A stretch of DNA of 64,000 nt from Lophium mytilinum (GCA_010093605.1 MU004186.1:2212616-2276615); one strand, 5' to 3'. Positions 1-64,000 are shown, counted from the stretch's first letter. A program made the numbers and translations. The notes: generated from the letters alone by a model not told the origin.

Positions 1-1045
1 TTGACGCTATACAACGAAAGTCAGGTTCTCCATTCTTGCTTTGGGATAAGATGTTCGACAACGAGATGAACTCTCTAGTAATCGACACGAGGCAAAACTA
101 TGAGGCAACGATGTATAAACTAGCGTTGAAGACTGGATACTACGACTTCACCGCTGCGAGAGACTTCTACCGGGAGGCCACTAAGGCTGCTGGTCTAGGA
201 ATGCACGAGGATCTCGCGAGGCGATTCAGTAAGTATCCCTTTGATTTTTCTCGATAATCCCGCCACTAACGCCCCCCTAGTTGAACTCCAAGCCCTTCTT
301 CTCACTCCAATTGCTCCCCATTTCGCCGACTACATCTGGCAGGAGGTCCTGAAGAAGGACGAGACCATCCAAAATGCTCTCTTCCCCAAAGTCCAAGAGC
401 CGATTCCAGGCCTCACCGCCGCCCGCGAGTACGTTCGCACAACATCGTCAAACATCACCTCCGCGGAAGGTGCTCAAGTGAAACGACTGGCGAAGGGCAA
501 GACTGCTTTGTTCGACCCCAAAAAAGGTCAGCCCTCCAATTGTTCCGTCTGCATTCTGCAGATGCCCTCCATGATTAGTAATGGTAATGATGCTAACTGA
601 TCCTTTCCCTAAAGACAAGAAAATCACAATCTTCGCCGCAACCGCATACCCTGCTTGGCAAACCAAATACATCGACCTCGTCCGCTCCTCCTACCCTGCC
701 CTTGATATCAAGTCCATTTCGAAGTCTGTCGACAAGGCCGAAAGCAAGAAGGCTATGCCGTTCATCAACGGCCTCAAGCGTCGCCTCGATAACGGCGAGG
801 CGGCTGAGTCTGTTCTGAATCGCAAACTGGAGTTCGATGAGTTGGACACGTTGAAGGCAATGGTGCCCGGCTTGAAGCAGACAATTAGGCACTGCAAGAT
901 TGTGGAGATTGTGAGTGTGAATGAGGGAGGCCAGAGTGGGACGGTAGTAGTAGGAGAGGGCGAGGAAGAGAAGCGGGAGGGACTGCCGCAGAATGCGGCC
1001 GGTGCGGAGCCGGGAAGTCCGAACTTCTTGTTTGAGAATATTTGA
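1..1045 (+). CDS. CDC60: Cytosolic leucyl-tRNA synthetase, C-terminal part (5' truncated by window)
   Basis: Anticodon-binding/C-terminal LeuRS motifs (YKLALKTGYYDFTAARDFYRE; LLLTPIAPHFADYIWQEVL; AEPGSPNFLFEN). Introns 229-280 and 527-614 (GT...CTAAC...AG) join the ORFs 36..257, 241..600 and 581..1045. Confidence 0.93.
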
Positions 1046-3524
1046 GGGTGAGAGGGGCTTGTGAGGGAGTCTGTGGTGTGTCTCTAAAACTGTTGCTGGT
1101 GCTGTAGGTAGGGGCGTCCCTAATTGAGGCGTGAAGGCATAGGGAGTGATTAGGGTATCAAAGAAATGAAGAAATAAACTTGCTAAATGGAGATAGGTGA
1201 TCCCTGACCCTGTGACGTTTCTGGGACAAATTAGGTTCCTTGGAGGCCACAGCGAATATGCCAGGACCAGCATCCTGCATTCTACAACCTGCATCCACAG
1301 CCGGCACCCGCAGTGACGGGAGCCTCCATCCCACCAGATGCGTATGCCGGGATCTGCATCTGTATCCATCCACAATCTGAAACGTGCACCTGCGGCTTGC
1401 ATCCACGACGGGCATCTCTCCCTGTAAGATCATAGGTCGAAAACACGTGGGAGTCACATGACGTGAGGATCCGGAAGGTATATAAACACCTTCCTGCTTT
1501 TCAACCATGGAGCAACGGGAGGGATGGGAAACAAAAAACAGTACTACCAAAGTTCGATAATGGTCCTTTGGGGTTCGTGCTGTCAAAATCATGAACGGAA
1601 GGAAACATTTGATGGTACTGGAGGGAAATCAACACTGCATCGAACCAATCGCGAATGGTGTCTACTGCAAAACTAGGCTCGCAGTGCCCAATGTGGGGGA
1701 GGGGTGGTTGCATTCTACTCCATGATTTCTATCTCTTTGGTCCGCTGCTGGATAACACCAACAGGAAACCTGGCCCGCTGTCGCCATCAATACCGTGTGT
1801 ACAGGGGCATCAGGGAGGAGGATGAAGAGCATCATTGGATGAATGCAATACACCACTTGAACCTCCCGCATTGCCGGCACGCCACATCAGGATATACTTC
1901 ATTCTCTTTTTGACCCAACAACCAGCCAAATCAGGCCACATGTAATGCGATCACCCTGTCGGTTTGATCCACCCCAATTTCCAAGCCATAAGAGAGGTTG
2001 TACGTCCATTTCATCCACCCCAAAGCCTCCCAAAGCTCATACCGTTTCGCCTTGTTGATTCCCCATCTCAGGTTGCCCGCCCTTGGAAGAAAGCATGCAG
2101 AGCTGCTGAGGAAGTTTTATACCGAGAGGGAAGTCGGGGTCACGTGGATTCGGCGTAGGTCACGAGACGGTTAGTCTTCTGGCGGTCGAGCATGGGGATC
2201 GTGCGCCCAGTCCTACACGTGCTTGGAGAATGAAGTGAGCAAGATGGGAAAGATCAGGTAGAGGTCACAACAGGTTCTTTCTCGTTCATCGAGACTGCTT
2301 CCCTCACGAGCACCTACTTCGCTAAACACATACCCTCATGAATAGCTAAGAGGAAATACCGTCACTGCTTTACTCCCACAAGAATTAAGAGATTTTCTGT
2401 TGTTGACCAACACGGTATAGACAGACAGTCCTCACATACTCTCCTAGGTGGTCCAAGAGAACGACCGCACTGCTGTTCACCACGTCCCATTAACGATACC
2501 TCTGCTCACCAAGAACAGCTATTTGCAAAAGCTTCACAGTAACCTCCTCTTACCAGGAGTGCTCACCACCGTCCCATCTCGCTGCTGTCAATCACCAAAA
2601 TCGCGCACTCCCACTCCCATTGCACTCTTCCGCTCGTTGTTTTCCCATCCCCCATACAAGCTTTGTTGCTTTCGGTTTTGCACTCCCAACGCACCAGCGA
2701 CATTAGTCTCAACCACTCGTTATGATCAAGCCATGTTTTTAGCGTACTGACGTTGTTGATGTCTCCAAACTCTCTACTCTGCTCAGCCGTCAAAGCCGAA
2801 GAGAAGTATTTGTACCCCGACCCCGCTGCGAGGTTGTGTCACGTTCCCAGTCACGAGTGTTGCTCCTAGGCACGAGACAGGTCTAAACAGAGCAATCTAC
2901 TTTTTGGTGGATTAGAAGACTGAGATGAGAACGGTGTGGTATAGTCCCTTCCTTTCCACCTTATTCCATAACGAGTTGAGTAGTATCTGTGTGCGTGGGT
3001 AGGTAGAGGAAATCCAAATCAGGGGTTTCTTGAAAATTCAAGATACCAAGCAAGCATTCAAAAAAGACTTAAGAGACAAACTAAACAAACCCGTTCGCGT
3101 AGAAAGAGAGAAAAATAGGGTATCACAGGCTCCAACGAGTTCGCAGGCCATAGCATTCATAGAAGACGAAGACCACGCGCATGAGTGCCAGGTTTACTAC
3201 TAGCCTCGCTTGCTATAGATAATTGTCACAGGCCAGTAAAAATTTCCTCTCCCCTCCAGAGAATTTGCTATATACTGTAAGATACGAAGATTCGCATACT
3301 TTACTAAGGTTGCGAACGCCCCCTGGGCAAGGACCCCCGTTGCTTGCCACTTACTAACGACTCAATAGTTCGAGGTGAGTGATACCTAGAGACCACTGAT
3401 CGCAGTTGACTGGTGGTGGCGAGGTGTTCGTGGAAATGTCTCGAAGAGGCCGCCAGGCGGCCACTGCAGCGGGAGAGGTGACGCGATTCACTTAGATTTA
3501 GGGGGCTCGAGGTGTATATAAGAA

Positions 3525-3650
3525 GGACGAGCTTAATTACCACCCCCCTATTCTCTCTATAGCCCCCCCCTTTTCTCTTTCTAGCCCCCCCCCTACTTTT
3601 AGCCTAGCTCCGGCCCGTATTAATATTATTCCACTAATTAAACTTACTTA
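3525..3650 (+). repeat. Left terminal inverted repeat of MULE
   Basis: Reverse complement of 6470-6595; the few differences are C>T/G>A transitions (e.g. ctctctat vs ctctccgt, tattatt vs tattgtt). Confidence 0.92.
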
Positions 3651-5790
3651 TTTAACTTTATAGAAGGCTGCGTAAAATAGTAAGTATATATTATAAAATA
3701 GAAAGGCTATAGTATACTAGCTATTAAAAGTCTATTTACTCTATCTATTAAAGCTAGTCTATAAGTAGAAGGCGCCTAGATAGCCGCCGTCTAATTACTA
3801 GCTAAAAGGAACGCTAACTAGGCCTATATACTATAGCCTTATACCTAAATATTCTCTAGTTTCTTTACTATAGGTAGCCTCTTTCTTAGGTATAGATATA
3901 GGGGCATTCTTAAAGCCTAGTTAGCTATTAGAAACTAAGAAAATTAAGCTCTAAGTAGCTACTAGAGTGCCTATTTATCTAATAGAGTAATTTAGTACTA
4001 TATTATTAAACTATAGAGGACTATTTAATACTATAATAGTTTACTTAACTACTAGTATACCTATAGAGATACCTATTATAGTAATTTAGCTAGCCTATAT
4101 TTTAATCTATATTAATTAAGTTAGTTTCTATCTATCTATATTACTTTATATTTTATATATACTATCTATATAAATAGTAGTCTTATATACTTACTATAGA
4201 TATAATATTTCTCTATATAATTCTAGCCCTCTACTATATTAGCGCGCGCGCTAAGCTATACTTACTAGATTCTATTAAGTATTATATTTAAATTAAGATA
4301 GATTATACTAAGTTATATTTATAGGCATATAAATACAGCTATAGCTATAGCTATAGCTATAGCTACGCGTTATTTAATAAGGTCTAGCTAAGCCTATTAG
4401 ATATTCTTTTTAGCGCAGTATAATAGCTAGAGCCTTAATAAGAAGAAAAGAATCTATAGATAGATTTACCTTATTTAGAATAGAATATTTAAACTACTAG
4501 TACTAATAAATATTCTCTAGAATAATAGTATATATAGAGGTTACTATAGCATATAGTTTTTAGTATATTTTATAATAGTATAGTATACTATATATCCCCC
4601 TAAATATTCTATTATATACTAGATTAAAATTATTATCTTTTACCTTCTTAATCTAGCTAGTAAGTAGCCTTAGGCTCTACTTTATAACCTTCTAAATAAT
4701 CTTATTAAATTTAGGTAGCTTTACCCTATACTATAGAGCTCTATATTAGCAGCTAAGCTAGTTCTTTAGCTCTATACTCTAGTAGTAAATATATTAAAAG
4801 AGAAGGGTAACTATATTATAGAGGTTACCTATAGAAATCTAAAGATAGAACTTAATACTACTATTTAAGCCCTCTAGGCGTAAGGTTATAGTATTTCTAA
4901 AGTGCAGTAGAAGAGTAGTATAGTACTTAGTAATCTACTATTAAAAGGCTACTACTCTTTAGTAAGGTAATTAACTAGGCCTTATTTATTTATATAATCT
5001 TCTTCTATCTTCTTTTAAGTAGCTTTAAACGTAAGCCTTATAGGTTTTATAAGATAGAAATTAAACTTATTAATAAACTTTTTTCTATCTCTCTATATAG
5101 CTTCTATCTTAGCTACTATTAGATTTTAAGAGGCTCTACTACTAAGGTTAATTATATTTACTACTTTCTATTTATCTTTCTTCTAAATAGCTATAGCCTT
5201 ACTAGTAATATTCTTTTATATATACTATTTATATAGAATTTAAAAAATAGTAGAAAAAAACTTAGCTAGTATATTCTTAAGTATAAGTTCTTTATCTATA
5301 ATAAAAACGCCTAGTAAAACACCTAGGCGCTAGTATATAAGGTAAAGCTTGCGCACTATAAAGATATAGTTTTTCTCTTCTTTCTCTAGAAGAAAATAAT
5401 AGCTAAGCTTATAGTTCTTACTCTAATTATTAATACTATTAATATAGAGAAGTAGCATTTTAAAGTAATTAGTTTTATAGATGTAATTAAGAAGAATAAT
5501 ATCTAGATAGTATTAAAATATCTTAATACTCTAAGGATATATAAAGTATAGATACTTAACCTAGTTTACTTTATCTAGCTTATATTTATAGTAGTAATAA
5601 GCGTCTAGGTTATTACTACTATATTTTTTAAGTACTTTAAGTATAGCCTAAGTTAGAGTAAGCCTCTTAAGCTTCTTTTTCTTCTAGTTTTATCTCTTAT
5701 TATATAGGTTCTATATTATTACTTTCTTACTCTTAGTAAGTAGGTTATTAAAGATAGTACCTATAGGGGTGCCTCTATTAAGTTAATTAT

Positions 5791-5992
5791 TATCACGGAC
5801 TACGAGAGGCAAGGCACGGAGCACGGTGTTGAGCAAGGAACAGGGTGTATTTACGAAGACGAAGTCGCGTGGAGGTGGAGGTTCCACGCGGCGCAGGCTA
5901 AATACAGGCTGGAGGTGCGAAACCGCGCTAGCGCACGGGCTCACGTGACGTAGCCGAGGGCACGTGACATGTGCGGAGCTGGATCCGTCACA
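5791..5992 (-). mobile_element. Solo LTR of an LTR retrotransposon nested in the MULE
   Basis: 202-bp GC-rich island inside the AT-rich element. Ends TATCACGGA (TG>TA) ... TCCGTCACA form an imperfect inverted repeat. 5-bp TSD ATTAT at 5786-5790 and 5993-5997. Orientation inferred from TATA-like and polyA-like motifs on the minus strand. Confidence 0.8.
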
Positions 5993-6469
5993 ATTATAAA
6001 TACTTTAAATTATTTTCTTATTTAGATCTTAATATATAGCTAGAGTACTATTCTCTAGGTTAAATAGGTTATAATTATAAGTAGAAACCTTAACTTTAAA
6101 GAACTAATTACCTAGCTATAGGTCTCTTATAAAGACGCCTTTTATAGGGTAATTATACTTCTTAGTATAAATTCTCTTCTTTCTATTAGCCGGCTTATAG
6201 ATACCTATATAATTATAATAAATAAGTACTTTACGCACCTAAGGGGGCGTACGCTTATCTATTTTATTTCTATGCTAGATAATTATATACCCTTTCTACT
6301 TAGCCTAAGTATTAATAGACTTTATACCCTCCTCTATAGAGGCGTGGCGGCCCTAGAAGGGCGGCCGTAAAAGTATAGTATTAAAGTAATAATATAAAGA
6401 AAGTAGTATTAATATATTAAGAGTAAGTGCGCGGCTATTATAAATTTAAATTAAGTATAAGAGGGTAAG

Positions 6470-6595
6470 CAAGTAAGTTTAATTAGTGGAACAATATTAA
6501 TACGGGCCGGAGCTAGGCTAAAAGTAGGGGGGGGGCTAGGAAGAGAAAAGGGGGGGGCTACGGAGAGAATAGGGGGGTGGTAATTAAGCTCGTCC
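6470..6595 (-). repeat. Right terminal inverted repeat of MULE
   Basis: Ends ...GGTGGTAATTAAGCTCGTCC, followed by the TSD TATAAGAA. Confidence 0.92.
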
Positions 6596-6603
6596 TATAA
6601 GAA
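6596..6603 (+). promoter_or_regulatory. TATA-like element (TATAAGAA; pre-insertion site GTATATAAGAA) ~140 bp upstream of the 6743 ATG
   Basis: Followed by a pyrimidine-rich tract and a CA-rich leader typical of fungal core promoters; it is also the MULE TSD. Confidence 0.55.
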
Positions 6604-6742
6604 AGGTTTTTTCCCTCTCTCTTCTTCATCATACAGCAACCACTCTTTCCACACCACCACATCTGACAGCATCCGCAACCCCTCAAACCCCTCGAACCCA
6701 AACCAACTTCTATTCACTCCAAAGCTACCCATTCTTAGCAAA

Positions 6743-7573
6743 ATGGCTACCAACACCAACTTCATCCTACCCGAGAGGACCCAAGCGTTCATCAACGCGC
6801 TCCCGGCAGCGGTCTTCAAGGCCGAGCTCCGATCTTCCCTCGAGTCTTCTGAGTCCAAGAACCTCGACCCGTCCTCTCCCATCTGGGAGAAACTCCACCC
6901 CCTCGTCAAGCAGGCCGTCCTGGATGACGCAAACAACCTCGCTGCCAGCGCAGCCCATATACTCCACGAAGCTGACCCGACTCTTGTCCTTGAGGCTCGC
7001 AAGGAGCCGAAGACATTCGCCCGCTTCCAGACTAAAACCTCTTTCGGAGGGTACGACAAGCACGGGAACCCCTCTGACTCCGCCTGGAAGGCGGTGAACG
7101 ACTTCATCTCGTTCTGCATCCCGACTCGTATCCCGGATATGGTCAGCAACGTGCAGCGTCTCGTGGCAGCGGTCGCTGCGAACGGCGGCAAGTGGTACGT
7201 CAAGCCCGACAAGAATGGCGGCCAGGTGTGCCTGGAAGACGGCAAGGACGGCAACCCGAAGGACCTGTGCTGCTTCGTGTACGCATACCTCCCGGCCATT
7301 GGGTATGTCGTCGAGGTGCAGGTGAACCATCCGTTCGCCTCCTTCACCTTTGAGCGGGACTCCCTGCTCCGCGATAGCCCGGAGCTCAAGGGGAAGCTGG
7401 TTGACATGTGGGACGAGGGGCTCTACGGAGCTGTTCGAGATACGCTGCTCTGTCCTGAGGAATCTTCGGAGGGGGACAAGGCCGCCGTGCGGGAGAAGGT
7501 GGCTAAGGCATATGCCACGAAGACGCAGGATGCTGCTCTCTTTGAGATCTTGGATGCGGAGAAGCTTATGTAG
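6743..7573 (+). CDS. Intronless 276-aa protein, putative RelA/SpoT-like nucleotidyltransferase-fold protein
   Basis: Clean single ORF with good start context (caaaATGG) and strong GC3 bias. Motifs PK(90)TFAR(94)FQTK(98), ND(120)FISFC and YVVE(191)VQVNH occur in the order and spacing of RSH synthetase motifs. The gene itself is confident; the function is tentative. Confidence 0.6.
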   Translation: MATNTNFILPERTQAFINALPAAVFKAELRSSLESSESKNLDPSSPIWEKLHPLVKQAVLDDANNLAASAAHILHEADPTLVLEARKEPKTFARFQTKTSFGGYDKHGNPSDSAWKAVNDFISFCIPTRIPDMVSNVQRLVAAVAANGGKWYVKPDKNGGQVCLEDGKDGNPKDLCCFVYAYLPAIGYVVEVQVNHPFASFTFERDSLLRDSPELKGKLVDMWDEGLYGAVRDTLLCPEESSEGDKAAVREKVAKAYATKTQDAALFEILDAEKLM

Positions 7574-7932
7574 AGCATCGAGTGGAGAGGGAGAAAGCCA
7601 GGAAGCATCTTCCGGTGAGGGGGTGAGATGAGATGAAGTAGATTTTTCCTTTATCGTGATTGCTTGTGCTAGCCTCTGGATAGGCTATATAGCTAAGGGC
7701 TCCGGATGAAGGCGATTCGATACCTGGGTTGACAGCTGGCAAGCTGTCTTCGATTGAGATGGTGTTAGAATCTAAAATAGCTACTTCAATGCAATGGAAG
7801 CAATTCAAACTCCACTTATGGACTACGCTTATGAACCAACGTGGCGTCATGAGAGAATGATACCGGTCAAGACCTCGACTTATGATGTGATTAGCTGGCT
7901 GACCACAGTTCGTCACGATGATGACTAGTTGT

Positions 7933-10900
7933 TTATAGCATTAGAAGCATCCAAGAAATTCCGCTCATCCAGTATAATAGCCTCTGGGTAACACTCATCT
8001 GTCCCGAAACCGCGTTACCCGTATACATCGCCACACCCGATATCGTTCCGGCCGCAGCGCTCCCCGTAGGACGGCTGGACGGAAACTCTGTAGTAGTGTC
8101 GTCGTCTTCAATTTTCGTAGCGGAGGGAATAGACAGTGGCTGTGGCTGTGGCTGCGAGTTTGTTTGAACAGATGCTATAATTTGCACCCCAAACACCGCC
8201 CCATCAGAGCCAGCTGAAAGGATATATACGTCATTTCCGTCGGTGACAGTCTGCATTGCCCCGCCCGGTACTGCAGAGATGGCGATCGTTCTCGTCCCTG
8301 TCGGATCTAGGATCACGAGCCCAGATGGGCCAAGGCTGAATGTCTGACCGGCGGTGGTGAGAACGGGGTCGTGGAGCATCAGCGTTAGAGAGGGGTCCAA
8401 AATTAGCGGCATAGCCGAGGGCTCAACCGCAAAAGGCAGTGAGATAGTCGAAATACCGACTATAAGGCCTCCCCTAGTACCCAGGGACACAGCTGTGCCA
8501 TCAACTGTGATAGGCGGTGCGCCGGGTATGAGGGTGTGAGATCCAACCATTACAGCCGAGTTCGTGGGATCGAGGAAAAGAGGTTGCGTCCCTATCGTCG
8601 TGATTGGATCCGCAGATTGGGATGCAAGCTGTGGTACAATAAGCGTCGAGCCCCTGACTACTACTACACCGCCAGGACCCAAAGAGATAGGCGTGCCGTC
8701 GATGGTAGTAGGCGGTGCGCCAGGGGATAAGGTGTGTGATCTGATTATTACGGCCGAGTTCGTGGGATCGAAGAATAGAGTTTGCGTCCCTATGGTCGCT
8801 ATTGGGTCTGCAAGAAGGCTTGTATGCTGTGGTACGCCAAGCGTCGAGCCTCCGATAGTCACTAATCCACTCGTACCGAAGGAGACAGGTGTGCCATCGA
8901 TAGTGGTAGGTGCCGCAGCACGCGTGAGCTCATGGGTCCCGATAATGATACCCGAGTTTTCGGGATCGATGACTAGTGTTTGCGTACCCACCGTCGCTAC
9001 CGGAGCATGTGGTATCGTTGTCGGATCTCCTAGCGACGCTGGCGGATCGTACGATCCAGAAGACATGGTTGATACAGCGACCGGATCTTTCCTTGTGTTC
9101 TGGGGAAGTGGTGTCCCAATCGACTGAACCGGCTCTGCCGTCGATGTAGCCACGGGCGTGCTCTTCGTCGTGTATCCAACATTCGATTTCGCGGACGAGA
9201 AGCCACCCCCAGCTCCAATCGACTGCACACGCACAGGAGGATCGTTGACATATCCGATAAGGAATTCGCAATCCTGCCACTCCTCTTTCAGCGTCATGAC
9301 CTGTGTCGGCATCGATAGGTGAGGATGGTAATCGCCCGGGATGATGGTGGAATAGAGCTCTCCATCAGAGCCCCAGTCTCGGTCCTGGCCTTGCCATGTT
9401 ATCAACGGCACGGGGTCCACCAAGTCGGCGAAGTTGAAAGACCAGACGAATGGGCTGTTGCCGTTGCGGTAGCTGGAGACGTCAGAGCTGTGAAGGGTGA
9501 CGACGGCATTGGTGAGGATGGGGCCAAGGGTGTGTCTTGCACCGTCCTCGGCCCAAATAAGGGGGTAGCGAATGTAGGCACTGTTGGCCCAGAATGTAGT
9601 ACCAGACAAAATTACACTAGGCTGGTTGGCTGTCTCAATGTGCGTGACTAGTTAAGACCAGGGAGATTAGTTGGAGGTTAGAGTGGAGGCTGGTTTTGAA
9701 GGATGAAAGGTACCTACCTGGAGCAGTGGCGGAGGAACTTGGTATGGCTCCTTTCAATTTGCCGGGGTTTGTAAGTGTTGTGGCGCACAGGTTTCGAGAT
9801 ACGTTGGTCGTGATTTCCCAATATATCAGCTCAACGAGCGCCCCGGGATCTACTTGTGTTCAGCGCTGCACCTCTCTGAAAAAGGGTAAGAGCTTACTGA
9901 TAACGCAATATTGGCCCTTTGTTATCGGATTGGAATTAGGATCGAGATGTTTGGAGCACGCTGGGTTACTAGGTTGTGTTAACGGCAAGGGTACCGTAGC
10001 GATGAAGGTATTGCAAAACGATGGCAAAACCTCGTGAGAATATGCCGCTGATGCACAACTATAGGACTGCCAGAGAAAATCGCAATCGGCCTTGCGAATT
10101 TTGCAGTTTGGTGTGGCCAATGTTAAAATTGGACCAACGGTATCCGGTGTGCGTGTCATTGTCTTTGTTGGCATAGAGGATGTAGCCACACAGACTCCTG
10201 GACACATCTCTGAGCAAAGTGTTGTATATAGAGTCTCGATGAAGACATCTGGTTGGGTGTTGTATGAGAAGCCGTCTATTAGAGTAGTCGCGCTGAAGAG
10301 AAGATCGTATAGCGCGAAGGTTGCGGAGGTATACGAGCGCCACAAAAGATCGCAACTACTGGCATAGAGTATTCCTAAATAGGTTCAGCACGCGTACATA
10401 ACTCAGCTAATGATACATACCTGTACCGTGAGACGCAATACTTGGAGAAGAGAGTTGCTTAGTAGAAACCCCAAACGACGCGTTGAAGTTCAAACTACCC
10501 GACGAATGGGCACTTGACAGGGTGTTAGTTCTTGCGGTCGTGATATTCCTGATCGACCGAAATGTCATTACGCTCAGATTGCCGGCGTCTTTCGAGGATA
10601 ACCTAGGGGGAAGTAATGGCTCTGGTGTTATATAGATGTCGCTGAAATGGCCATCTGAGATAGGAGTAGTGGAGTCAGAAGAAGAAGCAGGTGATAGTCC
10701 AGGTGGTGTGAAGACACAGGGAAACCCGTCGTCACATACAACAGCAGTTGATGCGGAGGATGGAGCTGAAAGAGTAATGGGATAATCGCTTGAAGAAGCA
10801 TCGGCAGCGATGCTTCTGTCCTGATCCTTCACGTCACGAAGCTCTCGCGCAATATGATCGTCGAGATGTGACGCTACGACGTGATGATGTGTCGTGCCAG

Positions 10901-11023
10901 CTTCGGAAGAAAGACAGTCATTAGCCAGGTGTATTGTAGCGAAGAAAGGCAATCGAGAATCTACTACACACCATTACTTGCGACTAAAACTATCAACGCT
11001 AGTATTACAACAAAGCATGGCAT
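7933..11023 (-). CDS. Secreted, probably GPI-anchored Ser/Thr-rich cell-wall (adhesin/mucin-like) protein with Cys-rich N-terminal region and internal repeats
   Basis: Exon 1 encodes a signal peptide MPCFVVILALIVLVASN. About 4 introns (near 10971, 10420, 9897, 9716) join the ORFs 10407..10952, 9860..10345 and 7933..9609. Three ~66-aa repeats; hydrophobic C-terminal GPI-like tail. Confidence 0.8.
8435..9006 (-). repeat. Three tandem ~198-bp coding repeats (TIGTQTL..DPTNSAVIIGSHTL.PGAPPTTIDGTPISLG)
   Basis: GAGTTCGTGGGATCGA-like motif recurs at ~8558, ~8756 and ~8954 (198-nt period). Confidence 0.85.
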
Positions 11024-11988
11024 GGTTATAACGGAGGAGCTTGACGCGGAGAAAATGAATGAAGATATCGATTGCTGTACCGAGGGAATGTAGAGGGGAA
11101 GATGGAAATGCTTAAAACAAGGCGCTGTTGTTCGAGAACTATTTGAATTTGGTGCGATCGTTATCTACCCCTTGAAGGAGGCTCTATAATGGCGTGTTGG
11201 GTAGTACTACTAGCTGTATTAAGATTTAGTTTGCGGTTAAGCAGCCGGGTTTGAGGGATGTTAATAGTTGCTAAGGGCGAACGGACTCGGGATTGCCATT
11301 GCACTACCCCAGCTTCAGCCAACCTGCCTGCCAAGGGTACACCAAGAAAGCCCTAGGCTGGAGGCTGCGAAGCCCTCGTCCGCGCAAGTCCGGTACGATG
11401 AATTGTTGGATCTAGATTAGGGGTTGAAAAGGACATGGATATATGTATGAAGGAAAGTAGATAGAAGTCTGTCACAAGTCTTTGGATCGCTCACTTGAGT
11501 TGTGATAGCTCTTTGTCATTGATTATCCAAGTAGTCTGATGTTGGACAGTGGAGTGATGCCTAGATCATACTGCCGCAAATACGATCGGCCTGAAATCGA
11601 AGGGGTTTTCAATACCCACAGAAAGTATATTCGAAGTTGCGGCGATGGTGCTCTTTTCACTCCTTCCCTCACTGATGAATAGCCAGCAGGCCTCTTTGAC
11701 AGAGAATTCAAGCCTACACGCACAGACCAGACAGGGTTACCTACACGCGATTCTCCAGTGTGTGTTCTGACGACTTGCTCATCGCTCTCGCATTGATTTT
11801 CCTCGGACTCGCTGCACTGCCAATCAAACAATGTGGCGGAACTCCGGGCGTTGACAATCTCATCGCCTTGCAAGGCGATCAGCAGTTCATCCCTAACCAA
11901 ATGTGGCGTACCAGGGGGGTTTCTGATTGTCTCAGATGCTTCGACCTTCTCGTCACCCCGCACTCCCAAGAACCAGGTCTCGGAAGCC

Positions 11989-13661
11989 CTAAGATTGGGC
12001 CAAAACACCATTCAAGACACGCCCCAGGAACCCCCTTACTTTTTCCGGCCTTTCCTGCACCGTCGCAAAGACTACAGCCGTGCTAATCGACCACGCGATC
12101 TGCTCTTTCCACATGTTCTCTCTCAGGTAGCGCCGGGGAAACCAAACAGCTGCAGCACGAGGCAGCACAAAGAAGAGGATCTCGAGCCGCTTCTGCGCGC
12201 TCTCGAGTAGTACACTGCTACCGCATAAACCGCACCCTGCCAGCACGCAGAGCCCGCTATCCCACATCTGAGGGCTGACTACTTTAGAGGAAAAGAGTTT
12301 GGGCCCGAGACGCGTTCGCGAGAGGCACACGCCGTAATAGAATAGCGCGATAAAGGCACCAAGGAAGGCTGAGCTGCGCGCCATGTCCACCACGGCCTTG
12401 ATCGCCGCGTCAGCGGTAATGAGAAGCGTCGCATTCCCAGAAAGTCGGGCTTTGCTCCTGGCGTTGCGTAGTAAGACTAGGAGCTGGATGGGGGCGTACA
12501 TCCGGGCGGCGAAGACCCAGCCTCGCCAGAAGCGCGACAGGGCATGTGTCTCACAGCTCTTGCCACAGCCCATGTGGACGAGTTCGCAGGGGACTGGAAC
12601 GGTCTTTGCGGGATCGCCCCAGACTTCTGGCAAGTCATAGTCTTTGCACATTGATTCTAGAAGGGGTGCTAGTCCCGTGTCTTTGCCGTAGACGAACGTA
12701 CCAAAGCGAGCATGGCGAAGAACGAGCATTAACCGGCGGTCTAAGCCTGCAGCTGACGATATCCAGCTGTTGTAGGCGGAAGGTAGTCGAGAGGGCGTAT
12801 AAAACCACGCGTACATGATAGTAGCTGCAGAGGCACTGAATAGAGCCGGCGGAGTAATATTCGCTATTATACTCCGGGCTGAGGTAGAGCGAATTGGCGT
12901 TCGTGTCCAAACTTCGCTGATTACGACGTCTAAAGCCCGTATCACCGCGAAAAGGGTGAGATCCATCGTCCTGCCAGCAAGGACAGGCACTAGTGTTGCG
13001 GCATTGGCGGTGCCCGCCGGTGTAGAGGCTACTGAGATCTCCGGAGGGTCTTCAAATGGGTCTATGGTATCCTTAGAAGATATTTCGATCTTACTGGACT
13101 CTATTTTATTCGGCCTACGATCCGTGCGGTTTGCTGGTCTGCGGTTAAGAATAAGGAAACTGATGAAGGCGGAAACGAGAGCGGCCACAAATCTCGCCAA
13201 TCTCAGGGCAATACGCTCGTCTGCTGCGCGTCTCAAGCCCGGAAGTCGCCGTGCAGTTATGTGGACAAGGCGTAATAGGGGAAGTTGAAGCAGAGTCGAC
13301 CCTCCAACGAGGATGCCACAGCAGGCCGGGAATGCATCGAAGGCGGCGGACTGGCGTAGTACCTGGAGTATCTATGGTGCCAAAGCGGTTAGTCTCTGTG
13401 GCGGGATAAAGATATATGACAGATTTGGACACAGAACGAGAGGCGCAGTGGGTTGTGAGACCGTAATTGCATGAACCTCCAGAAGGGGGATGACTATGGA
13501 AGGTTGGAATGATGATGAAAAGTTGGGCATGACTGTATGCTTGCACCACATACCCGGTGAGACGCTGGGGCAAGGCCGATCTTCTTCCTTGCCAGTGCAA
13601 CCAGGACGCTGACGATCCTAGGGCTCGCGCTTGAGAGATAGCCGAGGGCATATGCTCGCAT
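11989..13661 (-). CDS. TMEM135/PXMP4-like integral membrane protein
   Basis: First exon MRAYALGYLSSASPR..., intron ~13551-13373, then the 11989..13236 frame with GRTMDLTLFAVIRA, IMYAWFYTPSRLP..Y..WI, PCELVH...C..H and RSSAFLGAF motifs. The start may lie further upstream. Confidence 0.8.
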
Positions 13662-15575
13662 AAGGCTGTAAGAGACGTCGAATTAGCGTCAAGCACGGGG
13701 AACGATTTGAACTTGTTGAGAAAGAGATGCATGACAGCTAGTGATGTTGGGGTCTGAGTTCTTTTGGTAGCACTACTAACTTATTGAGCAGTCAGGATAG
13801 CAGCGCCCTTCTCTAGTGCGTCTGCCCAGTCCCCATTCTTGCCCATGGGCGCATTCGAGCGTAACTTTTCCTTTGGTAACTTCTCTGCAAGCTTCTCTCC
13901 TGCGTAACTCACATTTGCTGCAAGCCTTGAACCTGGATGAGAGATGACAACTTACGGTCTCACGCTTTGAACATGGCGCTTTGGGGCTTGAATGTTTGCC
14001 ATGTCACCAAAACGGCGAACCTGATGGCAGGGGCAGCAAGGGAGGCCTGAAGGGCATGCACTGCAGCGCTGCAGGCGTTGTGGCAGCGAGGACGGAACCG
14101 AGACGCTTGAGCGGGGTGTTGTCTTGACAAGGGAGGACAATCATATGAAAGGCGATGGAGGTGGTCCAGTACAGCCCCTGGATGCGGCACACAGTCGACT
14201 GGGCGCAGAGATGGAGTCAGGCTGGCGAGCGTCAGTGGGGAGCATGAAGGAGCGTCATAGCAGCGCGGAGACACCGAGGCGTTCGGGAGCATAGCGTTGG
14301 AGGCGGCCGCTACGGGTGGAGAGGGTAGTATCTCCGCTGGGAGTGCGAATTGGAGGGCGGGAGGCTCGGCGACAAGTCTTAATCCTCCCATGCTCGCTAC
14401 ACCCCGGCTTCCCCCTGGGGAAATGCGGGGGGAGCCAGGGCTGCAACGGGTGCTAGAGGACACTTAAGGCCGCTCGCGTGGCCGACGGCGTAATTCAGAG
14501 GCTGAAACACACGCGCTGCACGTCAAAGGAGTGCCTCTTGCTCAAGCGGGGACGACGGCCGTGGTGTGTGCAGAAGACGAAGAGACGGCGCGGTGACGGG
14601 CGACATACCTACTCGCGCCAGGGTGACGGAGCTTCCTTCAGGAGGTGGGCAGCCGACTGGCTACCACTACGTGACGGCGAGACGGGACGCGTTGGCTGGC
14701 TGCGTTGAGGTTGAGAGCAAAACGGAGTGCAGACAGCGAGTAGATGGCGCTGGGTGGGGAAACGCGTCGGAACAGGACGAGGCGTCGTGATAGGTGCGAG
14801 CCAAGACTGGTGATGGCAGCTGCAGTCCCTTTGAGCCCGAAGTAGGCGCAGAGCTGTGGCCATTTGGAGCTGGTGGTTGTCGAGATTTAGGGAGGCAAGC
14901 CGAGCCGGGGCCAACGGTTGAGTCGACCCCTACGCATTTTGGCTACACGCTACACTGTGAGGGGAAGAAATCGAGGCCGACGTCTTGCCGAGCACTTCTT
15001 CTGCATGCGCATGTGACAGCGACCCTTCTCCATCGCCGACCACCTCTTAAGATGGTGCTCTACTGTAGAGACCGCCCGCCGGAATAGCCATCTACTGCCG
15101 TCCCACACTCCCCTTCGTACAGGCACTCTGCACTCCTGGGCCCTCCCTCGATCCGACGCGCCCCCGACCACCACGACCGCAACCCGCTCTCCCGAGGCCG
15201 GTCTGCATCCGTCCGCTGTCAACATTCGCCCTCCTCACCTCGCCCGCTTCCAGCTCGCCTTGACGCCCTCGCCTCCGACGTCCACCTTCAGACTTCGCGT
15301 CCGTGTCGGCACCTGCAGGTACGGATTGATCTGACTGTCCTCCTGGCCGGGCCACAAAGACTCCAGCATCGCACTATCTCGAGCACCCGTTGCCCGTCGC
15401 GGAACCCGGAGCGTCTCTCCCCACCACTCCAGTCAGACCATGAGCCTGGGGAATCGATCGACTGCACGCCTCAGCCCCACCCCCCCTCGCAGCCAAGCTG
15501 GATACCCTCGTTGTGTCGTCGTTTCCGGGGTTGGCGGGAGGTCCCGGGCCTTCACCGCTGACGGCGCACATCGGC

Positions 15576-17065
15576 ATGGACCCCTCCCACCTTACAAAAG
15601 ACTCGTCCCCGTTCGGCTGTACGTATAATGCGAGCTCAGCATGCGCGCCGTCTTTGCTAACAATCGCGTTTTTTACTTTCCAGACACGTTCAATGCTAGC
15701 GACTTCGCTGCTGCCGCCGAAGCTTTCTCAACCGATGCGCCGCCCCTCCTCACCGAGAACGAGAACCGCATCATGACTGACTTCTTTTCCAACACCAACT
15801 ACTTTACCGATGATTATAACATCGACAATGGCTTCCACTCCCGGGACGCGCTCCCAGACTTCTCCTGGTCCTACGACCAGCCGCCCACCGTACAAGGCAT
15901 CTCGTCCACCCTGCCGAGCCAGACGCAGCCCATGTCCGGCTTCCACGACGATCACGGCTTCGGCACAACTGCTGACAGGAGGACGAATAGCATAGCCTCC
16001 AACCACAATCCTCTCCCCATCTCCAGCACTCTTTACAGCAATACCCCAACTGCCAGCCAAGCTCCTCAACACCCTCATCATGCCCAACACGCGGCCAACT
16101 CCTATCCCGACAGCGTCTTGTACTCGCTCCAGCCAATTCATGACACTACCGGACCGTCCACCAGTCATACGAGCCCCAGCACCGCGACATTCTACCAATC
16201 TCCAACAGTGCCTAGGTCGAATTCGAACTCCCACCTACCCGAGCAACTAGCTGCTCTGCTACCAAACCATGATGAGGCCAGGTCCATCGATGCCTCGGTT
16301 GCGGCTCAATTCGCGCAAATACAACACCAACACACTCAGCAGGTTCAGAAGACAGATAGCCGCACACGGCCTCGTCTAAGGCAATACACTTACGGGACCG
16401 ACAACTCCTTCAACCCAGCAGGCTATGTCGTCGCCTCCCCATCCGACACCGCAGAAGCCGTCACGAAACGGCTAATGCACGACCTTCGCACCCTCGAGCC
16501 AGCAACCAAAGCCGTCATGCCCAGCGCCGAAAGCACCCGCCCATCCAGCCCCGTAGTCCAGCGCAACACTCACGGGATGTCGCGCCCCGCGCCCTCAGAG
16601 CACTCCGACGACGACAGCTCCGACGACGACGACGGTGGCCGCGCGCCCAAGCGCCGGCGAAAGAGCGAGCACCACTCCAGTCAAGCCGACGACTCTGCCG
16701 ACAACAACAACAACAACTCCAACAACCCCCTCCTCAAGAGCACCCCCAATGTCTCGCGTAACGGCAAACCTCGACGGAGCACGCAGGACGACTCGCACAG
16801 CCGCAAGCGCAAATCGCCGTCCGCGAGCCAGAAAGCACAGCGCGAGAACCTCACCGAGGAGCAGAAGCGCAGCAACCACATCCTATCCGAGCAGAAGCGG
16901 CGCAACCTCATCAAGTCTGGCTTCGAGGAACTGCACGACTTGGTGCCCGAGCTGCGCAATGGGGGGCTCAGTAAAAGCAATGTGTTGATGGAGGCGGCGA
17001 ACTTTTTGGATCAGCTTATTCAGGGTAATGAGCAGTGCCGGCGGATGCTTAATGCGGCTTGTTGA
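15576..17065 (+). CDS. bHLH transcription factor (INO2/INO4-like group)
   Basis: C-terminal bHLH RENLTEEQKRSNHILSEQKRRNLIKSGFEELHDLVPEL..GGLSKSNVLMEAANFL. Short first exon MDPSHLTKDSSPFG, intron 15619-15683. Confidence 0.88.
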
Positions 17066-19979
17066 TGAATGTTCGTGTCCTACGTGCGTGGTTTGCTCTA
17101 ATGTTTGCGAGAAGTGAGCAGGTTCTTTTTTCTTCTTATTTGACGATACCCCTTGGAAGGCTTACTATGTTGGAGCACCCCTATTTCTTTTCGTGGGGAT
17201 CAGACACATATTCTTGCCCCGTCTTATGTGGAGGCGTTTTTTGCGCGAGGTCGGCTAGAGCGCGTGGTCGTGTTCGCCCCTGGGAAAGCATGGCGGGTTT
17301 ATGCTATTGGGGGATGGGTTGGGAGGTTTGATTCGCGGAAACTCGGAAAAGTTTGGTCGGTTCTTTGGCTTTTATTCTCCTTGTACTCTTTTTACGGTGA
17401 GGGTTTGGGGGAGGGGTGATGGGGGATGTTTAGGCTATGGTGGGTATGGGATGAGAGGGGACTAATGGAAGGCAAATGTCTAATGCGGACGGGAAAACGA
17501 GGTGACGGCTGATTACTTCGAGATTTATGCTTAATTTGACGTGTGTTGATATGGGTCTAGTCTCTTGTCCTGACTTCGGTGAAGCTTTTGTGATGATGAT
17601 AGTTTTGACTTTCTATGTAGCGTTTCGCTACTACTTGGGGTGCGTTGAAAGGTTGTTGAGATTGTAGGCCAGATGGACATTTTGCTATGCTGGATATCAT
17701 GCTACCTCTTGCTCGGCAAGCTCCGGGCAGTAAGGCTACCCCTGAATCTTAGAACGTAAAAACCCAAAAAATGTGAGATAAACCAAGCTATCTGAGACAA
17801 TTCACGGGTTCAATCCTCTTCAGAGAGAGACAGCACTGACAGCGGTCTCTGGCGGCCAGAAGTCCTGCTAACGCTGTGGAGTCTTAATGTGCTCGGACTC
17901 ACAATATATCACTAGGTTCTATACCTTCGGGGTTAAGTGTAGGTACACTAACACGTTTTTAATCGACAAGTCCTCCGAGGTGGAGTTCGCGGACCATCCG
18001 CAGAGTCGGATGGTCAGAAGGTTGTGGCGGCATTAGCCGGCATTAGCCTGCATACCAATGCCTTCCAGGACGGCACCAGGGGTCCAGCTAGAAAGGACGA
18101 AAGGCTCAGGAACGCCCGTAGACGTCACCCATGGACGTCACTCCGTTACGCCACGGCGTATTTCCAAGTGCGCGCGCCGCGTTGCCAGGCAATTCATCCT
18201 CTTGTTAGACGATTAGCAGCTCTCCCAGAAGAAATCTCGACGGTAGTAGAGAGAGGCCGGGTTTGAGGACTCGAAGACTGCTCGACGCACTAGATGGCGA
18301 TGAAAAGCGTTGTGTTCAGGCTGAAGATTCGCTCAAAGGGCCGGGCCGTTGGAAGAGATCTATAATCCATTCGTAAGGAGGTGGAGAAGCTGGATTTGGC
18401 GGTTGGCGCGGGCGAGGAATAGAACATGGAAGATGGCTTGATACGGTAATTGAGACTTGAATCGCAGTGAGACATGCCCTACGCCTTGTCTTAGATTAGT
18501 CCGCGGGCGCTGTTGTGCAATAGGGCTCTTCTTTCAACAAAATCAAAGCTAGTACTCAGAGAGCGAAGGTAGAAAGGGCCCTTCGAGGCTTTGAGAGTAC
18601 GACGCTGAATGAGCTGCGCTTGCTACAGAAGGTGGTGGATCTGAGACCTATGTCGCGGTCCGAGTTCTCGACTCGAAGTGCTTCACCGATCATGCTGTTC
18701 GGGCTATCTCTCGATGAGTGATTTTGCGCGCTCAAGTGTTTCATTGAAAGGCAGCGTCAAAAGACACCAAGAGACAGCCCGTTTAAGGGTCCGACGGAAG
18801 GATGTCGCTCCAACTGTCGTTCCGATCCCGAAGACGTATATGACAACACGGCTCGGGGAGTCGGGATGGTAGACGCCACACGAAAGTCAAATAGAGTCGT
18901 ACAGAGAAGCAGGCTTGGACCCGTGGAAGCTTGCCACAGCCACTATCCATGTTCGACGTCCCGGATCACTGCGTTTTAAGTGCATATTTGGCCAATACCG
19001 TTAGTCTATTACCTGTATCCCCTTGCGTCGCTGGGTAAGCCACTTCCCACAATCCTCTTGGACGCTGGTAGGGGCGCCACAGTCGCTATAGATGGTGAAA
19101 AGAAGGGTCGATCGTCTCGCAGTCGCTTGGTTGGAAGATTCGACTGGTGGAGACAACGCGGGAGGTCTGTCGAACGCCACATTCTGGGGATGGCGTGCGC
19201 TTGCTAACTTTAATCCTTTTCGGTTCGCCAAGAAGGATCTTACCTAAGGAACTCTGCAAATCCCTTACTCGAAACTGTTGATGCAAATTCTAGGAGTGAT
19301 GCCTGTCTCTACCCTATTTGGAGGAGGATTTGGTGAGCTATGTACCTTTTTGGTGCAGCAGCAGGACTATTCCCAAGACGAAGTATCGAAGAAGATTTCG
19401 TGACCTGACCTAAAAGCTGGGAATTGAATCTCACGCCGTCCCAGCAGCCGGCGTTTCCCTCTATCCGCACCACCCAGCAGGAATTTACCGTTTGTCAACG
19501 TGCGCGCCACGGACTGTATCGAGATTAATGTTTCGTAGGCGTCTCCTGCCGCGTCCCGGATTTCGTCTCCCCGCACGTCCCTAGCCTATAGTATGACTAG
19601 CACGACTCCCTTTGCCACTTGCAACTAGAGCAAAGCTGGGGGAATTGGCTGGCAGTGTGATTGCCGAGTCAAGGTCTGCCGTTGGGACTGTTTCGACAGT
19701 AAAATAACGATTGAGGATGCGGTGATCTCCGTCTCGTTTGGGTCAGCTGTATGAATATAAGTTCCCTTTGCGAGATGGCTGCCGTGCCTGTGCATCTGTA
19801 CTTAAACTTAGTGGATCCTCCTCCAGGACCCCAGTGTCGGTCATTTTACTCTTACCCCACTTCGCCCGATTTCGTCGTCACCGATCCGGGAGTGGTAGTT
19901 GTGCCTGAAACCCTTTTCTCTCTTTCGTCCAGAGTCGCACAACAAGTATCGTCCCATAGCCCACTCTCGACACTGGACA

Positions 19980-21873
19980 ATGGGCGAAGTCCCAGCCTCG
20001 CAAGATGCCGATCCGGACACCAGGGTCGTGATGACCCTCGGGTGGCTTCTCGCCTCCATGATACTGATGATCTTCTTCGTTTTTGCGCGATTCTACTCCA
20101 AGTTTACCATAAAGACGACGATAGGCGTCGATGACTGGGTCATGGTCACTGCGGCTGTAAGTTTGGTCTCTTTCCCAATTCCGCATGTGAGGTATTGGAG
20201 CCATGCAAGATCTATTGCGCTCACGTCGAAGTTTTGCTGACTTTAGGTGTGAAGCTCTGTGCCATACCCGTGTCGCTCGTAGGGTGCGCAGCCACAGGTT
20301 TCGGATTGGGGTGGAAAAGTGCAAACCTCAAACCAGGGTGGGAGGAGACCTATGCGAAAGTATGTGAGCAAAAGTCTAGGGGTAAATGTAATCTAAAACT
20401 TGCAGGCGTGCATAGGCAATATTGCCCTCATCCCGATGTCCATGAGTCTTACCAAGATCTCCTTATGCCTTACTTAGTCAGTGGCGTCGAAGATCGATGA
20501 GAGTAAACACGTTTCTGACAACCGCAGTCTCCGGCTCTTCCCTTCACGGTCCAACAAGATCTTCTGCTGGACTGCCATAGTCTATTGCGTTGCTTGGGCC
20601 ATCGCGTCAATCTTTGTTTTGATCTTCGCGTGCATGTACGTATTCCCCATACACGTCTTCCTCCCTGAAGCGAGAGCATCTTGCGATCAAGCCTACCATA
20701 CTAGGCCTGTATTGTGGCACGCACATGCAACTGTTTGGTCGCCCCTCTTGGTTGACGAACACGGTTATCAGGAGGTTGCCCGCCGAAGAGCCGGCGGATC
20801 AACCGCCCTCAACAAGTAGCCCAAACTGGGTTGCGCGCAAGCTTCCAACTTGTCTAGGTTTCCGAAGCCTCATCGGGGTGCACCAAGCAGTGGCTCACCG
20901 TGTACCCAGACAGCCGATGACATCCTTTACCTCTTTAAAAAGTTAGCTGACTCTCCTGTCCGGAACAGACCTGTTGCGGCCGTATGGGATCTTTCGATCG
21001 TCGACAAGAAGTGCATCGATTTCAAGGCTGCACTCCTCTCGTTTGCTGCGCTCAACTCACTCAGTGATTTCGTAAGGACTCCACGTGATTTAGCCTTCCA
21101 CGTTCACCATTCGTACTAACGCGTCTCCAGCTCGTCTTTCTTTGGCCTGCCCGCTCTTTGTGGAGCATCCAGCTTCCTGTCAAACAAAGACTCGGCCTCA
21201 TCCTCGTTTTTGCCGTCGGCATCATGTGCGTATACCTCTTCAACTCCCTTGCACTATTTTGCCGCTCCATCGAGCGCAGTTAGCCCATGTCACATACCTC
21301 AACATCCTCTTTCCTTTCGGGGCCATTGCTGACGTCGTTCGCAGCGTCTGCGTCGCCGGTATATGCCGCATGTGGTACTTCCTGGTCTACCTCAACTCCA
21401 AGGATCCTTACTGGGAGGCTTCCATTCTCTGGTGCCTATCTAGCACTGAAGTCGACCTTGGAATCATCTGCGCCTGCCTCCCGGGCACCAAACCGCTCTT
21501 TTCGCGCTTCTTTCCCCGTTTCCTCCGCTCGTCGCAACGATCAGCTTCCGGTCCCACCGGGCACACTCATTACTCGCAGTCGTTCCCGTTCCAGTCCCTC
21601 CCCGGAAAGGACGGGAAAGGATCGCGCGTACAAACGAGCCGCGTCGACAAGAACTCGAAAAGCGGTGGCGACAAGGCGCACTTTGCGTGGGCGTCAGGCC
21701 CCGGGACCGATGTTGAAGACGACGAGGGGAGGCTTGTGGTTCCGAAGGGTGGGATCCAGGTCAGCGAGGAAGTGACAGTCGATCATGGGCCTAGGACGCT
21801 GAGTAAGGACGGCGATGCGGGGAGTGAGGAGTGGATCATCAGCGATTCGAATTCGAAAACTTCGTTACCCTGA
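19980..21873 (+). CDS. PTH11-like / rhodopsin-domain integral membrane protein (no CFEM domain seen)
   Basis: Multi-exon. Motifs RFYSKFTI...GVDDW, TKISLCLTYL, CRPVAAVWD....KC, WSIQLPVKQRLGL, EVDLGIICACLP; polar C-terminal tail. Confidence 0.85.
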
Positions 21874-22805
21874 AGTAGAGCCCGCGGGGAGCCTGTATGC
21901 GCCACTCTAAATATTTCGATTGGATTCCTAATTTGGGTAGTCACGGCGACAAATGGGCAGACGCGTTTATTGAATATCTTTCGGGGGGCGTTTGGTGGAA
22001 AGCTTGTCTAAAAAGGAGTGATATAGCTCTTCTAATTCATGAGGTGTTGGTCCATGTTAACTGAACGCCGGCTATGGTCTCTGGGAATGCGTGACTTCTT
22101 AATTGGCAGACTGAACCTTAATTTACGCAGCGGAAAAAGATTTAATCATATACCAATGAGCGGCGCTGGATGGCACAGTCGCCATATAAATTTGAGCGAT
22201 CGACAGTAGCCCTTCTGTTATAGAGCGTATAGAGAGGAAGAAACTCTATCTAGACTAAAAGCAACTTAAGAGATGGACCATAGGATGATTGGACGAGCGT
22301 ATTCGTACAGCACCAATAATGAACAGTCGAGGTTTTAGACCTGGCGTAAGGATTTTCGCTGAGAACGAGTAGGTTTTGATGCTCTTTTGATGGATGGGAG
22401 TGAAGGGGACAAAGGGAAGCCCTAGAAGTCGACTTTGAGTCGGCCGCGACTAGCGTACTGAGAGTTTCGCAGTGCGTGACAACATTGTCGCCCACAATCT
22501 CACGAACTTCTTCAGATCCACTACAATTCTTGGCATGTTCTTGAAGTTACATGTTAGGAGAGGCATTCATATTTTTGAGTGGGCTCTACCGTATTGATGA
22601 GCCGAGCGCCTCTAAGCGTGCATGACTTCGTCACGGATCTACGCAGTACCCCACCTTTCCAATGCTTATCAAGAACCTTGGAAATATTGACGTGATCTCT
22701 GAGGTCCCGTTCTCTCTCAAAGAAACCACATAAACTGTACTCCAGAGAATCCTCAGTCAGTCGCATCCGTCTCCGTTTGATCTCTTCATCCGACAACTCG
22801 CCACA

Positions 22806-23871
22806 ATGACATCAGAAGAAACCTCAGAGCACAGGACCGCCGTGATAGGCAATGCCTCAAACTTCTGGCTCCATTCATCACGCACAGGCTTCGACCTCAC
22901 CCACCCCCCAACACCGTCCGAGATGGCGCCCGGACCCAGACTCAAGCTCGAGACGAGCACATCGCCTATCACGCTCTCCCCTGCCAGTTCCGCGCTCGTA
23001 ATAATTGATATGCAAAACTTCTTCCTCTCCCCATCTTTCGGCCGAACCAAAGGCCCCGGCCATAAGGCTGCTGACAACCTCCTCAACCACGCGATTCCCG
23101 CCGCCCGCAAAGCCGGCATCCAGATCATCTGGCTGAACTGGGGGCTATCTGACGAAGATTTGGACAAGATGCCGCCAGGCGTGATGCGCGCGTTTGGGTT
23201 TCAAGCTATTGTAGAGACCATTGAAGAGACGGCTAAAGGACGGCCGCATGTTGACCCGTTCAGAGAGAGGCCTGACAGCATTGGGGTCGACAAGCATGGT
23301 GATGTGAGATTCCGAGGCGGACATGCTTCGCTGGAGAACGGAAAAGATGGACGCATCTACAAGGGCCTAGGGTCGTCTTGTGGAATTGTGACTTTGGCGA
23401 ATGGGGAGGCGGTGGATGCTGGGAGGCTGCTGGTGCGGGGGGCATGGAATGCGGCGCTTTTCCCGCCGTTAGATGCGGCATTTAAAGAGGGCGAGAAGCT
23501 GTCTGAAGTCCCTGATGTTTGGATTCATAAGAACCGGTGAGTGCTCACGCGAAAGCATCCTTGTGATTGAAAACTAATTCTTTACAAGGATGTCGGGGAT
23601 GTGGGGTGCTAGTACCCTTTGTGAAGAGTTCCTCGAAGCTCACGGCATAAAGAGCCTTCTTTTCGCAGGTGTGAACACGGATCAGTGCGTGAGCGGGACA
23701 TTCACAGATGCGTTTAGTAAGGGCTATGATTGCATTTTATTGAATGACTGCTGTGGAACAACGTCGCCAGCGTACGCACAGCAGTGCATTGAGTTCAATG
23801 CGGCGAAAACCTGGGGTTTTGCTATGAACAGTGAAGACTTCGCCAAAGGGGTAGAGGAAATGGAGAAGTGA
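22806..23871 (+). CDS. Isochorismatase-family cysteine hydrolase
   Basis: ALVIIDMQNFF, KNR|MSGMWG and LLFAGVNTDQCV motifs; one intron ~23537-23589. Confidence 0.92.
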
Positions 23872-23981
23872 AGGAGCGCTAGACATGTAGGAGCCAACTC
23901 TTCCTCATTACTCTTTGCTTGCCTGTGGTTCCCCAGTAACAAAGAAAAGAAGAGGATGTACCCCATGCAGGGAACTGCGTA

Positions 23982-24548
23982 CTAGACCCAGCTCATGAGC
24001 GCATCAACGAGGTCGTCCATCTTGACATTTCCCTGCTCACCAATCGCTAGGCCACTTACCAGCGCGTTCATTTTTGCTTCTTCTTCTGCCTTCTGCGACA
24101 GAACGCACAAGGAGATGCTGAACCAGATCATCATACAGAGCGGCGCGTCGTCTTGTCCAAGCGTGGTAGGAAGCCTGCTCATAGTCAACGTTTTGATCGC
24201 GAGGTACAGCTCATCTCTGCCCACAGCAGTTCCGTCCTCCACTGGAAGTAGCTGCACGATCTGGCCAAAGATCTCCCATGTTTCCGCTAGAATGAGCTCC
24301 CACGCGATATCCGGAGCCAGGATCTCGTTGTTTCGCATGTCGTGTAGGAAATTGACGGCATCTAGAAGACTTCTCTTCGAGAACATGGTGGCAAGGGAAG
24401 GCTCTTGGTAGAACTGGTGAATCAGCTCGTTTTTCGCATCCAGGAGACCCTTCGGGCAGATCAAGGGACAGTTGGCGATCGCGTAAGCAAGATCATTGCG
24501 GGCGTTCGTAAACGCCCCGGGCGTGTTGATGGTGTCGGCAGGGTCCAT
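23982..24548 (-). CDS. Hypothetical helical protein (~188 aa)
   Basis: Single ORF from MDPADTINT; plausible composition; no recognised motif. Confidence 0.6.
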   Translation of the reverse strand: MDPADTINTPGAFTNARNDLAYAIANCPLICPKGLLDAKNELIHQFYQEPSLATMFSKRSLLDAVNFLHDMRNNEILAPDIAWELILAETWEIFGQIVQLLPVEDGTAVGRDELYLAIKTLTMSRLPTTLGQDDAPLCMMIWFSISLCVLSQKAEEEAKMNALVSGLAIGEQGNVKMDDLVDALMSWV

Positions 24549-25099
24549 TTCGGTGCGAGATATTGGTGGATGTGTTGGAAATTGATGGAGGTGTTTGACG
24601 GCCAACGGAGGGGGGACGATGGGCTTAAATATGGAATGATGGAGACAAAAGGTGAAGGTGAATATTCATCCTTTTGTTTTGGCCATTCATCTTCAAGTTT
24701 CACCCTTGTTAAGCACCTTCACTCTGGTTCAAACAGCGACCAGAACATCGCAGAAGTGGCGCTAACTCTTCGCAGGGCCATAATGATCTTTCGAGGCACC
24801 TCGGCGGTGTGCGCTGTGAGTAACGGCATCTTTCTCATGCTCCTAAAAGGTCATCGCACTACAACGGGGCGAACTTTCATCGGTTCATGGTGAATGATGA
24901 CGGCCTCTGGTCCCAGTCGACACGAACGATATTGTCCGCTAGAATGTGGCTTTCGTTTCTAGATTCTGAAGTTACTGTATTTCGATTTTAAATCGACACG
25001 GTTTCTGACTGATTTTGATAGTGTGTTGGCAAAGCCAGGGGCGGAATCGAAGATCAAGCGAACACGAAGTTTCGGAGTGAACAGGTCCAGACGTCAACC

Positions 25100-25741
25100 T
25101 CAAGACATGTTGTCTGCGTCAATGTCAAGTCGACACATAGCTATGATGGTTCTCTCCGGCTCCTCGCCGAAGTCGGTGTCCCCAATGTACCCCAGCTTGC
25201 CGAATTCTACCGTGGCGAACGCCGCGCACGTTGCGGGGGCGGTACCAGGGCGATTTCCAGCCCTTGAATACACGGAATCCTCCGGAAGGACGTTTCTCAA
25301 CCACAGAGCCTTGCAGTAGTAAAAATTCTCAAGGCTTTGCGCCCTCACAGTGTGGATATTTGGGCGTAGAGTAGCTTCATGCGACTCGTGCTCATCCGCC
25401 TCCCAATCTTGAAGACCAAAAGATGACTTCAATAAGCCATTCAATTGGGGCAGCCCTACTGCTTCGGCGAAGAAACCCATGAAGATTGTAGTGCCGCCGC
25501 GCTTCGTCCAGTCAACTACCGCTTCGAGGAGAGTTTTATTTTCTGGTTCGTCAAATGCGATGGCTGGGTCGGTGACAAGGATTATTGATGGCAAGCCAGT
25601 CGATAGATAGTTCAAAGCATCCTGTGCAGTCAAGGACTCATGGACAGTCGCTCGTGATAGGAGCTTAGGGAGCAGAGAAGGATAGAGCTGTCGAGAAGAG
25701 AATGAGAAACCGTACAGCGAGAGGACGAGTACAAAAGGCAT
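25100..25741 (-). CDS. Conserved-looking fungal hypothetical protein (alpha/beta fold)
   Basis: ORF from MPFVLVLSL with LVTDPAI, VVDWTKRGGTTIFMGFF and GKLGYIGDTDFGEE segments that resemble a recurrent fungal family. Confidence 0.7.
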   Translation of the reverse strand: MPFVLVLSLYGFSFSSRQLYPSLLPKLLSRATVHESLTAQDALNYLSTGLPSIILVTDPAIAFDEPENKTLLEAVVDWTKRGGTTIFMGFFAEAVGLPQLNGLLKSSFGLQDWEADEHESHEATLRPNIHTVRAQSLENFYYCKALWLRNVLPEDSVYSRAGNRPGTAPATCAAFATVEFGKLGYIGDTDFGEEPERTIIAMCRLDIDADNMS

Positions 25742-26195
25742 AATTGATGAGATCAATGGTCCCGAAGAAAGACTAAAGGACCTATAAGAGTAGTGCCACG
25801 GAACTAGGTTGACTGAGTGAGCTCGAAGTGCATTCAGGCACCACCAGCATGTACAGTGAGGAGGATTTTGTAAACAAGCGTTGCGCAAGAATTAGTAGGT
25901 CGATCATACGACCTTGAGAAGCCACGCGCGATAGACTCAATAGATTTGCCAAATTAAGATGGAGTTATAGCTGAACCGGGTTCTGGATGAGGCGAAAGGA
26001 GAGCTTCACTTGATGAGTGCGGTGATGTGGTGAAACGATGGCGGGGAAAGGGGACGTGGCACACGAGTCGGCTTTCAAGGCTGAGCGCCCAGCAATGACT
26101 CGAGTCCCTGACGTCCACGGGTTGACTCCTCCATCCCGCTAGGCTGCTGCAAACATTCCACAACCTCACATCAACGACCCTGACAGTCTTCAGGT

Positions 26196-28265
26196 ATGGC
26201 GCAAACCAAGGACCAGCTGTTCCAGCGCCCTCTCTATGGTGAGCCACTCGCGCTCCAATCTAGACTTCTCACTAATCATATCTCAGTCTTCGACTTGCCA
26301 ACAGAAATACTGTCGACCATCACTCTCAGAAATGCTGCCGAGCAATCCCAAGAAGCCGCCTCCGAAACAGCGCCATTGACCACGAGCGAGTTGGAGGAGA
26401 AAGTAGAGCCTGAGGATGGAGGGCCTATCAAGGCTACGTCATGTACACTCTGTGGCCTGCAGTTTCCCACCGTACAAGAGCAGCGCAGCCATGTCCGGTC
26501 AGACTTACACGGATACAATCTCAAACAGAAGATAAGAGGCCAAAAGCCAGTTGGGGAGGAAGAGTTTGAGGGCCTTATTGGAGGTCGGTCTTTGATTCCA
26601 TTGCCCAGGTACGGCGGCTGACATGGTACAGACCTGAACGAAAGCATATCTGGATCCGACTCCTCTGAGTCAGACGACGAAGACGACCAGAACGACGGAT
26701 CCAAACCCAAAGACTCTACTCTCAGCGCCTTACTGAAGAGGCAAGCCAAAATTTCTAACCCCGAATTCGAGGATTTCGCATCGAAAAGACCAAAACGCGG
26801 CGCCGGAAAACCACCTCTGTTCTGGTTCACCTCTCCTACCCTGCCCGAGAACACGTCCTTGGGGATTTACCGCGCCATATTTTCTGATGTGGAACAGGAA
26901 GAAGAATCTCATATAGTAGAAACCATACGCAACAAACAGCTCGCACCCGTGTCACTCCCTAAAATCAAAGCCAATGCTGAAGGAGCAGCGCCGGCTGATC
27001 CCGCGAAAATTGGACCCCACTATTTCCTTTGCATGATTGGGGGAGGTCACTTTGCTGCCATGGTCGTGTCCTTGGCCCCCAAGATGGGGAAAAAGCACAC
27101 AGGCATAGAGGAACGCCAAGCCACCGTCCTGGCGCACAAGACATTTCACAGATATACTACTCGCCGGAAACAAGGAGGAGCGCAATCTTCCAATGATAGC
27201 TCAAAAGGCAACGCTCACTCGGCCGGTGCTTCAATTCGTCGATACAACGAAGCAGCACTGATGACTGAAGTGCGAGATCTTCTGAAGGAATGGAAAACCA
27301 TAATTGACACGGCCGAATTGGTTTTCATGCGAGCTACAGGAAGCGCTAATCGAAGAGCACTACTGGGTCCTTACGAGGGCCAAGTGCTGCGGAATAACGA
27401 TCCCCGCAACCGCGGGTTTCCATTCAGTACGCGTCGCGCAACGCAGAAAGAACTTATGCGAGCCTTTGTTGAGCTCACGAGAGTCAAGACAAGTACAATA
27501 GATGAGGCAGCCTTAGCGGCTCTTAATGCAGCACCGGCGGCTACCCCCGAGGCTTCAACAGAATCTACCAAACCATCAAAACCTCCTAAACTATCGAAGG
27601 AGGAAGAAGCAGCTATACTACATACTGCACAACTGACTGCATTGATTCGCCGCTCAAAAATACCAGCGATACTAAATTACCTCAGTTCCAATAAACTATC
27701 CTCAACCTTCCAATTCTTTCCAGCAAACCATCACACTCCGACTCCTCTTCATCTCGCATCATCTTTGAACGCCGGATCTGTAGTCCTTGCGCTACTCACA
27801 AAGGCCAAGGCCGATCCGACAGTCATGAGCGACGACGCACGTACACCGTTCAGCCTAGCTGGTGACCGAGCAACCCGTGATGCCTTCCGGGCTGCAAGGG
27901 GCGAGCTTGGGGAAAGCGCATGGGATTGGAGTCTTGCCGGGGTCCCTGCTCCTCTTTCAAAATCCGAGGTCGCAGAGCGTGACCAACGGGATAAGATTGA
28001 GAAAGCCGAGATAGATAAGCAAGAGGCGGAACGACGCAAAGCGGAGACTGAACGTCTAAGGAGAGAGAGTGCGCAAGAGGAAGCCAATAAGCGGGACAAG
28101 AGGTTAGGGAAAGGGAAGTCGCTCGGTGGCCAGCCTGAGAAAACCGGAGCAGAAAAGCGTGAGGAAGAATCGAGGGGATTAACGCCCGAGGCTAGGATGA
28201 GGATTGAGCGTGAGCGAAGGGCGAAGGCAGCTGAGGACAGGATGCGGGGGTTACGAGGCAATTGA
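26196..28265 (+). CDS. VMS1: Vms1/ANKZF1 ribosome-quality-control factor (C2H2 Zn finger, VLRF1 domain, ankyrin repeat, coiled coil)
   Basis: CTLC...HVRSDLHGYNLKQK zinc finger; MIGGGHFAAM and HKTFHRYTTRRKQGGAQS VLRF1 motif; TPLHLAS ankyrin; C-terminal RERRAKAAEDR VIM-like motif; two introns near 26239 and 26584. Confidence 0.95.
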
Positions 28266-28496
28266 AACAACTGGAAAGACAAGATTTTATCCTACCTTAT
28301 TTTTAAGCATGGAATCGTCAGAAGTGGCGTCCTAGAATCGGTAGGGTGATATGTCTTGGGCTCTAACCCGAAAGTCTATAGATGCCGCACTCAATATTTC
28401 ACCTGATACGGAGGCTCAATGTGGGTACCCGATTCGCACCGCGACCGTTCAACTAACAAGGCCCGAGATCTCAAACTATCAAGTCAACCGCTCCCC

Positions 28497-29390
28497 TTAT
28501 CTCGGCCAAGTGCAATTAGCCCCAGGTGAACCATGGTCGACGTACCATTTGTTCATTTTCTCATCCTCCCAACGGAGACACACCTCTGCTGTAAGACAGT
28601 AAATTCGCTCGCCATCGGCCGTCTTCGCATCGAAGGTGAAATTGTAACACGCCTGTTGAACTTAGCTTATCCTCTCGCAAATCACCAAGTGCACTCACAG
28701 GAACGCAATACCGTGGCATCACCCAACCTGCCAAGCTCGTAAGCGCGAAGTCCTCCACCGGCGGACAGCCGCCTTTCTTGTCAAGCTGCTGGGTGTCGTT
28801 GTGAAAAGGACAAAAGCCCCAGCTTTCGGTTTCTCCCGCTGTATGATTGTACCTTTACGAGTTTAGTTATTATCCCAACGTTCTGGCCTTCCTCAGGGCT
28901 TTGAGACCACTTCCTTCATAGGACTTGAGGAAGTTGACTTACCCATATTCTTTACAGTGGCTGCCGCAGTCTCCAGTCATCTCGAATGTCGCTTTCAAGC
29001 CCACATCCTTGAGGTAGGTACCTTTGAAGTATAAGAAACGGTAAAGTTACTGATGAAAAGCGTGGTTTACCATAGATGGAGACGCCGAAACCACGATCAC
29101 TACATAGAAACAATCAACTTTGATCTTGAAGACGTGATATACACAGCAACTGACAGGTATAGCGGCTGAGGGTTGAAATTGATCATTGAAATGTTGTATA
29201 GATCCGTTTGTCTCGACTGATTGCAATAGCTGAATGGCGAGCCGCCCGGTATAACATCTGGAAGCGCATGATCTGCTACCAATGCCTCATCTGACAGTAC
29301 GTGTTGTCTAGCTAGCGAGTCTCCACTGGTGAACCCCCAAGATACAGATCGCGCAGCGAAGAGGAGGGGTATCGTGAGTGATGGTCGCAT
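28497..29390 (-). CDS. Secreted ML (MD-2/NPC2-like) lipid-binding domain protein
   Basis: Signal peptide; IPGGSPFSYC, FNPQPL, GCPP and YNFTFDAKTADGERIYCLTAEV segments across about 5 exons. Confidence 0.75.
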
Positions 29391-30198
29391 GGTGGCTATT
29401 CGTGAAATTGTAAGTTCCCACTCAGAGTGTCCGTAATCCGAAGAAAGAAGTTCACGCTGAAGTCGGTTCTAGTGGATGTATTGTGGTCCTTCAGGGCGCC
29501 TAGATGGTTCGAACTGCACTGCCCATGCAGGTGTCTGGGTGCCTAGTGGGGGCAGCCTGGGGACATGCATGCAACCGAGCACCCCAAGTTCAGCCCTATA
29601 TATTTAGAACAGCCTCCCAAACATGGAAGAACATGCCTTCCCCCTTGAATTTCCATCAGCACAAACGGCCCTGTCAGATCTCGCCCTAATTCCTGATCCA
29701 AAGTCTTAAGAGCACCATTTGTCCAACATTCACCTTTCTTCAAAGGTAAGCAATCACTTCACGTCCCGACACTTCGCCCCTATCTGGTACAGCTTCTAGT
29801 TCACGTGGTAGGGAGTTTATTTCACCTTTGTGTCTCTATGTGTGTACATGTGGTTGATACTGTTACTGAAGGATTGTAAAGACGTTGGAGATGTCGTTTT
29901 GCTGGACTCGGTTCTTATTTCACACCATATTTGGACATGTCTTCAACGTACTTCTATAGCTTTTTCCCGCAAGCTCTATTATTAGGCGTTGCATCACTCA
30001 GATAACAGGCCTATCAAGAGCTTCTGAATGCAAGCTTAGCCATTCCGCATCATATGTTTCGTATTATTCGTCAGAGCTTTTAGGGCCAGCCACCCAAAGT
30101 AGCAGCAAACACATATGTAGACCCTGTTATCGCAAGTACCTTATTCTCAAAACTCACTTCGGGAAGTGGCCACAGGCTGTGGCCGTACCCCAGAACTC

Positions 30199-32577
30199 TC
30201 AAAATGCTGTCCGTCCAGTCTTGACCTCAGCGCAGAAGCCAGCGTCCGCACATGCTTTGAAGAAACTCCATGAGCGCCAAGTCACAGCCGCGGTGAGCGA
30301 CGAAGTTCAGTGTGATAGCAAGTTGCTCTTCAACCTGTGTCATGTTAGTATTACGCAGAGCTTTCAGCTAATTGCCTGCTTTAGTCACTCACATGAGAGA
30401 TCGCACTCATGTACGGGATCTGACCAATGGGTACGGTAATATCCGTAGTCTACAGATATCATGTTAGCAACAACTTACCTTTTAATGTGGAAGGAGCCTT
30501 ACGGGTGCAAACGGCGCTATTGACGCTCCGCGCATAGCTTCCGCGAAGTCAGGGAAGTACTGTGGAGGTTAGCTAAGGCTGGAGGTGCGGTAAATGCGCG
30601 GACTGACGTCTAAGGTGCGGTCGCGGTACTCAGGAACGCCACCACCGGTATCTGCAATCTGGTAAATCCACAATCCGTCGGAGCAGGTGTCGTTATTCCC
30701 AGGGATGACATGCTATAGCGTAATTAATAAAGAAGTTTTAGGAGCCTGCTCGGCTTCCGTAGGCCTCGTCATGTGCTATGGGCAACTTACGTTGTTGATG
30801 AAGTCAGTAAACTCCCACGCTCTCTCCGTATTCTCATCATAATATTCTTTCGTGTACGTCGGGCTCTCAGCCCACGGCGTTCTCACGCTGACATCAAGCT
30901 CAGGATAGCGGCCCCCGAACTCTTTGCCGTAGTCTTCCACAAACTGCCTCCCCATGGTGACCCACTTGTCATAGATGTTCAAAGAGCTCACATTCGTGGT
31001 CCATTCGCCCATAGTGCCATTGTAGCCAACTACCTCCTGAAAGATTTGGCTTGTGTTCTGATATTCGATCGTCATGCCCAGTACAGTGGTGACGTTAGCG
31101 ATCCAAGAATCGATCAGGGATTGAGCGGCGCTCGAATTAACGGGGAACCATTCGGTGGGATAGATGATCTTCTTGGGGTAGGCGAAAGGGCCGGGAGCTA
31201 AAGCGGGTTTTGCCTCGCCTTCCCAAACATTGGCAATGGTTTGGGCTAGTGTGTGTTAGTTAGTAATATTAGGGCCGTCTGATCAATGAGAAACGTACCC
31301 AGGACTGGATCGCGAGTAAGGAAGCCAACGGAATCTAATGTGATGGCGCTGGTGATGATACCCTCGACTTCTACCGCTCTCCAGGTTGTTCGCAGACTTA
31401 TAGTTGTTAGCACATTTGGCAGTATGTTCGTGAGAGAAGGACAATACCCGTAAATCCCCGCTCGGTCGGCAGGGTTTCTTACACTCCCTCCGTGTCAGTC
31501 CCAATCGTACAATCCAGCTCAGGATACGCAGCGATCGCTGCCGCACTTCCATAGCTAGAAGCGGAGAGGCCAAGGTAGCCATCAGCGCGCGGATTCCAGG
31601 AATACGGTATATCATCGGTTTGGTCTGGCCAAGCTCCCCATGCGAATGTGGCACTCTTCGTCTTGCCCAAAGGTACTGCTCCCAGAGCGATCAGTTTAGC
31701 CATTGCAGGCGCAGTCTCGTTCTTAGGGTTGTTATAAAGCCGCGCATATTCACGAGACCCGCCACCTGTAATTATGCCGTCAAGATCGATGATATCATTG
31801 ATCGCGAATCGACGACCTGCGAGCGGATACTGCGCTAGGCCAAGGAGACTGGTGTACAGCTTGGAAGGGTACGGAATCATGATTTCGTATTGCTCTGGAT
31901 GCCAAATCCGCGCGTAGGCATAAGAACCGTCGTCGTTAGGGGTTGCGCCAGTCATGAATGCGTCGTACTGGTCGTAAAAAGTCGCGTAGGTCGGGAAAAG
32001 CGATAGCATTCCGGATTCAATCTTGCCGACATATGGTCCTGGCGGAACGATACCTGTGTTCTTGACTGACTTGCCAATCGCGCTTGAGCATTTTACTCGG
32101 TCGTCGATCAGGAGATATGGTAGCGACAATGACTTGAGATACGTTATGGCGGATTCGTCGAGTTCAGCACCCTTTATCAGCGAGATGATCTGAAGGCCTG
32201 CGGTCCTACATCAGTAAAGCATCTGAAGTATAGATTATCAGACAGTAATCACCAACTAGAAAGTCTGCAACATAGACATCATCCTTTTTGTATTCTTCTA
32301 TCGTGTCTTCAATGACTTTCCCGGTGATGATGGTTGCATTCAATACCACCACCGTGAAAGGAACAAAATCAAGCTCCCAATTTACCCCATTCTTACCAAT
32401 GCTGTAACTTCCAACGGCTGTGGACTTTCCTGGAGAGGGGACATAGTATGGGTTCGTCGGTTTACCGAGCGAGTAGACTATTGAGCCGTCGTAGTTGGTC
32501 AAGAGAACTTTGAAGGGTGAGGCGATCCCAAATGCCCAAAGGAGGGCGAAAAGCACGACGAGTCTGGCGGACGTCAT
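30199..32577 (-). pseudogene. Secreted amidase-signature family gene with a frameshift at the catalytic Ser motif and Lys>Asn at the catalytic Lys
   Basis: Signal peptide MTSARLVVLFALLWAFGIAS; amidase motifs GKTK, WNPRADGY, SSYGSAAAIAAY, LDSVGFLTRDP. GTDT/GGSVRNPA is broken by a 1-nt deletion at ~31490, and FAINDII replaces the xxxKDxx motif. An assembly error is possible. Confidence 0.7.
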
Positions 32578-33786
32578 GGTCTTTGCGATACGGACGCCCT
32601 CGAGTGCCATGGCGCCAGCTTTGTATGTTGCAGGAGTGCTTGCCAACTATTCTCTCATCGCTTCGCCAGTGCCGCTTATTACTAGCGAAGGTTGATAATA
32701 TGATAGCGCTACACTCGGTGCCGTTAGAGGTGAAGGGAAACGCATTGATACACGAATCATCTTCCATGACAATGTTAGCTAGTAGAGGCGGATTTGGTGA
32801 AGACTCAGGACTTCTTGCCGGCATCTTGGCTCTTGGCTGTCCCGACGGAACGATAAGGTTCAGTAGAGGTGCAAAGAGTGGGATACTCGGGTGCCGGCAC
32901 ACTGGAACTCTTCCGACAGCTTCAAGACCAAAGCTTGGCGAGATTCTATCTCTGAGAGGGGCCTGAGAGCGAGGGGTATATGGTGTTGTGGTACCCGGAT
33001 CTGAGAGGAGGTTCTTGGCACGCTAGGCATGAAAAAAGTGGCACACTAGAACTACAGCAGTTCAACACTGGCTGAGGTGGCCCAAAGAGCTATCAGGCTT
33101 GCCAGAGCTGATATTTTGTGAATAGCAACAGCATACTCGAGGGCCTCAAGCAGTGCTAAACAAGCGTATATAGAAAATGGAGAGAGAGCGTATATACCTT
33201 ATAGATTTATACTGTAGACTGCCACTCTCTATTAATACTTAATTACCACGCTGCTTTCTTAGATGCATCTGTTTACCACTGCTTGAAGTGCCTCAACAAG
33301 TTTCCACAGACCCTAAAAGGAAGATGCTCTGTCCCATCTGAACTTCCGAAAATACGCTGAAGAACTCCAAGCAGTGGCACACACCTGTAGAATAGAGTGC
33401 CACCTTTTCATGCCCCACGTGCCTGGGTGGGATGTCGCCGAGCAAGTCAGTTCGTACAAAACAACACTGTATTTACGGCACGTGATATCCGAAAACATCT
33501 CCGAAACATGATCTTCAAGATCTCTAAGGCCCTGGATGCGCCTGGTTTCACTCAATTGATCGAGAAGAGCAGTATGGCACGTGGTCATCACGAGGAATCG
33601 CGTCTATCTGGCGACACGCGACTTAGTGTGACGTAAGCTAGGGCATCCTAGTCTAGACTAGCGCGCTTTTCAATGCCCACCATGATTTAAGCTTCGTCCC
33701 GTTAGCACCCCTCGTCAACACACGTATAGACTCCTGTATGTTTCCTCGGTGTCTCACCGCGCTACCGCATTTTTCAGTTTGTCCCA

Positions 33787-36700
33787 ATGTCGCCCCAATG
33801 CAGAGCTCTCGAGCTCTCGGACCCGACGGCAAAGACGCCATGCGATAAGCCGGCAACGTCGACCGACGGGCGCCTTTGCAGCTTCCACGCTAGACAATGT
33901 CACGGTATGGGACCAGAGTCTCCCTAAGTATCTTCATCAGCTCGTTCTATGCTAATATCCCTGCTTCAAGCGTTGTACAAAGGATACAAGAGGAGAAATG
34001 CCCAGCTTGACAGCTTAACCAACTTGATGCCATCATATCTAGCTAGTACTAAGACCGCCCTTGTCAACCAGAACTTCGAGGATGTCAGCGAGGAAAAGAC
34101 ACTAAGAGAGCTGCACGCCTACCTATTCAAGAGACAGAACATCCTCTCGTCCGTCATTCGTGGAAGAAAGCTGCATCACAGCCATTTTTTCGCTGTTGAT
34201 ATGGATTACGGCCACGAGAAGTATCTAGCCCAGCTGCAAAAGGAGAAGCATACGATTGCACGCGCTCTGGAGAGGCTTGGACGGAGAACTGCCGATATCC
34301 TTTACGCCCAGCGTTCTTGGTTTCCATGGGTTCGCCAATGTCAGGATGACGACGAGGCGCAGCGCGAAAATGAGAGCAAGAAAGTCAAATTAGAGGCTCA
34401 GTTGTTCAGGCGGCATCAAAAGGAGGTATTGCGACACCAGAAAGAGGTCATGGCGAAGGAGAACCAGAAGCGCGCAGAGGCATTCCTCAATGAAGTATAC
34501 ACGCAGAGACTTTCTGAAATGACCGAAGCGGAACAGGAGGAATGGGATCCAGTGCAGGATGTCGCCGAAGACGAGCGGGACAGCTACATCGATCTCATCA
34601 AGTATTTCTTGATGCTGAAGGATTCAGATTCAGAAACCTCTGATGCAACCAAATTCGAACGAGCAGGCAACGGCAACGGCGCCGGAAGTGCACCTCCGGA
34701 TACGGATATTCCGAAAACGACGAACGGTGCGAAAAAGAAAGGGAAAAAGAGCAAAGCGGATCCCTCAAAGACCGACCCTGTGAAGACTAATCCTGCGATG
34801 GCGGAACCCGGAAATGGAAAAACCAACGGCACCAGCCCAGAGAAGGGCAGTGCTAGTAACATTGAAATGGAAACCCAGGCCCAGATTAGAAGTCGCCTGA
34901 AAGAAGGCGTCAACTTCATTCGCGGAGGAGGCATGCATATTGCTGGCACTGTTGAGGCTCCGCTCAAACTAATGAGGAAATCGGCTCCAATGCCCGACAA
35001 CGAAATCGATGACCTTCTCCAGGACATTGCCCAGATTAAGACGCTGCTATTCTGTCGATTGCTGTTGTCCCACGCCAAACTTTTGCCAGTGGCGTTACGC
35101 GTTGAAAGCATTGAAGAATTCTTGAACGATGCAGAAGTTACGCTGGAGGATTTGCGAGATCTGTGCCTAAAAGTGGAGCAGCCCGGGCTACAAGAAGTCC
35201 GGGATGCGTGCGCTGATTTTGCGAGGGGAGACGAGGAAGAGGAAGATCAATTAGACGACAGTGGAGCAGAGGAAGAGGGAGACGAAACTGCAACTAATCA
35301 TGGATATCGTCCCCGCAAAATGTCGAGAATCAATGGCCTGGATGTTGGCCATGTATACCAAACCAAACGTGAAAAGGCGATGATCAAAAAGCGACAGGAA
35401 GCCCAAGAGATCTTAGAGATGGACGATCCCGCGACATCAATTGACTTCGGTGTCATCACCGATGAAGGCCAATTCAGTAAGAAGAAAATGCGCATCAGGA
35501 TCTGTGGCCATTATATCCATAATTACCCGAGCGAGAAGGCCATGAATAGGGGAGGCTGGTTTCACTTCTGCGTCATCGCGAAAGACTCCAATCTGTAGGT
35601 GATTCTCATCAACCTGTCCACTCATGGACCACTGTACGGAGCGCTTCAATGAAGCTCCAAGCGTCAATACCAGACGTCATGCTTGACACGGCCGGATTTG
35701 TGATAATTGTCGAATGCTGGCAGTCACGGTGATATCCTGACCTGGTGCATCGGAGGTTGAGCCGGCAATCAAGAGTGATGGCCGGACACGGAGGTTAAGT
35801 AGTTGTGGGAAATTCGTGTGCATAACTTACTAATTTGATACTACATGATCATATTTGTCTTTAGCTAACGTACTTTACCAGGTTTGACGCCATTACTCTG
35901 TGCCGACATTGGGATGAGTTCTTCGAGCTGAATGTCTTGGCTACATACCATTACTTCCCCGGCACCCATTGGATGACATGGGTTGGCGATCGCTTGCGAA
36001 ATCAATTAATGTCTCTGGTAGGTATTGTTCGAATGCCTTTAGAAATTGCAATATTAACGCTGCCACAGGGTTTTATCCCGTACGTCCAGAACGACGTCGC
36101 GGACGAATTCACAGGGTATTATCAATCGCCACGACGTCAAGGCAGACGATCGCATCATATCACAGAAATGAGGTATGGGTTTCCTATTATATGACTTTCG
36201 CGGCACTGCTGATACCAGGAACAGAAACTTCATCTGCGGCCATGTCAAGCGTAACGATGCAGCAAGTCGCCGGCTCATTCAATACCTATCAATGGAGACA
36301 TCAAAAGTCATTGTTCTTGTCCGTGACGCAAAGACCGGCCAAGTACTAGTCACGCCTCCAGATGATCAACTTTGGCTAGTTCGCCAGAAGACAGGGCTTG
36401 GGAGAGCTGCAAAGAACGACTACGACGTGCTCAAATCTGTTGGCACCGAATTCTTCGAAGCCATGGATAGCTGTCGACGATGGCATTTTGGATTTACGGA
36501 CTACTATGATATCTACCTCTGGGATGCTACAGCTGGCGAGACATTTCCTCGATTGTACAACAAACTTCGTCAAGTGAGCCGTATTTCTATGCAAGCCCTG
36601 CTCTCACTCAAACGCTCCGTTTCTAACTTGGGTAGATGCTGCTTAAAGCACAACGCTGCGTTCAACCTCTCGATTACTTCAATTTAGCCGGGCCAGTCAT

Positions 36701-38947
36701 CAAGACTCTTACGAGGGACCGAGACACGATGAGAGCACGTACGATCAAGCCCGGTGAAGTCGTAGAAAGCATATGGGACGAGATCCATCATCCCGAAACA
36801 CGCATGCGAGCCCTGGACATTAACAACCAAGAAGTGAAAATCGAGGACTCTCTGATGAGTTATCTCTATAATGAAGCAGACGTTCTTGAGGACCAGATTC
36901 TATTCCCTGAAGAAGTTTTACAGAACAGGAAGAACGAACTATTTAAGGATAACCCAAACGAAATACAGAAGTTCGAGCGAGGGCCGCCTGGCGACCTTCG
37001 AAGATTTGTAAACGACATGGATACCGACGAGGAATTGTCCGATGATGAAGATCATCTCAAGATCACTGAGGGGGAACCTGTGCTACATGCCTCTCAGGGA
37101 GGAGAGCCAATCAACGACGACGACGCATGGACTGACACCAGCGACGAGTCAAGCATGGGCGAGGAGGAAGAAAAGGCTTTGATTGCTTTCGAATTCCAAT
37201 TCAAGGAGTCTCTCGCCAATAAGGAGTCTCTCGCCAAGGATGAGAAGGAAGATCGTGTGCGAAATCTCGCGAAACCGCTATTGGACGCCACTATCCGCTG
37301 GCCATCCTCTGATACTAGCATGATCGACGCCGATATGATGGCCATAATGCGATTGAGTCTTACTAAGACTGATAGAGACTATGCCGACACAAGCGACGAG
37401 AGTATGAGGAAAGAGTACCTTCGATTCATCGATCGCACAAAGTCTAAAAGTAAGTTTAATCCAGGTACACTGCCTGGTCATATGCATGCGTACCCCTTTT
37501 TCGTCGTTGCCTGAAGTCCCTGGATACATCGCCCAAGACTTGGTCGAAGCTTATCTCAAACAATGATCTCCTATTGGAAAAGCATTGTGCCGCACACACC
37601 CATTGATTTTCGAAAGTCTCTCGAGGCAATTCAAGCACTGGCAAACAAGTTTACACACAGTCACGATTAACGACTGTTCTCTCCTCCGTAACCCATGGCT
37701 AATGGATTCGCAGTTTTCAAAGATTGTTGGCACAAGGCTGATCTGAGTCCTGGTGCAGCTGAGACTTACGCAGAACTCCTAAAGGTTGTCAGAAAAGCGG
37801 ACGATTACATAATGTCTAAGATCAACATGGGGCCTTATGAGATGCTGGCATTCATGGGAATGGCGTCCAAAATAACACAACATCGCCGCATCGTTCCCGA
37901 CGCCTTCCTTGCGTACGCAGCAATCCACATGTTTTTTGAGACGACAGGTTTCCTTTCTTTCGCCTTGAAGGACTCTCAACTAGACCTCAGCGAATCGTTA
38001 CTGCTGAACCAAGCCGAACGAGCAAAGCATCCGCCGAGCAGAAGAACATACAAGAGCAACAAGACGATTGACAAGGGCTTTTTCAAAGTTTGGGACGATC
38101 TTTTGAGGGCCAATCGAAGAAAGCCCGGTCAGGATGTCGACGACATTTATCCTCTGGAATGGGATATTGCCGTCAGGCCTATTGTGGCGCATCGTGAGTT
38201 GCATTCATCGCGTTTTCTCTCGTGCGTTCCTAACGGCTGACGTTGGTGAAACCGTAGTCTACAAAGCCGGTGTAATTGGCAATTCGTACGCTGAATTCGT
38301 CTACGGCAAGGCCGTACCCATCGCTGAGCCCTCTCGTCCAATGGATCTCTACATTGACTGGCGTCTCGAAATAGATAGGCTAGTATCCACTTTTATATCG
38401 TCGTCGGTTTCTGTATATTAGGAGATTTGCTATGCTAACGTCTTCAAGCTCTAGACCCATCATACCTAGCCACATCGAAGATCCCACCAAGCTTACAGCA
38501 GATACCCTCCTTGACAGTGCTCGCAAGTTCGCGACGTCTAACCCTGGTGCCCGATTCTCCATCCTGCGTTTGTGGTCAGCACCGCACTTCTACCCTCTCA
38601 TGGTCGGCCCTGAACGTCGTGCGTCGACGAGTTTCTTGGACTCTGTGGGGCGAGCTTGGGAGTGGAAGTTTGTACCAAAGGATATGCCATGTTCAGAGTG
38701 GAGCATCCAGTACGCTGCACGGATGCGAATTGACCCATACAAGCGCCAACTCGGGGACCAGGTTGTTCTAAAGAGGGACTTGTACCTCGTTATGGGGAAG
38801 GATGCGGATGATTGTAAGTTGCGAAGTGCTGGAGTGACGTGGGCAGTGCAGACGGAGCCCTGGCGACTGGAAGTGGATTTCTGGAGGAGCTTTGTTGGGG
38901 TCGATCTGGAGTTCTTGGAGGGCCTTGACAAGGAGTGGTTGGATTAG
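33787..38947 (+). CDS. Large uncharacterised fungal protein (>1300 aa) with N-terminal Cys/His cluster
   Basis: First exon MSPQCRALELSDPTAKTPCDKPATSTDGRLCSFHARQCH, then multiple introns joining the ORFs 33949..35598, 35937, 36175, 36636, 37695, 38134 and 38432..38947. Confidence 0.8.
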
Positions 38948-39193
38948 GAGGCTCGGTCACGTGACGTTGACTTCTGTCTGCCATTAGCTGGAGACGGCAT
39001 CAAACTGTGAGGTCTCGAATTTAGCGTGTATAGTAGCGGCCTTGGTGACAATAATAAGGGTTCAGATACCATAAAACCCTTTCAATGACGACATCGGAGA
39101 TGTGACGATTGTTGAGCACGAGATTGAGCATGGGAATACATGTCTTAACAAGCACAGATAATGCATATACACCGGCTGAACGCGTCCTTCGAT

Positions 39194-39889
39194 TCATGAA
39201 TTTGACGAAAATTGAGAGCAGATAGTTGAAGCCTCGACTTGTCTCGTTCGGTATCTACCTAGACCTGTCTGTGACTGCGTCCCAATCCAATCTACCAACC
39301 CCGTGTATAGCCCAGGGACTATGAGATCGCAGGTCCCCGCGCACGCTGCACCGCTAGCGGCTGGGAACCAGCAGACGCCTTTCAGTACGGGCAGGATGGC
39401 ATCAAGGCTTAGAACACACGCCTCGCACACCGTCAGCTCCTCGACCAACCGTGTGGTCTGCGGATCAAAGAGGGAGTACCAAACCCGCGTCTCCGTCGGC
39501 GTCTCCCCCGCCACCGTGACCTCATCGTTCGGACACGGCCCGCTCCGGGGGCTCTGCAGCTCAGCTACAACGCCTAAAAGAGACGCGTCTGGAGCAGATT
39601 GTGAGACAAGCCAGGCGTATGCGATCTTGATCCAGTTGTTGTTGAAGTCGCAGGCGGTGGGTCGGTTGGCGGGTATGGGCGGAGAGACAGCGAAGAAGCG
39701 GGCGTAGGGGTGCGGGAGGATGGAGGTGGTGTAGCAGGTTGGGCAGACGACGAATTCGGGGTAGGATTTTAACGAAAACCAATCAACATAGTCGTGGGAG
39801 AAATTTGGTCGTGGACATTCAGCCTATTGCACCGCACCTGGAGAGATGGAGCCAGGAGGAGGGGCGGCTGGGGGTTTGACAAGAGGCAT
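39194..39889 (-). pseudogene. Cys-rich fungal protein gene interrupted by an in-frame TAG at codon 22
   Basis: ATG at 39889, TAG at 39826-39824, then an open frame CPRPNF...DWFSL...FVVCPTCY...CDF...WIKIAYAW...CP...WYSL.DP...TVCEACV that continues into the 39194..39514 ORF. Confidence 0.65.
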
Positions 39890-40279
39890 AATTGAAAGGT
39901 TCTCTTTCTATTTGGCTAAGCGAGGAGAGAAGAGATAGAGAGAAGACCTGAGAGAGAGAACGAACCTTTGGGAGAATCGCGGCGTGATGAAGGCTGCGAG
40001 GCTGAAGGACCTCAGCTGAGGCGTTTATTGGGTCTAGACCTATGTTGGGCAAGTATGGGGCTGGTATGTCAGCTTCGCAACTTCAGGCAACACGGATGAT
40101 AACGCTCTAAACAGATCTATTCATTCCAGATTCTTGAAATTGTATTGTGGAGCTGTTTTTTGTGGCAACTTGGGTTATCGGAGGAAGTAGATATTCTATT
40201 CTTACGCTTTGGCAAAATTAACGCCAACAAACGGATATCTGAGCTTCTTCACCGTCAATTCCCCTTATGCCTTGGTTTC

Positions 40280-41941
40280 TCAACCTATATGAACCCTGAT
40301 TCTCTGGGTGACCTTCTTCCGACACATTGGGCATTTTGCTCCCGTCTCTGGGATGTTCCGGTGCTTAATGGGCATTTGAATGTCTGCACACCACTCGCAC
40401 ATAACAAGATGCCCACAAGGCACACATGCGATATCTGCGACTTGTTGATAGCAGATTTGGCACTCCAGCTTGACCATCTTCTCGGCGTCAGTCTTCGGTT
40501 CCGGTCTGCTGTCGTTATCCAAGTGCTTAGTAGGTAGGTGCAGTGAAGCTAGAAGATCTCGAGCCTCTTCTCCCCGGCTGTCCGGGCTGACCATTGCACG
40601 GAGGCGATGCTCAAAATCATCCAATAAAGACTCCGTTGCGCTTGTCGTACGCGGTATACCCTCCCTTCGGGCTTGTTGCCCCACTTGAAACGGCTCTTCC
40701 ATGCGCACCTGCAGCTGCTCGAGGTGTCGGCGTTGTACGTCGCTCAGTTGCTCCAGTTGTCGTTCTTCGGTGCGCAAGTGCTGCAGCTGCTCGCGGTGTC
40801 GTCGTTGTGCGTTGCGCAGTTGCTCCAGTGTCTCCAGTTGTCGTTCTTCGGCGCGAAGCTGCCGCAAATGCGGGTGCTCTTGCGGCATCGAGGTTGCCTC
40901 ATTGCCAGAGGGACGTGAGCCTACAGTGATTTGTTCAGGCGCGCGGGATGCTACAGGCTCCACGTCCGGAGGCGATGTATGCCGCCGCGCAAGATCAACT
41001 GGCGTCAGGCTCAAAGCACTGGAATGCGGTGAAGCTGGCGAATTTGACAAACCAGCAAAAAAGTCTCGTTCTCCTTCAATTCGACGCTGTTCAGCTTCGG
41101 CACGATTCATCTCAATTCGGCGTCGATTCCACTCTGCGTGGCGAATAAAGAGGCCTGTGATTGGACTCATATAGTCGTCGCTTTCAATGTCTTCGCGAGT
41201 ACCCCAGACTCTCCTCGTGCGCTCGGCTGTCCACTCGGCCCTGCGTTCGCGCAACTGCTGAATTTCGAGTGATCGTTGTGGTTGAGCAGACGGTATATCA
41301 ACGTCGTCTTCGTCCTCGAGAAGGTCGTCGAGTTCTTCTTCAATCGTGCGGTGAGGTTCTGCGGTGCTGGCAGCTTCAGCAGGCGTCGTTGCTCTCGTCG
41401 TCCTGTTGAGTGCTCTTGTTGCGTCGTTTTGTTGTCCTGTTCGGAGTTCGTTCACTGTGAGTGGCAAGTATCCTGGAGAGACGTCCCGGAATGGCTCGCC
41501 AACAACTGCTATGCGAGATTCGGTCCCGTCTGCGGCCTTGACGATCCGATAGCCCTGGTGAAACTCGTTCCAGCGCTCAAGGAATTCGGTTTGATCTGGG
41601 AGTTCTGGAATTCGTGTCCGAGAAAGTGGGAGAGGAGGATCTGCTGAAGCGATGCGGTTGTTCCAGAATTCTACTCAAACACGTCAGCGACATGCATTCC
41701 ATGGTTCAGGAAAAGACTGTGAGTGGGATTATCCACCTTTACAGAACCAACAATAGCTCTGCCATCGTGTGCCCCGCTGGACGAACCCAACACCGTCTAT
41801 GTATACCGAGTACGAGCTCGAGTGGGCGCGTTCGTCGGCACAGGCGCAGCAATTAGGTGTGGATGTCAGTCGGCAGGAAGTGGCCAGTTTATGGGGACAG
41901 TGTTCCTCCAGTCGAGGAACATCGCCCGTGAGGGTTCCCAT
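40280..41941 (-). CDS. C3HC4 RING-finger protein (putative E3 ligase)
   Basis: C-terminal CQICYQQVADIACVPCGHLVMCEWCAD...CPMCRK; N-terminal Cys-rich exon (CCAC...YCWFCK); one intron near 41736-41671. Confidence 0.88.
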
Positions 41942-42346
41942 GGTGTTGAATGATGATCTGTGAAAAGTTCAACGGGTTCGGATGACGGGCTGTAGATGCA
42001 GAGCTTGTAAGAAGCAAGAGGTCCTCTATTCACCACGGTTCGATCAGTCGCAAGTCATGTCTTGCAAGAAGCATGCGCATCGATAAAAGGGTAGTGTTTT
42101 CCAAAGAGAGCCCCAAGACTGCACTGATCGCTTTGCTTCCTCTTCATGAATTGACTGCTAGTGTTGTTGGGAGATGCGGCGAAGAGGGGTGTAGTTGACG
42201 ATGGCACGATAGTTCTAGCTCGGCGGAGATGAGGCCACTAACTCCACAGCCTCCAGACGTCATGCAGGTGCACTTTCACACCCACAGCTCCACTGCATCA
42301 GCCCCATGGCAGGCATCCATACCCTCTTCAGCACTACAACTTCTCG

Positions 42347-43359
42347 ATGCTTCCTCGACTGCGGCTGACTCTCGCACATCTCTCAAGACGACCCTCAAAC
42401 TCCGCTATACTCGCAACAATCACCAGAACAGCTTCTGCCAAAATGTCAACCTTCACCCTGCCCAACACGACTCCGCCAATTCCAGTGTCGCTGCCTTCGA
42501 ACCTACCACAAGACGCTCTAATTTCATTCCCGGCTTTCAAAAATTGGCTAGCCACGCTGCAACATTCCCTGTCCCTCCAGAGCAACAAGTCACACACCTT
42601 CCACGCGAATCCCTACGCCCTCAAGAATATCGAGGTTCAGGCTGTCGATTGGTTTGGGAAGAAGCCGGGCTTTATCAAGCTGCAGGCAAAGGTAGAGAAT
42701 GACAATGGCGAGAGTCTGCCTGGGGCTGTGTTCTTGAGGGGAGGTAGTGTAGCTATGCTGGTACGTTGCGCCTTGTGGCGCTCTACATCGATATCTATCC
42801 TTCACTATGGTTATGCGTCTCGTGCTAACCTTGTAAACTCCGTCCGTAGCTCATTCTCCAACCCGACGATGTCCCCGCCGACACGGAGAAAGATAAACAC
42901 GTCCTCCTGACCGTTCAGCCCCGCATCGCAGCCGGATCTCTCGAACTCATCGAACTACCAGCAGGCATGCTAGATGACGGCACTTTCTCTGGAACTGCCG
43001 CCAAGGAAATACAAGAGGAGACAGGGTTGGAGGTCCCAGAGTCTGAACTCGTCAACATGACGGAGCTGGCATTGGCGTCAGGAGCAAGCTCCAACGATGT
43101 CGAGAAGCTGCAGACCGCCATGTACCCTTCCCCAGGCGCATGCGACGAATTCATTGCACTCTTCCTGCACCAAAAGCGCATTCCGCGTTCCCAACTTGAC
43201 GAGTTCCGTGGCAAGCTGACGGGCCTACGCGACGAAGGCGAGAAGATAACTCTGAAGCTGGTGAGGCTAGAAGACCTGTGGCGTGAGAGTGGGCGGGACG
43301 CGAAAGCCCTGGCGGCTTGGGCGATGTACCAGGGACTACGGGGGGAAGGCAAGATTTAG
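42347..43359 (+). CDS. Nudix hydrolase (NUDT14/ADP-sugar pyrophosphatase-like) with probable mitochondrial presequence
   Basis: LPGAVFLRGGSVAML, intron 42761-42850, ELPAGMLDDG...AAKEIQEETGL Nudix box, YPSPGACDE. Confidence 0.92.
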
Positions 43360-43899
43360 TATGAGTGCCTAGACAGAAGTCTCTGAATATCTGCTCGCCA
43401 CTGTCCGAGGCGCTTTGGTGCATCATGCAAAATCCGGATGAGATGGTAAAAACTAGAGAGTGCGAATCTGAGCCGTTCCAAACGCTTTTCATCAACTTAC
43501 GTCGCTGTCGATCGGGCTGCTTCAACAAGCTATCAGAATCTCACAAACGGACTGAAACCAGGCGCAGAGGTGAGTGCAAGCTTATGCCCTGGTACTAAAT
43601 AGCACCTCGATCCAATCGCAGACAATGTGCGGCAAATCAGGCAAGTATCATCAAAGAACGGTGCAGTCAGAACATCGTATGCAAATGCTGTTCAAGCATG
43701 CCATCGCTGTTGGAGTAAATGGGACCGAGGTCTTTTCGAGCGCAGGATCGGTGCTGCTACCCCAGAAAGCTTCTTCCCCGGCATCCCCACGACCGGATTC
43801 CACATTCCTACAAAGCTCTCGCACCACCCCAACCTTCTCGAATTAAAGGAGATCCCGCTTGATTGATACCGGCTAGCGCTCTCATGCCGCTCGGGTAGT

Positions 43900-43937
43900 C
43901 CCCGCACCATTACCCCGGAGCCCCAGACGATCCCCAG
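43900..43937. promoter_or_regulatory. Cluster of four CreA/Mig1-type (SYGGRG) sites
   Basis: CCCCGC 43900, CCCCGG 43913, CCCCAG 43921 and CCCCAG 43932, ~170-200 bp upstream of a sugar-transporter ATG. Confidence 0.45.
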
Positions 43938-44102
43938 CTTCTCGCACTGTTTTGTCCCGAGAGCGAAGCACGGGGTGAGCAGGCTAGTGTTCGGGGTAGT
44001 ATAAGGACGTTACCTTGACTGAATATAAGAGCCCTTCAAGCTTATTCTTCCCTCAATATCTCCATCAAGTTTCATGAGGTTCGTTATTTCTACACAGCAA
44101 GC

Positions 44103-45784
44103 ATGGCCATTTGGAAACGAAGGATTGTCGTCGACGACAATGCCATTACTGAAGGATCTGGCCTGACCCTCAGACAATCACTAGTCCCTTGTGGTCTTGG
44201 TATGCGTCTATAATCAACAGCTTCATTCCTTTTACTAACCACGAACACTCGCAGTAACGATTCTCTTCTTCCTCTGGGGTTTCGCTTACGGTCTTCTTGA
44301 TGTTCTCAATTCGCATTTCCAATCTACTCTCAACATCAGCGCAAGCAAAGCCTCTGGGCTCTCAGCCGCCTATTTCGGTGCCTACTTCCTCTGCCCATTG
44401 ACAATCTCCGGTTGGATCCTTCGTCGCTATGGTTTCCGCGTAACCTTCATGACCGGTAACTTACTCAATGCTCCCACTTATACAACCATCTAACACCCCC
44501 AGGCCTCGCCGTTCTAGCAGTCGGTTGCCTCCTCTTCTGGCCCTCAGGCGTCAAAGCCTCCTTTGGCGGCTTCTGTGGCAGCATGTTCGTCGTTGGTGCT
44601 GGCCTCTCCACCCTCGAAACTGGCGCCGACAACTTCCTCTCCATCTGTGGACCCCCTCGCTACTCCGAGATCCGCCTCAACATCGCACAGGGCGTGCAGG
44701 GCATCGGTTCCTTCGTTGCACCACTGCTGGCATCGCGCGTGTTCTTTGCGAACACCGTGAACACAGCACAGGGGCTAAAGAACGTACAGTGGGTGTATCT
44801 AGGCGTAGCTGGCTTTGTCGCGTTGTTGATCATACTGTTCTTTTTTGCGCCGATGCCTGAAGTCACGGATGCAGACATGAATATTCAGGAGGAGGATATT
44901 GCTGGTGAGGATGTTGGGCCGTTCAAGAAGCAGTATAACCTCTTCTTTGGGGTGTGGTCGCAGTTTTGCTATGTAAGTCTCCTCCCTTTCTATCCAACCC
45001 AAGAAACTCAGCCTAATTTCTCACAGGTCGGCGCTCAAGTAGCAGTCGCAAACTACTTTATCAACTTCTGCCAAGAAGCCGGATACACACCAGCGATGTC
45101 ATGTAAGCCAACCTTTTCGCTACTTACGACCTCTTCCACGCTCAAACCACCCCCTAATACTGATATCACCCAGCAAACCTCCTCGCCGTCGGCCAAGGCA
45201 TGTACGCCTTCATGCGCTTCGTGACTGCCGGTCTTATGACCATGCGCGCCTTCAAACCCCGCTTCATTATGGCTTTTTACCTTGGGCTATGCTTCATATT
45301 TGGCCTTGCAGCTACCCTGACACATGGAAAGGCGAGCGTTGCCATGCTGATTCTCGTTTTGTGCTTTGAGAGCGTAAGCGGCCCCTTATCCGCTATGCTC
45401 CATGAAACACTAACACCTCGCGAACAGGCCTGCTTCGCGACAATCTTCACCCTCGCCCTTCGCGGGCTGGGCCGACACACCAAGATCGGCGGGAGTATGC
45501 TCGTCGCTGCTATCTCTGGCGGTGCAGCTATTCCGCCAATGACGGGAGCTGTAGCCACTCGCACTGGTAACTTTCACACTGCGATGGCGATTCCAACCGC
45601 GTTCTATGTCCTCGCCTGGGTGTTCCCAGTATACGCCAATTTCTGGAATTCGAAGAGCTTGGATGGGCATCGTGCTACGGATCTAAATATCATGGCGCCC
45701 GGTCTGGGAAAAGAAGGGGAGCTTGAGAAGGTTGGGGAGGAAAGGCAGGAAAGGGTGGAAGTGAGCGCTGGAGAGAAGTTGTGA
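44103..45784 (+). CDS. MFS transporter, L-fucose/glucose-galactose permease (FucP-like)
   Basis: TILFFLWGFAYGLLDVLNSHFQ, GLSTLETGADNFLSICGPPRYSEIRLN, FCYVGAQVAVA and FATIFTLALRGLGRHTK; five introns. Confidence 0.93.
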
Positions 45785-46162
45785 GACGAGAGGGGTAAAA
45801 GGAACGGCCAGGAGTTCAACTAATCAAGAGAGTTTGTGAAGGTTTATGGATGACTATTCGGTAATCTGTAGCTAGTTCAACATACTATTTATACCTGCTT
45901 CATGCATTACAACGTGAGGTTTCAAGAGTTTCGTACCCATTCTCTCGTATGAAGAGTAGAGAACCCTGACTCCGGCGGATGAACTAGTAACTCTGTGGAT
46001 TGTAGCCTCATGGTGTCGATGCCTAGCTTCTGGGCATTTCCTAAATTTTGTGGTGTATAGTTAGAATGTCACGTGCCGAAGCTCTTTACGCGCATCGACG
46101 CCAAAACGCGTCCTCCAACTTCACACTCCACACCACAAATACCTTGCAATCCAGCCACGAAC

Positions 46163-47492
46163 ATGGCATTGCTAGTCGACAAACACCGCCCGCGGACCCT
46201 CGAGGCCCTGACCTACCACCCCGACCTCTCCGCGCGCCTGAAGTCCCTGGTAAGCTCTCCACCTCCATCTATACCCCCAGCCCTCGCTCTAACACCTCCC
46301 CTCACAGGCCCAGAGCGGCGACTTCCCCCACCTCCTCGTCTACGGGCCCTCCGGCGCAGGCAAGAAAACCCGCATCGTCGCCACCCTCAAAGAGCTCTAC
46401 GGGCCAGGCGTCGAAAAGATAAAAATCGACGCGCGCGTCTTCCAGACCACCTCGAACCGCAAGCTCGAATTCAACATCGTGTCCTCCGTCTACCACCTCG
46501 AGATCACGCCCTCTGACGTCGGCAACTACGACCGCGTGGTGGTTCAAGATCTGCTGAAGGAGGTTGCGCAGACGCAGCAGGTGGATTTGGGCGCAAAGCA
46601 GCGGTTCAAGGTGGTGGTGATCAACGAGGCGGACCATTTGACGAGGGATGCGCAGGCGGCGCTAAGGAGGACGATGGAGAAATATAGTCCGAACTTGAGG
46701 TTGATTTTGCTGGCGAATAGTACGAGTAATATCATTGCGCCGATTAGGAGTCGGACGCTTTTGGTAAGGGTGGCGGCGCCGAGTGAGGGGGAGATTTGTG
46801 AGGTGTTGAAGACGGTGGGGAGGAAGGAGGGGTATAAGGAGGTGGAGACATTGAATGAGAGGATTGCGAAGGAGAGTGGGAGGAACCTGAGGAGGGCGTT
46901 GTTGATGTTTGAGGCGGTTCATGCGCAGAAGTAGGTGGTGCTAGTGTCTTCACATTTCAGAGCAGTGCTAATTTTGGGCTGCAGTGAGGCTATCACAGAC
47001 AAAACGCCTATTCCTCCGCCAGATTGGGAAGCCTTGATTGCGCAGATTGCGGACGATATTATACAGGAAAGGAGTCCGGCGAGGTTGTTGCAAGTGAGGG
47101 CGAAGCTATACGACCTCCTGACGCATTGCATACCAGCTACTACCATCCTCAAGGTGTGTGTGTCCGCAACTCTCACAACGTTTTACGGCTAACTTCTGTC
47201 CAGACTTTGACATGGAAACTTCTCCCCAAAACTGATGACGACCTAAAACCAGACGTTATCAAATGGGCAGCGTTCTACGAGCACAGGATCCGCATGGGCA
47301 GCGTAAGCCATTGCCCTCATCTTGTAACTTGCTGAAGCTAATTGGTTGGCAGAAAGTAATATTCCATCTCGAAGCATTCGTCGCGAAGTACATGCGGCTA
47401 TACGAAAGGTATTGCAATAATTCAAATTCCTCTTCTTCCCATGAACCCCGCTAACTCTATCCAGCCATCTCATGGGCGTTGACTTCGACTAA
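46163..47492 (+). CDS. RFC5: Replication factor C subunit 5 (yeast Rfc5 / human RFC3)
   Basis: MALLVDKHRP, GDFPHLLVYGPSGAGKKTR, QAALRRTMEKYSPNLRL, APIRSR, KVIFHLEAFVAKYM; multi-exon. Confidence 0.96.
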
Positions 47493-47789
47493 ACGGTTCA
47501 TTTACAGCATGGCATTGATTGGACGAGAACGAGCAAACGGGCGTTTTGGCGATCAATACTATATGGGAATATCATGAAACCCTTGACCTCTACCTACAAG
47601 GTTCTCATGTTTTTGGAGTTGTTGTACCCTTTTAGACACCCGACTCTGCGTCATCGACGTCATATCGGGTCACGAACCACTAGTCTCAACGCGAACTTCG
47701 CGACTCAACGTTACAACCGCGTGCTGTACAACTGCAATTGACACCTCTGCCAAACCCTCCCTTCGTCGCAATATAACTGAAACGCGATA

Positions 47790-48429
47790 ATGGCAGATAA
47801 GCTGATGGACACAGAGCCTGGTGGGGAGAATACGCAGTACTGCACTACTTATACACTACCCTATCTAAAGTATAGAATCTAACAACGCTGAAAGATACGA
47901 ATCCATCAACGAATTCACTAAAGCACCTAAGAAAGAGAGTGGACAGTTAGGCGGTATGCAACCTTCTCAAATTCTCCCAATCCTCTATCGATCCACACTA
48001 TGCCCTCCATCCCAATGTACATTCAATCCCCCCTCCAAAGAAGCCCTTCACGCATCTCTGCCATCCTCTCTTCTCCACCCCATATCTCTCACTCTCTCCC
48101 TTCTCGCTCTCGTGTTCCGAGCGCCATGGGCAACATCCATCTCCTACCTAGCTCAACTCCTAACCCCCCCAGATCCCACCGACACTTCCACTCCCGCCGC
48201 TACGGAGGATAAGAACGAGGCGAACAGCGTCGGCATCACCCCCGCCGACAAGATCCGCTACGGGCAAGCTTTGCAAGAGGGCGGGATGGGCGGTAAGACG
48301 GAGGGCGGCTTAGAGTCGAACACGTCTACGTCCGATGGGCTGGGGAGGGAGGAGGAAGGGGAGCAGAGCGGAAATGGGGGAGCGAGGGCGGCGCAGGGGT
48401 ATGGGGAGGGGAGTGGGGTTGGGGGATAG
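47790..48429 (+). CDS. Small Gly/Glu-rich hydrophilic protein (~120 aa)
   Basis: Three exons: MADKLMDTEPGGENTQ / YESINEFTKAPKKESGQLG / DPTDTSTPAA...KIRYGQALQEGGMGGKT...RAAQGYGEGSGVGG, with canonical GT-CTAAC-AG introns. Confidence 0.7.
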
Positions 48430-49079
48430 AGGGGTGAGAGGGTGGGTGGAGGGGGTGGGGAGGAAGAGAATGGGCAACTGGAGACGCGAGACGGGGGAGG
48501 GAGTTGCTAGCGACTGTATATTATGCGACATGTGTAGCGTAGCTCGTCCAGGGTGGTAACAAGTGAACGACTGGGCAATCAGCCGGAGCAGGCTGGTATT
48601 GATGTCCCTTCGTTCATCTTCTTATCTCACTATTCACATTGCATTACTCATACAACGATGATGAAGTGAACACGCTGAATTTGTTTCGAAGGTATCTTCA
48701 AATGCAAAGCCATTACTAGAAACTACAGTCTGGAAAGAGTGTTACACAACACGTAAAACCCCGTGCTCTCTTTCCCACCCATCCCATGCTCTTCTCTCCA
48801 ATGACTGCCCATTCTTCCGTGGTGCACAAGGTATGCAAAAACAAAGGGGTATGATGAAACCGTACACAATCCATCCATCCAACCGAACGTCCAGCCCAGA
48901 AATCTAAATGTGAGAAAAAAGAGGGTATAACGCCATTATGAAAGACCGGCTCAGCTCAGGCAAGAGAAAGGTAATGCACAAAAGAAAGGTAGAGAGTCTT
49001 TTCCAAGCGAGAGTTGCTCGGGAGCCCACGCTTAATCGGCCGTAATGTCGTTAATCGCTCAGTCTTTTCGACGGAAGGC

Positions 49080-51062
49080 TTAGTATCGTCGGTCGTTGTA
49101 GGAAGCGCCATACCCCCTCCCAGCCCCGGCCCCATCATACGCGTTGTTCGCCCCTCTTCCTCGATAGTATTCATCATGGCCGCCGTATGAGATCCCGTTG
49201 ATGGACTCAGCTCTAGTGCGGTTTGGGTTAGAGTCCTCCTCTGCTTGCCGTCTGGCCCAGTCCCGCTTTGCCTCTGCGTCCTTGGCGAAGCGGCGGGTTT
49301 CTTCATCGGATTCGTAGATGTTCGATGCGGAGTAGCGAGGGGCGTCACCGATAAAGGTGTCGGAGCGGGTGGCCGGATTTGAGAAGCTCGGACTGCGTGG
49401 TCTTCGACCATTGAGGGTTGAACTGGTTCGATGATGGCGAGAGGTGGAGGGAGGGTAGTCGGTTGAACGGGTGGAGGTAGGAGGCCATTGATTTGAGCTG
49501 GCGGAAGATTGTGAGCGATGTCCACGAGTGTGTGTTTCGGTATCGGATCTCATCGCGGCGGGTTCTTCAAAGACTCTGCCACCGTTGGGGGCGGCTGAGT
49601 AGGGCTGTCGTTCGCGTTCGATGGGGATTGATGGAGGGAGTTCGTCTTCTTCATCTGTGTCGATGGCTGATGTTGACGGATGCCCGGCTGCGCCACCGTA
49701 TGGGCTTCTCTCACGCTCTAAACTGGCGTTGACACTCGGTACGAGAGGCGGAGGCGGTGGGAAAGTGGGTGCTTTCTTTAGTGGTACAGCGCCATCGGCG
49801 GAGAGTGCAGCAGCACAGCGTTGCTGAGCTTGTAGATTTTCATGCTTTGGAAATAGACGTCGAGGTAATTCTTTTGGAAATCGCTCCTTGGCGTCGTCGG
49901 CATTGCTAATGGGCATATCCAGAACAGCCCTCGAGAGCCGGTCATGTTCAGTGTCTGGGTATGCTTGAATCATGGCAGTCATCCATTCTTGAAATCCATC
50001 AGGTGTCAAGGCTGGGATGTTTGGGACTAAGTGGACCTCGTCTTGGACTAAATGGTGTTGACATTTCATGTCCCGGTACATCTTAGACAAGGCAGAGTTG
50101 GGCAGTTTTCCGAAGATAGCTGAACAACGTTAGACTAGACTAGACTTTCTTTGCTGATATGTAAACTCACTGCTCCATGGATAAATCTCGTCACTAAGTC
50201 TGACGTCGTCGTAGAACTTTTGCATTTTAGCCGGAGAGATGACAAGGCTCTTCTTCGGCTCGTAATCATCAATCTGAGACGGTTAGAAAGGGTGATCACC
50301 GTTTGTAATTGGCTTCGTACTTACAATGTGAATTGCCAGCCCTCTCAGAAACTGCCCCAGCCTTGCCGTTGGGTTCCCAGCCGAATCGAAGAGGGGTTGC
50401 CAGATTTTCTCCACCGTTGTTGCCTCTCCGTTGTCTGTTGGAATACGTGCAGCTGTTACAGGCCGGGTCCGAGAAGGCGGCTCGTATGCATGGCGTGGCT
50501 GGGTACTTTCTTGCCTGGGCGTCGGGGTATCGCCAGCGCCGTCAAACATGGGGTCGTGCCGCAAAGGATCAGGTGAATTGGACCCGTGGCTTTCAAAGTC
50601 GTGGCGGGTTGGGGATGGCGGTGTGTACACGTTGCGGGATGGAAAAGAGGCCGTCGTGGATGCAGTAGGCGACCGTGCCGGGTAGTGTTGCGTAGGAGGA
50701 GGCTGAGGTGCGGCGTTGACTCCTACCCCGCTAGACTTGAGGTCATCCAAGACCTGCTTCCTGACCTGGGCTGTGATCTGGGCTATAAGATCTGGGTCCA
50801 CTCGACTTGCGGCGTCAGATTTGTCAAACGCGCTGTTGACTGCGTCATAGATTGGCTGCTGCGAGCCATCGGAGCGGGTGTTGGACGATGCGCGCGATCG
50901 TGGGCTCTGCGGTTCGGGGGGATAGTATGCAGGATTGCTGTTCTGGTGGTGCGAGGGAGGATTGGTCGGATAGGACCGCGGATCGTAGGTGGTGTCGTAG
51001 GCGTATTGCGACGAGTGCTGGTCCGGCGGGTTCAGAGGCCCGCGGTAGCCGTCGTAGGCCAT
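49080..51062 (-). CDS. Pro/Ser-rich protein with DUF7514-like domain
   Basis: KIWQPLFD..GNPTARLGQFLRGLAIHI, CQHHLVQ and PNIPALTPDGFQEWMT motifs; two introns near 50322 and 50167. Confidence 0.8.
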
Positions 51063-52926
51063 GGAGAGGGGCTATTGCATCAACTCGCTTTTGGGTGTGA
51101 AGTACAGAGAAACGGGGTTCGCGGATCTGGTTGGTGATGGAAGTTTGGTAGCGGGCGCGGTTGGCTGGTGGGTCGAGATAGTGTGACAGCTCGCCGGTGG
51201 ATGGCCTGCAGGTCGGTATGCAGCTAAGTGGAGGCGAACGACGAGCGAAATCTGGCAGAGTGTGGAATATATACTGCGACTTGGGCCGCAGCAAGGTTGG
51301 AGGATGTTGGGTGTTCCTTCTCTTGGGAGGGAATGGCGCGATGGATGCTAGAGACGAGGTTGCGGTGGTGGTGGGGGTTTATGGGATTGGAGCTTCACCG
51401 GTGATGGAATGGCGGATGGCAAGCAGCAGACGACTTCAGCCACAGCCTGCTCTCTGAATGTAACGACGGCAGACGGTGAGTGGTGGGAGTAAGAAGCCGG
51501 TGGAGAGGCCTGGGGGGCATCCACAGTCGACACTCAGGGTAATTGGACAACGTCATCGGTACTGGGGGCTGCTGGGACCAAGTGTCTATTTTGATCGTCC
51601 TATTACGGTGGGCGACATCTTCAAACCACATCTACCTACATGCAAATCGAACGCACCCCTTCTCCCGTCCACAAGACAAGTCGTTGTCCATATACGCACA
51701 CCTGGCTGACGTCTCCCAGCACCCCTCGGGTTTCGTTTCGACTCGTTTCTGTTCCCCTCATTTCCTGTTTCAACTCCACCCCCTCAGCCTGACCTCCTGC
51801 CACCTGTCAGCGAGCTCCTGCGCCCGACGACGGCCCGCAGGGCGTAAATCGTTGATTCTCGCAGGGAACACCACGTTGCGCCTTCCGGTACTTCCACCGC
51901 CGGTCTGCATCGCCGGTGATCTTGGACGCATCTCTCGTAAAACAGTAATAGATCAGCTTTAGTGCTAGGTTTTGTGGCCGCCGCAATAACGGGTGGTGTT
52001 CTCTCTCATTTTGGGGGCTCTATTATATTATCACGTTACTACAACCGCAGAACGTCTATACCAGTAGACATATTGTTTAGATAGTTCAATGACTGACATA
52101 AGTTTGCTCTTTGTATGAGTTTTGGCTGCATCTCAAGTGCTTTGAAGTGAACAGCAGCCGAAGCTTCCTTATTCGAAATAAGGTCATTCATCAGCCTTTC
52201 TGAGAAACGCAGCATCAACCCTCTACCTTCCGGCACTTTTAACACGATTTTCTGTCTTGCACTAGTCCTGCGCCTCCGATGTACCTTTGTTGCGTCTAGT
52301 ATTTCGCTCAGGGAGGCTTGCTAGATGCGAACTGCGTTGAAAAAAGGCAGCGTATCCTGGAGCATGCTGATTACGGCGGCGAGGCTCCCGAGCATTTCCC
52401 GACGACCAGGCTGCGGGCTGAAGTTTCCGTGTTTCGTTTCATCGTGCTTCTGTTTCCCTCGTTAAGGTTGCGGAGATATCAGGTCTCGAGCATACAGCGC
52501 TTTCAAGAGACGTGATTAGAGCATTGGAGACAGGCTGGCTTGTCAACAAGCTGGCGGCAGATGAAGCAGAGGAGAAGAGGCATGGGGGAGGCACAGTAAT
52601 CCGACAGGCCCCCAAAGCAGGACCTTGGCGGCTAGGATGCAGCCGTTACGCTCTCTCACCACTCACGACGGCAGGGCAGGCTCCTCTAGCTATCGGCCAC
52701 GTCCTTGAAACGGGGGGTGTTGGAGAGGCGGCGGCGGCCCGTCTTGGGCCTTCCTGGATGACCGGAAGCTGCAGGTCGGTAGTCACGATACGAAGTGGTG
52801 AAGTACAGCAGCTGCTGGGCGAGGCTAGAAAATGGCCGCCCTGCTGCACAGCTGCTTCGTCTGTTCTAGGGCAGGGAGGTCGGGGCGCGGAGGGAGCGCC
52901 GGGTGGTGCAGGTGTCGATGGATATA

Positions 52927-53263
52927 CAGTAAAACCTGATTATAGTGATACGGTTTTTTCCGAGGTTTCGTATCACTGTACAGAGAGTATCACTGTAACA
53001 GAAGTCACGTGTCGGCGATTTGTAAGCCATTGACCCCCAAAACAGCGAGATCTAGGGGTCTTTGGGGGCGGTCGGAGGTGCCACGGACCACCCGCCCATA
53101 CAAAAACCCCCCTGGCTAGTATGATTTCGGTGAGAGGGTACTAGTGATACCATAGTAAGCAGGGATATTACTATACCCATACAAATTTCCACGGTCAGCC
53201 GAAATTTATCACTCTATAGAGTATATCACTATCCACCGGTAACACTATAATCAGGTTTTACTG
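52927..53263. mobile_element. MITE, Tc1/mariner superfamily (non-autonomous), 337 bp
   Basis: Perfect 21-bp TIR CAGTAAAACCTGATTATAGTG; TA target duplication at 52925-52926 and 53264-53265; subterminal TATCACT repeats; no coding capacity. Confidence 0.9.
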
Positions 53264-54145
53264 TATTGCACGGGGCGGTCCTTATGCCGGCGCGGTAAGA
53301 AAAGCATGAGGGGTGAGGGCAGGGTGAGGGTTTTTGTTCGGCGGATCTCTCGATGCGACGGCTGAGACGGTGGTGTCGTTTCAGCCCGTGGCTCCGTGGT
53401 GCTGATTGGCCAGCGCGTCGAGTGAGCAGATCCACTCGATGCTGGCGGCCAAGAGGCTCTCAGCGGCTCCTGGGCTCCCTTCACTCGCATTGCCAATGCC
53501 ATTCTAAGCTTCTCCTTCTTCTCTTCGTTGCCTCCAGCGCTGCTGAGACGGCCGCTGGTTTCTACTCCTCTTTCGCCGCTTGCCGCCCGCCTTTGACCGC
53601 CAACCTCTGTCGCTCAATAAAGGCCCACGCCACAACCTCAAGCTGAAAGCGACGGCGACAAGACCCGACTCACCCACCCCCAGCGAGTGTTTCGCCGTGC
53701 CCGTTTCAACCACCGAAACCTCCATATACCTGTCCTGACCTCGACACCACGAGTGCAGCGGTTCGACATCGCCTGCCCGTCACCCTCTTACGCCTCACGC
53801 CGCCCAGACACTCCCTCGGATAGCTGCTGAGCCTCCGACGCCGCTGTGTCACCGAGCCAGCTGCCACTCTCCGCTCGAGGATTCGCGACCTTCTCCTGTC
53901 TCACAGACTTGCTCCTTTAGCACCCACCGCCCGCGACCACGTCCACGAAAGTCGACTGCTGCATCCTACGGTCCCGCCCCGTCGGTCCCAATACTCTCGA
54001 ATACGCCCTCGCTCTATTGTCAATCCACCATGCCGTTCTGACGACATCGTGCCGCACTCGATCGTGGAGGAACACAGTCTCTCCGCCGAACGCAATACAG
54101 ATATATTGGTAGCATTCCCGCTGTCTTGCCGCTCCGCCATTCGCC

Positions 54146-57100
54146 ATGGCCATGCTAGCGTCCAAGTCGCCCTACCCAACCCCCTCTCTGGGAGGCTCGG
54201 CATCTTCGCAGTACCCTACAACTGTCTCGAGCTACCGCGTGCAGGCGGCCTCGAGGTCGGACCATGCCTTTTTCGCATCGCCAACTGAGTCTGAGTTCTC
54301 GGAAAGCTACGATACGCCGGATTCCGTGAGGTAGGTTATTTCGAGAGTACGGCTTGAGGGATGCTGACAGGCGCAGGCATTGGGACGAGGACAAGGTAGC
54401 CGACTGGCTGCAACGGATCAACTGCTCGCAGTACATTGACCTCTTCAAGAGTGAGTTCTACGCGTCTAGTGAACCCGCCACGTGCTAATGACGACAGAAA
54501 ATCACATCAATGGCGAGAACCTCATGGAGATGGACCAAACGCATCTCAAGGACATGGGCATCAAGAAGATTGGCGACCGTGTGCGTATTGGAACTCAGGC
54601 CAAGCTCTTCAGGAACCGCGAGTACAGACGGGGATCGAAGCGGAGCTCGAATAGGGTACGACAGCACCGTTCTGCTTCCATCTCAGCTGCTAACGTCTAG
54701 TAGCAATCTCTCGCGGTTCTTGATCAGGCCGCAGCCTTCATTACTCCCCCGTCTTCAGGCTCCCCTCGCCCTACACATTCCAGCCGATCTATCCCCACCA
54801 GCTCCCGCTCCGATAAACGCATGTCTCGACAACTTACCGGAGCTGACTTTAGCTATGCATCCGCCCTCCCCTTCTCTAAGACCCCTTCTCGGCCAGGCTC
54901 TCCCCTCGTCGACCAAGAAAACCGCAGCATTCGATCTCAGCAGTACACGGGCACGAGCAGCCCAAAGAACCCTGGTAAAAAGGACATACCGCAGTACTTT
55001 GGCTACCCCCTCAGCGCCGGGCTAAACAGTGCGCGGGCTCCAGAGGGCATTCAAACTGCTCGCTATGTGACGCAGACTCGAACAACCCCAACTGAGACAC
55101 CTCAAACTGCCCGTTTTGCCCACCACGTTCGAGCGAGTCCCAGCTTAGACAACGCCACAAATAGCGCCATTCTCCCTGCCGACAAAGCACTCATTCGCGT
55201 TATTTTTGATAACGGTCGCTCCTCTGTTGTTAGCATCGAGAATTGCAAGACAGCAGAGGACATTATGTTGAAGACACTACGCAAAGGCTACCTGAACGAG
55301 GCGCATGTAAAGAACTATTGCTTCTATGTACTCGATGGCCCCGAACCTACGCCAGCACTGTGCCGGCGACTCAGTGAGATAGAGCTGATCCGCATATGCA
55401 ACGACCGAGCACGTCTGGAAAAAGGCAGGCTCATCCTCCGGAAGATCCACACCGGCGAACCAGAAGACGACCAGCTCAAGACTGCTGCAGGTATCTATCA
55501 GCAGCAGCAGCTACAGCAGGTGCAGAACGTCATCCTACCTACCAACAACCGGAGCCAGTTGAAGGTTGAGAAGATCACGGGAGAATCGCTCGCCGCCGTC
55601 AGCTATCCTCTATCTCCAGCGTCCGCTCGCGAGCGTGAACGACACATCAACTCGACAGCCCAGGATCTCGAAAGAGCCGATAGCCTTCAGTCAACGACCA
55701 GTGCTCGTGCTCGAAAGCTGAAGCAATTCTACGGAGCTAGACCTCCGAGCGAGTTGATTACTTCCGATCTGACCTCCTACTTCCCAGACGTAGAAAAGGA
55801 GGAGATTGACAAGACCATTCGCATGTCTGTCCGCAGGTCACGTCGCATCAGTCGTGCTACAAGTCGTCTCAGCATGGCCTCCAACTTCAGCGTTGCTTCC
55901 TCTCTTCGAGATGCACCACCACTGCCTTCAATCGCTGATGCTTGGCTACAAGGTGCTGGCCAAGCCCGTCCACTTCGACCACTTTCAGTCATGCGGCTTG
56001 GCCTTCCATCTCAGTCTGGTTACCGTGATTCCATGGCATCGTCGGTGCTCGAACCACTAGAAGAGGAGTCACCACTCGAGCCCGACCGCAAATCGTACGT
56101 TTCCTTCGCCGGAGATGACAACGGATCGGAAACTGTTTCCGTCACCGACCCTGAAGGCCGTACAAACACATTGAGCTCCTACTTTGACGATGGTGGTAGC
56201 AGTCTCGCAGGTAGCAGCAGTGTCGGCACTGAGAACGGCGACTCGCTCAACAAGCGTCTCTCTCAGGCTATTGCTGACGACGGAGAAGAATTCGACGAGG
56301 AGCTCACCGACTACCTCGAGCAGGACAGCTGGGAGAACGTCAAGTACATGAAGGGTGCTCTCATTGGTCAGGGCTCATTCGGAAGCGTCTACCTCGCCCT
56401 ACACGCAGTCACCGGTGAGCTCATGGCCGTGAAGCAAGTCGAGATGCCCTCCAGTTCCGGCGCCTCCCAGATGGACCAGCGTAAAACCAACATGGTCGAA
56501 GCTCTCAAGCATGAAATCGGCCTTTTGCGCGACCTCAAGCACAAGAACATCGTTCAGTACCTCGGCTCCAACTCGGATGACACTCACCTCAACATTTTCC
56601 TCGAGTACGTCCCCGGTGGCTCAGTGGCAACTATGCTCGTCAACTACGGCCCACTCGGCGAATCCCTCATCCAGAACTTTGTCCGCCAGATCCTCACTGG
56701 CCTGGGCTACCTCCACTCTTGCGATATTATCCACCGCGACATCAAGGGTGCCAACATCCTCGTCGACAACAAGGGCTCTGTCAAGATCTCCGATTTTGGC
56801 ATCTCCAAGCGTGTTGAAGCGTCCAGCCTCCTCTCCACCCCTGGCTCAGGCAAAAAAGGGAACCAGCGCGTCTCACTCCAAGGCTCCGTCTTCTGGATGG
56901 CGCCCGAGGTCGTGCGGCAGACTGCCTACACGAGAAAGGCAGACATCTGGTCACTGGGCTGTCTCATCGTCGAGATGTTTACGGGTAGCCATCCCCATCC
57001 GAATTGCACGCAGCTGCAGGCTATCTTCAAGATCGGAGGTAGCGGGGATGCGAGCCCGACGGTGCCGGAGAATGCAGGCGAGGATGCGCGCGCATTCTTG

Positions 57101-57187
57101 AAGCAGACGTTTATGATTGATCATGAGGCTCGCCCGACGGCGGATGAACTGCTGGGGAGTCCGTTTTGTAACCCCAAGGCGGGTTGA
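54146..57187 (+). CDS. STE11: MAP kinase kinase kinase Ste11/SteC (SAM, Ras-association and kinase domains)
   Basis: N-terminal MAMLASK; SAM domain (WDEDKVADWL...KDMGIKKIGDRVRI); GARPPSELI; kinase GQGSFGSV, HRDIKGAN, DFG, SLQGSVFWMAPE; three introns near 54331, 54451 and 54656. Confidence 0.97.
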
Positions 57188-58157
57188 AAGCGTCTGAGAG
57201 ACGAAACTGTCAACAAACTTCAACATAACTGAGTGGGCTCTTCATGTGGTTCACTCTAAAAGGAGCGAGAGAGAGAGGCAGCGCCTCAAGGGATTTATTT
57301 TGGAAGCGGTGATGTCCGCGAATCGTTCTCGCCCACCAAACGCATAATTGGAACGATCAAAGGAATGGGGGAAGGGTAGATATCGGGTTCTTTCTTTTTT
57401 CCCACACGAAGTTACGAAAGCATGTCGCATGGACTGCGGACAGAGGAGTGTGGGCTTTATGCTTTCTAGTGATAGTAGTGTGGCACTTTTGATCGCCTCT
57501 TCGTCGACACTATCTATGGGTTGAGTGGAGGGGCCGGCTTTCTTCTACTTCTTACTCCTCTTCGCCGTCTTGGACTGTAACTATATGCAATGGGTTATTA
57601 TCGGGCTGGCTTGGTTGAATGGTGATGGGAGATGATGGATGGGGATGAGAGATGCGGCGGAATGTATTGTAGGATTATATGAGGATGAGAATCTTGTGCT
57701 TGAAATGTTCGTCTGCTTGAATGAAGGTGCTGTGCTTTAGGTGGTTTGCTCGATGGGTCTACGGGTTTCCTGCGTTTACTTGGATGTGGATGGGACGGGG
57801 GCTTTTGAGGGCACTGTAGATTACCCTTTTTCCGAAGTTTGATTCGGGACATCAGGATATCACACAACAGTATACCGAAATCGAGTTCAAATCGCACGGA
57901 CTGGCTCCCGTTTATGCATTCCAATGTTGTCAAACTGAGTCTATTTCTAGGCTCTAACCCAGGACGTTGTCAATAGTATGCCAGAACTAAGTTCAAACCG
58001 AATGGACTGGCTCCCGTTCATACCTCTTAACGGTGCCAAAACAACCCAATCCCAAGCTCCCATTCCCAGTCTCGCGATCTCTACATCCCGCATCTAACCA
58101 AACTCCAAACTCTCCTGAATATCAGCTCACACAACCTACGGTTTCCCCCATCCTCCA

Positions 58158-59744
58158 CTACGCCAAATCCAACACAACCCTCCCCCTCAACCGCCCCTGA
58201 TCCATCTCCTCAAACACATCCGTCAGCTTCTCCATCTTCTCAACGCGGTAGTGCGTCTTCACGACCCCCCTGGCCGCGAGTTCGAGAACCTCTCCAGCTT
58301 CCTTCCGATCGCCGACGGCGACGCCGACAATGCTGAGCGCTTTCGCGACGAGTATCTGAGGTGCGGCGGACGCGATGGGGAGCGCGGCGCCTTCGGGGAT
58401 GCCGACGCAGACGACGCGGCCGCCGAAGCGGAGAAGGGGGATGGAGGAGGCGTAGGCGGCGTTGGCGGCGGAGACTGGGGTTGAGAGCACGTGGTTAGCC
58501 ATTTCATTGATATTTTCAAGGGGAAATGAGGGGGCTGGGGGTTTCTGGGGACTGGGTTCGAGAGAGCCTGGCATGGGGGATTGGGAGAAGGGGAGCGGGT
58601 TACATACGGACTAAGACAGCATGCGCCCCTAGTCCGCCTGTTAATGCGAGGACTTGATCGGTGATAGACGGCGCGTCTTTGGGATCGGAGGCTTGGGGGA
58701 GCGGGATGAAGTGCTCGGCGCCGGATTCGAGCACGAGGTCTTTTTTGGAGACGTGGTCGACGCCGATGACCCTGTGGCTCATACCGCGCGAGGAGAGCTG
58801 GACGGCGATGTGGCCGAGGCCGCCGCCAGCACCTACACACCGCGAGCATCAGCAATCTTTGCTTCCAACCATTCATGTTCTCGTCCCTCTTAGCTGAGGA
58901 TTGGAGCTCTCAGCTCTCAAGCCCGCAGAAGGGGGCAAGCAAAGTCGTAGATATACACACCCAGCACAACGACCCACTCCCCACTCAACGCGCCACTCCT
59001 TCGCAAGGCTGCATACGTCGTTACGCCCGCACACAGCATCGGTGCCGCCTCAGCGCTGCCCAGGCCTTCGGGGATCGGGGTCACGTAGTTCGCGGGCGCA
59101 AGCACGTACTGCTGGAACGTGCCGGGGGTGTAGTAGCCGCTGATTTTCTGGTTGAAGCAGATGCCGTCGTGGCCTGCGAGGCAGGCGGGGCAGGAGGCGC
59201 AGGTTGCTGAGATCCATTTGACTGTAGGGAAAGAGGTGGAGTTAGCAGGAATTCGGTGGAGCTGAATCAAGACTACTTGGATGGTACGGGGAGAGGTATC
59301 ATGGAGTGTTTGCATAGGACGTACTCCCAACCCTATCCCCAACCTTCACTGGGCTCGCTGCAGCACTCCCAGCAGGTCCCATGGCTACTATCTTCCCGAC
59401 GCCCTCATGGCCGCCGACTTGGCCTGGTTGAGTTGGGAAGGGGAGGGACACCCAGTCGGATTTCATGACGCCGATGTCTGAGTGGCAGACGCCAGAATGC
59501 GTGCTAACATGATTCTGATCAGCGTTCTCAATTATCTTGGAATAGTTGAAATGCAAGCCAGTCCAACCAGAGAAGCATGGAAAGAGCCATATAGCGAGAG
59601 AAGCGGAATGGAAGCTCACAGATTCACAAGCACCTCCCCCGGCCCCGGAGTCGGCGTCTCCACCATCTCAATCTTCGTCGAGATGCTGCCGGGCTTGTCG
59701 TAGACGGCCGCCTTATGCGTTTTGGGGATGTGGATGTCGGCCAT
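58158..59744 (-). CDS. Zinc-dependent alcohol dehydrogenase (MDR family)
   Basis: [15 protein letters not shown], structural-Zn C..C..C.......[26 protein letters not shown]; four introns. Confidence 0.95.
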
Positions 59745-60949
59745 GACTGCGACTACTTTACTCAATCCCAATCTGCCGTTTCAGGTCACAAAAGTTGAGA
59801 GGAGAAGTAAGAAGCGATATAAGAAGTAATTGAAAGATGAAAGTAAACAGGTGACGCAACGCCGTTACACGCGAAAGAAGCAGTTCGGTAGCACGTAGGA
59901 AGCAGAGTCGGAGAAACAGAGTCGAACAAAGACGTCAGATTACCGCCCCTCCAATCGTGCCTAGTCTATTTACGCCTGATACCATGCGCACACGCGCGTG
60001 GATATGCCGTGTGTTGCCCACAACAAAGCTACTAGCCTGCCTCGGCCTAATCCTCTATGCCTGGGATGCGGGGGAACTTGCATTGGAGCACTTCGGTGCG
60101 GAGGCGGGCGGTTGGCAAGACGTACTACCCTGCTTCGACCTTCTGCACGTGGTGTAAATAGGATCCATGGCTCAAGGATTCCTGGGGCCGCGGAGCGTGA
60201 CGTATACGGGGATTGCGGGGTCTGATGGAATGGAAGAGTGGTGGTAGCTCGGGGATGGAGGTCGAGAAGCGGAGGTGGGTCTAGGAAGTGTGGCTGGTGT
60301 CTGGGCTGTCCTGAAGATAAGTGTGGCTGAAGCCGTGATAAAGGGAGGGGGCTAGGTAGGTATGGGTAATGGAGAGCTAGATATTGGTAATGAAGAGATC
60401 ATAAGACGGGAATACATGCTTCAGAAATGTAACAGGTAAGCCCATCTGTATCCGCCCAATCAACTCATCAGCGTTGAACTAAGTCGGAATCAATGTTAGC
60501 TACTGCAATGGCTCGTCGTAGATGTGCGTACGCATACCGCCGCATGAGGAGCCTCAAGGTGTTTCCAGCATTTCGGATGACAGGGAAGTTCCGCATGTTG
60601 ACCATAGTAAGCTCGCGAGGGTAGATACCGTAAACAGTGTTCACAGTGTGTACGCAGATTCTAAGTGCATTCTCGTTCCCAGCGTCAATTAGTACGCCGG
60701 AGCAGTGGTAAGAAAATGTACGGACGTCTACGAAAAGGCACTACGAGTATCGACATCACTTCATCTCAGAGGTGATTGAGTTTGTATTCTTATATTCAAG
60801 TATCATTCGAAGTAATCTCTAGACTATAGCGCTAGTCTGCTTACCCCGGAGCATGATTCGTAATCCGTATATCGTTGTAGTCCCAGCTACGTATGCGCCG
60901 TATCGAGATATACCTGACTATCATGATTGATATTTCCGTAGTGCTGTAT

Positions 60950-63059
60950 TCAAGCACCAACATGCACCATCTTTCCTAGCGCCATGTTAACATCAACACC
61001 CCACTCTCCGAACTGCTCAATCGCATCTTGAGCCCTCGGGACACCGATGAGCACGATACCAGCCGGCACAATGACGTCCTCAATGCCGAAACAGCTGAAG
61101 GCGACCAGCTTTTTCAACTTCGGGCAGGATTTGAAGATGCCAGCAACGACGATAGTATCGACGGTGGTGCAGAACGAAACGTTGAGCTCCTCAAGGCACG
61201 GATACTGCTTCTTGCCGTCGAAGACAGACGAGAAGGTGGCAAAGCTGATGTGGCGGCAACTCGCAATGTCGAGAGTGTGGAGCTTGAAGCCGGAGTGCTC
61301 CATCATTGCGGCGAATCCTGCGTCTCCGAGACCGATGACTTCCTCGGGACCTTCAGGGTTGGCGTTGTCGATGTCGCGGTTGCTGTTCACGTCGATGAAG
61401 CGGAGGGGAGGGTTCGCCCAGTCGGTGAAGAGGGCAGCAAAGGCCGCGTCAGTGGCGTAGTCGTTCTCTGTGAAGCGGAGTTTGGAGAGGCTACGGCATT
61501 GGGTGTGAATTGCGTCGAGGACATCGTCGCCGGCTTCGAGGAAGCGCTCAAGTGAGAGAGTCTGCAAGTTGGCGCCGACGCTGCCGATAACGTTGACGAT
61601 GCGTTCACCAGGGACTTCCTGGGAGATTTGTAGCGAGAGATGTTCGAGATGGGCAAGGTGAGCAATGGCATCGATGGCTGCAACACCGAGCTGGCGGCAA
61701 CGCTTGAACTTGAGGCGAGAGATGTTGGGGCAGTATCCGACCATCGCAGCAGCAGCATCGTCGTCGAATGAAGCATCAAGCCACTCGAGCTTCAGGGTCT
61801 CGAGCTGCTCGCCCTTCACTTTGAACATCCTGATCCACATGTCATTGGTGACAAGATTGGCGGCGTAGAGTTGGATATGCTTCAGCTCGGGGGCCTTCTC
61901 GAGCATGTACTCGACGCATCGGTCTTTGAATTGGCAGCAGTTGCGGAGCGCGAGTTTCTCGATGTGTGGAACAAACGCGAAGATATGCTCGTAGTCCTCG
62001 CACTCTAAATAAGCACACTCGTGGATAGCGACAGTCTTCAGGTCCGCGCGCAAGAACAGCTTCAACGTCTGAGGAGTGAGGACTCGCTTCTTTGAGAAGA
62101 TTTCGCAGAGACGCTCAATGATAGAATCTGGCAGATCGCCGAACTCCTCTACTTCTTGATGGTGCTGAACGATTTTCTCGATGCAGAGCTGCTGCAACGA
62201 CTTGGCTCCGTGGGTGACGATACCGTCGAGGCGGTTGCTCTCCACCTTGCGACGGGTCTTTCGAACGGCGGGCTTGTTGGCCTTCTCGGTCGCCTTCTCC
62301 TCCTTTGCAAGATCCTTTCCGCAGGGTGTGCAGACCAGACCACCGTCTGGGCCAGTTTTGCTGTACGGGGTGACGGTGAAGCGTTTGCTGCATGTCTCGC
62401 AATTCTCCAGCTGGCCTGGCAGCGGCTTGGACTTCTTGTACATGTTACCCAGAGCATCATCGTAATCTTCATCGGAGTCTTCGTCGTCAGAGTCGTCGCG
62501 CTTCTTCTTCTTGCTTGCAGCCTTCTTCTTGTCTTGCTTGCCCTTCTTCACCTTGGCGATGGCATCTTCTTGGTTCCTCTTGCGCTTGCGCGACCTCTCA
62601 ACAGCCTCGGCGACGGCATTCTCTTCGGCTTCCTGTTCTTCAGCTGTCTGCACCTGGTGGCTTGGACCTTCGCCGTTGTCTGGGGCCGCCTCGTCGCCAT
62701 CTTCACCACCTTGTTGCTCGGCCTGCTGAACTCGTTGGAGGTAGGAATCACGGATCTGGGCGGCGGAGATATTGTTCGCCTATTGGACCGCACGAGTTAG
62801 CCAGGGCTCGACGATACTGAGACTGGTTTGCTGGTCTTCAAAAGGCTAGGAGAAACTTACAGCAAGGAAGTCGGTCAAAGCGGAATGACTGTGACATCGT
62901 CAGCTCAGCTCAGATCACACATGCAATAGCTGCTGGAGACTTACGGTCCACGGATACCGGCGGTGCCACGGTTGGCGCCATTGTTGCGTGCGCGACGATT
63001 CGACCTGTTTGACGGATGATCAGTACGACCATCTCTCGAGCGATCAGGGAGCCTTACAT
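60950..63059 (-). CDS. RAD7: Nucleotide-excision-repair LRR protein Rad7
   Basis: IRGPHSALTDFLAANNISA N-terminal motif built from small exons; GQLENCETCSKRFTVTPY...CTPC; SLQQLCI; RNI-like LRRs. Confidence 0.93.
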
Positions 63060-63591
63060 TCTATCGCGAACCAAGAAGATGAAAGCGAATCGATCAAAAT
63101 TGCATCAATCAAAGCAGAGCGAGGTTGACTGGAGAGGTAGATGGTGGAAAGAAGTCTGGTGTTGGAGGTTGGGGTTGGTAGAAGTGAGGAGCGACAAGTC
63201 GGCGGTCGGTGGGGCCTTTTCAATTAACGCGTCTCGCGCAGTCAGGTGGCAATTAAGGCTTATTCAGAAGGGATTAGCGCCTTATTGAGTGCCCCTTTTT
63301 GCTAAAGGCTTTCACGTCATGCAAATGCATCACTGTCCAATGTGCTCCCATGACATTCCTGATACTCAATTGGTATTTTCTCCACGCCTTATGATCTGGA
63401 GCCCATAATGCACCCCCAGGGGCAGCCGAACAAGTATCGCCCCGATGCATACTCCTAAGCTATGCCGAATCCAGGACTGAAATCCCATGAATGAAAGATG
63501 CATCTCAAATTCCGAAGATACAACACCAACCTGTCCGTGCTGATGGGAAGGCCCCACCAGTACAGAAGAGTTTCAGCTGTCCGAGCGATTC

Positions 63592-64000
63592 CTAGAACCG
63601 GACGTCGTCATCGCTATCGCTGTGATCGTCATCGTCGTCTTCGTCATCCGACTTCCAGACTTCAGGCTCCGGGCTAGGAGGTTTCTAGAAATCAATTAGT
63701 ACAAGTCAACGTCGTGATGTATTCCGGGTACACTCACGTATGCCTTGATCTTGGCGAACTTGCCTCCGCCCGCATTGACGGTGCGCTGGGTAGCAGTAGA
63801 ATGGACAGATCCAGCGACAGACGACCCTGTAGTTGAACCACGTCCAGCAGGGTGTCCATATTTCGTAGGATCGAAACCGCCGGAGGAGAGGCCCGTCGGC
63901 TTGCTCTGCAAGGAAGAGGTCGCACGGGATGACTTTCCCTTCGCAATCATCCACTCTTCGTCCTCCTCCGCTGGCCGTCCACCGACCGAGCTACCAAGTC
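63592..64000 (-). CDS. 3' end of a protein-coding gene (low-complexity tail, acidic C-terminus; possibly Stc1-domain family)
   Basis: ...FDPTKYGHP...GKFAKIKAY, intron ~63738-63686, then KPPSPEPEVWKSDDEDDDDDHSDSDDDVRF*. The 5' part lies outside the window. Confidence 0.7.

Follow-up and report, generated by a model that had tools for sequence, protein, structure and literature searches.

A divergent RelA/SpoT-synthetase-like protein family represented by an intronless gene of the fungus Lophium mytilinum

RelA/SpoT (RSH) synthetases play a central part in the way bacteria signal stress, in toxin-antitoxin defence and in killing between bacteria, and their occurrence in eukaryotes outside plastids has barely been explored. 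The question raised by the locus described here is whether a compact open reading frame (ORF) of the fungus Lophium mytilinum encodes an enzyme of this type and, if so, where it came from and what it may do. The ORF lies in a 64,000-nucleotide stretch of DNA (GCA_010093605.1 MU004186.1:2212616-2276615), the whole of which we refer to as the window, and a sequence-only reading had proposed that it specifies a small alarmone synthetase or toxSAS-like nucleotidyltransferase acquired by horizontal transfer. Our analyses support the identification of the Lophium protein as a divergent RSH relative. We consider it probable that it is a cytosolic, stand-alone, single-domain enzyme of the RSH superfamily, belonging to a divergent and uncurated clade, with a predicted pyrophosphate transfer activity and a presumed origin by old transfer. 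The features on which this view is based are collected in Table 1.

Table 1. Features of the Lophium locus, with positions counted from the first nucleotide of the window
Feature	Position	Strand	Basis
Divergent RelA/SpoT-synthetase-like coding sequence, intronless (P0001)	6743..7573	+	ORF of 276 aa plus stop, 147 homologues, AlphaFold2 model, RSH fold matches, hhalign
Basic Syn1-like motif R86-x3-K90-x3-R94-x3-K98, with predicted contacts to the triphosphate and adenine of ATP	6998..7036	+	hhalign, conservation; roles from PMC5794853 and PMC11782079
Syn2-like D120-F-I-S-F-C125, predicted Mg-binding Asp, Cys replacing Arg	7100..7117	+	hhalign, conservation, contigs
Variable loop, residues 147-173, located where RSH enzymes have the acceptor-binding G-loop; no conserved Tyr	7181..7261	+	pLDDT, family lengths, hhalign
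Syn4-like E191-V-Q193, predicted catalytic/Mg-binding Glu and adenine-contacting Gln	7313..7321	+	hhalign, conservation, strand 188-195 in the model
Family-specific H196-P-F-A-x-F-T-F-x-R-D206-S207-x-x-R210, helix after the catalytic strand	7328..7372	+	conservation
Probable unspliced transcript with UTRs	6634..7814	.	one colinear 1181-nt contig, run X3
RIP-degraded AT-rich repeat (context, not part of the gene)	3400..6560	.	base composition and X1 contig depth

The gene is an ATG-to-stop ORF, flanked by stops on both sides, that encodes a stand-alone protein of 276 aa. Its start codon is supported by two homologues from Mytilinidion resinicola (60% and 55% identity to the Lophium protein), since both of them align from residue 1. 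Every residue named in the sequence-only reading is in place (K90, R94, K98, D120 within NDFISFC, and E191-V-Q193 following CFVYAYL), and the last of these stretches, which had been described as beta-strand-like, coincides with a beta-strand (residues 176-183) in the AlphaFold2 model. The gene contains 60% GC, with a GC3 of 0.78 (0.59-0.72 in coding pieces nearby), and its TpA/ApT and (CpA+TpG)/(ApC+GpT) ratios of 0.66 and 1.11 reveal no RIP damage despite the adjacent RIP-degraded repeat. There are long antisense ORFs that overlap the gene (270 aa at 6595-7407 and 187 aa at 6767-7330), as would be compatible with an ORF that arose by chance, or a gene called wrongly, in DNA rich in GC. This explanation is nevertheless ruled out by the existence of 147 homologues with conserved motifs, by the confidence of the predicted fold (pLDDT 92.6) and by the conservation of individual residues, and a high-depth colinear contig from a second study speaks against it as well.

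That contig was obtained from X3, a run from another study than the DNA runs; X3 is only guessed to be RNA, no run being on record as such. It spans the gene and its flanks colinearly over 1181 nt at a depth of 1186.9, with 0 differences and with neither gaps nor joints; the gene therefore looks unspliced, which agrees with the earlier description of it as intronless. Although contigs of this kind are no proof of transcript ends, strand or level, the coverage fits an abundant unspliced mRNA, and the gene appears to be highly expressed. The rest of the region between positions 5500 and 9800 is almost bare in X3, with a single 221-nt contig at a depth of 3 and a 41-nt portion of a contig of 295 nt.

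Directly upstream of the gene lies an AT-rich segment bearing a RIP signature (31% GC, TpA/ApT of 1.80, (CpA+TpG)/(ApC+GpT) of 0.25), in which, as an effect of RIP, ORFs of at least 45 aa are almost absent. In DNA run X1 the contig depths sum to about 200-1200 over this segment, while the unique flanks reach 121-170, and there are other contigs that differ from it by G>A and C>T changes; the raised depth and the variants both fit a repeat. On one side of the gene is the 3' end of a leucyl-tRNA ligase gene (199-1042) and on the other are ordinary core genes, those nearby encoding a bHLH factor, VLRF1, an RFC subunit, a Byr2-type kinase and Rhp7, while fungal-rhodopsin-domain pieces and an isochorismatase are also found in the neighbourhood. 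The location had been described as an accessory pocket next to transposable elements, a term that is only partly apt: a RIP-marked repeat does adjoin the gene, but the wider surroundings are those of ordinary core genes.

The relationship of the protein to RSH synthetases emerges at the level of the family. Pfam gives no match to the Lophium protein at E of 10 or less, in agreement with the absence of a familiar fungal domain noted from the sequence alone. Among 67 members, 22 show a sub-threshold match to PF04607 (RelA_SpoT) with an E-value of at most 1 (best E 1.5e-5), whereas every other Pfam family is matched by one of the 67 at most. The PF04607 matches start between positions 2 and 4 of the profile, where the RxK motif lies. 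The 27-bit gathering cut-off of PF04607 is reached by none of 64 members (best score 25.6 bits), nor by any of the 78 phmmer relatives scanned when a further 14 are taken in. Some of the nearest clusters in the ESM Atlas, found by features and by structure, also carry PF04607. The NCBIfam, PADLOC and PHROGs collections contain no family matched by more than one of the 67 members.

Profile-to-profile comparison provided a further link. When the 140-row family alignment was compared by hhalign with a small RSH reference of 10 sequences (the synthetase region of E. coli RelA and nine tblastn hits from a phage collection, comprising both long RSH and SAS-type sequences), the two were aligned over residues 81-195 with a probability of 93.3%, an E-value of 2.8e-7 and a score of 52.1, while one reversed and eight column-shuffled controls did not exceed a probability of 0.4% or a score of 15.7. 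At the profile level, and with this small reference alignment, the family is therefore found to be homologous to genuine RSH synthetases. Against RelA as a single sequence the family gave a probability of 0.3% in the expected register, a result superseded by that with the 10-sequence profile. The family profile found none of the solved RSH structures by sequence, and searches of PDB sequences with phmmer and with the family profile returned chance matches only (a glucanase, E 1.2; hnRNP Q, E 0.74).

The AlphaFold2 model, built with a 67-sequence alignment (pTM 0.88), has the alpha/beta fold of RSH synthetases. The top Foldseek matches are CapRel, an exported SAS, Rel, RelQ, FaRel2 and Tas1, with E-values from 7.6e-4 to 5e-3, of which CapRel (7ztb, 9erv) and the exported SAS (8vx3) are at or below 1e-3. 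In structural comparisons the best partners are RelP, RelQ, CapRel, FaRel2 and Tas1, and RSH synthetases align over 160-200 residues, the longest VIA alignment being that with CapRel (202 residues, model positions 19-276). The fold expected from the sequence-only reading was thus borne out, RSH synthetases being the best matches of the predicted structure.

The same alignments permit a residue-by-residue comparison of the predicted active site. In the hhalign register R86, K90, R94 and K98 of the Lophium protein correspond to R252, K254, S258 and K262 of E. coli RelA, D120 to D275, C125 to R280 and E191-x-Q193 to EIQ; the positions of K254, S258, K262, D275 and R280 are shown by the single-sequence alignment, and those of R252 and EIQ were found by counting along the RelA sequence. 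D120 thereby takes the place of the Mg-binding Asp of Syn2, and E191 that of the catalytic Glu in the ExQ of Syn4. Among 140 family rows, R86 is kept in 128, K90 in 138, R94 in 136 and K98 in 134, and the corresponding counts for D120, E191 and Q193 are 138, 137 and 136, so that the two acidic residues on which the earlier proposal depended are indeed conserved. Its reading of Syn1 as K90-x3-R94-x3-K98 has to be modified: these residues are present, but the Syn1 arginine is R86, and R94 fills the position of the Syn1 serine. The spacing here is R-x3-K, longer than RxK, and the variant is kept in 128-138 of the 140 rows; most family members have R-x2-K in Syn1. Within Syn4, the Arg-Thr of the RelA sequence EIQIRT is replaced by Gly-His in the family and by Asn-His in the Lophium protein, and the helix that follows carries well-kept residues of its own (H196 in 118 rows, F203 in 135, D206 in 124, S207 in 131 and R210 in 132).

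In RelP, Arg78 and Arg112 provide the stacking on the adenine, the phosphates are held by Lys80, Ser84 and Lys88, and Mg by Asp107 and Glu174 (PMC5794853), while in FaRel2 R64, R95, K66, S70, K74, D90, E145 and Q147 are listed as binders of the ATP donor and Mg2+ (PMC11782079). The former source also describes the tyrosine of the acceptor loop as critical in all (p)ppGpp synthetases (PMC5794853). The G-loop tyrosine expected for a guanine acceptor is absent from the Lophium protein, and the earlier remark that the GY of Syn3 was not clearly in place proved accurate: hhalign sets YVKPDKNGGQ against YVANPKPNGYQ of RelA, with G159 at the site of the tyrosine, in a low-confidence part of the alignment. 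The loop in question is predicted with a pLDDT of 69-75, comprises 4-29 residues across the family and has no conserved aromatic residue. Judged from these comparisons, the donor half of the site appears to be RSH-like, and the acceptor half would be different and variable.

An exhaustive phmmer search of 1.84 billion representatives recovered 147 proteins with E-values up to 1e-3, among them 56 with values up to 1e-10; lengths of 200-299 aa predominate in this set. A word-indexed search with the family profile found four proteins, all of them already aligned, and a weak search for longer homologues (484-2000 aa) found none. The named fungal members are those of Lophium, M. resinicola (two paralogues) and Trypethelium subeluteriae; algal members are present in the green alga Coccomyxa sp. 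Obi and, as a EukProt entry, in the red alga Hildenbrandia rubra. Three loci were found in IMG/VR, one on a contig of 302 kb, next to genes for a deoxynucleoside kinase and RNase III, another beside NCLDV minor-capsid genes (P9, P2) and the third on a contig named as a giant-virus MAG. A scan of prokaryote genomes yielded five loci, of which four belong to Chlamydiales, Parachlamydiaceae or Protochlamydia MAGs and one to an "uncultured bacterium". The other sequences that were looked up are mostly metagenome or run-assembly proteins. PF04607 was not found in the two family-bearing Chlamydiales genomes searched for it, nor were RelA-related loci found in the viral contigs.

This range of named members, which comprises a few Dothideomycetes among the fungi and extends to algae, giant-virus contigs and Chlamydiales, is patchy and not pan-fungal, as had been expected of a transferred gene. 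In a quick LG+G4 tree of the 140 rows the Lophium protein groups with the two Mytilinidion proteins (SH-aLRT 99), and the stem of this clade measures 0.66. The proposal of horizontal acquisition is strengthened by the patchy range and by this long stem. The tree singles out neither a donor nor a direction: support for the sister relations of the fungal clade is weak (81-85), and of the 136 inner branches 70 fall below 80. Any transfer would have to be old, because codon usage is host-like, as the GC3 value indicates, and because the gene is present as paralogues in Mytilinidion. Most likely, the gene was acquired by the fungal lineage through an old horizontal transfer and its codon usage has since adapted to the host; vertical inheritance with many losses is the less likely alternative.

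The loci of eight homologues have no neighbours in common in an all-against-all BLAST comparison, except for two closely related chlamydial loci, and Pfam analysis of the neighbours revealed no common partner. No antitoxin or immunity gene and no fused antitoxin domain was detected in these eight loci or in the 64-kb window, which agrees with the earlier remark that no antitoxin is visible there. The individual associations are of several kinds. A same-strand NUDIX gene lies directly downstream of the family gene in one Parachlamydiaceae locus (its homologue is split in the related locus), and a metagenomic member forms a fusion with a DSPc phosphatase; in the Lophium window the sole NUDIX piece is 35 kb from the gene. 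One chlamydial copy has a 300-residue C-terminal extension without Pfam match and an ankyrin-repeat gene nearby, and one bacterial copy adjoins an AbiEii toxin gene. A weak search found no fusion to NACHT or NB-ARC domains or any other NLR-type or longer fusion.

In the mechanism that we propose, the triphosphate of ATP would be bound by R86, K90, R94 and K98 and Mg2+ by D120 and E191, and the beta-gamma pyrophosphate of ATP would be transferred to the 3'-OH of an acceptor placed at the variable beta3-beta4 loop. This acceptor would most likely be a small nucleotide, and neither tRNA nor a guanine bound in the canonical manner. The canonical guanine mode is disfavoured because the loop tyrosine is missing. 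A small nucleotide would be weakly favoured over tRNA by the acidity of the protein (pI 5.25; family median 6.0, n=121, with 104 of the 121 members in pI bins 4 to 6, i.e. below 7), by the phosphohydrolase type of those partners that recur or are fused (NUDIX, DSPc), by the absence of an antitoxin and by the high apparent expression of the gene.

Several other explanations have to be weighed against such an activity. The Lophium protein might have retained the RSH fold and ancestry and yet be a catalytically impaired pseudoenzyme with a nucleotide-binding or regulatory role, because the arginine of Syn2 is replaced by Cys125, a codon confirmed by contigs of two runs. Arginine occupies this position in 121 of the 140 rows, cysteine occurs in the Lophium protein only, and the equivalent residues of RelP (Arg112) and FaRel2 (R95) contact the donor adenine (PMC5794853, PMC11782079), so that the Lophium copy may bind ATP poorly. 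Moreover, the protein of Trypethelium (P0122) and its relative P0112 form a divergent branch that lacks even the catalytic Glu, with Q at position 191, which means that some members of the family in fungi do lose their activity. We nevertheless regard impairment as unlikely in the Lophium case, since all the other ATP- and Mg-binding residues are intact and the gene is apparently strongly expressed and free of RIP beside a RIP-degraded repeat. Position 125 also tolerates change, as is evident from the 19 of 140 rows without arginine there (T, Y, S, Q and others), among them a giant-virus copy whose site is otherwise intact.

It is distinctly unlikely, in our estimate, that the protein is a translation toxin or immune effector of the toxSAS/CapRel type, which would pyrophosphorylate the 3' CCA of tRNA and remain inactive until triggered, for example by a virus or a non-self signal. 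Such a role would suit the prominence of CapRel as top Foldseek match and as partner in the longest VIA alignment, the AbiEii gene beside one bacterial copy, the occurrence of the family in conflict-prone genomes (giant viruses, intracellular chlamydiae) and the use of RelA_SpoT domains as effector domains of fungal NLRs (PMC4986451). However, the Foldseek E-values are alike for CapRel, SAS, Rel, FaRel2 and Tas1 and do not discriminate among them, and the lack of an antitoxin-like or conserved neighbour in the eight loci and in the window, the lack of NLR-type or longer fusions in the weak search, the acidity of the protein and its apparently high expression all argue against a toxin. The remaining alternative, a Pol-beta-type nucleotidyltransferase that moves NMP instead of pyrophosphate, like MenT or the terminal uridylyl- and adenylyl-transferases, is very improbable. 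In transferases of the Pol-beta type the catalytic strand bears a pair of acidic residues (DxD or DxE). Structures of this kind do match the model, but they cover only residues ~55-195 and rank below RSH synthetases; the paired acidic motif is absent, D120 being the lone acid on its strand (S119-D120-F121), and the sub-threshold Pfam matches of the 22 members are to RelA_SpoT only. The preferred reading thus remains that of a stand-alone RSH-superfamily enzyme, whose Lophium copy might or might not be fully active.

On a wider scale it is possible, though doubtful, that the family represents a hitherto unrecognised RSH branch acting in eukaryotic cells, used by giant viruses and intracellular chlamydiae on their hosts and captured by a few algae and fungi, which would form a 3'-pyrophosphorylated nucleotide, or alter the end of an RNA, with an acceptor different from the canonical guanine nucleotides. 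If this were true, an alarmone-like signal or a conflict weapon would exist in the eukaryotic cytoplasm. The host range of the family (giant viruses, amoeba-associated chlamydiae, algae and a few Dothideomycetes) points to a role in eukaryote-centred conflicts, and an active member would offer a tractable entry to the question of whether 3'-pyrophosphorylated nucleotides are employed in the eukaryotic cytoplasm or directed against it. The family escapes curated models, as it lies below the Pfam threshold and has only single stray matches in NCBIfam, PADLOC and PHROGs, and large HMM-based RSH surveys performed at E below 1e-4 (10.1101/575399) would probably have missed most of it. For Lophium itself the finding is more modest, and concerns one apparently expressed gene whose full activity is doubtful given Cys125.

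Compared with known systems, the family resembles RelQ and RelP (SAS1, SAS2; PDB 5dec, 6fgk, 6ewz) in its single-domain size and in the order of its Syn1 helix, Syn2 Asp strand and Syn4 ExQ strand. It differs from them, at ~12-14% identity, in having R-x3-K-x3-R-x3-K in place of RxKxxxSxxxK in Syn1, in lacking the G-loop Tyr, in a Syn4 motif of the form ExQ-[IV]-G-H and not ExQIRT (the consensus being taken from E. coli RelA), in the additional conserved HPFAxxTFxxDSxxR and in its occurrence in a eukaryote, giant viruses and chlamydiae. With the toxSAS enzymes (CapRel, 7ztb; FaRel2, 8pu3; Tas1, 6ox6) it shares equivalents of R64, K66, K74, D90, E145 and Q147 of FaRel2 (PMC11782079). In contrast to those enzymes, neither a gene for an antitoxin or immunity protein nor a fused pseudo-zinc-finger domain was detected, the Lophium gene is not part of an operon, its product is acidic, and the acceptor-loop Tyr of FaRel2 (Y128) is not conserved in the family.

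An RSH-like enzyme in a fungus is not new in kind, because such proteins have already been described. The divRel SAS proteins are synthetase-only RSHs of ascomycetes, for which horizontal transfer was proposed and whose hosts lack an RSH hydrolase (PMC3153485); RelA_SpoT synthetase domains form the N-termini of fungal NLRs (PMC4986451); and a "FunRel" subfamily has been named in a survey that applied a SYNTH HMM cut-off of E 1e-4 (10.1101/575399). The Lophium gene is like the known ascomycete RSHs in being synthetase-only, with no RSH hydrolase nearby and with a proposed origin by horizontal transfer (PMC3153485). It differs from the NLRs in that its product carries neither a NACHT nor an NB-ARC fusion, and from the known fungal RSHs in that these are found by RSH and Pfam HMMs at E below 1e-4, whereas the Lophium protein has no PF04607 match at E of 10 or less. 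A search of open-access text for literature joining "RelA-SpoT homolog" with "giant viruses" found none. What appears to be new, judged from sequence and with FunRel known here by name and methods only, is a clade that combines sub-threshold sequence similarity, altered motifs and the loss of the G-loop tyrosine with a range extending over giant viruses, chlamydiae, algae and fungi.

The genetic surroundings of the family differ between the compared loci (eight in all). In two of them, from related Parachlamydiaceae or Protochlamydia metagenome-assembled genomes (MAGs), the family gene is immediately followed on the same strand by a gene for a NUDIX-domain protein, intact in one case and split in the other, which is absent from the remaining six loci. 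The protein encoded beside these two family genes could be a hydrolase of the synthetase product. A synthetase and a phosphatase are joined in one polypeptide in P0011, a metagenome protein of 421 aa with a C-terminal DSPc (dual-specificity phosphatase) domain (residues 284-416, E 1.8e-18), and this architecture was observed only once. The chlamydial member P0028 is also extended, by approximately 300 residues C-terminal to the family domain, for which no Pfam match was obtained; by eye, this extension has a leucine-rich look. An ankyrin-repeat protein of 818 aa is encoded 1.6 kb downstream of the P0028 gene, and these surroundings resemble the neighbourhood of a eukaryote-directed effector.

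Positions of the Syn3-like stretch and of genes in the Lophium window and in chlamydial homologue loci
Feature	Location	Strand	Remarks
NUDIX-domain gene	L006 2505-3422	+	intact, E 2.8e-12
NUDIX-domain gene	L008 5816-6735	+	split into two ORFs
P0028 gene, 537 aa	L005 5010-6623	+	Chlamydiales MAG copy
Y-[VI]-K-P-D-K-N-G-G-Q stretch	window 7181-7216, residues 147-158		window protein and one Mytilinidion paralogue
Ser/Thr/Pro/Gly-rich protein gene, 459-572 aa	window 7933-9651	-	next gene downstream of P0001, opposite strand
VLRF1-domain open frame, 547 aa	window 26622-28262	+	PF18826 release-factor domain, E 4.4e-59

In the window itself, the Ser/Thr/Pro/Gly-rich protein is internally repetitive, with units of the form TIGTQTLxxDPxNSxxxxxSHTL...PPTTIDGTP(V/I)SLG, and has no Pfam match; it is possibly secreted or part of the wall. 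The VLRF1-domain frame, whose match to PF18826 is strong, is probably the gene for a Vms1-type peptidyl-tRNA hydrolase, an ordinary gene listed as context. A contig of 295 nt (depth 9) from X3, a sequencing run only guessed to be RNA, matches the window solely at 6557-6597, while its other 254 nt are unlike the window and leave a loose end at 6597. This contig may derive from a separate transcript or from the edge of the G-rich repeat in another copy.

P0122 (Trypethelium subeluteriae) and P0112 form a divergent second branch of fungal type within the family, and their alignment with the window protein is limited to the C-terminal half (residues 173-240). In both proteins the catalytic Glu191 is replaced by Gln, and position 193 is occupied by Leu or Gln; this branch may be a degenerate offshoot.

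Most family members do not contain the Syn3-like stretch, and its NGG is present in 6 of the 140 alignment rows. The stretch is missing from the second Mytilinidion paralogue, through either a deletion or its omission from the gene model. In the hhalign comparison, Y-[VI]-K-P-D-K-N-G-G-Q of the window protein and one Mytilinidion paralogue is aligned with Syn3 of E. coli RelA (Y-V-A-N-P-K-P-N-G-Y-Q); in this register the acceptor Tyr of RelA is replaced by Gly.
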